A stretch of DNA of 64,000 nt from Octopus sinensis. Lineage: Eukaryota. The notes under the pieces were generated by a model. It made no database searches and was not told where the DNA came from. It saw only the letters and a list, made by a program, of their open reading frames with translations. Shown piece by piece: positions 1-64,000 of this stretch (the first letter of the stretch is position 1; every line of letters begins with the position of its first letter). Made by a program: the position numbers and the translations under genes. The stretch is taken from the NCBI RefSeq assembly GCF_006345805.1, contig NC_042998.1, positions 70,184,001 to 70,248,000 of the forward strand, in the 5' to 3' direction.

Positions 1-239
1 TATCCTTCGAAACGTTTAGTAGATGAAACCTTAGCGACTGAAGAAGGGGATTTTTCGTTGTGCTTATTGTCTTGTATCTCTTTTTTTGCTTGTCTTGTTC
101 CTTGGTTTGTGTCTATGTTTTTCGTCTCTCTATGTGTTCGACGTCTTTTTGGTGTCCTGTACACAATATCGTGTATATGTACATGTAGAGGTAGGTACGT
201 ACATATATGTTTATATATATGCATATGTTCTATTTTATT

Positions 240-240
<1 letters not shown>
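1..240 (+). mobile_element. Penelope-like (pLTR-type) relic, truncated by the window edge
   Basis: CGAAACG and CTGAAGAAGG motifs followed by a T-rich tract. Resembles the reverse complement of 25440-25575 (CTRATGAA.GG...TTGTCTTGT...GTCCTGTAC). The family call is inference. Confidence 0.35.
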
Positions 241-296
<56 letters not shown>

Positions 297-332
297 TTAT
301 TATACATCAATCACACACATACACATATATGA

Positions 333-545
333 AGGTGACGAGCAAACAATCATTTGTTTGGTAGGCTAAATGCTTAGTGGTATTTCGTTCGTTTTTACGT
401 TCAGAGTTCAAATATCGTCGAAGTTGAGACTCAGCCTTGCATCCTTTTGGGGTCGATAAATAAGTACCAGTTGTGCACTGGTGTCATCGTAGTCAACTTT
501 CCCCTTGCTTCGAAACTACTGGCCTTGTGCCAAAATTTGAAACCT
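333..545 (+). mobile_element. SINE family B, diverged copy
   Basis: Core GCCTTGCATCCTTTTGGGGTCGATAAATAAGTACCAGTT and GGCCTTGTGCC-type tail, shared with other copies in the window. Confidence 0.7.
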
Positions 546-3500
546 ATATGTATTGTGTGTGTGTGTTGTGTGTTGATTATTGGCGGAGTTTATGTGTATA
601 TATATATAATGTGTGTGTGTGTGTGTGTGTGTATATGCATATGTAAATATGCACACATGTATATACATACACACATGTTTATGTCACTGTGCATGTACAC
701 ACACATGTGGTAAGAACAACCCCTGACGTACGTCTAGTACCGTCTCTACCACGACTGCTCGGTCTTATTCTTTACTTATATTTTTCAGTCGCACCCTGTT
801 AGGACCCTATCATCCACTATCTCGTTACTTCCTTCAAATGTCAGAGAATGAACTGAGGGAGATTTGGCTGCTTTTGCTACCCAATCAGGCAGTGGTCCCC
901 CATTTGAAACTAAGAAAATGTTTATATTACGAAGTTTATAACACATGCACACACTCGTACGCGCCATTGTTCGAGCGCGCAAACAAACATATACACACAT
1001 TCATACATACACACACATTCAAACACACACATGCGCACACATGTATACATCTTTAAACACACGTATGCATATATGCGCGCACAATTATCTGTGTTTATAA
1101 TTTCTTACATAGTTTGTGTATACGCAGGATAGACTGGACTAAACTGATCGTATAACTGCGTCATTACATTCACCCCTTGTTCACTGTATTTTTTTATTAT
1201 TTTATTCTATACACCCTGTCCCTCTCATTTCTCGAGGGAGTGTATATACATGCATATGTTTAATTAATTTAATATATAATTTCTCTCTCCACTCTCTCTA
1301 TATATTGTTTGTTTTTATGTTATAATACAGTTATACATTAAACTGAAGGATTACTCATTACATTTGGTAAAGTACAAATGTATTATCCTTTAACAAGAAT
1401 AGTTTTGATAATGACTTCGAAGTTTTGGCCAGCTAAGTTTGACAGTGACTCCGAAGTTTTGGCCATCATCGGACACTGTACGTTCATTCGTCCTTTTGAC
1501 ACATCTTGTTTTTAGTCCGACTGGGTTTTGAGCTACCCTCCTCACCAGGCAAGCCTAGTGGTGGTGCCACTTTAGTCACTGGCGACCCGACCATGCAACA
1601 AGTTGTACTGGCTTCCATGTTACCAGTAGCATGCATGGAAGACCTCAAAAGTGACCTGATAGAAAAGAACGGGTGAACTTAGTGTAGGTTCAACGACTAG
1701 CTAGCAAATAACATTGTGTCCTCAGAAATACCAGATTGATGTCCGGCATGCTGGATGACCACTGGGAGTGATGCACCCCTCAGCTTTTGTTAAAGTTGGT
1801 CTGTAGAAGGTCACTGATATAAAACAAGATACGCAGGGAATGGCATTAAACATTTTGGAGATCATTTGCCTGAGCTTCGGATCATGGCGCTCCCACGTTC
1901 TTGACACTGCGACCCATATTGGTACTGAATATCTTGCCCTGGCTTGTCTCTGGACCATGTCTGTAGAGTGGAGAGGGTCTTTGAGATGATGTGCAAGCCT
2001 TATTGGACCTAAACTTTTATGTTACGCAATCGCCGGCGAGGCGACAATCAAGGGTGCTGTGGCGAGCATGGAAGCCGCAGACGCGAACCCGGGTGAAGCT
2101 GACTGGCACAGGAGCTACTGGTATTTTGCATTGACAATGGTCAGAAACGGTCTTCCTCAATCACAGGTGGACAGCCACCATGTATGTATGTATACATGTA
2201 TGAATGTATATATATATGTATGTGTGTGTAAATATACATACATTTTTTTGTGAGTTCTCTACATATATATATATATATATATATAATATATTATAGTATT
2301 ACGTACGTACATACATATTTATACACACGTTTATAAATACAGTATAGAGCGTATACATGATGTTTGAATCGTAGATGTGTATATTAGTCGAAGGTACTAA
2401 ACACCTCACTCGGTCTAAAGATTTGTAACAGATTTCCAGTTTAAAGATACCTTCCTTACTGAAGCCCATCGCTCTCGGAAGCCTTATAACTTGTCATGGG
2501 CACTAATTTTAAAAAGGAAGTAGGCTCGCGCGCACACACGCACACGCACATACACACACACAAGCGAGTGTCTTGTGTGAATTATGAAAACCTGATTGAT
2601 CAGGTCTTTGGTGAAAGGTATTCCAGCGTGGTTATTCCATTTTTTTAAGGGGTATCTACGACTACATTATCTACCTATTAGAGAAGTCAGCTACACAACA
2701 AGGGTTTTAGCAACACCCGAAATAAAAGACGCTTAGATGCCTCCTTAAATAATGAAAAAAAAATTCAGCATTTTTTCTCATTGCGCCCAACGGTGACTCT
2801 CCCTTCATGCTACGTCACTGGTTGGGGGTTTAGTGAGGGTCATTTTAGTTGCTATTTCTAGTACATCGAGTAACTACACTGAGACGTCCTCGTGTTACTA
2901 TAAGCTAGAATAATCATTCTGAAGTAAGTATGTATGTATGTATGTATGCATGTAGCTATCTGTTGTATGGTCAAATGGTTTATGAATTCGCTTCATAACA
3001 ATGAGGTTCCGGGTTCGATCCCACTGCATGGTATGTTGTGCAAATGTAATTTTCTATAGAATCAAGTCGACCGATTCATTCTGAATAAAACTGGGTTGAC
3101 GGAAATTGTGTGGAAGCCTGTGTGATGGATTGCACCTGTAACAGCTTGTTCATACACCGTAGCACGTTGATTCTCACAGACAGTTATTACGTTAAAGGCA
3201 CGTATATCTATGGAATACTCAGCCATTTTCACGTTAATTTACTAAGTAATTTAGCTGATCGAATGACAGAATCGTCTTCGAAGAAACCGGTGGAGATTCA
3301 TATGAATGTGTGTATATACACATACATACATACATACATACATACATACATACATACATACATAGATAGCTCTACGTGTGTACACACACACACACACACA
3401 CACATGTTGAGTGAAGCCGCTGTCTTACAAGTTTTGCCGTTTCGTCGTTTGTATTTTTTAAAACCAATCTTTTCCTCCATTCTCCGTTTTGAGCTTCCTT

Positions 3501-3895
3501 TATCACACGGACCCGGACCGATCTAGCATGCATTTAAATATCGGTTTATCTTCCATTCTTGTGTTTTACTGGACTTAGTAATCCATTGGCTTTCAACGTT
3601 GCACATCCGCTTTTGCCCACATACTCTCCTTATTGGAAAATCCCAGTGGAGGGCTTGATTAGTCATCCGACACGCGACCATGAACATATAGTACTGAATA
3701 TGTGTGTGTATGTGTGTGTGTGTGAGCAGAAAAGTGCAAAGGCATGAGAAAAGAAATAGTACTCGTTGCAAAATGTAGGGTCAATTATTAAGTTTTACTG
3801 AAGCTGTAAAACTTTTTAAACCCGTTTCTCTGAGTTTCCGCCTGATGATCAAAAGCGTGAAACTCGGAACAATAGTTTGTGGCATTTTTCATCTT

Positions 3896-3934
<39 letters not shown>

Positions 3935-4020
3935 ATTGTATACAAGCAGTTTTATTTGTTTATTCGCATAATTATATTACGTAATTGTATATATATATAT
4001 ATATATAGTGTGTGTGTGTG

Positions 4021-4249
4021 TTTTCTTATTACCCACAAGGGGCTAAACATAGAGTGGACAAATAAAGATAGACAAACGAATTAAGTCGATTACAACGACC
4101 CCAGTATGTAACTGGTACTTAATTTATCGACCCCGAAAGGATGAAAGGCAAAGTCGACCTCGGCGGAATTTGAACTCAGAACGCAGCGGCGGACGAAATA
4201 CCGCAAAGCATTTCGCCCAGCGTGCTAACGATTCTGCCAGCTTGCCGCC
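4021..4249 (-). mobile_element. SINE family B, full length (tRNA-like head, conserved core, tail type 1)
   Basis: Minus strand reads GGCGGCAAGCTGGCAGAATCGTTAGCACGC...GAGTTCAAATTCC (B-box-like)...CCTTTCATCCTTTCGGGGTCGATAAATTAAGTACC...CCCCTTGTGGGTAATAAGAAAA. Near-identical to 15656-15879 and 35938-36163. Confidence 0.85.
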
Positions 4250-4258
4250 TTTTATATA

Positions 4259-4302
<44 letters not shown>

Positions 4303-5008
4303 CTGTATATATATACACACATATACATAAAATTGTATGTATGTGTGTGTGTGTGTGAAATTATGTATAAATTTATGCACACATGTATGTGTATTGATGT
4401 TGTGAATGTTTATATGTGTGTTTATGTATGTACATACGTCTTCATGCGATAGTTTGAGAATCTTAGTCTCCAAAATGTTGGTTATGTAAATACAGTATAG
4501 AGCGTGTGTGAACATCTCAGTTTAGCTAACGACCTTTCTTATGTATATGAAGGCGTGTATAGATGTGTGTGTGTGTGTGTGTAGTACCTCCTCTGAAGCT
4601 TTAATTTATGGAGGTGACTCAAAAGATCCCACCAGTGTCTCCCACGGTACATATTTATTATATGTCGTACTGTGTTGCTGGTGGCGGCGGTGGTGGTGGT
4701 ACAAGTGCTGTACCAGTGGAAGTAAACTGTTAGGAAACTTTTTGATAATTTCCTCTTCTTCTGCCTTCTTTATCGTCGTCGTCGTCATCACCATCATCGC
4801 CATCATCATCATCATCGTCATCATCAATTGCTGAATACATACATGCTTTTATACATACATACATACATACATATATATATATAATTGCTGTTTGATTGAG
4901 AGCAAATTGTAAGCTAATTACTGGATAAAGTCACCAAATGATCCTTATGTGATTAATTCAATCGGATTAGTTGAATGTAATCCGGCAATATCATACTACC
5001 AGTGTACA

Positions 5009-5040
<32 letters not shown>

Positions 5041-5567
5041 ATACACACACACGCACACACACACACACACATTTAAGGCTTGATTTTAACGTGCGTCATA
5101 CTCCTGCCTCTTCCATTTCTGTTTGTTTATACTGTATAGGCGTGTGTGCATGCATGCGTGCAAGAGTGTACTCGCACGCACACACGCACACATGTAATGG
5201 TTGAGTAGTTTTGGGGCTACCATCCTATGGTTTATGCGTTCGGACCCACAGAAGGATGTTTTATTTTGTTTCATGTCCAAAATCATATCTTCCATATTGC
5301 TTTCTGGATTCTCTCTGAGACCTGTTGCCAAGAATAAGTATAAGATCAATCTAGACGTATCTTAGACTACAGTCCCATATAACTGGTAAGAATAGGTATC
5401 CAATCAATGTGGTTCAATCTCAGATCACAGTCCACAAATCAATTTTCGTAGATGTCAGTAATAACTACCAGATCAATACGAGATCAATGTAGTTCATTCT
5501 CTGACCATAGTCCACCAATCAGTCCATCTAACTGTCTGTAATAGCACCCAGATAAATCTAGTTCAAT

Positions 5568-5640
5568 CTCAGCCCACAATCTCACCAATCAGCCCACAAT
5601 CTCACCAATCAGCCCACAATCTCATCAATCAGCCCACACA
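5568..5640. repeat. 20-bp minisatellite CAGCCCACAATCTCACCAAT (about 3.5 copies) at the end of a degenerate tandem block starting ~5340
   Basis: Direct tandem copies are visible in the sequence. Confidence 0.8.
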
Positions 5641-5932
5641 AATGTTACTAAGATCAACCACGTTGATGGATTTCAGTAATCGTCTGCAGCCCTCCAATCG
5701 CCACCATTTTTTTTTTGACATAGCAATGTAATTTAGATTCTCGTTCTTCTTACAAACAGTGTGTAATAGTTGGTGTGCAATATTAAAAATTCACAATGTG
5801 GACATCATTTATCAGTCTGTCTCTTTCTCTGTCTGTCTGTCTGTCTCTCTCTCATTGTGTTTCGTCTTTCTTCTGTCTGGTATAATTCCCTCTCTGTATT
5901 TACAATAATGATAACAACACAACAACAACAAT

Positions 5933-6280
5933 AACAAGAGCACTCAGAGAGCGTAAACCTCCGCTAAGGCAACACCAACGTCCTCTCAACGATTAGCTAG
6001 AGATAATTTTTAAAATGAGAATATCTGAAATAAACTCAACTGCTCTCATAAACGAGGATACTAAAAATGAACCCGACCGCTCTCAAAAATTAAGTAAAAG
6101 ACAGGAAAATTAATCCAGAATCCTTGTCCGATACCGGATCAATTCCGAAATCGAATCAGTTAGTGCCAGTCACAAGGCCAAACATCCCTGAAAGTTTCAT
6201 CCGAATATATCCAGCAGTTCTTGAGATATCTTGTCCACGGACAAACTAACAAACACAACTGAAAACAAAACCTCCGCCTT
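5933..6280 (+). mobile_element. Non-autonomous Helentron/HINE-like element
   Basis: AAACCTCCGC motif near both ends, plus AAAGTTTCATCCGAAT...TTCTTGAGATATC...ACAAAC-type microrepeat. This layout is recalled from Helentron-associated elements. Confidence 0.45.
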
Positions 6281-6407
6281 ACCATTCATTCAGAGTTGTG
6301 TAAATACGGTCACGTATATAATCACATACATTTGGTTATATAACATTGGGTGCAACATATATAAGTACTTTTTACGCACACACACACACACACAGAGTAT
6401 ATGTATG

Positions 6408-6440
<33 letters not shown>

Positions 6441-6553
6441 TGTGCTTATATATGCTGTATGCATATATATATGTGTGTGTGTGTTATATGTTATATTATA
6501 TATTATATATATATACAGCATATATAAAGTATGTTTGTATATATATATATTAT

Positions 6554-6611
<58 letters not shown>

Positions 6612-6787
6612 TACAACAACACAGTATAAAAGAAGCCACGCTGGTACTCAATGATCTCAGGTCGTCTTGACATTGGATCCAAATACCGATTTCTGATTAA
6701 GGTATATGAGAGATGTTTGCTGCAAACCATTCCGCCTTATATTCATTACACACTGGCATTCCACCGCCAAACGGGTAATGATATACA

Positions 6788-6825
<38 letters not shown>

Positions 6826-7142
6826 TGCACCCGACATACGTACACACATACACATACACATAATTGTCTCCAGGGATTAAGCTTTCAGCATCTTTAGCTC
6901 CCATCTCAAGATTACATATGCTGCCGTATTTAATGTATTGCGGCTGACGTATGTATCTTTTGATATTTGAGTCATCATCTTCTTGTGTACAGAGGAGAAT
7001 CTGGGACTCTTTCAGCCTGACAATATTCGCTTCACTTACTTCGTCGGCGACCCGGAATGACCAACAACGAAATCAGATTTTTTTTTTTTCTTCTAGAAAA
7101 TGTTTTAGAAACAAGCGAAATTCATTTAAAATGAAATGTCTC

Positions 7143-7215
<73 letters not shown>

Positions 7216-7592
7216 TATATGTATATATATATGTATATATATATATGTATATATATATATGTATATATATATGTATATATATATATGTATATATATATGT
7301 ATATATATATATGTATATATATATGTATATATATATATGTATATATATATATGTGTTTATATATATATATATGTATATATATATGTTTATATATATATGT
7401 ATATATATATATGTATATATATATATATGTATATATATATGTGTATATATATATATGTGTATATATATATATGTGTATATATATATATGTATATATATAT
7501 ATGATATATATGTATATATATATATGTATATATATATGATATGTATATATATGTATATATATATATGTATATATATGTATGTATATATATAT

Positions 7593-7638
<46 letters not shown>

Positions 7639-7639
7639 T

Positions 7640-7671
<32 letters not shown>

Positions 7672-7683
7672 TATATGTTTGTA

Positions 7684-7715
<32 letters not shown>

Positions 7716-7735
7716 GTATATGTATATGTATGTAT

Positions 7736-7769
<34 letters not shown>

Positions 7770-7797
7770 GTATATATATGTATGTATATATAATAAT

Positions 7798-7879
<82 letters not shown>
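7143..7879. repeat. ~700-bp compound (AT)n/(TATG)n microsatellite followed by (AG)n
   Basis: Seen directly. Source of the spurious YI-rich ORFs. Confidence 0.95.
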
Positions 7880-7885
<6 letters not shown>

Positions 7886-8297
7886 ACAGAGATATTGTTT
7901 TGAGTACGATGTATGAAAGTAGTCTTTCGAAGAAGAATATCTATCTGTCTGTCTGTCGATCGATCAATATTTGTGCGTTTGTTTGTGTATGTGCGTGTGT
8001 TTGTATATTTTGTGTATTGGCGATGACGAGAGAAGGATGGGAGTTGTCGAGAGGGGGTAGAAATTTGCATGAATTTCTTTGACACGTGACTATATAACTG
8101 AATAGAACACGTATATTCCAGTCACTTATTGTTGTGACTCTGGAAAGAATTGTGCTCAGATCGTAAAGGTACGAAAGTAAATACTGCAAAATGAATGTAG
8201 ATAAAACAATGTCACATTTCAAACCTGAGAAAAGTCTTGCATAGTATTACTGTTCCGCTTACAAATTATATTTGTAACGTGCGAATGAATTGGTTGG

Positions 8298-8390
8298 AGA
8301 AGACACTTGACCAAGACACCACGCAGTGGGACTAAACTCGGAACCATGTGGTTGGGAAGCAAGCTTCTTACCACATAGCCACGTCTGCGC
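8298..8390 (-). mobile_element. SINE family A, 5' head fragment
   Basis: Reverse complement matches the array unit (GCAG..GTGGCT.TGTGGTAAG.AGCTTGC...CCCACTGCGTGG). Confidence 0.75.
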
Positions 8391-8401
8391 TTACACACAC
8401 A

Positions 8402-8441
<40 letters not shown>

Positions 8442-9789
8442 CTCAAGAGAAAGGATCATATAGGCCTAGATACAATATTTGTTGAAGAAAAGATGAGATG
8501 GTCATAGTTGGAACGTTTTTAACAATAGGCGTGACTATTGGGGCCTGATCTTCGACGAGATAACCAACAACACTAGTACCACATCATTATCTAAATGGTG
8601 TGTTTCAAATGTGCTGGAGTAAAACTTTTAACTTATGTTGTCTAGGTTCACCCAGAGAGCATCACGACCTATCCATGTGGAGTAATCACACCTCATCCTT
8701 ACGACGTGTCTGAAGCAAGGTCTAGCTAACAAGTCTCATGAGACTTTTTTTTTAAGAACCATCGAAGGAGATTCGTTCGACCCGCTCGAATTAGTAACCA
8801 AACCTCCCTCAAAACATACCCTATCGTCCTAGAAACAACTTGTTTGATAATGTGGTTCGGGATTTCGTGCACATACGAAAAAAAAAAGGAGGATCACGGT
8901 CGGAATATCTTTGATCATAGATCTGTTCAATTATAGTTGAAGTTAAAGGGCAGCAACGAAATCTGGTTCATCACATGTGTACCTACACACTGTCAACTAT
9001 ACATACACGTGTAGTGCACATTTATATACAAATATTATATCCATAAAAACAGATCACATACATACATACATACATACATACATACATACATACATACATA
9101 CATACATACGCATGTGTATGTATGTACGTAAAGTGCATTAAACGTATTGAGCACTCTTTTAGAAATAGTACTACTTGGTACGCCCTACTTACTCTCTCTC
9201 TCTCTCGTGTCTCAGTGTGTGTATGTGTGTGTTCATACATATCTTTGTATGTATGTAACGTGTGTGTGTGCTATCCTTTTCAAGGCCAAACAAAAGATTG
9301 GATAAGGGTTTTAAAATGATCTTTTCAAGCCATATTGTATCAAATTGTATTTATGAGTGTATGTATATGTGTATGAATGTATTTGTGTGTGTGTGTGTGT
9401 GTATGTGTGTGTGCGCGCGTGCGCGCATCTTTCCTACCACTTTGGTGTGACGTTTAAAGGATTACTAAGAGTGAAGTGTGTATACAATATATAATTTCGC
9501 TCTCAACTTCTTGGTTCATTTTAGGACATTCTATTGAAATGAATTGAAGCTATTGTTCTTTGTTTGGTGCCAGTCACCATAGAGTTGTATGTATGTCATC
9601 TAAGCGACACACACACACATAATATACGCATATACATCACATGCGCGCTTGTTATTTCTCCTGTCCTGTTTTAGATTCCGAGTTCTAAGCACTTTCGCTT
9701 CATTGTTGAGGATGAGAAGTGCATGAATACCATTGCTTCTGTCTACTCTTCAAGGCATTACATCAAGGATAACAACGACGAGGGTGATA

Positions 9790-9921
9790 ATTTCTTTGCC
9801 ACAAGGGCGTCGGATGAAGGAAACATTACAAAGCTGGGTTGCAGTTTGTGTGGTGTGGTTTATGTAAAATCGAGTGAAGAAAAAAACGTGGGGGAGAAAT
9901 GAGATGAAAAGTTTGCACAAA
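9790..9921 (-). mobile_element. 3' terminus of a Tx1/L1-like LINE (continues at 12290-12617, split by the SINE array)
   Basis: Minus strand ends TTTCCTTCATCCGACGCCCTTGTGGCAAAGAAAT. The same GCGTCGGATGAAGGAAAC motif recurs at 12642-12659. Confidence 0.55.
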
Positions 9922-11452
9922 GGCGCAGGAGTGGCTGTGTGGTAAGTAGCTTGCTAACCAACCACATGATTCCGGGTTCAGTCCCACTGCGTGGCACCTT
10001 GGGCAAATGTCTTCTGCTATAGCCCCGGGCCGACCAATGCCTTGTGAGTGGATTTGGTAGATGGAAACTGAAAGAAGCCCGTCGTATATATGTATATATA
10101 TATATATATATATACTGGTGCAGGAGTGGCTGTGTGGTAAGTAGCTTGCTAACCAACCACATGATTCCGGGTTCAGTCCCACTGCGTGGCACCTTGGGCA
10201 AATGTCTTCTGCTATAGCCCCGGGCCGACCAATGCCTTGTGAGTGGATTTGGTAGATGGAAACTGAAAGAAGCCCGTCGTATATATGTATATATATATAT
10301 ATATATATATACTGGTGCAGGAGTGGCTGTGTGGTAAGTAGCTTGCTAACCAACCACATGATTCCGGGTTCAGTCCCACTGCGTGGCACCTTGGGCAAAT
10401 GTCTTCTGCTATAGCCCCGGGCCGACCAATGCCTTGTGAGTGGATTTGGTAGATGGAAACTGAAAGAAGCCCGTCGTATATATGTATATATAATATATAT
10501 ATATATACTGGTGCAGGAGTGGCTGTGTGGTAAGTAGCTTGCTAACCACCACATGATTCCGGGTTCAGTCCCCTTGCGTGGCACCTTGGGCAAATGTCTT
10601 CTGCTATAGCCCCGGGCCGACCAATGCCTTGTGAGTGGATTTGGTAGATGGAAACTGAAAGAAGCCCGTCGTATATATGTATATATATATATATATATAT
10701 ACTGGTGCAGGAGTGGCTGTGTGGTAAGTAGCTTGCTAACAACCACATGATTCCGGGTTCAGTCCCACTGCGTGGCACCTTGGGCAAATGTCTTCTGCTA
10801 TAGCCCCGGGCCGACCAATGCCTTGTGAGTGGATTTTGTAGATGGAACTGAAAGAAGCCCGTCGTATATATGTATATATATATATATATATATACTGGTG
10901 CAGGAGTGGCTGTGTGGTAAGTAGCTTGCTAACCAACCACATGATTCCGGGTTCAGTCCCACTGCGTGGCACCTTGGCAAATGTCTTCTGCTATAGCCCC
11001 GGGCCGACCAATGCCTTGTGAGTGGATTTGGTAGATGGAACTGAAAGAAGCCCGTCGTATATATGTATATATATATATATATATTATATACTGGTGCAGG
11101 AGTGGCTGTGTGGTAAGTAGCTTGCTAACCAACCACATGATTCCGGTTCAGTCCCACTGCGTGGCACCTTGGGCAAATGTCTTCTGCTATAGCCCCGGGC
11201 CGACCAATGCCTTGTGAGTGGATTTGGTAGATGGAAAACTGAAGAGAAGCCCGTCGTATATATGTATATATATATAATATATATATACTGGTGCAGGAGT
11301 GGCTGTGTGGTAAGTAGCTTGCTAACCAACCACATGATTCCGGTTCAGTCCCACTGCGTGGCACCTTGGGCAATGTCTTCTGCTATAGCCCCGGGCCGAC
11401 CAATGCCTTGTGAGTGGATTTGGTAGATGGAAACTGAAAGAAGCCCGTCGTA

Positions 11453-11484
<32 letters not shown>

Positions 11485-12288
11485 ACTGGTGCAGGAGTGG
11501 CTGTGTGGTAAGTAGCTTGCTAACCAACCACATGGTTCCGGTTCAACCCCACTGCATGGCACCTTGGGCAAATGTCTTCTGCTATAGCCCCGGGCCGACC
11601 AATGCCTTGTGAGTGGATTTGGTAGATGGAAACTGAAAGAAGCCCGTCGTATATATGTATATATATATATATATATATATACTGTGCAGGAGTGGCTGTG
11701 TGGTAAGTAGCTTGCTAACCAACCACATGGTTCCGGGTTCAACCCCACTGCATGGCACCTTGGGCAAATGTCTTCTGCTATAGCCCCTGGCCGACCAATG
11801 CCTTGTGAGTGGATTTGGTAGATGGAAACTGAAAGAAGCCCGTCGTATATATGTATATATATATATATATATATATACTGGTGCAGGAGTGGCTGTGTGG
11901 TAAGTAGCTTGCTAACCAACCACATGGTTCCGGGTTCAGTCCCACTGCGTGGCATCTTGGGCAAGTGTCTTCTGCTATAGCCCCGGGCCGACCAATGCCT
12001 TGTGAGTGGATTGGTAGACGGAAACTGAAAGAAGCCTGTCGTATATATGTATATAATATAATGTATGTGTGTGTGTTTGTGTGTCTGTGTTTGTTCCCCT
12101 AGCATTGCTTGACAACTGATGCTGGTGTGTTTACGTCCCCGTCACTTAGCGGTTCGGCAAAAAGAGACCGATAGAATAAGTACTGGACTTACAAAAAGAA
12201 TAAGTCCCGGGATCGAGTTGCTCGACTAAAGGCGGTGCTCCAGCATGGCCGCAGTCAAATGACTGAAACGAGTAAAAGAGTAAGAGTA
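9922..12288 (+). repeat. Tandem array of 11 SINE-A 5' halves (period 193-198 bp) ending in a single SINE 3' tail
   Basis: GCAGGAGTGGCTGTGTGGTAAG starts at 9925, 10120, 10317, 10513, 10707, 10900, 11096, 11293, 11491, 11686 and 11883. Each unit ends in (TA)n. Only the last unit continues into the tail (...CCAGCATGGCCGCAGTCAAATGACTGAAAC). Confidence 0.95.
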
Positions 12289-12289
12289 A

Positions 12290-12617
12290 TATTTAATTCA
12301 TGGATGATACAGTTTCCCTGATACAAGAAGACTTCTAACAAGGGCTAATAAAAACCGCACAGATACAAGATCACCCTGACCACTGGGGGTACAAGTCCTC
12401 CCCCAGCTGTTGTTCTCCGATCAACAGGGGCATGTTTAAAGTAGTTCCATCCACTCTAGCCATTTTCGCCACAGTCACCCACCTTTTGGCAAATTCACTG
12501 AATGAGAGCCAGCACTTCCCTCTCATCTTCACCTCCTTTTACAAATGGTACTCGTTGATGAAAAAGTTGACGGTTTCACTGCAGAGGAAGGTGTCTGTCT
12601 TCAAACTTTTTGAATAA
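12290..12617 (-). pseudogene. Tx1/L1-like LINE ORF2 C-terminus plus 3' UTR, decayed
   Basis: Minus-strand translation LKTDTFLCSETVNFFINEYHL*KEVKMRGKCWLSFSEFAKRWVTVAKMARVDGTTLNMPL resembles C-termini of Tx1/L1-type ORF2 (recognised from memory). Contains a stop codon. Confidence 0.55.
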
Positions 12618-13035
12618 AGATTTCTTTTACTTGTGATAGGTGCGTCGGATGAAGGAAACCTCACAGACAAGTTGTACACAGCATGATGGTGGTGGGTTAC
12701 TTAAAATGAAACGAGGAGAGGCATGTCCGTCGCCAGACTTTGGTGTCAGGGTGTGTTTCAGAATATTCTGGCAGGGCACTAATTTTTGTTAACTGTATTT
12801 TCTAAATTTGAGGGTGTACAGTTGAATAGTGAGGGGGTAAGTGCCGTCCAGTGCATCCCCTTAGCGACGGGCATGAGAAGCGGGAGTAAGAAGAAGAAAC
12901 GGGAAATGAATAAAGCATATACATAGTATACAAACACTAAATATATGGATGATCCAACTAGGATCAATCAGGGAACCTCACACATCCAAGGTAACACTGA
13001 CCACCAAGGGCAAGTGGCCTCGCCTAACTGTTGTT
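12618..13035 (-). mobile_element. Second 3' UTR fragment of the same LINE family, interrupted by a MITE
   Basis: 12642-12710 resembles 9807-9875, and 12995-13035 (CTGACCAC...CAAGT..CCTC.CC.A.CTGTTGTT) resembles 12375-12415. Confidence 0.5.
12722..12875. mobile_element. Small MITE
   Basis: TIRs CATGTCCGTCGC / GCGACGGGCATG. Flanks AGGAGAGG / AGAAGCGG match 6/8, a possible 8-bp TSD. Confidence 0.6.
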
Positions 13036-13555
13036 AGTAATGTTTTCTAACACAAACACAAGGTCACAAATTTTGAAGGACGGTCTAGTCGATTATACCA
13101 ATCCAGTATGTGTCTAGTAGTTTCTTTTATCGAGCTTGGAACGATGAATGGTAAAATTGACGTCGGTGGGATTTGAACTCAGCATAAAATTATATTCGCA
13201 ATTCGGAAGGGAGGGTTCAAGTTGATTACATCGATTCTTACTTAACTGGTACTCTAATTTAATCGACTCCGAAAGGAAGAAAGATAAAGTTGACTTTGGT
13301 AGGATTAGAACTAAAGGAGTGTACAGGACGATACACGACGATTCAGTGTAGGATTACAGAAAATATAAACCAGAGAAAAACGATAATGAAACCCACTTAA
13401 GTCCAAAAGGGCCCTTTTAACTGTGTAAAGTCAAGTAGTTGAGACGGCTGACATAAAACAGATATGAGGTAATTAGGTGAAGTGAGGAATATTGAAGAAG
13501 TCTCGTATTCTAACGAAATTCATATATTGGATTTGAACTCCGGACTTTAAAACTT

Positions 13556-13680
13556 TTCTACTTTAGGCACAAGGCCCAAAATTTTTGGAAATTTTAGACG
13601 CAACTGGTACTTAAATTTATCGACTCCGAAAGGATGAAAGGCAAAGTCGACCTCGGCAGAATTTGAACTCAGAACGTAAC
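13556..13680 (-). mobile_element. SINE family B fragment (further decayed pieces at ~13040-13310)
   Basis: Core AACTGGTACTTAAATTTATCGACTCCGAAAGGATGAAAGGCAAAGTCGACC. Confidence 0.75.
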
Positions 13681-14888
13681 GTCAGAGACGAGAGAGAGAG
13701 AGCTGTCCTTAGGAAAAATTGAATTGTTTTGGAACGAAATGAGTGAAAGTATGATAGAATGAGAATAACAGACGACACAGAGTAATCGTAAAAGACAATT
13801 GACAACTAATAGGCTCGTAGGTTTAGATTCATAGAAGAGACATCGAACGGGAAACTATGAAGGCCAGTAGCAGACATAACTGTGTCAACATTATGGTAGC
13901 CCCATCGTGATTAAGTATTAGTACAGGGATGGAAGGGTCACAAGTTTTATTTTTGTGTGAAATGGGGGGGGGGAACTAGTGTAGTTGACGAACTTAACAC
14001 CTGTAAATTATTTTATTAATACTTATTTTATTGATTGTGGAGTGAAGAAACAGGAACTCCTTTCAAACAAGGTAATGATAGATTTCATTCAAGTCATTTA
14101 GTGAGAAATACTGTCAGGTCTGCTACTTTATTGCTGTAATAATATCAATGATGATAATAACAATAATAACAGAAGCTACAAGACAGAATCAACGAAGGTT
14201 GAATAACGAACCAATATTGACGTATAAACTACGTAAAAATCCGCTGGCAACTGTTCTTCAAATATTGAATATACCTAACGTCAGTGCGGTGAGACAATAA
14301 TAATATAAAGGTGTTGTTTGATATGATGGATTTCACGGAATTGAATCTGGGTCATGTTAAAGTTCGTGTAACCTCTGTCAATATCTACACACTGTTTCTA
14401 TCTACCCAGTCAGTATCTGCAGGCCATATCTATATAGTCAACATCTACTCAGACTCTGTCTATCTAGTCGGCATCTGTATGCTGTATCCATTTATATAGT
14501 TAAAATTTACACACTGTCTCTCTCTCTCTCTGTCCATCCAGCTTCTACATGCCGTGTCAATCTATATAGTCAACATCTACATACTGTCTGTGTCCAGCCA
14601 GCTTCCGCATGCTGAGTCTATCTACATAGCCAGGATCTACACACTGTATCCAGTCAGCTTCTACATGTGTCTATTCATATAGTCGACATCTACACACTGT
14701 CTGTATTCAGTCGCTGTCTACATGGTGCATCTATCTACATAGTTAATATTTATACACTATCGCTATCTAACCAGTCATTACCTACACTTTGTATCTATCT
14801 ATATAGTTAAAATCTACACACTGTCCTTGTCTATCCAGTTTACACACTCTTTCTATACAGTCAACATCTCCATAGTGGCTATCTACAT

Positions 14889-15196
14889 CAGGGGTTCCCA
14901 ACCTTACTTTGCTTGTGGACCCCACTGAGAGCTATCTTATCATCTGTAGATCCCATATATGCACATGTAAATTTATGAAATAAAATATTTGTTTGTAGGT
15001 TAGTAAAAACTAACAAAAGCAAAACAAAACAATTTTGTTATATTCATAACATAAATTCCAAATACAAATCTTGAAAATTTCAATAAATACAGGTATTCTC
15101 TCCTAGTAAACAAAATGTATATATAGACCCACAAATTACAATTTTTTATTCATGGATCCCATTAAAGCTTCTGTGGACCCCAGCTGGAAACCCCTG
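14889..15196. mobile_element. hAT-type MITE
   Basis: TIRs CAGGGGTTCCCAAC / GCTGGAAACCCCTG. Perfect 8-bp TSD ATCTACAT at 14881-14888 and 15197-15204. Confidence 0.9.
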
Positions 15197-15278
15197 ATCT
15201 ACATAGTCAGTATTTACTTTGTATATGCAGTGGACAACACTTACACACTGTCTCTAACTATCCACTCAATAACTACAC

Positions 15279-15423
15279 TAGGCATGGACAACCTTTTCTA
15301 AATGTGGGCTGCATGAGAGATGGGTCATCACCAGGTAAGCTGTACAACAACAAAAAGTTGAAGGTAATTTTTTGTTGATATGCCATCCAGAAAGTCCCAT
15401 GGGCTCCAGTTTGCCCACGACTG
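15279..15423. mobile_element. Possible small hAT-type MITE
   Basis: Degenerate TIRs TAGGCATGGACAAC / TTTGCCCACGACTG. The TSD is not clean. Confidence 0.4.
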
Positions 15424-15655
15424 ATCTACTTACTGCACCTCTGTACATTGTCAACATCTGCACACTGTCTAACACAGTCAACAGCTGCACACTGTGTCTA
15501 TATAGTTAACATCTGTACATTATATCTTTCTATCCAGTCAACATCTACACACAGTATGTTTATCCAGTCGACATCTACTCACTGTATAGTCAACATCTAC
15601 ATACAATGTCTCACTATCCACTGAACTTCTACACACTGTGCTTAGCTATATATAT

Positions 15656-15879
15656 ATTTCTTTATTACCCACAAGGGGCTAAACATAGAGGGGACAAACA
15701 AGGACAAAGTATTAAGTCGATTATATCGACCCCAGTGCGTAACTAGTACTTAATTTATCAACTCCGAAAGGATGAAAAGCAAAGTCAATCTCGGCGGAAT
15801 TTGAACTCAGAACGTAACGGCAGACGAAATACGGCTACGCATTTCGCCCAGCGTGCTAATGTTTCTGCCAGCTCGCCGC
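15656..15879 (-). mobile_element. SINE family B, full length
   Basis: Near-identical to 4021-4249. Confidence 0.85.
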
Positions 15880-17689
15880 TTAGCTATATAATCAACATTT
15901 ATACACTGCGACTATCAACACAATCAACATCTACATGCAATATCTGTTTAAATATACACTATGTCTTTCTGTAAAGACTGTCTATACCTGTCTATACAGT
16001 AAAGATACTCAGAGTATTTCTCGCTAGTGTGTGTGTATGCTGATATGTATGTATGCATGTATTTACGTATCTTTGAATATTCTCAGAGATTTATGCTCAT
16101 TCTAAGAATTCATGTCTGAAAGTCTGGTATATTTTCTATTGGCCTCCTTTTATTGAGAAATTAAATTATGGAGACTTAAACAAGCAGTGATGAGATGACA
16201 AAAACAGACACACACACATGCACAGACTCTCTCGCTCTCTCACACACACACACACATGATAGACTTCCATGCAGTTTCTGTATACCAAATTTACTAACAA
16301 GACAGGTGTCTTCTACAATAAGCAGGTATCTTCATCTTAGGTATGTGTCTTCTACAATAGCCCCAGGTCAACTAATTTCTTGTGAATAAAATTGGTTGAT
16401 GGAATCCTGTCACAGTAGAAGACACGCAAGGTGCCACACTGTGTGGTTGAACCCGAAACCACATGACTGCAAAGTGAGCTCCTTAACCACTTGGCAGCGC
16501 CTGTGCCTAAAAGGTACAAAATAAATCTATAAACAAGACATGAGATGTATTTTCTGCTTAGTTTCCCCTAGATATTCTCTTTTGCTAAGATTTTTAAGTG
16601 AGACATTCACATCTGCTGGACAAGTGACCTTATCAACAATGCATGATTTTCGTTCCCTGTCCCGAAGAACAAGATCATGTCTGTTGTGTTTGCCTTGGCG
16701 TGTTATTTTTATTGGAATGTTCTTGTAGTATTCCTTATTTTTAACAGTATGGATACATTCTCATTTCTGTTCTGCTTTCTGTGTGAGTGCCAGGAGAATC
16801 CTTCTTGCAGATAACATCATATTTAGTTTTGGCAGCAATGCCATGTCTCAAGGAAAAGTATTACCTTTTGGACATCTTTGGACAGCTGCTGCTGATGTAT
16901 GTATGTATATATCTATGTATGTATGTGTGCATGTTTGTGTATGCATCTAGGTATTATGTATTTTTGTCTACTTTTCTGCCTCTCTCTCTCTCTCTCTCTC
17001 TGTATCTGTTTCTATAAATTTCTTTTTCTAATTATTTTTGTCTCTCCATCTCTCTCTTATCTCTTCCATACACATGACATTCACATACATACTAATCAAT
17101 ACACAACATACGTACATGTATGTGTGTATATCTATACATGTCATGCACACATGATATTGCATGCTACACGCATGCACTTATGTCTGCTGATCATTGAATG
17201 TCTAATACATATATCTAACCATAGATCAACTCTGAGGTGATGATGGAATATTACCATTTCTCTGTATTTATTTCTATTGTCTTCTTTCCTGTCAACCACT
17301 TAATCCATTTTTCTTAAGCCTCAGATTTAGATTAACAAATGACAGCAATCCTGGCATTTTTGTTTCCATGACGCAAAATTCACAGAATCTCCAAATTAGT
17401 GAAATTCTTCCCTTTTCTTATTTTGGTTTATTATGTGTATGTATATGTGTGTGTTAATATATATATATATATATATATATAATTATATATATATAGTGTA
17501 TATATGTGTGTGCGTGTATGCTTTTTCATGAACATTTGTACATCATCACTTACTTTGCAAACACAGATAAGCATATGCAACTTGCAATTTTAATGGCTAC
17601 ATAAAATATGTACACTCAGATACACAGATGTATACACACGAACACACACACATGTGTGTATACACATATGAGACTTAGCCTAAGCATAG

Positions 17690-18120
17690 CCATGGCTTTG
17701 TGTTAAGATGTTTACTGTCCAACTCCATGGTTTCAGGTTTGGTTCCACTGTGTGGTATCTTGGACAAGTGTCTTCTACTATTGTGTCAGGCTTAGCAAAA
17801 CCTTGTTAGTAGATTTAATAGATGGAAACCGGAAGATGTGTGTGTATATGTATATGCATATGTGTGTAAATGTGCATGTTTTGGAGGGGTGTATGCATGT
17901 TTGTGTCTCCTAGCCTTGACATTGAGCAATTATCATCATTATCATCGTTTATCATCCATTTTCCATGCTGGCATTGGTTGGATGGTTTGACTGAGGTCTG
18001 GAGAGCCAGCAGCTGCACCAGGCTCCAATCTGATCTGGTAATGTTTCTACAGCTGTATGTCCTTCCTAATGCCAACCACTCTGAGAGAGTAGTGGGTGCT
18101 TTTTACGTGCCACCAGCACA
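17690..18120. mobile_element. SINE-A (+, diverged) interrupted by an RTE 3'-end fragment (-, ~17932-18120)
   Basis: SINE-A head and start of tail, then (TCA)n-TTTCCATGCTGGCATTGGTTGG...GGCTCCAATCTGATCTGG, the same as the RTE 3' end at 26173-26360. Confidence 0.7.
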
Positions 18121-19395
18121 GCAGCCAGAGTTGTAAGCAATCATTGCCGTCATGCAAGCAGTATCTTTTCTTTATAATTTTGTGAGAAAAAATATCGGCA
18201 CAGGGGGAAATATTACCTTACTTGGAAACAAATGTCGGTTGGCAACAGGTAAGCCATGTGACTCTAGAAAATCTGTTTCAACAAATTCTGACTTATGCAA
18301 GCAGGGAAAAGTGGATGTTAAAATAATAATGATGATGGTATATACATGTTCCTGCATGAAGATTGAGGTAGCATGAAACTTGAGTTGCAAGAAAAATATT
18401 AATTTTCAATTAACTATGTATATAATGTGTGTGTGTATCTATATAATGAAGTGAAACATCTGGAATGTTCATAAGATGGGCTGTACATCTAATTTAAGGA
18501 CCAGTCTAGTCCTATACTATTTCACTGATTCTGGTTAAGGACTAGATTAAGGATATATGCTATAAAACAAGATGGATTATACTTGTAAGTCAACCAGCCA
18601 CCGTCCTGCTGATTATGATTCAAGATTATGTTCAAGGTACATGTGTCTGTGGAATACACAGCCACTTAGGCTATATAATTCAATGAACAGGTTTTTCACT
18701 CGACAGAACAAGTGGAACAATCATTATCAAGCCTGATATGAGATCCGTCATGCGTGATACCTGAATATTGTAAATTATAGCTAGATTCCACACTATTTTT
18801 CTCACACTGCAATCATCTGTGTTCATCAATGGAGGGGAATTCTGTAAAAGTTGTTGTTTGTATAGTAGAGATTACAGATTCCAGTTACTGTTGATGATGG
18901 CTGCCGACTCGTTAGACAAGCATGACCAATGCTGAGAGGTAAGTGTCAGCTATATCTGTACAACACTACAATGACTCTCACTAATAATACCAAGAAGCCC
19001 ACAGACAAGCAAAGTGCAAGATATCCGGCTTAGTAGAGCAACGGGTTTTGTATATGACTTAGCTTTCTCCTAGGGAGATGCCTTAACAAAGATCAGGTGT
19101 CTGTCATTCCTAGCAAGACGACTGCGCCCTTGGACACCAACTTGAGCATTTCTGTATCTGGTTGCTCATATGCAAGTTAGCCCATAGCTTGGATCTGACA
19201 GGTGCTACTTTTCTGGGTCAGAGTGGACCTGGGAACAATAGCGGCTATGAAGTAGTTCCTCGTTCTTCAAAACCCTATAACTTCTAAACCAGAGCCCCAC
19301 TATGGGATGCAATTTAAAATTATACTCGGGAATTTTTGATAATATTGATACATACATGCATATACACACACACACACACATACACACAATGCACC

Positions 19396-19434
<39 letters not shown>

Positions 19435-20002
19435 GTACATGCTGTGAAGTGGTTGCTGTTAGGAAGGTCACCCAGTTGTAGAAATCATGCTGAAGAAGAC
19501 ATTGAAGCATGATGCAGTCTTCATATTCATTGGATCCTATCAATAAACCATCTAAAACATGCCAGTATGAAGGTAGCTCTATGAGTGTTGAGTGTTTAAA
19601 GTTTCATGAGAAGGACAGGAGCAGCTTTATTGTTGTGGAAGGGATACATAGCTGCCATCATCATCAGTTAACATCCAATTTCCGTGCTGGCATGGGTTGG
19701 ACTGTTTGACAGAAGCTGACCAGCTGAAGGGCTATTCAGACTCCCTGTATGTTTTGGCACAGTTTCTACAGCTGGATGCTCTTCCTAACACCAACAACTT
19801 TGCAGAGTGTACTGGGTACTTTTTACATGGTACCAGCACCTATAATCCCTTATGATATATGGGTGGGTGGGAGTGGATGGAGAGAAAGATAAAGATGGTT
19901 GTCATTAGGTACCAGAACATACCCTCAAGGTACAAAAACAATAGGATATCAAGAAGAGAGAATGGGTAAAGAGGTTAAAGGATGCATGTGTATATGTCTG
20001 AG

Positions 20003-20043
<41 letters not shown>

Positions 20044-20057
20044 ATGTATGTATGTAT

Positions 20058-20388
20058 GGTAAAGACCCCCTTCGGTCATGAATGACCATGGGATTGCACC
20101 TAGAAAGTTACCCTCCTAGACACAAGTCCGGGCAAGGTTGTTTTATGGAAGACCAGCAGTCACCTGTGCATACCGGCCTCCCCTCTCCACACCACCAGTG
20201 TTATCCAAGGGAAAGACAAAGGTCGATACAGCTTGGCACCAGTGACGTCGCAACTCATTTCTACAGCTGAGTGAACTGGAGCAACGTGAAATAAAGTGCC
20301 TTGCTCAAGAACACAACACGCAGCCCGGTCCGGGATTCGAGCTCACAACCTCATGATCGTAAGCTCGACGCTCTAACCACTGAGCCAT
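20058..20388 (-). mobile_element. SINE family C (tRNA head plus CORE/V-like box)
   Basis: Minus strand reads TGGCTCAGTGGTTAGAGCG...GAGCTCGAATCCCGG...TGTGTTCTTGAGCAAGGCACTTTA. Copies at 30204-30447 and 47020-47360. Confidence 0.85.
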
Positions 20389-20633
20389 ATGTATATATAA
20401 TCCAGATGCCAACTGGCTTTCAATATATTTAATAAAGTAGTTGGCATCTGGATTGTTATTAACAATCCCTTAAGGGGAAATTGCATCCTCAAATTGTATG
20501 TGTATATATATATATATATATATAATATATATATATATATGTATGTATATATATATATGTATGTATATATATATATGTGTGTATGTATATATATATATGT
20601 ATATATATGAGAGTATATATATATATATATATA

Positions 20634-20806
20634 TTTCTTTACTGCCCACAAGGGGCTAAAATAGAGGGGACAAACAAGGACAGACAAAGGGATTAAGTCG
20701 ATTACATCGACCCCAGTGCGAAACTGGTACTTTATTTATTGACCCCGAAAGGATGAAAGGCAAAGTCGACCTTGGCGGAATTTGAACTCAGAACGTAATG
20801 ACAGAC
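20634..20806 (-). mobile_element. SINE family B, 5'-truncated
   Basis: Core plus tail type 1. Confidence 0.8.
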
Positions 20807-20833
20807 GTTTATATGTATGTATATATATGCATA

Positions 20834-20865
<32 letters not shown>

Positions 20866-21085
20866 CAGGGTGTCCCAAAAGTAGGTTTACAGTTATCACA
20901 TAAGCACCTTAAATTTCTTTTAAAACATTTTATTACATTTAAATTTCTATCTTGCAATTAACTAAATTAGCATAGAATAATGGTTTCATATATTTTTATA
21001 ATTAAGATCTAAACTGTTAATATATGAGTGCAAAAGAGATGAAGAGATAGATGAATAACTGTAAACCTACTTTTGGGCCATCCTG
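20866..21085. mobile_element. Tc1/mariner-type MITE
   Basis: ~31-bp TIRs CAGGGTGTCCCAAAAGTAGGTTTACAGTTAT / ATAACTGTAAACCTACTTTTGGGCCATCCTG, flanked by TA on both sides. Confidence 0.9.
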
Positions 21086-21118
21086 TATGTATATATATAT
21101 ATATATATTATATATATC

Positions 21119-23030
21119 AGGTGTGACTGGGTGATGAGAGGTTTGCTTTTCAATCATATGGTTCTGGGTTCTGTCTCACTGTGTGGCACCTTGGGTAAGT
21201 GTCTTCTACTATAGCTTCGAGCAGACTAAAGCCTTGTAAGTGGAATTGGTAGGCAGAAACTGAAAGAAGCCTTTTACACCAGCTTTCTATTTTACACCAG
21301 CTTTTTACAGAAGCCTTTTACACCAGCTTTCTATTTTACACCAGCTTTCTATTTTCTTCCAGTACTGTCTCAACAATGGTGCTACTCCGGAGCAGTGGAA
21401 AACTGCCAGTGTCATTCCTCTGTCAAAAAGGGCGACCCAACATCACCTGTCAACTATCGCCCAGTCAGTCTCACTAGCTGTATTGCAAACTGATGGAATC
21501 GTGTGTCAGAGAAACACTCTGGAACTTCTGGAGCTCTCACAGTCTCATCCGACCCTCACAATATGGATTTTTGTCCCAACTCCAGCTGCAGTGACCAGCT
21601 TGTCGAGTTCCTTGAGGACATTACTCAGATTACTGACAGGGCTCATGGGTGGATGTTGTCTACCTTGACTTTGCTAAGGCTTTCAACTCTGTGCCACACA
21701 AAAGGCTTATGGTGAAACTCTCTGCAATGGGTGTGGGGGATGACCTTTTTAACTGGTTGAAATCCTTCATCCTCAGCCGAAAGGAGGTAGTCACAGTTCT
21801 AGGACAGCACTCTACACCATATGAGATGTCATCGGGTGTTCCACAGGGATCTGTCCTTGGCCCCTCTTGTTTTGTGCATACATTAACGACATAGATGCCA
21901 ATTTAAAGAATGCCACAGTATTGAAATATGCAGACGACATCAAGCTGTACCTTGAAATCAAGAGGACAGATCCTGATGTCTACAACTCTTTCCTGCAATC
22001 AGACCTAGACAACAATGCAGCAATGGATCACAGACTGGCAACTGAAACTGGCTGTGGACAAGTGTACCACCATGCATTTTGGGAGAAAAAAAACCTGCAT
22101 TCACATACTCCCTCCAAACACTGATATCAAGAAATCCTCTTGCGAGCGTGACCTAGGCATCACTGTCAGCAGTGATCTGCGTTGGTCAAAGCATATCTCT
22201 AAGATTGTCAGGAAGGCCGGGGTGTCTTGGCATCACTCAGCAGGTCTTTTGTTAGCCGCTCTCCAGCCATCTATTTAAAACTGTATACAGCTATGGTATG
22301 ACCACACTTGGAATTCGCATCATCATTGGAACCCCTATCTTGCACAGAACATTGACCTCCTGGAATCTGTCCAGAGACGTGCAACCAAACGCATACCTCC
22401 ATCAGACACCTACCATATTCTGAGCGCCTTGTGTTTCCCTGGCATGGATTCACTGAAGCTCCGGCGTTTGGCGACGGACTTGGTAAACACCCACAAAGTT
22501 ATCAACCACCTCACCAACAACAACACTGAACACCTTTTTGATCTCCATGTGTCTAACACACGTGGACATGCCTACAAAGTCAGAAAACAATACAGCTCCC
22601 ATGACTTTCGGAAACATTTTTTCACGCTCAGAGTTGCTGAAGCATGGAAAAACTGCCTGCGTCAGTTGTTGACTGCCATGACACTGCATCTTTTAAGGCC
22701 CTCATGCTTTCCGAAATCCGCCGAAACTTCACCTGATTATATATACACTTTAGATGAGTTGTAGTGCACCTGAGCACTGTACACAATTATTATTATTATT
22801 ATTATTATACATGTGTGTGTTTGTACCCCATCACTGCTTGACAACTAGTGTTGGTGTGTTTATGTTCCTGTAACTTAGCAGTTTGGCAAGAGTTTGATAA
22901 AATAAGTACCAGGCTTACTACAAAAAAAAAAAACAAAAAAAAACAATGAGTCTCGGGGTTGATTCATTTGACTAAATATTCTTGAAGATACTGCCCCAGC
23001 ATGGTCGCAGTCTTAAGGACTAAAACAAGT
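21119..23030 (+). mobile_element. SINE-A split by a LINE insertion (head 21119-21271, tail ~22810-23030)
   Basis: The head ends AAACTGAAAGAAGCC, and the tail resumes TGTGTGTTTGTACCCC..GCTTGACAAC after the LINE. Confidence 0.8.
21345..22808 (+). pseudogene. 5'-truncated CR1/L2-like LINE with a frameshifted reverse transcriptase
   Basis: Peptides NYRPVSL, DVVYLDFAKAF, SGVPQGSVLGP, KYADDIKLY, ERDLGI, TRGHAYK...FFTLRV are spread over several frames. 3' stem-loop AGTGC-ACCTGA-GCACT and (ATT)n tail. Confidence 0.92.
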
Positions 23031-23300
23031 CATATACATACATATGTAATAATAGTGATAACCACACACACAACACACACACACACACACACACACATCT
23101 GGAATTGTAAAATCCTTTGTTAATGTAGAGTCGGATGGTTAGATGTGCTTACAAAGCATATTTGCCAACAGTTCTATCTATGAATTGCTTTTTTTTTCAT
23201 TTCCTGTTCATTGTTTGTTTTCATGTTGGGACAGCTTACTGTTGATATAAGGCATTTACTTTTCTGCACATCACTCCTTTCGAATTGTTCAGAATTATGA

Positions 23301-23336
<36 letters not shown>

Positions 23337-23362
23337 GCTACTGCTACTGCTGCTGCTGCTAC
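23301..23362. repeat. (CTA)n/(CTG)n trinucleotide repeat
   Basis: Seen directly. Confidence 0.9.
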
Positions 23363-23597
23363 CTCTGTGGGTTGTCTTTGATGTCCATGCACCTTGTCAA
23401 ATCTAATCCTATACCTCAACACCCCTCTCTTAGGTCATATTACAAAATCACAAACAGTCTTGTCCCCTATCGCCAACAGATTTCAAGGATTGAATTCCCT
23501 CTTTATGGGGTCAGTAGGGGTCTTTCAATTCATTCTTGCTGACCTGGTGATTAGGTGAAATGTAATGTTTACCGTGGTGAGCTATGGACAGTAATAA

Positions 23598-23808
23598 TCT
23601 TTTCTACTCTAGGCACAAAGCCTGGAATTTTGGGGGAGGGAACCAGTCGATTAGATCGACCCCAGTATGCAACTGGTACTTAATTTATCAACCCTGAAAG
23701 GATGAAAGGCAAAGTCAACCTCGGCAGAATTTGAACTCAGAACGTAAAGACACGAAATACTGCTAGGCATTTTGCCTGGTATGCTAACATTTCTGCCAGC
23801 TTGCTGCC
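23598..23808 (-). mobile_element. SINE family B with tail type 2
   Basis: Same head and core, but the tail is ...CCCCCAAAATTCCAGGCTTTGTGCCTAGAGTAGAAAAAGA. Confidence 0.8.
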
Positions 23809-24854
23809 TCTATGGACGGTAGTAATAGTGGTATGATGTGATGACAGAAGTGGTATGGTTACAAAAGTATGGGTTACAGTGCACACTGTTGTAGTAGTGT
23901 CATGGTAGTATGTTTGTAGTGATACTGTCATGCTGGTATGGTGATAGTATAGTGTTTGTGATTCTGCAGTGGTGTTGTAGTGGTGTTTTTTATGGTAGTA
24001 GTGCTTATGTGATTGTGTTGTAGTTGGGGATGCAGTGCTAGTGGTGCTCTCTTTGTGTTGGTATTGTGGAAGTATATTGTTAGTGGTGCTTTGATGGTGG
24101 TGGTGGTAGTGGTAGCATAGTTCAATGCCTGAGTGGTGTGTGTGAGTTGGTATGGATGAGAATGTGTATGTGTGTGTGTGAGATGTGTATGGGCTATAGT
24201 TGGTGGTATACTATGTCGTACAGTACAGCGTTGTGATGGTTGGTGTGTGGGTATGTGTAAAGTATGAATGTACTTCCTCCTGTTTGACCCACTGTTACCA
24301 ACACCACCACCATCACCACCACCACTACCACTGCCACCACCGCTACCATCACTGTCATCATCAACACTCACACTTTACTCTGTCACTAATCAACCCTTGC
24401 AATGTAGTGAGACAACTTCCTCTTTTGTCATATACGCCCACACACACACTCACACACGCATGCCTACATACACCTACAGAAACCTACCCCCACACTCACA
24501 CATGCTTGTATAGACATCCACACATAATTATTTGCCTACACATACCGTAAACAATCCCTATTGCCTAAGAAAGGACATTGTTTTTCTTGTTCAAATATAT
24601 TCATTAGCGACAGAGGCAGCATTAATAATACGGAGAGGTAATATTTAATCCCACATTATTTTTGTTGTTTCCATCAAACATGACATTACTGGCCTATTAG
24701 CAACACTGTATCCTGCTATACATAACCACTGTACCACTACATACTATAGCTTATACTGCTATGTAGCTTTACTATACTAGATCAAGCAACCCCATGCGTT
24801 ACAGCTCCAGCTACTATTTACATTACACACTCAGGTCATAAGCAAACACTACAC

Positions 24855-24923
<69 letters not shown>

Positions 24924-24927
<4 letters not shown>

Positions 24928-25013
24928 TTCATTTTGTAATGAGATAAAAAACCAAGGCTGTGTTCTAAATTCTACACACCCTTGGTTTTTTATCGCATTA
25001 CAAAATAAAATTT
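24924..25013. repeat. ~90-bp palindrome/hairpin
   Basis: ATTTTGTAATGAGATAAAAAACCAAGG...CCTTGGTTTTTTATCGCATTACAAAAT. Confidence 0.9.
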
Positions 25014-25172
25014 TTATATACACACGCTGACGTATGACCAACATTGAACCCCTTATTCGCATAATCACTGACCCTGGAACTTATCAACGGTACAATCTAT
25101 AGCACTTATTCAACATTACCTGGCACCTTTGGGTCTCAATAACACCTTTACCTATCATAACTTATATATATA

Positions 25173-25221
25173 TAACTGTCTGGATGTTTTGCGTTCTTGT
25201 CCCATTTTGTATTATATATGC

Positions 25222-25270
<49 letters not shown>

Positions 25271-25296
25271 TATATGTTCATATTTACATTACATAC

Positions 25297-25376
<80 letters not shown>

Positions 25377-25413
25377 CAAAATGGGACAAGAACGCAAAAC
25401 ATCCAGACAGTTA
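25173..25413. repeat. Perfect 41-bp inverted repeat enclosing an (AT)n tract
   Basis: 25173-25213 is the exact reverse complement of 25373-25413. Confidence 0.92.
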
Positions 25414-26172
25414 GGTGGTACAAAAAAGGGACAACAAAACATATATGGGTACAGGACGTCACAAAACGTAAACAACATGAAATATGAGGGTAAACTTGGG
25501 TATGCGAACAGCGAGAGAATCAAATGGAAAACAAGACAAGTAACATAAAGAATGACCTTTCATTAGTTGTCGGCTCCCCCACCTCTATTTGACAACTAGT
25601 GTTGATTTGCTTATGTCCCTGTAACTTAGCAGTTTGGCAAAAGAGACTGATAGAATAAGTATCAGGTTTGAAAAATAAGTACAGGGGTTGACTTGTTTGA
25701 CTAAACCCTTCATGTTTACAGTCCAATGACTGCCTCAGTATGATCATAGTCCAATGACTGCCCCAGCATGGTCACAGTCCAGTGACTGAAATGGGTAAAA
25801 GATAAGAGATATATGTGCGTATATGTCTGTGCATGTAAAAAATAAGTGAGCATGCACACTCATAATATATTAAAATGCCACCAAAGTTTCAAAGAGTTTA
25901 TAAAGGGCTTTGGATTCACAAACACTATCCCTGGCTCCAAGATCACTTTATAAGAGAATGTACTTTAATCAGTTCCACCCCTACTACTGTATCAGAGGTA
26001 ACATTCTGAGAGTATGAAATTTCCCCAATGCCACCCCGACTGATTCTGAGATCAGCCTATCAAAGATAACGTTTCCAAAGTATGTTACATGTATTCTATG
26101 AAGCAGAGTCTAATCAAGAAAACGCGATGGAATGCTTGAAGTGGAATTGAACCCATGATATATATATATATG

Positions 26173-26850
26173 TCATCCTCATCATCATCATCCTTTAACG
26201 TCTGTTTTCCATGGTAGCATGGGTTGGACCGTTTGACCAGGTCTGGGAAGCCAGGAGGCTGCACCAGGCTCCAGTCTGATCTGGCAATGTTTCTACAGCT
26301 GGATGCCCTTCCTAACGCCAACCACTCCGTGAGTGTAGAGGGTGCTTTTTACGTGCCACTAGCACAGGTGCCAGATGAGGCTGGCAATGGTCATGATCGG
26401 TTGATGCTTTTTATGTGCCACTGGCACGGAAGCCAGTCAAGGTGGCGCTGGCATTGGTCACGTTCAGATGGTGCTTTTTACCTGCCACCGGCACAGGTTT
26501 CCAACTACAATTTCCATTTGATTTTTATTTGATATTGCTGTACTTGACTCAATAGGTCTCCTCAAGCACAGCAGGTTGCCCTACAATCCAAGGTACTTAG
26601 GATGGGCTGGGGCTGCTATGTGAAGCTGGTGCAGGAGACAGCCATGAACTCACGTTATTTGTCGGGTCTTCGCAGTCACAGCATATCTCCAGAGATCTCG
26701 GTCTTTTGTCATTCCCTCTGTGAGGCCCAACATTCGAAGGTCATTCTTGACCACTTCATCCCATGTCTTCCTGGGTCTACCTCTACCCCGGGTTCCTTCG
26801 ACTGTTTGGGAGTGGCACTTCTTCACACATCTCTCCTCATCCATCCGTTC
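26173..26850 (-). pseudogene. RTE-clade LINE 3' fragment (ORF C-terminus, 3' UTR, (GAT)n tail)
   Basis: ORF 26650-26844 contains VEGTRGRGRPRKTWDEVVKNDL...DRDLWR, typical of RTE RT C-termini. Tail (GAT)n. Confidence 0.88.
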
Positions 26851-26946
26851 TTATGTCCATATATATATATATATATATATTATCATATACACACACACAC
26901 ATATATATATACATATATATATGCATACATACATATATATATAATG

Positions 26947-27265
26947 AAGGCATGTGGCTTAGGACATTCAGCTCACAGTCATAAGGGTGTGAGTTCAATT
27001 CCTGACTATGCATTGTATCCTTAAGCAAAACACTTTATTTCATGTTGCTCCAGTCCACTTAGCAGGCAAAATATGAGTAGTACCTGTATTTCAAAGGGGC
27101 CAGCCTTATCACATTCTGTGTCATGCTGAATCTCCCTGAGCACTACGTTAAGGGTACATGTGTTTGTGCAGTGCTCAGCCACTCGCACATTAATTTTATG
27201 AGCAGACTGTTCCATTGATCAAATCAACAGGAATCCTTGTTGTAACTGACAGAGTGCTGTGCCAC
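26947..27265 (+). mobile_element. SINE family D (tRNA head, CORE-like box shared with family C)
   Basis: GAGTTCAATTCCTG...TCCTTAAGCAAAACACTTTATTTC. Copies at ~36218-36533 (+) and ~59115-59424 (-). Confidence 0.75.
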
Positions 27266-27340
27266 TTGCATATATATATATATGAGAATTACAACTCCTG
27301 TTACATACTCATACACAATTATAAATTCAACGCAAAATGC

Positions 27341-27377
<37 letters not shown>

Positions 27378-27378
<1 letters not shown>

Positions 27379-27575
27379 TCTTTACTTGTTTCAGTCATTT
27401 GACTGATGCCATGCTGGAGCACCACCTTTAGTTGAGCAAATTGACCCCGGGACTTATTCTTTGTAAGCCCAGTACTTATTCTATTGGTCTCTTTTGCTGA
27501 ACTGCTAGGTGACGGGTTGTAAGCACACTAGCATCGGTTGTCAAGCGATGTTGGGGGACAAACACAGGCACACAA

Positions 27576-27624
<49 letters not shown>

Positions 27625-27784
27625 TACGACGGGCTTCTTTCAGTTTCCATCTACCAAATCCACCCACAAGACTTTGGTCGGCCCGATGCTATAGTAGAAG
27701 ACACTTGCCCAAGGTGCCACGCAGTGGGACTGAACCCAGAACCATGTGGTTGGTAAGCAAGCTACTTACCACACAGCCACTCCT
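27378..27784 (-). mobile_element. SINE family A, full-length monomer
   Basis: Head, (TA)n(TG)n spacer and tail. This is the monomeric equivalent of the 9922-12288 array. Confidence 0.9.
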
Positions 27785-27913
27785 ATATATACACACATAT
27801 ATGTATCAGTACATATTGACATACATGAATATTTTTAAAAATATAATTATACATAAGTAATCACAAAAATATATGTAAATAGAATCCATGTGCGATATAT
27901 AAGGCAAAGAGAA

Positions 27914-28783
27914 CTGGGTGCAATGGGTAAATTGTTGCCATTTAATACTTTTAATTTCGCGCATTGTTTGTTTCTGATTTTGTCAACTGCACAGTATAGT
28001 AAGGTCAGTTGGGCACCATCTGTGAGAAAAACAGCACCATGATGCAATTCTTTCTGCCAGAAATTTGGAAACAACATGCTGTACTGCTTGGCATTTGAGC
28101 CAGAAGTTCCAATATGAACATTTCAGAGTGTTTGGGTGCCAATCTAAGGACATTGTGCAATCTGAGGACATGCACCGAGAGTGATAAAAATCAAACATCC
28201 AGTAAATATCATGGTGTTTGGAGTGATCACTAGTGATGGCGATGTTATGCTTCCATTCATCTTCCCACACGGCCTCAGATTCAACATGGAGGCTTACATC
28301 AGGTGCCTGGAGGAGGTAGTGCTGCCCTGGGTCAAGAGGGTGGCTAATGGAAGACTCTATGTTTGACAACAGAACTCTGCATCATGCCTCAGAAACAGGA
28401 GAACTCAGTCATGGCTGTCAAACAATTTCTGCGACCACATCACTCCTAACATTTGGCTCCCCAGATAATTTCCCTGACTGTAATCCCCTTTGTTATTATG
28501 TGTGGGGCACAGTTGAGCGAGAGACCAACAAAACTCCTTGTGAAACCAAAGATGAACTGAAGGCAAAGATTATGGCAGCATTCATCAACTTAAACAAAGA
28601 GACTGTCCAGAAGAGTTGCAGGAGATTCTGAAGTCGTCTGAGGCCATGGTTGATGCCAATGGCAATTTTATTGATTAGTATTTCATGATATTTTTATGTA
28701 ATTTTGGTAAATATATCTGATAAATGAGATGTTAGTGTTTTTACGTTTTTGTGTAATTTACACAAAAGTTTATTCACCGCACC

Positions 28784-28786
<3 letters not shown>
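27914..28786 (+). mobile_element. Internally deleted Tc1/mariner DD37D (maT-like) transposon relic
   Basis: Decayed catalytic region IMVFGVITSDG...YV*QQ(N)SASC...WLP..DCNPL(C)YYVWG at ~28181-28675. Degenerate TIRs CTGGGTGCAATGGGTAAA / TTTATTCACCGCACCCTG followed by TA. DD37D spacing is inferred by restoring the decayed Asp residues across a frameshift. Confidence 0.8.
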
Positions 28787-28828
<42 letters not shown>

Positions 28829-28889
28829 AATGTAGTATAGGACTTTTTTTACTAGACTACTTGGCCTTCATGGACATACATATACACAT

Positions 28890-29060
28890 TGCTAGAAACA
28901 GTAGCCAAATTTCTCCCAAGTCACAGCCTATCAGGCAGTGAAGGATATATTAGATAATGTCGTCCTAGATACCACCTAAACGATGGGATGGTTGCCACTG
29001 GAATTGTTTTGATTATATGTTTGCTCCTTAAAGGGTCTGACCTGGGGCTAAACAACAATG
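28890..29060 (+). mobile_element. Interspersed repeat family E (old SINE or LINE 3' end)
   Basis: TAGAAA..GTAGCCAAAT...GATAATGT.GTC...GGGATGGT...CTGACCTGGGGCTAAACAACAA. Related pieces at ~8790-8960, 49295-49510 (-), 58340-58530, 60085-60230, 60520-60690 and 62680-62850 (-). Confidence 0.55.
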
Positions 29061-29282
29061 ACACACAAACCTACACACACCCAAATGTCTTGTTTATAAC
29101 TTCATACATTTCCTCCACACTCTTACTCTGCCACTAACATAACCACCACCACCACCAACACAATACTTCCCTCTGTACATAGTTGTGATGTTTCTTAGGA
29201 AGTGCCCCCTACTCTCCACTTGCTCACTCCTTACCTGAAGCCAATTAAGTTTAAGTCAAGTCATTAAGAAAACATATACATA

Positions 29283-29313
<31 letters not shown>

Positions 29314-29750
29314 CATACATACAGACATATATATGTGTGTGTATATATATAGATATGATTAAACAGTCATTCTCAGCATGTGATATCAAAGTATCTCTCT
29401 CTCTGTCTCTTTTTTGTATATAGACAATTATATATTTTACATGCAGGTTGCTCTGTGGGATGTAGACACACACATATACAAACACTGTGGCACACACAGA
29501 CACCCACTCCCTTCAATTGCTATCAACTGGAAATCACAGCTATAGAACCTATATATATATGTTTGTCACAATTTTACGTGTTTTAACTATTTTCCAAGTT
29601 TGTTTCGCTCTTCTAACATTCTTCGAATAATGTAGTCCATGGTACATTATGCCTAAGAAGAAAATAGGATTGTTTTGATCAGAATTACATACCAGCCACA
29701 ACAGCAATCAGGCTAGCATGGAATGTGGATGTTAAACAATGCTGCTGCTG

Positions 29751-29781
<31 letters not shown>

Positions 29782-29796
29782 TATGAATTATATATA

Positions 29797-30203
29797 GACA
29801 CAGGCATGGCTGTGTGGTAAAAAGTTTGCTTCCCAACTGCATGGTTGTGGGTTCAGTCCCACTGCGTGGCACCTTGGGCTAGTATCTTCTACTATATCCT
29901 CAGGCTGACCAAAGCCTTGTGAGTGGATTTGGTAGATGGAAACTGAAATGAAGCCCGTTGTGTGTATATATATATGTATATGTTTGTGTGTCAGTGTTTG
30001 ACCCCCCCCCCACATTGCTTGACAAATGATGTTGGTGTGTTTATGTCTCCGTAACTTAGCAGTTTGGCAAAAAGAACTAATAGAATAAGTACTAGGGTTA
30101 CAAAGAATAAGCCCTGGGGTCGCTTTGTTCGACTAAAGGTGGTGCTCCAGCATGCCTGCTGTCAAATGACTGAAACAAGTGAAAGAACGAAAGAATAAAA
30201 AGA
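29797..30203 (+). mobile_element. SINE family A, full length, abutting a SINE-C (-) at 30204-30447
   Basis: Head, spacer and tail as at 27378-27784. Confidence 0.88.
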
Positions 30204-31189
30204 GTAAAGATCCCCTTTGGTCATGAATGACCATGGGACTGCACCTAGGAAGTTCCCCCTCTGAGGCACAAGTCCAAACAAGGCTGTTTATACCAGCCTC
30301 CCCTCTCCATGCCACCGATGTTATCCAAGGGAAAGGCAAAGGCCAATACAGTTTGGCACCAGTGACGTCGCAACTCATTTCTACAGCTGAGTGAACTGGA
30401 GCAATGTGAAATAAAGTGTCTTGCTCAAGAACACAACAGACAGCCCGTATCATCATCATAATCGTTTAACCAGTATATGTGACTCTGTGTGAATGCATGT
30501 ATGTATGTGTGTGTGTGTGGGTGTATATATACATACGTGCACACACACTCTTCTTGTGTTTGCCAGCCAGCATCTCCCAGTAAAAGAGTCACCTGTCCTC
30601 CTCCTCCTCTTTTCATCTCCTCCCTCCTCTCCACAACTGCCGGCTGCCAGTCTGTCTGCATGTGCTTACACTCAGACATCTCTCCTACCTCTCACTCTGC
30701 CCTTCTCTCTCTCTCTCTCTTTCCATTTCTGTCTCTCCCTCACTCTCAAGCATTCTAACTATTTCCTCATGTATGACAGGCAGTCCACAGCTCAGTCAAT
30801 TTCCACCAATAACATTATTTTATTTCCCTGCTTTACACTGTAGGAAGGGTGGTGATGGTGGTATGGAGTAGTGGCGGTGTGAGGTAATAGTGATAGTGGC
30901 GTGGGAGGTAGTGGTAGTGGTGGTGGTGGTGGCGTGGAAGTGGTATTGACTGGAGATGGAAATATTGGTGTTAAGTACAAAGGTATATATATATATATAT
31001 GTATATATATGCATATATATATGTGTATATATATGTGTATATATATATGTATATATATGTATATGTGTATATATATATCTATACAAATACATTATTTGCT
31101 GTTGATTTTGATGCTAAAGGGTTTACTGAGAGGTGGTGGTGGTGGTGGATCATCGTGGGGTGTAGAGGTGATTGAGTAAGGGGTGGGGG

Positions 31190-31712
31190 AGGAAGGTGTG
31201 ATGATATTCATGATGATAATGCTGATGATGGTAATTGTGGAGATGAGTGTGTGTGTGTGTGCGCATGAGAGAGATATGTGGGTAGATGTCGGGTATTGGG
31301 TATTGATTGAAGTGCTGTGGCATGTGGATGGTGGTGGGGCGGGGGAATGTCGGAATGAGCAAGTGGGGTGGGGTTGATTTTCGGTTAAGATTGGTTGCAG
31401 TGGTGGAGGTAAAGTAAGCTAGGTGGCTGATGGTGGTGGTGGTGGTGATGTTTATGGTGGTGATGATAATGTTGATAATGATCATGATCACGATGATAGT
31501 GATGATAATGGTTATGATAGTGATGGCGCGGGGGTGGTGGTGATAATGGTTATAATAGTGATTGTGTGGTGATGATGATGATTGTGATGATAATGATCTT
31601 GATGGTGGTGATGGTAAAGGTAGTGATGATGAAGATGATGGTGATGATAATAGTGTGATGATAATGGTCATGATGATGATGGGGGTGGTGGTGATGGTGA
31701 TCGTAAAAATAG

Positions 31713-31746
<34 letters not shown>

Positions 31747-31975
31747 AATGGTCATGATGGTGAAGAGGGGATGATGGTGATGGGAAAGATGGTGATGGTG
31801 ATAACAATTTTGATGGTGATGATGATAGAGATGATAATAGCCATGATAGTGATGGGGGTAACAGTGATGTTGCTGATGATGATGATAGTCATGGTGGGGA
31901 TGATAACAATGATGATGATGGTGATGGGAAGGGTAGTGGTGTGATGGTGCTTATGATGATGGGGACGACGAGGGT
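31190..31975. repeat. (GAT)n/(GGT)n low-complexity tract
   Basis: Seen directly. Explains the poly-D/M/I/H ORFs. Confidence 0.9.
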
Positions 31976-32319
31976 GGTAATGAGATAGTATTGGATGGTG
32001 CAGTTCCAGATGATAGTGAAGCTTAAATATTGCATCATAATCCTTTGATATATCATCCCCCCTCCCTCCCGACCCCCACCCTCCACTTACCCTGCCATCT
32101 TGATCTGTCTGTCTGTGTGTTCTTTTCTCTTTCCTGTCTACGCTTTCCTACCTTTCTATCTTCATATTCTTCAGATCTTCTATTTATTCAAACATTCTCA
32201 ACCCCTCCTCCTCCTCCACCTCCTACCACCTCCTACCCCTCCTCTTATTCACCCTTGTTCACCTCCCTCCTTCCCTCCTCTTCTGCGTATGCCTAGCTTG
32301 ATGATCTTTGGGTATACAT

Positions 32320-32380
<61 letters not shown>

Positions 32381-32984
32381 TATATGTTTGTGTGTCTGTG
32401 TTTGTCCCCCCATCGTTGCTTGTCAACCAATGTTGGTATGTTTACGTCCCCGTAACTTAGCATTTCAGCAAAAGACACCGATAGAATAAGTACTAGTCTT
32501 AGAAAGAATAAGTCCAGGTGCTCCAGCATGGCCGCAGTCAAATGACTGAGTAAAAGAGTATGTGTGTGTGTGTGAGTGAGTGAGGCAGTGAGGAATGAAC
32601 TGGGTGTGGACTATTTCAGTCCTCACTAACTGACTGAGCTGAAACATACCAGTTTAAGGGATGAAATGGTTCTGACTTTCAAATACCCGCTGGCAATAGA
32701 GAAGGGGTTCAAGCATTGCAATGGATTTAGAAGAGCTTACAAAACCTCTGAGTTGCTCCTGCAATTTTTGCATGAGGTAAGCCACCTATTATGTTTATTT
32801 TACTGAGCTACCATACATATATTTATCAGATTGGAACCTGGTACAGATCTGCTTACCAGTTACAGTCAAACTATTTAACCCGTGCTAGCATGAAAAATGG
32901 ATGCTAAATGATATATATATATACTGCCTTCTCAGCTTTTTTTGTGTTTCTTATTCGATTTCTTTAGTTTGTTATATGTGGTTT

Positions 32985-33037
32985 GCACCTGAAGAATATG
33001 TTTGAGTTCCCTCAACATATGAAACTGTTAGTAGCGC
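32985..33037 (+). ncRNA. Type I hammerhead ribozyme motif (Penelope-type), probably decayed
   Basis: CTGAAGA (32989-32995), stem II ATATGT(T)TGAG/CTCAACATAT, GAAA, stem III ACT-gtt-AGT, A (GUA cleavage triplet). Stem I GCAC/GCGC pairs 3/4. AATAAA lies downstream. Confidence 0.6.
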
Positions 33038-33839
33038 TTTAATATATGTATTGTGACTTTTAAATAAATAATATTTATCTCTCACCAGCAAATTTTTAAT
33101 TGATTAATGAAGACATTACATCATTAGAAAAAAACCATTTACATCAGGTGAAAACATGAGTGTAGTAATGAGATAGTATTGGATGATGCAGTTCCATGTC
33201 ATAGTGAAGCTTAAATATTGCATCACAATCCTGATTTACTTGGATCCTGATCTATTATACACATACATACATACACACACACATATATTGGCATATGATG
33301 CAGTCCTTTGGCCTGCCAGATCCTGTCAAATCATCCAACCCATGACTGTTTGAAAGACATGTTAAAAGATGATAATGATGTTGGTAATGATGATGATGCC
33401 AGTGGATAAAAACATCAGAAAAATTACATCAAACTACACTCACCAGATTGGACTTTTTGAGTGAGTGGAATAAATTAAAGAGTATTACTGCTATTGCTAA
33501 TGATGGTGATGGTAGTAGTTTTAATTAGTATTCATGTTATTTTGCCGTTATACACTATTGATATCGTAACTGGTTTAATTACTCTATTGGACCACACCAT
33601 AGGCTCCAAGAAAAGTACTCTTGTATCTTCTGTGTAAAGTCCTTCCATGCTATTCATAATTGTTTTTATGTTTTATTGGTGACTTTCTAGATAATCGATG
33701 CTGATCAAAATAAACAAATTTTCTGCAATACTTGAATCAGCAAGAATCTTTCAGGAAGTCCTTTATATGAAGCAAGGACAGATATGAACAGCATGGAAGG
33801 ACCTCAGTAGAAGAAATGACAAGACAGCTTCTTATATAT

Positions 33840-34135
33840 GTAGTACACTGTGTTATCTACATACAGCTATGTAGACTGGATTGTTGACAGTAAAATGTCT
33901 TTGTCACAGACAAGGGCAGTAAAATATACCACACTGTGGAGCCTACTTGCAGTTTGGTTGACTCTACTGTTGTAAATAAAGTGTCTTAGTCATGGACACA
34001 GTCCAGTAAAGAGTACCAAACTGTGGAATCTAATTACCTTTTGGTTGACTTGACTGTTGACAGTAAAGTGTCTTTGTTGTGAAAACAGCATAGTAAAGTA
34101 CGCCATACTGTGAAACATACTTACAGCTATGTAGA
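33840..34135. repeat. Degenerate tandem repeat (GTAAAGTGTCTT...CAGTAAAGTACACCA.ACTGTGGA...TTGGTTGACT)
   Basis: About three diverged ~85-90-bp units. Confidence 0.55.
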
Positions 34136-34569
34136 TTGGGTTCTTATAAACTATCAAACCCTTTGGTTAACCATCCGGGTTTGCCTAATCAAAGTTGGGC
34201 TGGGGTGAAACAACAACAAGGTCTGTTGCACCCAACTATCATGCTATCTGAAAATATGGAATATAAAGCTGTGTTTTATTTTTTATCCCTGGGGGTCAGG
34301 TTAGAGTCGGGTTTGGCAAGTGGTGGGGAAGAAAGGAGTCACCTTAACATTGAGGTCTCCTAAACAGATGTTTTATAAAGATAAGACCAGGAGAGATTCT
34401 GTGTGTGTATGAGTTTCTCCTGGTGACTTTATGGCACATATGTATGAATGTGTGTGTAAACATACATGACTTTCTATATATAGATGTGTATACACATGTG
34501 ACACATACTAGCAATGTGTATATGTGTGTGTTGATATGACAGCTGTATATGATTATGTATGTGTGTGTG

Positions 34570-34601
<32 letters not shown>

Positions 34602-34773
34602 AATATGTAACTGTAAGACTTCTTACCCCCTTTACAATCTCTGATATTTTTTCAGATAAATCTGTGTGAAGTGACATATTGCACATCTCTGTCTTTCTCA
34701 CTCTCTTTCCCTCTGTTTATATATATATATATGTGTATGTATATATATATGAATATATATATTTATATATATA

Positions 34774-34843
<70 letters not shown>

Positions 34844-35786
34844 TGGAGAGTGAGACTGACACCACGACATCTGGTTTGATAGACATACAAATAGTCAACC
34901 AGATATAGATATGGATATATGTGTTTTTGTTAGCAAATGAAAAAAAAAGAAAAAAGTACTCCATCCATGATATAAAGTATATATATTTATTGGAATCAGT
35001 AGATGATTCATGACATTTTTTTACTCAGAGTTTCTTTGTTTATCAAAGGTTCTTTTAGTCACAAACTACTTCTGTGTATTTGCTGAAGGAAGTGAGTAAT
35101 AACCATCATAATAATGGATAAATATCCACATTTTAGAGTTCATACATGTGTGCTTTATCATCATTTTCGTCAGGTTAGATCCATATAATAAATAGTGGTA
35201 ACAGCCAGGATGGTTACAGACATAATGAAATAATGAAGCTAAGATAATAGCATGAGTGAATAGCATAAAGGTTGGGCAATATGAGGTGTTGATTGTTAAT
35301 AATTGCTAATATAGGATAAAGAGACAGGATGCTTTTTTTGCAGAAAGAGCTTAAGTTGAAATTTTACTACTTAAGTACTTAGACTGAGAACCACTTCAGT
35401 AGGTGTCAGATTTTGGTGGGTCCAGATAATTGTTTTTTAAGTGTCAGGTTATATTTAATTATAACTCAGTAATGACGCTTGCAAGTTGTCTGTGTATTTT
35501 GCTGTGTAATATTTCATTGTTGATGATATTTCTCGTGATTATTTTATTATCTTGACTTCTCAGAAATATGTTAATATCTGTCCTTCTGTAATGACTCAAT
35601 TGATAAGAATCTGAATAAGATTGTATGTGAACTTCAGTCGTTGATGTTAAATGAGTCCAGTATACTGTCATGTTGGTTGGTCAACGTTTCTGAAACATTA
35701 CTACTCCAGCAAGAAGAGAAACAGATTTGTCAATCAGTACAAGTCTTAACAACTGTATTTGATGGCATAAAAGATGCATGGTCGTA

Positions 35787-36163
35787 TTCTTTTCTACTCT
35801 AGGCACAAGGCCTAAAATTTGGTGGGAGGGGCCAGTTGATTAGATTGACCCAAGTATGCAACTGGTGCTTAATTTATCGACGCTGAAAAGATGAAAGATG
35901 GAATTTGTACTCAGAACGTAAATCAGATGAAATACCTATTTCTTTATTACCCACAAGAGGCTAAACATAGAGGGGACAAACAAGGACAGACATAGGTATT
36001 AAGTTGATTACATCGATCCCAGTGCGTAACTGGTACTTAATTTATCGACCCCGAAAGGATGAAAGGCAAAGTCGACCTCGGTGGAATTTTAACTCAGAAC
36101 GTAGCGGCAGACGAAATACTGCTAAGCATTTCGCCCGGCGTGCTAACGTTTCTGCCAGCTTGC
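35787..36163 (-). mobile_element. Dimeric SINE-B (head, core, tail 1, fused to a headless core plus tail 2)
   Basis: Two cores in the same orientation, joined at ...AATAAAGAAAT|AGGTATTTC (minus strand). Confidence 0.8.
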
Positions 36164-38452
36164 CATCTTATGCATGGGCATATTAAACACACTCCAATTT
36201 CAGCCACACATATTCAAGAAGACATAGCTTAGTGGTTAGGGTATTCAGCCCATGATTGTAAAATCATGAGTTTAGTTCCTGGTGGTTTGCTGTGTCCTTA
36301 AGCAAGACACTTTATTTCACATTGCTCCAGTTCACTCAGCTGGCAAATATGAGGAGTGCCTGTATTTCAAAGGGCCAGCCTTGCCACATTCTGAGTCACA
36401 CTGAATCTGAGGACTACTTTAAGGGTGCACTTGTCTGTGGAGTGCTCAAGTCACTTGCACATTAATTTCACGAGTTGCTTGTTCTGTTGATCGAATCAAC
36501 TGAAACACTCATTGTCATAACTGACAGGTTGCCGCTTCACAGGAAGAAAATGTTTCAGTGCAGTAAAGTGTGTTATATAGGCCCAACTTTGCTTAGAGGG
36601 CCCAGGGTAATTTTTAGAGACATTTTTTTAAGTCATCAAATATAGCAATTTATACAAATACATACCATTAATCTACTTCTGTTATTTCTCTTAGCACACT
36701 TTATTTCTTCTTAATTATACAAATTGTACTGGCCACAGATTATTCATAATCTTTTTTCTCTGTGTAAAAATCTTTGTCAACTGATTAAACAGAATTGTGT
36801 TGACTATGTTGATGAAGTTTAAAGGCCTGAAACATGTCCACAGTTGTCCCTTGCTTGCAAACAAAGACCAGGCTTTCTCCTAAGCATGTAAATTAGTGTA
36901 AGAGTTAAATTCCTAATTTCTTGAAATTATCTCCCCATTTCTTCAAGAGTCATTAACGAATGTTATTAGGTTTTTGTATTCTTTCTCCAACAAATTGGGA
37001 AATTTCAATTACTGAAGAATTTTTTTTTTTTTTTGCATATGTCATTCTGTTTTTCAGCCCTTCATATATTTATCTCAATTTATGCCATTAGCCCACTTGA
37101 TCTATTTCCTTTAGCCCATTTTTAGTTTTGAGATTCCATTACTCTCTACTTAACAGTTAAGTGGCCAACAATAGGAAGGAGTCTACTGTAGTAGAACCTA
37201 TTAGTCTAGCAAATAAATGACGCCAAGCCATTTGCAAACTGGGGAAAATGGATTTAAATTATAAGAAAGAAACAAATGTTTCACTAATAGAGTTGTCTAC
37301 CTTGTTTTAAGCATAATTATAAAATTCATTATTTTCAATCATTCTCTCAAATTTTAGCATGAGGCCAGAAATTTTAAGGGAGAAGATGTGTCAATTACAT
37401 TGACCCCAGTGTTCAACTGGTACTTATTTTATTATGAAAAGATGAAAGGCAAAGTAGACCTTGGTGGAATTTGAACTCAGAATGTAAAGAGCCAGAAAGA
37501 CGTGCCACTAAGCATTATGTCCAGCATGCTAACAATCTTCACCACTTTACATATTTCTAATTATGAAATATGTGGTTGGCTCTCAGTTTTTGTCATCCTT
37601 TCTTTGGTATTCTGATGTTGATACTATACTGATCTTTCTCTTTCTTACAAATACACTTACACACAATATCCCAGTCCCCTTTCTCTCAAAGAAAGACAAA
37701 GAACAACATGCATGAACACAATTTAACCTGGGACACTAGATTAACTAGGACATTCATTAATGGTGGGGCATATTTGAGATAAAATGTTTAACCAGAGCTA
37801 TAAACATATGCTTGATAAAGATATATTTAGCCTCGCTGTCAAAACAGACACTGTGGTTAAACCACACAGAGACAGATTGGATGATTTAGTATAGAGTTTC
37901 ATTAGAGTGTCATCCATAAGGTTTCTTTTACTTTCTCCTGGTTGCCGAGGGAAAGTAACGAAAAGTAACTAATTTATGAAAAATATAAATGATCAGATGA
38001 GGCCCAGCTTATTTACACAGCTGTGGAAAGTTGCAGCACAATTCAGCTGAATAGTTATGATATTTGGACTATTTACATAGTGTGGTTCTGAGGTTTTCTT
38101 TTCCATCTATGTGGTCTTTGGTTCAGGCTCAATGTGTGGCACCTAGGGCAAGTGTCTTCTACAATAGCCCTGGGCTGACCAAAGCCTTGTGAGTGGATTT
38201 GGTAGACAGAAGCTGAAAGAAGCCTGCCATGTGTTGGTTTCACATTTTGTCACAATGCCAGTAATCTTGGGGGTTGGGTGGAAATCAATTATGTAGACTC
38301 CAGTGTTCAACTGGTACTTATTTTATCGACCCCAAGAGAATGAAAGACAAAATTGTCTTTGGTGGAATTTGAAGTCGACTCCAATATTAGGATCAACTTA
38401 GTGCAAGCATGAAGACACACTGGCAAAACAGTGTTCTAAATGAAAACCTTAC

Positions 38453-38568
38453 CTGTCGTTGTGGTTTTGTAGCATGAATCAAAGCAGCCCCTGCCGTCCA
38501 CTCAAGAAAACGTATAGTAAATGATACACAAGACTCGAGCAAACTGAGTCCACAACTTGTTCTCTCTG
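38453..38568 (-). other. Candidate exon (116 nt)
   Basis: CTTTCAG acceptor and CAG|GTAAGG donor around non-repetitive sequence. One frame is open (ERTSCGLSLLESCVSFTIRFLEWTAGAALIHATKPQRQ). No recognisable homology. Confidence 0.3.
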
Positions 38569-39003
38569 CTGAAAGGTTTGCAAGGCACCAGCAGGTTTCA
38601 AGAAACACATTCATGTCTATAGGACATAATTATTGCTTTATTTTACTAAACTCTCATTTGTTATTCATGATGACTGAATACTTCATATATATATCATTAT
38701 CATTGATTAATGTCCATCTTCCATGCATCCATATATATATATATAATTGAAATGCAGCAAAGTCAATGCTATATATATAATTGAAATGTCGCAAAGTCAA
38801 TGGTGGTGCCCCAGCATGGCCACAACTCACTAGCTGAGCAAGAAATGATAAAAGGAAAAGCCAATATGTGTGTGTCGTGTCTTTATACATGTCTATATGT
38901 TTATATATGTAGGTGTATATATGCAGGTGTATATAGATGTGTGTGTACATGTATGTGTAGGTGTGTATACATGAATAAGCATCCATCACCATACGCGCAC
39001 ACT

Positions 39004-39042
<39 letters not shown>

Positions 39043-40257
39043 TTAAACAAACACTCAGATGACAGTATGAAGAGTAGATTTATCACAGTTGAAATGAAAA
39101 AACAAAGCCAGCTGACCCATATTGGTGCACTTGGTGTGTGTTTGTGTGTGTGTGTGTGTGTGTGTAAGAGAGGGAGAGAGAACCATTAGTCAGCTGACCT
39201 ATAAAGATAGACTAGGTAAACAAGAGATATTTACACACACTTATTGTCTTTTTAACTCACACTCCACTTGGCTATCTTAGATGATATATGCACATAAATA
39301 TAGTTATATACAAACACATATATACTCATTAGGCACACGCACACACACATGCACACCCACTCACACTCACACGTGTGCAAGTACACATTCACATGCAAAC
39401 ATCTCACATGCACATGCAAACACACACACATGCACACACACACATAATTATCTTTTTATAAAATAGATAATTTAGAAATGTGACAATAGGTAAACAAACC
39501 TGGCTCTCATTAATTATGTTTTCATACACTCATATGTCTACATGTGTAGGTGTGTTGTGTGTGCATGCACGCACTCACACACAACACACACACACACACA
39601 CACACACATTATGTAATACATGCATTACAGCATATGAATAAATTAATTCTATATAAGAAAGTATTTCTGGCCATGCTCTGAAAAATGTTTTTCTTTTATT
39701 TTTTATTTTCTCCTTTTTTTTTAATAATCTACCAGTAAGACGATGAAGGTTTAACAGCTGTGGATCATGGCTTCAAATTTGTTGGGTTTCATCCACTTCT
39801 CCGCAGTAGTCAGAACTAAAATATGTTCTCTTCTGTTAAACTGTATGCATATTATCATTCTCTTAATTCTTCATCATCATTTCATGTTGGCATATCTGTA
39901 TATAGACATGTCTGTATGTTTTTACGCATCTGTATGTGTGTGTCTGTATACGTATAGACACACACACACACACACACATACACACAAGTCTGTCTGATAT
40001 TAGAATACCTGTCATGCCTAGAGAGAATGTGGGCTCGTGCCCCACAGGCAGCCTTTCGTTTTCTTCATACAAAAGAGTTTTTCAACTAAATATTTACATG
40101 CTGTTATTTATAGCTGTATGTGATGTGTCTCGAGATCCAAGGTTCCCAAAAAGAAAAAAAAAATATTTCATGGTCTTTCAAAAGTTTATAATGTTCTTAT
40201 TTCATCATCGTTTAATGTCCTCTTTCCACTGGCATGGGTTGAACTCATATATATATA

Positions 40258-41162
40258 GGTGTGGCAGTGTTGTAAGAAGTTAGCTTCCCAACCTCATAGT
40301 TCTGGGTTCAGTCCCTGGACAATTAAGTGTCATTTACTATAGCTTCGGGCCAACCAAAGCCTTGTGAGTAGATTTGGTAGATGGAAAGTAAGAGAAGCCC
40401 ATTTTATATATATACTAGCAGTATCGCCCAGCGTTGCTCGGGTTTGTAAGGGAAATAACTATACAGCATTTTTAGAGAGTTATAGCCAAAAAATAGCAAA
40501 AAAATGGAAAAAAAATTATGGTAAATTTTTTTTTGAGAGTTAAAAAGGTCGAGTTGCGTCCCCTAGACAGTCTGTGGTTTGTATTTCTGATTCCCGACCC
40601 CATGTCGAATTTATCGAGTTTTTTCAGAACTGGGGGAACTTTTCAAAATTTTCGCTGCGTTAGTTTTGAATTATGACATTGGGCTGTGTGTGTGTGTCAA
40701 ATTTCATCAGAATCGGTTGAAAGCTGTGGTCAGGGTGAGGGTACAACCGAACAGACACACAGACACGCAGACAGACAAACTGCCGTTTATATAGAGAGAG
40801 ATATATAACACATCTAGCATCAATCCATCATGGGTGGGACACTTAACAACTGGTTCCAGAGCATTCACCAGATGTGTCTCGTAGGGTGATAAATAGGCAC
40901 AACTTGTTAAAATAATATACATATATGTATGTTTATATCTTTATGTGTGTGTGTGTCTTTGTGTCTGTGTTTGTTCCCCCATCACCATTTGACAACTGGT
41001 GTTAGTGTGTTTATGTCCTCGTAACTTAGCAATTTGGCAAAAAGGACCAATAGAATAAGTACTAGGTTTAAAAAAAAGTTCCAGGTCAATTTATTCGACT
41101 AAAACCCTTCAAGGCAGTGCTCCAGCATGGCTGCAGTCAAATGACTGAAACAAGTAAAAGAA
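40258..41162 (+). mobile_element. SINE-A split at its (TA)n spacer (head 40258-40400, tail ~40950-41162)
   Basis: Head and tail motifs flank the inserted element and extra sequence. Confidence 0.75.
40414..40802 (+). mobile_element. Non-autonomous Helitron/Helentron-like element
   Basis: Starts ACTAG..CGCCCAGCGTTGCTCGGG (subterminal hairpin), has CAAATTTCATCAGAATCGG and (ACAG)n, and ends TTTATATAGAGAGAGAT. Inserted in a TA tract. Confidence 0.65.
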
Positions 41163-41187
41163 TATGTATATATATATACATACATAT

Positions 41188-41235
<48 letters not shown>

Positions 41236-41874
41236 AGTATAAATAATATATAAATATGTGCATATATACATACAGATATGTACATATCTACATCTATATG
41301 TATATATACATGCATATATGGGTACGCAACATATTTAGAAGGAGTTATATGTATTATGTGAAAAAGTGTGATTCAGCTCCAAGTTTCAAGGCCTCTAGCA
41401 GAAGCCCATGAAACTTCAAATTGCATGCAGCGGAATCAAACTGTTTTAAATAATAATATACATGTGTGTGTGTGTATGTGTGTACAAGAAATTAAGCACA
41501 ACTGGTAAAAACATAATAAAGAAATTGAAAAGTACCATTCATCAGCTGGCTGTCTGGGTACTTTCATGGTTTTGATCCTTTAGACATATTGTTGGCCCCT
41601 GTGGTGGCACCAACAACCATTGGATATGCTTGTTAAGGGTTGATACAGTGGAGACAAGATAGCAAATACTTGGAAAATAAAAATATTATTTTTCTGGTAC
41701 AGAGATAACAGAAAGACTTGAAAAAACATATGGTTAAACATTACCAACTAGTTTAGAGAAAAAAAAAAAAAAAATAAAACCCCCCCAATTATTCTTTTTA
41801 AAGTAAAATGAAGCAAAACAAAAAGCAACATAAGACCATGGGCACATCTGCAAGAATAGTACATAGGATTAGAT

Positions 41875-42175
41875 TAGGGGTTCTCAACCATTTTTTACCT
41901 TTGGACCCCTTTGATTACAATTTTATTCTGGTGGATCTCACAGCTGTTTAAAAACTACTATTTTGTTTTTCCCGCATTAACTCATGTAGGTTGAACTATA
42001 TAAAATGTTAGAGAAAGAAGCCCGTCTGTTTCTTCCAGTACATACCAGTACATATATCATCTAATGCAGAAGTTTATCAGGGGCCCTTGAAATACTATTG
42101 TGGATCCCCAATTTACTATGTCGTTGCATGCCCATCCCCACAAAATCTTATATGGACTCTGGTTGAGAACCACTG
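41875..42175. mobile_element. hAT-type MITE (same family as 52181-52720, opposite orientation)
   Basis: TIRs TAGGGGTTCTCAACC / GGTTGAGAACCACTG. Perfect 8-bp TSD GATTAGAT at 41867-41874 and 42176-42183. Confidence 0.9.
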
Positions 42176-42598
42176 GATTAGATGTTTGAGCTGTAGCCTT
42201 TGAATGCATGAGAGGAATTATGGAGAGATGGCGAAATTGGTACGTTTGCTGGCTGAATGAAAGAAAGGAAGCTGACTAGCCTCAACAGCACTAAGAAGTG
42301 GTTGCATGTTGGAGAACAGAGGTGGGACACAAGAAGAAAGTGAAAAAAAGAGTCAATGGAATAGAGAGAGGGAGAAAAAGAGGCAAGAGTGGTTGAGCAA
42401 GTTAGGTCACTGTAATTTAAACAAAATTGCAATATGTAAGGAAAGAAGGCTGTACTTCAGTGTAAAAAAAAAGATGTAAGAAATTAAATTAGGCATTAAC
42501 AATGGAAACATAACAGATGGAATAAAGAAAAAAAAACCCCTCATCAGCTGTCTGTCTGGGGATTTTTGCAGTGTCATTGCTTTAGGACAGTATATATA

Positions 42599-42633
<35 letters not shown>

Positions 42634-43342
42634 ATATATATATATATATATATAAAGAGAGAGAGGGGAGAGAGAGAGAGAGAAAGAGTTAATAACTGGA
42701 AGGAAACAATTGATAGTGTAGATTTGACAATTTGTCTTTGAAAGCAGTTATGTGACACACCATAGAATATATGAATGTATTAATAGAAGGTTCTTACAGG
42801 AAAGGAAGAGTTAGGGAAGAATTGGAAAGATAAGATCTGAGGATGGTGGGTTTCTCTGATGTGATAGACAAATGATCAAGGCATGTAGTGATTGTTATAT
42901 TGAACCCATGCCCTCATCAAAAGGAGCAATCCTTAAAGTGGTAATAGCATGTATGTACATACATACATACATACTATGGACTTGGGCGTGTGGTTAAGAA
43001 GTTTGCTTCACAACTATGTTGTTTTGAGTTCAATTCCACTGTATGGAAGCTTGGTCATGTGCTCTCTATAATAATCTTGGGCTGACTATTGCCCAAGGGC
43101 ATGATAATGAATAGCTTTGGGTATTAGTGAATGAAATTTGGTTGAAGGAAACAGTAAGAAAGCCCATCATATATATATGTGTGTAATTGTGTATAGAGAG
43201 ATAGAGTTGTGTGTGTGTGGAGAGAGTTGTATTCATGCATGTGTGTGTTTGTGTCTGTATGTCTTCACATTGTCACTGTTTGGGCAGTGGTGATGCTTAT
43301 TTATATTCTACATAAATAATAATATATCCTACAATTCATATA

Positions 43343-43555
43343 AGGCAGTGAGCTGGTAGAATGGTTAGCATGCTGGACAATATGCTTAGCAACATTTCAT
43401 TCATCATTATGTTCTGAGTTCAAATTCTGCCAAGGTCAATTTTGCCTTTCATCCTTTCAGGGTTGATAAATTAAGTACCTGTGAAACACTGGGGTCAATG
43501 TAATCGATTAGTGCCCTCCCGCAAAATTTCAAGCCTTGTGTCTTTAGTAGAAAGG
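43343..43555 (+). mobile_element. SINE family B, tail type 2
   Basis: Head, core and tail are all recognisable. Confidence 0.8.
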
Positions 43556-43802
43556 CTTTCTTAAATTTCTTCAGTCTGGCATGAAAAAACCCAGTGCAAT
43601 AAAGCATCTTGTTGTAGAATACTGACTCAGTCTATTTCATCCTTACCATACCGGCATTGAACAAGTAATGGTGGTGATGATGATGATGATGACGTTACTG
43701 ATACTGATAGTTAATGAAGGCCATAAAGCACTTTGAACCCTCATCTACTTCATTAACCACTTAATACTTAATACTTACACCTATTCAGTCCTTTCTACTT
43801 AA

Positions 43803-43999
43803 CCCATTAACATTTAAGCTGGCCATATCCAGCCTACTGATCAGACACAGCCTCTCACACCCACCCTACTATGTCATTCCAAAAATAAACAACCACATCA
43901 TCGAAATCTCAAAGCCAGGAGATAAATGCAGGATTAATTCAAAACAATGTCGATAAAAGCAAACATTACATTTGACAGAGTAATCTAGATGCTAAAGGG
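43803..43999. mobile_element. piggyBac-type MITE
   Basis: TTAA-CCCATTAACATT ... GATGCTAAAGGG-TTA. Internal sequence is the reverse complement of 50526-50734. Confidence 0.7.
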
Positions 44000-44381
44000 T
44001 TACTGTCTAACAGAGCAATATTTCACATCTTCATTTGATATATTGATGAGAATTAATGTAACAAATGTGAATAAATTATAACTTTATTGCTGATGTATTT
44101 CATAGAAACTGTTTTATTTTACAAACCAACAAATGCTGTTGATACCCACAGGCCAGCCAGTTCTAGATATCTCCCATGAGATATATGAAACAACGAATAC
44201 AAGTAATACTACATAAATGTTATGTCAACACCAACTGATGTCTATATATATGTGTGTATATATATATAAACTTTCTAGACTGAGATTAAGTTGTTATTTG
44301 ATTTTTGTTTTTGTAATGTTATTATTTTGTTTTTCATTAACTCAAATTTGTTTAATGTTTTGTTACTTTCGTTTTGTACAG

Positions 44382-44405
44382 GAGATCAAGGACGTTTCAC
44401 AAAAG
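44382..44405 (+). other. Candidate 24-nt micro-exon (GAGATCAAGGACGTTTCACAAAAG)
   Basis: ~80-nt T-rich tract ending TTTTGTACAG, a 24-nt stop-free exon, and an AAG|GTATGG donor. Confidence 0.45.
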
Positions 44406-44837
44406 GTATGGCTTCAGAAAGATTACCTATGTGTAATAGTAATGAAAATAATGGGGGGTGGGGGGTTCGGGGGTTTTACTTAGGGACTTGTATCCACACA
44501 AACACACACAGTCATATATATGATATATACACACACACACACACACACACTTCTATCTAAACATCATTAGATTGCATAGATATGCAGTCCATGTGCTACA
44601 TGCATGCAAGACAAACTACACAACACACATGTAGTAAAATAGACTCTTGAGATACAATGTGCTTATTTTCCACATTCAGTGGCGATTTTCTCTGATTCTT
44701 CAACACTCACCCTTTCAATAGCTGTATCTTCCTTCATCCTCATCATCCTCATCATCAAAAACAATAACAGTAGCTCCTAAAAAGAACAAACAAAAAACAC
44801 AAAGAGGCAATTATGTATGCATGTATGGGTTGTGATG

Positions 44838-44925
<88 letters not shown>

Positions 44926-45283
44926 TGTGTTTTTTGTATGTATGCATGTGTGGGTCACCATCTTCTGGAATAAGAAGTAGGTCAAAAGTACATCCCTGCT
45001 GCTGCTGCTGCCGGCCTCCCCCCATCACACCACACTCTCACCAACACTGTCTTATAAAATACCAGCACATGATTAAAGAATGAGAGAAGGAGGGGGGAGA
45101 TATACCACTAACAGATACCCCCCACCCCACATACACACACATTCCCTTCCACCACTGCAACCTTTAGCAACTATAATCTAATCTCTCATCTCTTTAGCTC
45201 TTGTCTTTTGTCCAGCTCCCCCCACCCCCGTCCCCCACTTCATTCTCTTTGTTCTGTAAAAGTCTTCTGATATTCTTGCCCTG

Positions 45284-45330
<47 letters not shown>

Positions 45331-46115
45331 ATCTCTTACCCTCTCTTTCTCCCTTACAATTATATCAAAAATCTTGGAAGTGCCAGCCTGAAATTGAACT
45401 CTCATATACATGTTCTTAGGAGAATCAGAAGCCAAGAATATCTGTTCTAGATTTTTTAGAACCTAGTTATCATTGTTACTGCTGTTGTTTTTGTTGTTGT
45501 TATTGTTACTGTCCTTATTGTTGTTGTTGTTGTTGTTATGTTGCTTTAATTACTGCTGCTTCTGTTGTCCTTGCTGCTGCTGCTGCTGCTTTTATTGTTG
45601 TTCCTGCTGTTTTATTGCTGCTGCTGCTACTGCTTTTGTTGTTGCTGTTATTGCCGCTTTTGTTGTTGACATTTATTACATTCCGACCCCCCACCCCCAC
45701 TGTCATACCTCCCCTCTCCATCCTACTACACACCTCTCACACACACCCCTCCTTTTGCCTTCTCATCAACTGTAGACAACACAGCTCCCCCCCTCCTACA
45801 CCAATAAGTACTCTTGCTCTCTCCACTGCTTCTCCCTTACTGGACATCCTTTCCTTACTTCTCTCCCCCCGCCACCACTGCAGTCACCATCCTTTGCCTT
45901 TGTAATGTATTTTCATTACCTCCCCCCCACCCCGTGTGTTACGTTTTGCTTACTTAGCTGTTGTAACGTGCCGTGACAGACCGAGCCTTCCTCTGCGCAG
46001 TCACAAAGACTTACATCGTGGAGGATGGCGCGGAGTCAGTCGGTATGTGTTAGATGTGAGGCATGTATGAACGTGTGTATGTATATATATATATTCATAT
46101 ATATATATGTATGTA

Positions 46116-46184
<69 letters not shown>

Positions 46185-47019
46185 ATATAATATAGCACCC
46201 TTGGCTGCATGCAGCCCTGCTACTGGCCTTGCTCTCATTTGAACACACTCACAGCATGTCTTAGAAACTTGATTTGAGCAGCCAGTTTTCACACCAACAA
46301 TATTGTCAATGGGAGTATTGTGAGATGGAAATGTGCAGTGATAATTCAATTAAATATTAACCTCCAATACATGCATACACACTTACAGATCTGCACATAC
46401 TCTGGGCTCCAGATACATGTCCATATTCGCACTTACATACTCAATTACCCTTCTTGTGTTTTGGAAATTTCAGTAAAGGAATCTTAGGTCTAAGTAAGAA
46501 GCCAACTCATTCTCCGTTGACAAGAAATCTAAAAGTAAAATTAAATCAGAGTGTGTATACATACTATATTTTCCAGCATTCAAGTTGATGTAGTATATAT
46601 ATATATATATATATAATGTAAACATGTAGAGTAAACACTCAAACATCATTACTATCTATCCAAATCCTGCTGCATTCCACATGGAATTTTTGGTGTATAA
46701 TTTTTGGTGTATAAGTTGACCTATCTTTTTCGGCCGTAAAATTTGCTCTGAAATATTTGACTTGTATGCCAAAATGTATGGTACACACACTTTCTCTGAC
46801 TCTATGTTTTACACACATACACACACACACACGTCTATAGATAGATAAACAGATAGATAGACATAGTACTTACATGCATAGACTTAGCTGTAATGTACAC
46901 ACACAGGCTATATATAACAACTGTACACAGTCTTACTATATAATGAAAGATTGTACTATTTGCTAAATTATATATGTATACACACACAGATACTTCATGA
47001 ATGCTGATTCTCTATTAAG

Positions 47020-47360
47020 GGTAAAAGGCCCTTCAGTCATGATGGACCCTTCAGTCATGAATGACTATGGTATTGCACTTAGAAAGTTACTCTGCAAGGC
47101 GCAAGTCTGGGCTAGGTTGTTTATGAAAGACCAGCAGTCACCTATGCATACCAGCTTCCCATCTCCATGCCACTGATATTGTCCAAGGGAAAGGCCAATA
47201 CAGCTTGGCACCTCTGACGTTGCAACTCATTTCTGCAGCTGAACAAACTAGAGCAATGTGAAATAAAGTGTCTTGCTCAAGAATACAACACATAGCACGG
47301 TATTGGAATTGAACTCACTACCTCATGATTGTGAGTCCAACACTCTAACCACTGAGCCAT
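47020..47360 (-). mobile_element. SINE family C
   Basis: Homologous to 20058-20388. Confidence 0.8.
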
Positions 47361-48541
47361 TTACTATATAATACGTATATACATGCAATCTAATCTATAT
47401 AACACCGATACATCTATAGTTATGGAATGTCATGATGTGCACAGAGGAGTGTATAGAAGCTGCATCCTACTTTTGCACTAATGCATTGTATGCAACATAC
47501 TGCATGCACCTGTGCCCACGTCAATATTACATACAACCCACCTCCCACACCCTTTTCCCACCCTTTCTACCTCATGCCTAATCCCAACCCCGATTTAGAG
47601 CACTTTTGCATGACTGCATTACCTGACTAACATGACTATTGTTGCTGCTGTTATTATGCATATGTGTGTATGTGGTTATATCATTGTCATCATCGTTGTC
47701 ATCATCATCATCATTTTTTACTTTCACTTTCCAGACAGGCATTTCTTGGCTAGATCATTATGGTCTGTGTCTATTGTTTTTGTTTACAGTTGTTGCCCTC
47801 CAAGATGGGTTGCCAGATGATGTCTTACTTGTATATTCCAGTTTTGACATTGGTTTCTATAGTTTGATGTTCTTCTTAAATCAACCACCTGGTGTACTTT
47901 ATAGTGGCCCAATGCTTAAGAGGTTTTTAATGTCTTCACATAGATTACAAGATCTTGCTTTATCTCAACCTACTTGCTTACTCTTTTGCTAAAATTCTAA
48001 GTTATGGTGACACAAGAACACCAACACCAGTTGTCAAGTGGTAGTTGGAGACAAAAACAGACACAAAGACACACACACACACAAATACATATGATGGGTT
48101 TCTTTCAGCTTCTGCCTTCCAAATCTATTCACAAGGCTTTAGTCAGCCCAGGGCTATAGTAGAAGACACTTCCCCAAGATGCCACACAGTGGAACTGAAC
48201 CTGAAACCATGTGGTTGGGAACCTATATATATATATATATATTATATATATATATATATGATGATAATATATTATATATATATATTATGTATGTATATAC
48301 AGTTGAAATTTATAGGAAAACAAAAGATGAAGACAGGTGTATGAACATCAAGCAAGTGTTTGATGCTCTGGAAAAATGAAAATGTCTTTTACATTTCAAG
48401 CCTACACTCTTCAATAGAAAGGCATGAGAAAAAATAAACTCTGTGTGTGTGTATGTATGCACACACACACACACCACACAGAGTTATGTTGATGCAAACT
48501 GGAAAAATAGAACTCAAAATATGAGTGTATGTATATTTTTA

Positions 48542-48672
48542 TTAATGTTTAACTGAAGTAACAGAGTGACTTAAGGTCTGAGAGTTTTGTACCTTGGCAT
48601 TTACCAAACTTTGCTAAGTGCCAATGCACAAAACTCCCAGACCTCGAGTCACTGTTACTTCTGCTAAATATT

Positions 48673-48674
<2 letters not shown>
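48542..48674. repeat. ~133-bp imperfect palindrome (hairpin or MITE-like)
   Basis: GAAGTAACAG(AG)TGACTTAAGGTCTGAGAGTTTTGT..TTGGCATTTA / TAAGTGCCAA..ACAAAACTCCCAGACCTCGAGTCACTGTTACTTC. Confidence 0.85.
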
Positions 48675-48715
<41 letters not shown>

Positions 48716-50525
48716 TATATATATTATATATAATATATATATGCCATCTTACATTTCATTGAGTAAAAGTAATTATTAGTTACATAATGTAAATACTGTA
48801 AATCGAAACATATTGTGAAATCTACAGTCATAGAATTATTCACAGAACTAACCACTGTGGAAATGACATTTCTACTTCACCACCATGAGGTATTTCCACT
48901 TTGTCTCTCATAAAATATCTACTCCTACACAAGGCATAACCACTATACTGCTGTTGAGTAATCCTTACCATTACAAGATATCTCCCACTCAGACCCATGA
49001 GTTATTACCCAAGATGTACCCTTCAAGCACTTTATGAAATATCTTGTTGCTCTCAGAGATACTATCTACATTACAAATTACTACTATATCTATCTGTCTT
49101 CCTTTATGTCGTTTCCTCAATCAAGAGATTTTAGTAGTTCATGTGTGTTGTAGGGTGAGGGCTGGGAGTAGAAATCATTTTATCCTCATCAAATGTGATA
49201 ATCCAACGATAAACAGTTAATCGTGTTTCAATAGATTAGTATTTATTTAGAAGAGATGAAATTGTGCAGAAAGCTACAGCATGGCCAAAAGGTAGGTTGT
49301 TGTTGTTGTTTAATCCCGAGTCAGCTCTGATCAAACAAATCTATGACGAATGGTGATCTCACCGCTTTTTCTTTAAACATAGTGTATCTCGGGCAGAGTT
49401 ACCAAATGTGTCCTTCCTTTTTTGTTTGAGGTGTGATTTTTGTTTTTGTGGTGGGGGTAAGATTTAGGTTGGCTGCTATTTCTAGCTGTTCACGTGGCTA
49501 CATACAGGCTTCCACAAAGTTAGGGAGTTGTATGTGGCTGATGGAAGATTATTGCTATGGGATAGTGGTAACATTGCCTCTTTGTCTGGATGTGAGGTAT
49601 TTAGTCACCTGTGGTCAAATATAAGATAACGTCTTAGTTCTACCTAAATACATACCAATAATTGATCCTGTGTTTGTGTATGAAATATATTGTTATTTGT
49701 GGTTAAATATAAAGCAAAATTCTCTCTGTACTTCAGCTGGAGATAAAATCCTGTGTTTGGATCTTTTGGTTACAATATTCATTCCTCAATGTGAGATTGT
49801 CATTTGATTATAATGGAATCCCTATCAAGGATTTCAAAAATGTGTTTCATGCCACAGTTGGTGAACAATAGTGTTGTTGGTTAAAGATTACAAATTACCA
49901 GTCTTTGGTTGATCGTATTTCTGAGTGAGAGTGACAAGGGAGTGTCTGTAACTCACTGTTGAACAAATATCATTGAGGACTTCACTTGAAGGATATTGTT
50001 TTTTGTGGGTTTTTTTTACCAATGTTTATATTCTTTGCTGATATATTACTTTCAAAGTTTGGCACAATGCCAGCAATTTTGGGAAGGGGCTAAGTCGATT
50101 GCATCAACCCCAGTACTCAAATGGTAATCATTTTATCAACTCCAAAAAGATGAAAGGCAAATTTGACCTTGGCAGAATTTGAACTCAGAACTTGAAGTGG
50201 GCAAAATGTCACTAAGCATTTCATCTGCCTTTTCGCTGATATATATATATTGACAAAAGATACATGTACCCAAACATAAACTTCCAAACAATTTCCGTTT
50301 ACAAAATTCCACTCACAAGTATTGATTAATCAACTCAACACCGTAAGAGAGGATACTTTCCCAAGTGTATTTTACTGTGGGATTGAACCAGGAACAATCT
50401 GGTTGTAAAGTAATCTTCTTAATAACACAGCCATGCCTGTACTCATCGTGCAGAAGTGTTTACTCATACTGTGTATTAGAATTAATGTACAGGTCATACT
50501 ACATGCTATGCCGTGCATCACTTAA

Positions 50526-50734
50526 CCCTTTTAGCATTCAAATGACTGTCAGATGTAATGCTTATTTAGTTTCCTTGTTTTGAATTAACCATGCATCCTC
50601 TCGTAGCTTCAAGATTTCGATGATATGATTGTTTACTTTTACAAAGACATTCTAGGGTAGGTGTGAGAGGCTGGACCTGGCCAGTTTGGGACATAAAACA
50701 CGTAGAATATCTTGAGACAGACATGGCTAAAGGG
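50526..50734. mobile_element. piggyBac-type MITE
   Basis: TTAA-CCCTTTTAGC ... GCTAAAGGG-TTAA, with TTAA on both sides. Confidence 0.75.
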
Positions 50735-51886
50735 TTAAAGTCATGAAGTATTGACTTAATAAATTTATTGATTTACTGGAAGGAAGTATATTGATTTACT
50801 TTAATTCCTCACTGTTGCAGTTTATTTTATATTGTTGTCATTGCCACTAACACCCCCTCCCCCTTCCCCTACTTCATTCTCCTTATCATCATCATCATCA
50901 TCATCATCATCATTACCATTGCTATCATTATGACTATCTTCATTTATGGTGGTGAGTTAGCATGCTGGACAGAATGCTTCGTGTTATTCCTTCTAGCTTT
51001 ATATCTTTATATCTCAGGCCTTCTGCTTATAATAGAAAGAACTATGATAATCTTCATCATTTCTACCACTACATATAACATGATCACCAGTTGGTACACA
51101 TCATCATCATTATCATCATCATTTAACATCCATTTTCCTTGTTGGCATGGTGGGTTAGATGGTTTAACAGGAGCCAGCAGGGCCAGGAGTCACACCAGCT
51201 TCCATAGTTTGTTTTGCTTTGGTTTCTACAGTTTGATGCCCTTCTACAGCGTGCACTGGGTGCTTTTTACATGCCACCATCACTGAGTGATTTTTTACAA
51301 GCAGTATTTCTCTCTTACACACAGGGCTGAACTCCATTTATTGTTTGCTACACTGGGAGTTGAACTTAGCTGATGGCACTGCTGGCTACTAACACACTGA
51401 AATCAAACTGGGACAGCAACACTTAGCCTTGCTTACAGAGTGTTACTTGGGCCTGCTCCATCTACACTCTGTTTACAGTAATGCGTCTTATATAGTTTGT
51501 ACCACAAGCTGTGTTTGTTATATTAAATGAGATCATTAATAACCTTTCTCCGTTGTGTATTCTACACTATGTATAAACAGTAACCTCTCCTTTTAACACA
51601 TGACATTTATTACATAAAACAACATTCGTTTATTTTTTTAAACTTGATTTTTATAATATTATAATGTCCTCCATACTCTGTTTCTTAATGTATAAACATT
51701 TCCCATGCATGCATGTATGCACACATGTATGCATGTATGTACATATGTATACACACACACACACACATATATATATAATTAACGAGAATATGGATTTGGT
51801 ATTAAACTTTATATAAATACACACACACACAAGGTATGTATTTATGCATATGTATGTATGTGTGTTTCTGTATTATATGAACATAA

Positions 51887-51928
<42 letters not shown>

Positions 51929-52180
51929 ATGTATATATATCATCGTTTAACGTCCGTTTTCCATGCTAGCATGGGTTGATATACATATGTAGACATAAAA
52001 TACTGACATTCAAACATATGTCACCTACTTTATAAAGAAATGGCATTCGACTTTTCCTCATTATAATATCCAGAAGACTGTTTCAGTTGCCCCAATATAC
52101 CACTGGTAGCAAGTTAGGTTATGCAGTTAGTGTAGCTGCTCTTCTTTGTGCCTCCTATCATGATTTAGGTTCATCTAGTA

Positions 52181-52720
52181 CAGTGGTTCTCAACCAGAGT
52201 CCATATGGCCCCTGAGGGTTCACACAACAAAGTAGTATACTGGGGATCATCATCATCATTATCATCGTTTAACGTCCGCTTTCCATGCTAGCATGGGTTG
52301 GACGATTTGACTGAGGACTGGCAAACCAGATGGCTGCACCAGGCTCCAATCTGATCTGGCAGAGTTTCTACAGCTGGATCAGATTGGAGCTTGGTGCAGG
52401 CATCTGGTTTGCTAGACCTCAGTCAAATCGTCCAACCCATGCTAGCATGGAAAGCGGACGTTAAACGATGATGGATCCACAATAGTATTTTAAGGGCCCC
52501 TGCAAAAATTTTGTTTTAGATGTATGTACTAGTGTTTATTGCAAGAAATAGTGACGTTTCTTTCTCTAACATTTTAGTGAATGTGTGAAAAACAAAATAG
52601 GAATTTTGAAAGGAGTTTCCATAAAACTATTTTTTAAACATTGAATGACTATGGGGGTCCACCATAGTAAAATAGTACTCAAAGGGGTCCATAGATAAAA
52701 AAAATGGTAGAGAACCCCTG
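52181..52720. mobile_element. hAT-type MITE carrying a nested fold-back insertion
   Basis: TIRs CAGTGGTTCTCAACC / GGTAGAGAACCCCTG. 8-bp TSD ATCTAGTA / ATGTAGTA (one mismatch). Confidence 0.85.
52261..52472. repeat. Fold-back of an RTE 3' end: two ~96-bp inverted arms with a 20-nt loop
   Basis: 52261-52356 versus 52377-52472, four mismatches by eye. (GAT)n tails point outward on both sides. Confidence 0.92.
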
Positions 52721-53520
52721 ATGTAGTATCTCATCAGATAAAATTCGTCCATACATTCTTTGATGACCCACATCTATACTTTGTAAATCTCTGGAACAGT
52801 TGGTAGACTGTTGAATTGTTCTGGACCCTTGAAACCCAAGCTATTACAGTACTAGGTCTATAGTCACCAGTACTTTTAGAGGGGTACAAACATCTTAACT
52901 TTATGGTCCTCATTGTTTTGAAGAATATAATGGAATATCTAATATTCTGGGTAAGTGGCCTGGAGTAGTGTAGCTCACGTAGCATCTGAGAATTGACCTG
53001 GTCCGGCTATGTGAAAACAGGGTTTTCTTTGAGAAGTCACCACTGTAAGAAAAGTCATTCTATCAGAGAACTTGCCCAGTAAATATATGAAGCAGAGTGA
53101 TATGTATCTTGTTTAAGATGTCATTGATTGTGATAGTCTTTTAAGTGAACTCTTGACCTTAAGAAACCAGGCCTAATATATGTAATTATATAATTGCTAA
53201 TGATACATCCAGCTACATACTCTATAATAGAGACAGCATTTCTTTAATGATGATAAATAATAATAATGATGATGATGATGATGAAGATAATAAATAATGG
53301 TTAATGATGAAGGTGTTGGTGGTTCATAGTGCTGAGTTTGGATGACACCCACTGACCTTTCTGTTGCTAAACTGAGGTCACAGACTAACACACATTATCA
53401 TTATATGTCATAGGAATTACATTCATAGCTACACATGTATGGCTGAAAGTTGGAGGAGGTGGTCAGGAGAATTATGAAAAACTGATAGTCTGTGAATATG
53501 TCTATGTGTGTATGTGTACA

Positions 53521-53560
<40 letters not shown>

Positions 53561-53924
53561 CATACATACACACACTTGTACACAATATTGCGCTGAAATT
53601 ATTCTTCTGTAAACTGAAGTCTATCCTTATTGTCTTGTCTTCCTTTCCCAATGAGGTAGTGGGGTAAGTAAGAATGGTGACTGTGTAATTTCTCTTCTTA
53701 TCAGAATAGTTAGCAACATTAAGAAAGTAATTCTGATATTGTGAGTTTGTAGCGAAGAAGAAGAGTCTGCAAAATGAAACTCTAATGATTGCCATTGACT
53801 TTGATTGTTTGATTAGGATGGATGACCTGACCTATATAAATTTGTACTTCACTCTGTGATTGATGGCTGACAGTTCTGGCTCTGGTTTGTTTCTGTAGCT
53901 TTGTCCTGCTCCCATCTACCACAT

Positions 53925-54670
53925 CTACCCACTTTTTCTATTTATCTAGTCAACATCTTCACATAATCTGCTTATTCAGTAAACACCAACTCACGGTCTA
54001 GCTATCTGTCCGCTCTGGCATCTGCACACTGTGTTTATCTAACTATCTAGTCAATGACTACACGCTGTGTCTGCCCAACTTTCCTGTCAACATCTACAGT
54101 GTCCATCTTTCTGGTCAAAATCAAACTACTGTCACTATCTATACACTCAACATCATATATGATGTCTATACTATCAGCATCTACACACTGTCTCTCTAAC
54201 CAGCCAACATCTACACTCTTTATCTAACTATCCAGTCGACATCTTCATATTGTATCACTTTAGTCAATGCCTACATACTGTCACTGTCTTTCTCGTTGAC
54301 ATCTACACACTGTCAATATCTTTGATGTCAACATCTGCACACTGTTTATCTAAATTGTTGGCAGCCAAACATATATCTATCTTATCTACATACTGTTTCT
54401 GTCTTTATAGACAACATCTATACACTGAGTCCATCTAACCAGTCTACCATCAAGATGCTGTGTCTATATATTCAGTCAACATCTATACATTATGCCTCTT
54501 TTTCCAGCCAATATGAATACACTGTGCCTGTATATCTTATATAGTCATATCTACACATTGTGTCTTATCTATATAGTCCACATATACACCCTGTTTTTCT
54601 ATCCCTTCAGTATCATCAACACATTGTACCTATATATCTGTATAGTCAATATCTACACATTGAGCCTTAT
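53925..54670 (+). repeat. Second block of the GTCAACATCTACACACTG minisatellite (resumes at 55472-55545)
   Basis: Same unit and orientation as 14370-16000. Confidence 0.8.
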
Positions 54671-54701
54671 ATCTATATATATATATCATCATCATGATAT
54701 A

Positions 54702-54733
<32 letters not shown>

Positions 54734-54821
54734 GGCTGTGATCGTCTAGTGGTTAGGACCCTACGTTGTGATGATGTATATGTATATATATATATTGATG
54801 TATGTATATATATATAGACAC

Positions 54822-54871
<50 letters not shown>

Positions 54872-54963
54872 TATAGATATATGTATATATATATATTGAT
54901 ATATATGTATACGTATGTATATATGTGTATATATATGTATATATATGTATATATATTTATGTA

Positions 54964-55287
54964 TCACCAGCTTCGCCTTACTGGCAAGTGAAAAAACATT
55001 CGGGCGAGGTTGTTGCCAGTGCCGCTGGACTGACTCCTGTGCAGGTGGCACATAAAAGGCAACATTTGTGCATGGCTATTGCCAGTACCACCTGACTGGC
55101 CCTCGTGCCAGTGGCACATAAAAGCACCCACTACACTCTCGGAGTGTTTGGCATTAGGAAGGGCATCCAGCTGTAGAAACTCTGCCAGATCAGACTGGAG
55201 CCTGGTGCAGCCATCTGGTTCGCCAGTCCTCTGTCAAATCGTCCAACCCATACTAGCATGGAAAGCAAATGTTAAACGATGATGATG

Positions 55288-55293
<6 letters not shown>
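54964..55293 (+). mobile_element. RTE 3'-end element
   Basis: GGCACATAAAAGCACCCACTACACTCTCGGAG...GCATGGAAAGCAAATGTTAAACGATGATGATG. Further fragments at ~18190-18340, 19660-19840, 51100-51280 and 62310-62520. Confidence 0.8.
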
Positions 55294-55350
<57 letters not shown>

Positions 55351-55435
55351 GTATGTATATATGTATGTATATATGTATATATGTATGTATGTATATATGT
55401 ATGTATGTATATATGTATGTATGTATGTATATATG

Positions 55436-55467
<32 letters not shown>

Positions 55468-56240
55468 TATATAGTCAACATCTACACATTGCACCTTATA
55501 TATCTATACAGTCAACATCTATACATTGTGTCTACCTACAACCAGTATCTTATTGGAGATAGACACATGTCCGTCCAGTCGACTCTCTGTAACCATTGAC
55601 TACTATATCTATAGTGAACCAACTCTGACCAGTCTGCCTGTTGATGGCACTAATACATTATTGATTTCTCTCATAGAAACAGGAGAGAAATTACTGAGTT
55701 GGCACTGAATTGTTTCGTTTTATATACATTCTCACAGGACACACATACACACACACACACACATGTATACTTATATATGTTATATTTACGCTGTTATACA
55801 TTATTTGTCAAATACACACAGTTACACACATATGTATGAATGTGGCATGTGTGTGTGCATATATATATATGTATGTATGTATGTATTCCGAATTTGTGTA
55901 AATGTGTGGAGAATAATATATCACTCGAATAAAGTTAGATCTGGTTTTCACAATTTTTTATTCTGGTATTTTAAAATATTTTAAAATACCATAATAAAAA
56001 ATAATGAAAACCAGACCATGTTTCAACTTTATTCAACTTGATATATGCATATATGTATGGCTGCGTATATACCCATATATTCATATGGGTATACATTTAT
56101 GTTATCATCATTTAATGTCTGCCTTCCAACATATGTTTGTATATGTGTATGTATATATATGTTTGTGTGTGTGTAAACACACACATGCACATACACACAA
56201 GCACATATTGCTGTGTCTTGGGAGGGTCATTACAATAATG

Positions 56241-56277
<37 letters not shown>

Positions 56278-56574
56278 TTTCATCGATAAACTGACAAGGA
56301 ACCAGGTGTTGAAATCCAAGATTCCCTGTAGCCTTAACAACAACAACAGCAGCAGCAGCAACAGAAAGCTTTAATTAATTGCCCCACCCCCATCAGTCAT
56401 TGTCTGGTCACAGATGACTTAATGTCAGGTGTGAAACTAATCACCACCGCCACCACCACCACTACCACCACATCAACAGTGGTTAGTTACACAGGTGAGA
56501 AACACATAGTAACACATTGTTGACATAGCTGAGCACTGGGTCAGCTGATACAGCACAAGACAGTAGCCTCTCAA

Positions 56575-56607
56575 TGCTACTGCTGCTGCTACTGCTGCTC
56601 TTGCTTT

Positions 56608-56651
<44 letters not shown>

Positions 56652-56710
56652 GCTACTACTACTACTAACTACTACTACTACCACCACCACCACCACCACC
56701 ACCACCACCA
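56575..56710. repeat. (CTG/CTA)n-(CCA)n compound trinucleotide repeat
   Basis: Seen directly. Confidence 0.9.
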
Positions 56711-57187
56711 CTCATCGCTGTCATCTCTACTACCCTTTCTCTTTTTCACTGTCTTACTCTTTGTAAATATATACACACACGTACACACTCTCATATGTAT
56801 ATGTGTTTATATATATATATATATATATAATATATATATATATATACACACACACACATGCGCGCACACACACATACACAATCTGCTTTTGTGCTTCTGT
56901 ACTTCCTGTTGTGTTGCACCACATAGCATCGTATACCACACCATCCCTGACATACCACAGCTATATGTTTTTGCCATTATGCGAGGGTGAGAGCAAGGGT
57001 GAGGGAGTAGTTTGAGGGAGATTTAGCTGTTAATTCTTGAAGATGAACCAACTGTGTATCAGCAGGAATACATATACATGATGGCTTTTAATGACACACA
57101 GTTCCAGTCTTACAATGCACCATTCTAGCTATTGTCAACAAATTTTTGGCTCCTTTTCCTCGATTTCCATTTTATGTATGCAGACTC

Positions 57188-57342
57188 AGACATGACTGTG
57201 TGGTAAGAAGTCTGTTTCCCAATTACTTGGTTTTAGGTTCAGTCTCACCATGTGGCACTTTGGACAAGGGTCTTCTACTATAGCCCAAGCCAACCAAAGC
57301 CTTGTGAGTAGATTTGGTTGATGGGAACTGAAAGAAGCCTAT
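57188..57342 (+). mobile_element. SINE-A 5' half, diverged
   Basis: TGTGTGGTAAGAAG...AAAGCCTTGTGAGTAGATTTGG...AACTGAAAGAAGCC followed by (TA)n. Confidence 0.75.
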
Positions 57343-57837
57343 CATATATATATATATATATTATATATATATATATATATTTATTTATTTATTTATTACC
57401 AGGCTAATGAATGCTGCCATTTGTGTGTCACATGGTTAGCTGGAGGCGATGGCCTCTTGGAGCTAATTAATGGTAGAATTCGGCCTATTTCTCTGAACTG
57501 CCATTTTAGCTTGGCAAAGTACTGCTGCCATATCTCTCTGTTAGAGAGATTTAGAAATAATAATAATAATTATAATAATAATAATAATAATATATTTGTG
57601 CAAGGAAAAGTAAACATTAAAACGATGATGATGATGAATGGTTGTCATCTGCAATAAAAACAAGAAATATTACCTTTATAGTGTCTCTGTGATCTTCTGA
57701 TCTGGTAAATATCAGGAAGGCTATATTTTGCTGTGGAGGTCTTGTAGCACTGAAACATTAGTGGAGTTGTAACTCTTGTTACCACCGATAAGCCTTACCC
57801 AGCAATAAGATCCTCCATTTAAATTTTCACACATTCA

Positions 57838-57933
57838 CTAAAATGTTAGAGAAAGAAACCTCACTATTTCTTGCAATAAACATCAGTACATACATCTAAA
57901 ACAAAATTTTTGCAAGGGCCCTTAAAATACTAT
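57838..57933. mobile_element. Internal fragment of the hAT MITE family
   Basis: Close reverse complement of ~52482-52580. Confidence 0.7.
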
Positions 57934-60249
57934 TTGTCTTTGACATGAAGTATCATTAATGCTTTTGATATTATTTTTTTTTATTATGAAAACAATTTTA
58001 ATTAATTAAAATTTGTGTGTGTGTGTATGAGAGAGAGGGGGGAGGTTTGTAGCTTTAAATTTGTTAGTCTTCCTCTTGTGTTTATGTTTCTGGTTGTTGG
58101 GTCAATGTTGTATGGAACAACAACACTTCTAATGCTTATGCCATTCCAAATGGACTGTCGCATTCACCACTACCAAATATACATACAAGTTCACACAGAT
58201 GATATTATGGTACTTGTCACCATTACTTTTCACATACAGTTATACATCAACATTGAACACCTAAAAATTTAAAGAGATTAAAATTTGAGCTTACTAGTTC
58301 TACCGTTTCTCTTTCAGTCAATGAAGAGGATTATGGGTTTGCTTGACCTCTGAGACATAGCAACCAAATTCTCCACAAGCTGCACTATACCATTTTAAAA
58401 TTTGAACAATATACCGTATGTATTCCTTAATAAAATGTACGGAAATAAGATGGATTGGTCAAAGCTGGAATGTCTTTAATCATAGGTCTGCTTGATCAGA
58501 ATTTTACTTGTGGGAAGGGCCCAAATGACAACAATCACTTTTTCTTATAAGTGTCAGTGCAGAATATCAAATTCAACCAGCCGTCATTCACTCTTAGACA
58601 CAGAAGACAGTCCAATCTGGGCCCCGAATTTCTACACAACTATAAATATACCAGACATACACACACACAGATTATACATTAGCCTGGACTGCCAATCTCT
58701 GCACAACAATATACATATCATCATCATCTAGCTGGAAGACTGCATTGAGTTCTATTGTCAGCTTTGGCATAGTTTCTATGGTTAGTTGCCCTTCTCAATG
58801 CCAGCCTCTTTGCAGTGTGTACTGAATGCTTTTTTTTGTTTTTTTTTGTACCACTAGAACAGAGAAAATGGTCCTGCTTGTGTCCTCTTCCCCAATTCAC
58901 ACACTACAAAATACACTTTAACACACCTCACTGTAACATCATACACTCTGCTATACTATACAACATCACATAATGTAGCAATAGGTAAATATGAATTGGT
59001 AGTTAGAGGAGAAAACGTAATGGAGAAGAGATGGAGTATTTATAGAGAGACAAAACAAAAGGAAGTAGACAGACAGACAGACAAGCAGACAGACTGACGT
59101 AAACACACAGAAAATTGCCCTCTGTCAGTTATGACAATGAGGGTTCCAGTTGACCCAATGAACAAAACAGCCTGCTCATGAAATTATTGTACAAATGGAT
59201 GAGCAATCTACAGACAGGAGATTCTCAGGGAGATTGAGTGTATCACAGAGTGTGACAAGGCTGGCTCCTTTGAATTACAGGTAAAACTTATTTTTGCCTG
59301 CTGAGCAGACTGGGGCAGTGTGAAATAAAGTGCTTTGTTCAATGACACAACACATCATCAGGAATTGAACTCATGGCCTTATGATTATGAGCTGAATTCC
59401 CTAATCACTAAGCCATGCACCTTCACACATGGGTACATGCATTGATGAAGACACACATTGATGGAGACAGACAGACAGATAAACTGACAAATAACAGCAG
59501 TATTTAATCAGAATGGTAACTATCATTAAAGGGAAGGCTGGGGAGACAGGGTAGCTAGATTGAAACACTGGGGTGGAGAGTGTAAAATGATGATGTTGGA
59601 GAATGAGGGGAGATATTCAAGAGTGAGACAGCCGGGCAAACAGACTGCAGGGGTGGGATGGAAGTGAATAGGATGGTGGCAAGGAGTAGGGAGAAAAGAC
59701 TGGGGTGGGGTTATGTGGAAAAGGTATGGAAATCTATCACCTGTCCTTCATTTGACCTTAGCTGTCTAAGTAGGAAGTGGTAGTGGTGAAGGTGTTAAAA
59801 CAATTGACAACCCACCCTCAACTATCATCCCCACCTCATAATGTCACCACCACCACCATGACACATGCTATAAATTAAAGATGGAAGGATGAAAGAAGAG
59901 CATTATTGAGGAGGTGTTGATCTGTGGCGGCAGTGGTGGAGTTAGCTTAAGAATAGAGGGGTGGCGACAGTGTGAAGCAGAAGAGGATTGATATTTATTC
60001 TTTAGATAACTAAAGATGATAAATCATCTTTAGATAACTAAAGATGATATCACAAGATGATAAAAACCTCAGCATTGTCACCTAGCCTGTAAGAAATAGC
60101 AGCCAAATCTTACCTAAAATTACACTTTAGCATCTTCAAAAAGTAGGATGTATCCTAGATATACCAAAAGAGGCCTTTGATGACAGGTCTGTTCAATCAG
60201 AGCCAGACTGGGGTTACATAATGACAACAATACTATGTTTTTTACGAGT

Positions 60250-60425
60250 CTAGGACATTTATTCTACATGGACAATAACCCCACCAAAGACAATTACCCT
60301 TGAGGACAACAAATTATGATTTAAAATTTCTTAATATTGGAGAGGGGAGGTAATTAATCAGGGGGTGGGGTAGTTGTCATCGGGGGTGGGGGCGGAATTG
60401 TCCTATGGGTGGTAAATGTCCTGAT
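60250..60425. mobile_element. MITE-like element with inverted subterminal GGACAAT..CCC repeats
   Basis: AGGACATTT...GGACAATAACCCC...GACAATTACCC on the left. GGGGTAGTTGTC...GGAATTGTCC...AAATGTCCT on the right. Confidence 0.5.
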
Positions 60426-61041
60426 ACAGTTTTTACAGATTTCTCTCCGAATGTTTGTACTTGTAGAAACAGAGTACTGTTAGGCAAGGTCTTATACATA
60501 TCATTTGTTTACTAGAAAGAGTAGACAATTCTCCCTGAAATCTTATTCTCCAATCTTAAAAAAAAAGAAAAAGCAACTAAAAAAAAACAAGCATATTAGA
60601 TAATCATGTCGTAGATAATCTATGCCTGAATATAAAGATAGGATTGTCACAGCTGGAAGGTCTTTGATCTTAGGTCTACTGGGTTTGGGCTTGCAGATAA
60701 GAAAGATGAAATGTAATAAATATGACAGAAAAAGAGAGAACAAGAAGAAAGAAGCCAACCAAAAAACACAGAAATACACCTACACACAAGAGATGGTTTA
60801 TTATATCTGTTATAAATATAATATAAAAGTAGGTCTGATTATTTTCCAGTATTTTCAGCACCAGAAATAACCCGTGCATGATTAAGTTTGAGATTAAATG
60901 CTGGAAAGAAAAAAGTTGAGAAAATTGTTAGTTACTCTCAAAGAAAACAAAAGATAATTTCAAGAGATTAAAAATAAATTTCTTATTAATTTACATACAG
61001 AGAGTAAAGACAGTCTGATCTTTGTTGCGGGCAAGGGTCAA

Positions 61042-61086
61042 CTACGGACATAGGTTTTGGTCAATTAGACCTCGTCAGTACTGTAG
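61042..61086 (-). ncRNA. Degenerate hammerhead ribozyme motif (Penelope-type)
   Basis: Minus strand reads CTGACGA-GGTC-TAATT-GACC-AAAAC-CTAT-GTC. The catalytic G12 appears mutated (GAAAC to AAAAC) and stem I is poor. Confidence 0.45.
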
Positions 61087-62904
61087 AGTCACAACATACT
61101 TGCAGATTAGAAAATTACATTTTTAATTTAGGAACAAGGTTTTGCTATATTTTTTTGTCAGTGCTAACTTGCATACTTAAAAGTAGTGTGAGCTAAGGAA
61201 AATAAGTCAAGAGGAAGGGTCAGTAAGACTGGACCTGAAATTATATGGTTGATAAGCGAACTTCTTAACAAACCAATTGTAGACGTTATCCTTCAGTTGG
61301 AGTATGTGTTGCTATGAGTGGATGGTCTCCTGTAGTATTGCATTTTGTCAATTAGGACTGAGCCTTGATTAACTCCTGCTTTCATGCTAAATTCATTGCT
61401 GAGTTCATCATTGACTTTCATTTTACCTATTGTACCTTTGTACATAACTTTTAACAACTTTCACAAGCCATTCATTTCCATCTACTTTCCTTAGTAACCA
61501 CCATATTATGGAGCATGGCATCCTTCAAAGCCTTCTTCAATGTATGTCTGTAGTCTAGTGTTTCATTATAGCTAGGATCCACAAAAAAGTACTTTATCAA
61601 GTGAGAGATAAATATCATTTATTATACACAATTTAATAAAGAGTTACTAATTGTTTCATGCTCTAGAGATACAATAGTTTGTCAGATTATATAAGATGCC
61701 ACATGGCTCCAAGTAATTTACAGGCTTAGTGCATGCCGTTAGACCTCTTTGAAAACCAGGACACTGGCCTATGTGAAAAAAACAGGAAGAAAAATGCAAA
61801 AAAGGTTGATGCAAAGGCAATTTTAAAGGCTGGTATGCAAACCACCAGTCTTCTTTCTGATACATTGATAAAAATAAAGCCACTAAGATCTCAAGACCAA
61901 CTGCACACCACATACAATCAAATGAAGAATTATAGAGAGGTGTATGCCATATGTAAGTGGATCAAAAAGATGTAAGTTATGTGTAGCTGGAAGATTGTAC
62001 ATTCTTTTTAGTTCCAACAATTCCACCACACTGTAATTCCAGATCTGAAATTATTTGCAAATGCAAGCACATAGACAAATTTCTTCATTGACCAACATCC
62101 TGGTTTTCAAATAGGTCTAATGATATGCAATGAGCCTGAAAGATTGCTTGGAGACACAGGCATGTTATATAAATCAGCCACATTTTTCTTGTATCTCAAC
62201 ATCATGAAACTATTAGTCACTCCTTTTTAAATTGTGTATATATGCATGTGTCTGTGTGTATGTATGTGTGTAAGTGTGTGTGTGTACACACACATACATA
62301 AACATACTTATCATCTTCATCAGCATTTAGCATTCGTATTCCATGCTGGTATGAGTTAGGCATGACAAGATCCAACACTTCGAGGAATCACATTGAGCTC
62401 CAGTGTCTGTTCTGGTAACATTTCTGTAGCTGGATGCCCTTTCTAACCCCAATCATTTACAGCATGTACTGGGTACTTTTTATGTAACACTAGTATGACT
62501 GAGGTCATCAAGTAGCTTGCAAGACACACAATCTCAAAAATAAGTGCTTGTCCAACCTTTGCCAGCAGAGAAAAACAAACATGTATGTTCAAACCAATAC
62601 ATATATATATATATACACGCATTCTGTCCTAGCTGGCAGGCATGTGTGTATGTATTGTTATATTTGTTCAGTTCCAACGCAAACTTGACTAAGCAGGTCT
62701 CTGATCAAAGACTTTTCAGCTATGGCCACCCTGTCTTATAAGGTATAAGTTGGACTACATCATCTAATGTATCTGTCATTCTCTTGAGACTGTGTGGTGT
62801 GGTTTAAAGGAAGAAATTTGGCAGCTATTTCTAGCAGGTCTAGTAACCATGCAAAGACTCCTTGTGTAGGTGTTTAGGGGCAGAGTGGGATGAGGGTAGG
62901 GGCA

Positions 62905-62937
<33 letters not shown>

Positions 62938-63411
62938 GGGGGAGAGAGAGTGTGTTGGGAGGTAAAAATAGGGATTAGATGTGGGTGGGTAGGTGGAAAA
63001 TTGGTGTCACTATGGACAGTACTTAACTTGAAAATCTGCCTTCAGGTGTTTTATGCAGGGGATCAGGTAAATTACAGGTAAACTGTATAGCTGGCTCTGT
63101 CTCCATGGATACGACCTACAGGTATACACACATTTACATATATATGTATGCATGTAGGTACAAACACACACATGCTTACACACACACACATATGTGGACA
63201 AACACACACACACACCTGTCCGTTGTAATGCATGTTAATAACTACCTACAAAGAAAGACAAGAGAAGGGAGTGTATATACTGCTTTATTATCTTTTGACT
63301 GTTGCTGTTCACTCTCTAGATGTCTATGTGTCTTGGTCACTCTGTTATTGGATCTATGTGATCTCTCTCTCTCTCTCCATCCCTTTCTCTTGCTCTATCT
63401 CTCATTCTCCT

Positions 63412-63457
<46 letters not shown>

Positions 63458-64000
63458 GCCCCTATAATGTTGAATATATCTTGAACGTCTCACTGACTTA
63501 CTGTCACTCTCTTCATTTTCTCACTTTGTGTCTATGAAGCTATGCCTTTACATGTGTGAGTATGTATGTATGTGTATGTATGTATATATGTATGCCTATA
63601 TTTGTTTATCTATCTTCCAATCTGTCTGTATCTCTTTCTTCCTTCCTTTTCTTTATTCATTATATGTTTTGGATGTAAACTGTTAATTCATACCTGATAA
63701 CCCACTGACCGCTTCTGTCTGTTTGTCTGTGTATGAGTGTGTGTGTGTGTGTGACCTGTGTGTGTGTGTGTATACATACATGGCACTCTGTATGTGTGTC
63801 TGCACGTGCACACATGCACATAATAAAACATGTATAGTTACATCTATTTGGTATTATCAAGAACATCAAATTTCAGAAAAATCCTTTCGTTGATGCATCC
63901 TGTGCTGTTATCGCACACGTATATTTAGATGCTTATTTATATATATATATATATGTATGTATATGTGTGTTAATTCTCACCTGACTGTCTCTAAACATAC

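Follow-up and report, generated by a model that had tools for sequence, protein, structure and literature searches.

Structure of the array and its host repeat

The window, a stretch of 64,000 nucleotides of the octopus genome, carries a SINE array at 9922–12288 in which 11 heads, in units of 193–198 bp, precede a single tail (Table 1). TRF reported the array at 9925–12060 with a period of 197, 10.9 copies, 97% matches and a score of 3959. Together with the head starts, which run from 9922 to 11880, this confirmed the original prediction of 11 nearly identical tandem heads sharing a single tail. The heads are 161–164 nt in length, and in units 1–10 each head is followed by a TA tract of 30–35 nt and then CT; the tail is found on copy 11 only. 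The G said to be missing from the junction preceding copy 10 is indeed absent there, once. Indels of 1 bp, which had been described for copies 4–11, were observed in the heads of copies 4–9 and 11 and, for copy 10, at its start; they look like unpolished long-read errors. The description of the copies as one near-identical set holds in terms of overall matches, but three types follow one another in order (units 1–8, 9–10 and 11), and the label satellite overstates an array of 2.4 kb. Monomers of the same family with one head and one tail were recovered as predicted at 27376–27784 (minus strand, 86%) and 29801–30186 (plus strand, 81%), and roughly 14 further fragments of the family lie elsewhere in the window.

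Table 1. Features of the SINE array and its flanks. Positions are those of the window; sites within heads are counted from the first G.
Feature	Position	Strand	Remark
Older dispersed repeat, left part, host of the SINE block	9769..9921	.	68% to L217 over 9769-9917
Head starts, units 1-11	9922, 10117, 10314, 10510, 10704, 10897, 11093, 11290, 11488, 11684, 11880	+	
Unit 1, parent-A head	9922..10116	+	starts GGCG; 48A, 76C, 86A, 141T, 159C
A-box-like motif, unit 1	9932..9942	+	aligns with D-arm region of tRNA-Lys(TTT)
B-box-like motif, unit 1	9975..9985	+	one base shorter than tRNA T loop (alignment)
Unit 1 TA tract, then CT	10085-10114	+	
Units 2-8, hybrid heads, each with TA tract and CT	10117..11487	+	last-head state at 3, first-head state at 48-159
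Units 9-10, hybrid heads	11488..11879	+	last-head state at 3 and 48, first-head state at 76-159
Unit 11, parent-B head	11880..12041	+	3T, 48G, 76T, 86G, 141C, 159T; typical of young subfamily
Internal (TA)n(TG)n tract of the element	12042..12084	+	read from the sequence
Single 3' tail	12085..12288	+	ends in short AAGAGT-type repeats
Older repeat, right part, collinear with left part	12289..12493	.	71% to L217 over 12299-12493

The element is short (~405 bp), dispersed, non-coding and of high copy number, with at least 43,139 copies counted as exact genome matches to the 25-mer at its 5' end (control 0). Comparison of the head with 27 distinct genomic tRNAs gave Lys(TTT) as the best match (z=5.4) and the top four were all Lys(TTT), although the head itself was not called as a tRNA by Aragorn or Rfam. 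An intact A-box-like motif is present in 11/11 heads. It lies roughly 33 nt from a B-box-like motif that is one base short relative to the T loop of tRNA-Lys and that has lost one G in copies 7–9. The B box consensus is GTTCRANNC. Units 9 and 10 both carry 60A, 61C and 70A, and the changes at 60–61 convert their short B box to GTTCAACCC, which is closer to this consensus. High copy number, length and a head nearest tRNA-Lys(TTT) are all shared with the octopus OK family, which we take to be of tRNA-Lys origin and about 410 bp long. This resemblance in origin and length suggests that the 405-bp SINE of this 2.7-Gb genome with 30 large scaffolds may belong to that family. Ohshima and Okada reportedly described OK, along with OR1 and OR2, as tRNA-derived SINE families of octopus in 1994.

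The array lies within an older dispersed repeat, the left part of which has 9 other genomic matches at 71–93%. In the paralogue L217 the matches to 9769–9917 and 12299–12493 stand adjacent, separated by 22 bases as compared to 14 flank bases in the window, and the whole SINE block therefore has one insertion point. A target-site duplication was looked for at the array and was not found. Such duplications are not left by every SINE family, and many copies of this SINE sit within TA runs, which would mask any duplication; non-simple duplications of at least 7 bp were observed at 2/32 monomers as compared to 19/992 control pairs. A 24-bp match (92%) is shared by 9807–9830 and 12642–12665, on both sides of the array, the host repeat restarting at roughly 12613. 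The minus-strand translation of 12289–12640 contains stops and resembles the end of an L1/Tx1-type ORF2, and 28160–28680 on the plus strand resembles, judged by eye, a decayed remnant of a Tc1/mariner-type transposase. No Pfam match over the cut-off was obtained in 21 window ORFs (the 2 flanking ones and 19 of the 42 of at least 110 aa), the single match below the cut-off in these being zf-C2H2_3 (E=0.008). The window as a whole gave 140 TRF rows, mainly microsatellites, and a degenerate (AT)n tract of 700 bp spans 7143–7838.

Multi-head arrays across the genome

The rarity implied for the array was not borne out, as a single narrow pattern, a generic junction with a short tract, matched 142 exact head-to-head junctions in the genome (reversed control 0). 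A pattern with a longer tract gave 6 matches, with 3 of the 4 placed ones on C27–C29, and a search with the circularly permuted unit gave 716 candidates, of which 40 were scored and five proved to be further multi-head loci. The loci fetched, which were mostly picked by junction matches and include a few duplicates, contained 82 arrays with 232 junctions. Two heads were found in 37 arrays and three in 23, while the longest arrays had 17, 22 and 24, the only three exceeding that of the window. The tail follows the last head immediately in 61/82 arrays. The internal TA tract, which had been proposed as the seed of amplification, marks the limit of the unit in almost every array: 171/232 spacers are at least 80% A+T and 3/232 extend into the TG part. 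In a systematic 200-kb sample of C27–C30, 3 junctions were counted, which extrapolates to roughly 1,100 on these scaffolds (95% range 230–3,200); the underlying sample is thin, with 3 junctions in 35 heads as compared to none in 46.

For placement, 100 of the 142 matches were listed, 89 of these being on C1–C30 and making up 70 loci. Among the matches listed, 52 of the 70 placed loci fell on C27–C30, the four smallest chromosome-scale scaffolds, which at 73.8 Mb make up ~3% of the length; this is an 86-fold excess per Mb. Baseline heads, a small set, were placed there in only 2 of 22 cases (p=5e-8). Young heads are only 2.8-fold denser on C27–C30, and the share expected after correction for density is 8.5%. 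On the large scaffolds junction loci are distal, at a mean of 0.10 of the length vs 0.23 for an equally limited baseline (10 vs 19 loci, p=0.004; this excludes 8 junction loci, from C20 and C25, as well as 3 baseline matches from C25 and C27). The window array is interstitial, lying 70 Mb into the 208 Mb of C2 or at 0.34 of the length, and is an outlier to these favoured regions. According to the passages available of PMC13669787, two other octopus species recombine more toward chromosome tips and sex-specific rates in the group still await direct measurement; Fig. S76 of that paper, on recombination per chromosome, bears on the small-chromosome claim. It is likely that the multi-head class follows recombination-rich regions, a reading drawn from chromosomal position. 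Assembly quality, chromatin, gene clusters or methylation could also cause the bias toward small scaffolds.

The exact junction of the window array had 10 matches in the genome, namely 8 in the array itself and 2 in monomers of an older subfamily. Thus the search that had been proposed for this junction yielded no other multi-head locus, and the junction was rejected as a multi-locus satellite, with only the 2 monomers matching outside the array. Nor does the array fit a true dimeric SINE of the Alu type, which amplifies as a dimer and would place one and the same pair of heads and junction at many unlinked loci: the window junction together with its upstream head occurs only here, and where a junction does recur the heads differ. 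The recurring case is a rare junction found at exactly 4 places (L090, L091, L092 and L209), all of them two-headed and with unrelated flanks. Three of these are on C30, at 0.9, 5.6 and 12.1 Mb, and at one locus the first head belongs to another subfamily. This recurrence is better explained if the junction region was copied from one element to another along a chromosome than by a mobile dimer. That multi-headed copies are mobile, with Pol III reading all heads through to the shared tail and the RNA retrotransposing as one unit, is in our judgement quite unlikely. If this were true, the SINE would stack and renew its promoter like rodent L1, the four unlinked copies of the rare junction would be offspring of a multi-headed master and the small chromosomes would be a nursery for new masters.

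Several fetched loci had further rearrangements. More than 10 multi-head arrays were found within 70 kb at G000:C20:17,020,001-17,090,000 (L188-L194), one of them 22-headed with a tail. Roughly eight tandem tail segments, mostly of positions 76–196, occur at L187:1189-2521 (minus strand), and in both L096 and L097 tail positions 60–198 are repeated twice more. A palindrome at L085:6563-6977 has a TA run at its centre and, set back to back, two identical young heads, one on each strand; the plus-strand head has no tail.

Origin and growth of the array

Six sites (3, 48, 76, 86, 141 and 159) distinguish unit 1 from unit 11 and were used to follow the history of the units between them. With L denoting the state of the last head and F that of the first, six middle units read LFFFFF and two LLFFFF, and unit 8 follows the LFFFFF pattern with one site deleted. 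No conflicting states were observed at the 6 informative sites across the middle units. The breakpoints thus fall between positions 3 and 48 in units 2–8 and between 48 and 76 in units 9–10, and 5/7 of units 2–8 are without substitution relative to the type of unit 2. The variant 86A, common to units 1–10, was found at 2/76 other loci. Units 1–10 are without 76T and 159T, while unit 11 has the common states of the young subfamily, with its 76T present in 14/20 other loci of that subfamily. Judged by these states, parent A and parent B seem to stem from separate source copies. Misaligned exchange within a dimer A-B would yield A, then a hybrid with the 5' part of B and the 3' part of A, then B. 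Unequal exchange is supported because the middle units are hybrids of this very kind, last-head at 5' and first-head at 3', as a two-parent dimer predicts. Across arrays, 85 distinct middle patterns comprised 10 that were cleanly last-to-first, 0 reverse, 71 mixed and 4 flat; as the patterns are not independent, this is a weak test of polarity. Of the two routes originally proposed for the local amplification, unequal exchange thus stands, on the hybrids and on L096 and L097, segmental duplicates with common flanks that differ by one head (3 and 4 heads, respectively), a gain or loss at the level of DNA; rolling-circle copying is not supported.

The array probably arose when the head of a second copy was joined into the TA tract of the resident element, and it probably grew through successive rounds of unequal exchange between heads. 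Repair of a break in this tract would have drawn on another SINE copy with TA before its head, so that a single head was gained without a tail. The hybrids would have followed through misaligned exchange or equivalent template slippage. This course is favoured because heads appear to be added alone, and by the rare-junction loci and the difference between L096 and L097. In 75 arrays (loci chosen by the junction of the window and second copies of duplicates excluded), one full tail was found in 44, two in 1 and none in 30. TA is directly upstream of 30/59 first heads as compared to 18/34 monomers. As two full tails are rare and first heads are not additionally flanked by TA, heads are usually added alone. 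Slippage from an upstream TA run to the internal tract is not supported as a general start, since TA precedes first heads no more often than it precedes monomers, and in the window the first junction did not come from simple slippage as unit 1 has no upstream TA run. Adjacent heads shared a rare variant in 22/46 arrays, as compared to 585/19,561 (3%) of random head pairs, which shows local copying. In the other 24/46 arrays no rare variant was shared, and heads are therefore often imported rather than copied.

A donor with a parent-B head behind the window junction was not found in the assembly, and the CT of that junction is atypical, the majority of junctions reading ATA-GG; reverse transcriptase may have added CT without a template. 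On account of both, the main rival for the first step is a dimer formed at insertion, where reverse transcriptase, having copied parent-B RNA and appended CT, would have switched to a parent-A RNA at its UA tract. In a variant, a head-only cDNA would have been primed at the genomic TA tract, with unequal exchange afterwards. We consider the two taken together unlikely. The single tail is in line with them, and 5/36 terminal full heads (systematic samples and window) have no tail, 4/5 of these ending at or in the TA tract. An RNA route, however, leaves unexplained an excess on C27–C30 that far exceeds the density of young copies there. Private changes also differ along the array, with ~5 in 198 bp of the tail, 3 in 163 of head 1 and 1 in 163 of head 11; the difference is non-significant and is a weak hint that head 11 may have arrived later. 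Insertion of a full SINE into the TA tract of another, followed by deletion of one tail and unequal exchange, appears improbable. About half of the monomers are directly preceded by TA, L048 is a head-head-tail-tail locus and at L020:1799-2025 the TA tract that separates the second head from the tail holds a different tRNA-like SINE, with a 3' end like that of this family (80% over 50 bp). As just 1/45 arrays with a full tail has two, loss of a tail would nevertheless have to be near-obligatory. Rolling-circle copying of an excised head circle, with the array made in one burst, would account for the near identity of units 2–8 and yet is extremely improbable: it is unsupported given two parents and ordered hybrids, the two hybrid types have distinct breakpoints and many other arrays are heterogeneous.

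The count of 11 heads is that of the assembly. A short-read contig of run X1 matched 9607–9943 without difference, spanning the left junction, and a head thus follows the left flank; its depth of 52.7 vs 46.2 for the neighbour is that of single-copy sequence, and X1 is possibly the assembly's own sample and so not independent. Runs X1, X4, X22 and X23 of 24 were compared over 9430–10119 minus the TA tract at 10081–10119, with only 3 and 23 raw reads placed, and go-back joints into 9921 were set aside for their short sides. The X4 contig, which carries another organism label, stops with no loose end at 9920, one base before the end of the left flank; presence/absence polymorphism at the insertion point is a possible explanation. 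That the assembly inflated a shorter array, of for instance 3–5 heads, has a small probability in our estimation. The scattered 1-bp indels and the absence of substitutions between five of units 2–8 speak for inflation, and the read comparison stopped short of a head-to-head junction. Against it, substitution types are ordered, with three changes shared by units 9–10, and the hybrids are free of conflict, unlike consensus errors; the flanks are collinear and the left junction is exact. Retention of the array for a function, as a cluster of Pol III promoters, as TFIIIC sites or as a multimeric RNA, would be suggested by the two promoter-like boxes in every unit. Read-through would also be possible, because the plus strand as far as 12463 has a single T4 run, at 10834 within unit 5. 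Such retention is nonetheless very improbable. The B box is one base short, the array lies within an old repeat, the ORFs of the window gave no Pfam match over the cut-off and Rfam gave no match at gathering score (45 weak matches, mostly to the TA tract). The fold of the unit has z = -2.2 with 4/200 shuffles equally good, the TA hairpin included. The hammerhead core CUGANGA is absent from the normal unit and from the minus strand, the sole match arising from an indel in unit 7. Most likely the array is neutral. A retrozyme, which consists of tandem units with a hammerhead ribozyme, was rejected as there is no core per unit and no Rfam ribozyme.

Relation to known SINE-derived repeats

The array belongs to a kind of repeat already represented by the SINE-derived satellites of squamates and the tandem SINEs of bivalves, and structures like it are common in this genome. 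In the passages available of PMC10702118, squamate sSat1-3 are described as tandem units of 70–290 nt derived from part of a tRNA-derived SINE, and an sSat is defined by at least four such middle units. The window array has nine middle units and a longer terminal unit, unit 11 with the tail, that reaches the SINE end. With respect to occurrence at many loci and distal position, the class has 70 placed loci among the matches listed while the window array is interstitial. Shared with sSat1-3, as portrayed there, are a unit shorter than the SINE, the longer terminal unit, few to many units with copy number varying between related loci, greater uniformity of longer arrays and distal location (PMC10702118). 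The octopus unit differs in running exactly from the 5' end of the SINE to the internal (TA)n tract with both promoter boxes kept. Furthermore, many octopus arrays combine heads of different subfamilies, they are most concentrated on the four smallest scaffolds and the host is an invertebrate. The longest octopus array has 24 units, as compared to up to 1000 in squamates (PMC10702118).

A second relative is found in another mollusc, the blood clam Scapharca broughtonii, for which the accessible part of PMC11481361 gives direct SINE arrays of 4–15 units with a complete tail on the last element only. Unequal recombination is proposed by its authors. The middle units of the clam are truncated in the tRNA head, whereas the octopus heads are complete, and the clam arrays have target-site duplications, as opposed to none found at the window array (PMC11481361). 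Among the titles and abstract openings searched, none described cephalopod multi-head SINE arrays; subscription papers and repeat databases were outside this scope. The passages available of PMC4758252, PMC4824008 and PMC12988792 likewise carry no mention of such arrays in octopus.

The single array is of little consequence and the class may be of more. With it, SINE-to-satellite conversion reaches the cephalopods, the unit being sharply delimited, and arrays of 2 to 24 heads in one genome represent every stage of satellite birth, with the polarity of exchange recorded in the array sequence. If the density of junctions tracks the crossover rate, junctions would offer a convenient guide to how recombination is distributed across genomes of the group. 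A comparable arrangement is found in rodent L1, where promoter-bearing 5' monomers of ~200 bp stand in tandem before one body. Those monomers act as Pol II promoters and move as part of an autonomous element, and the octopus likeness consists in the tandem arrangement of units with promoter-like boxes.
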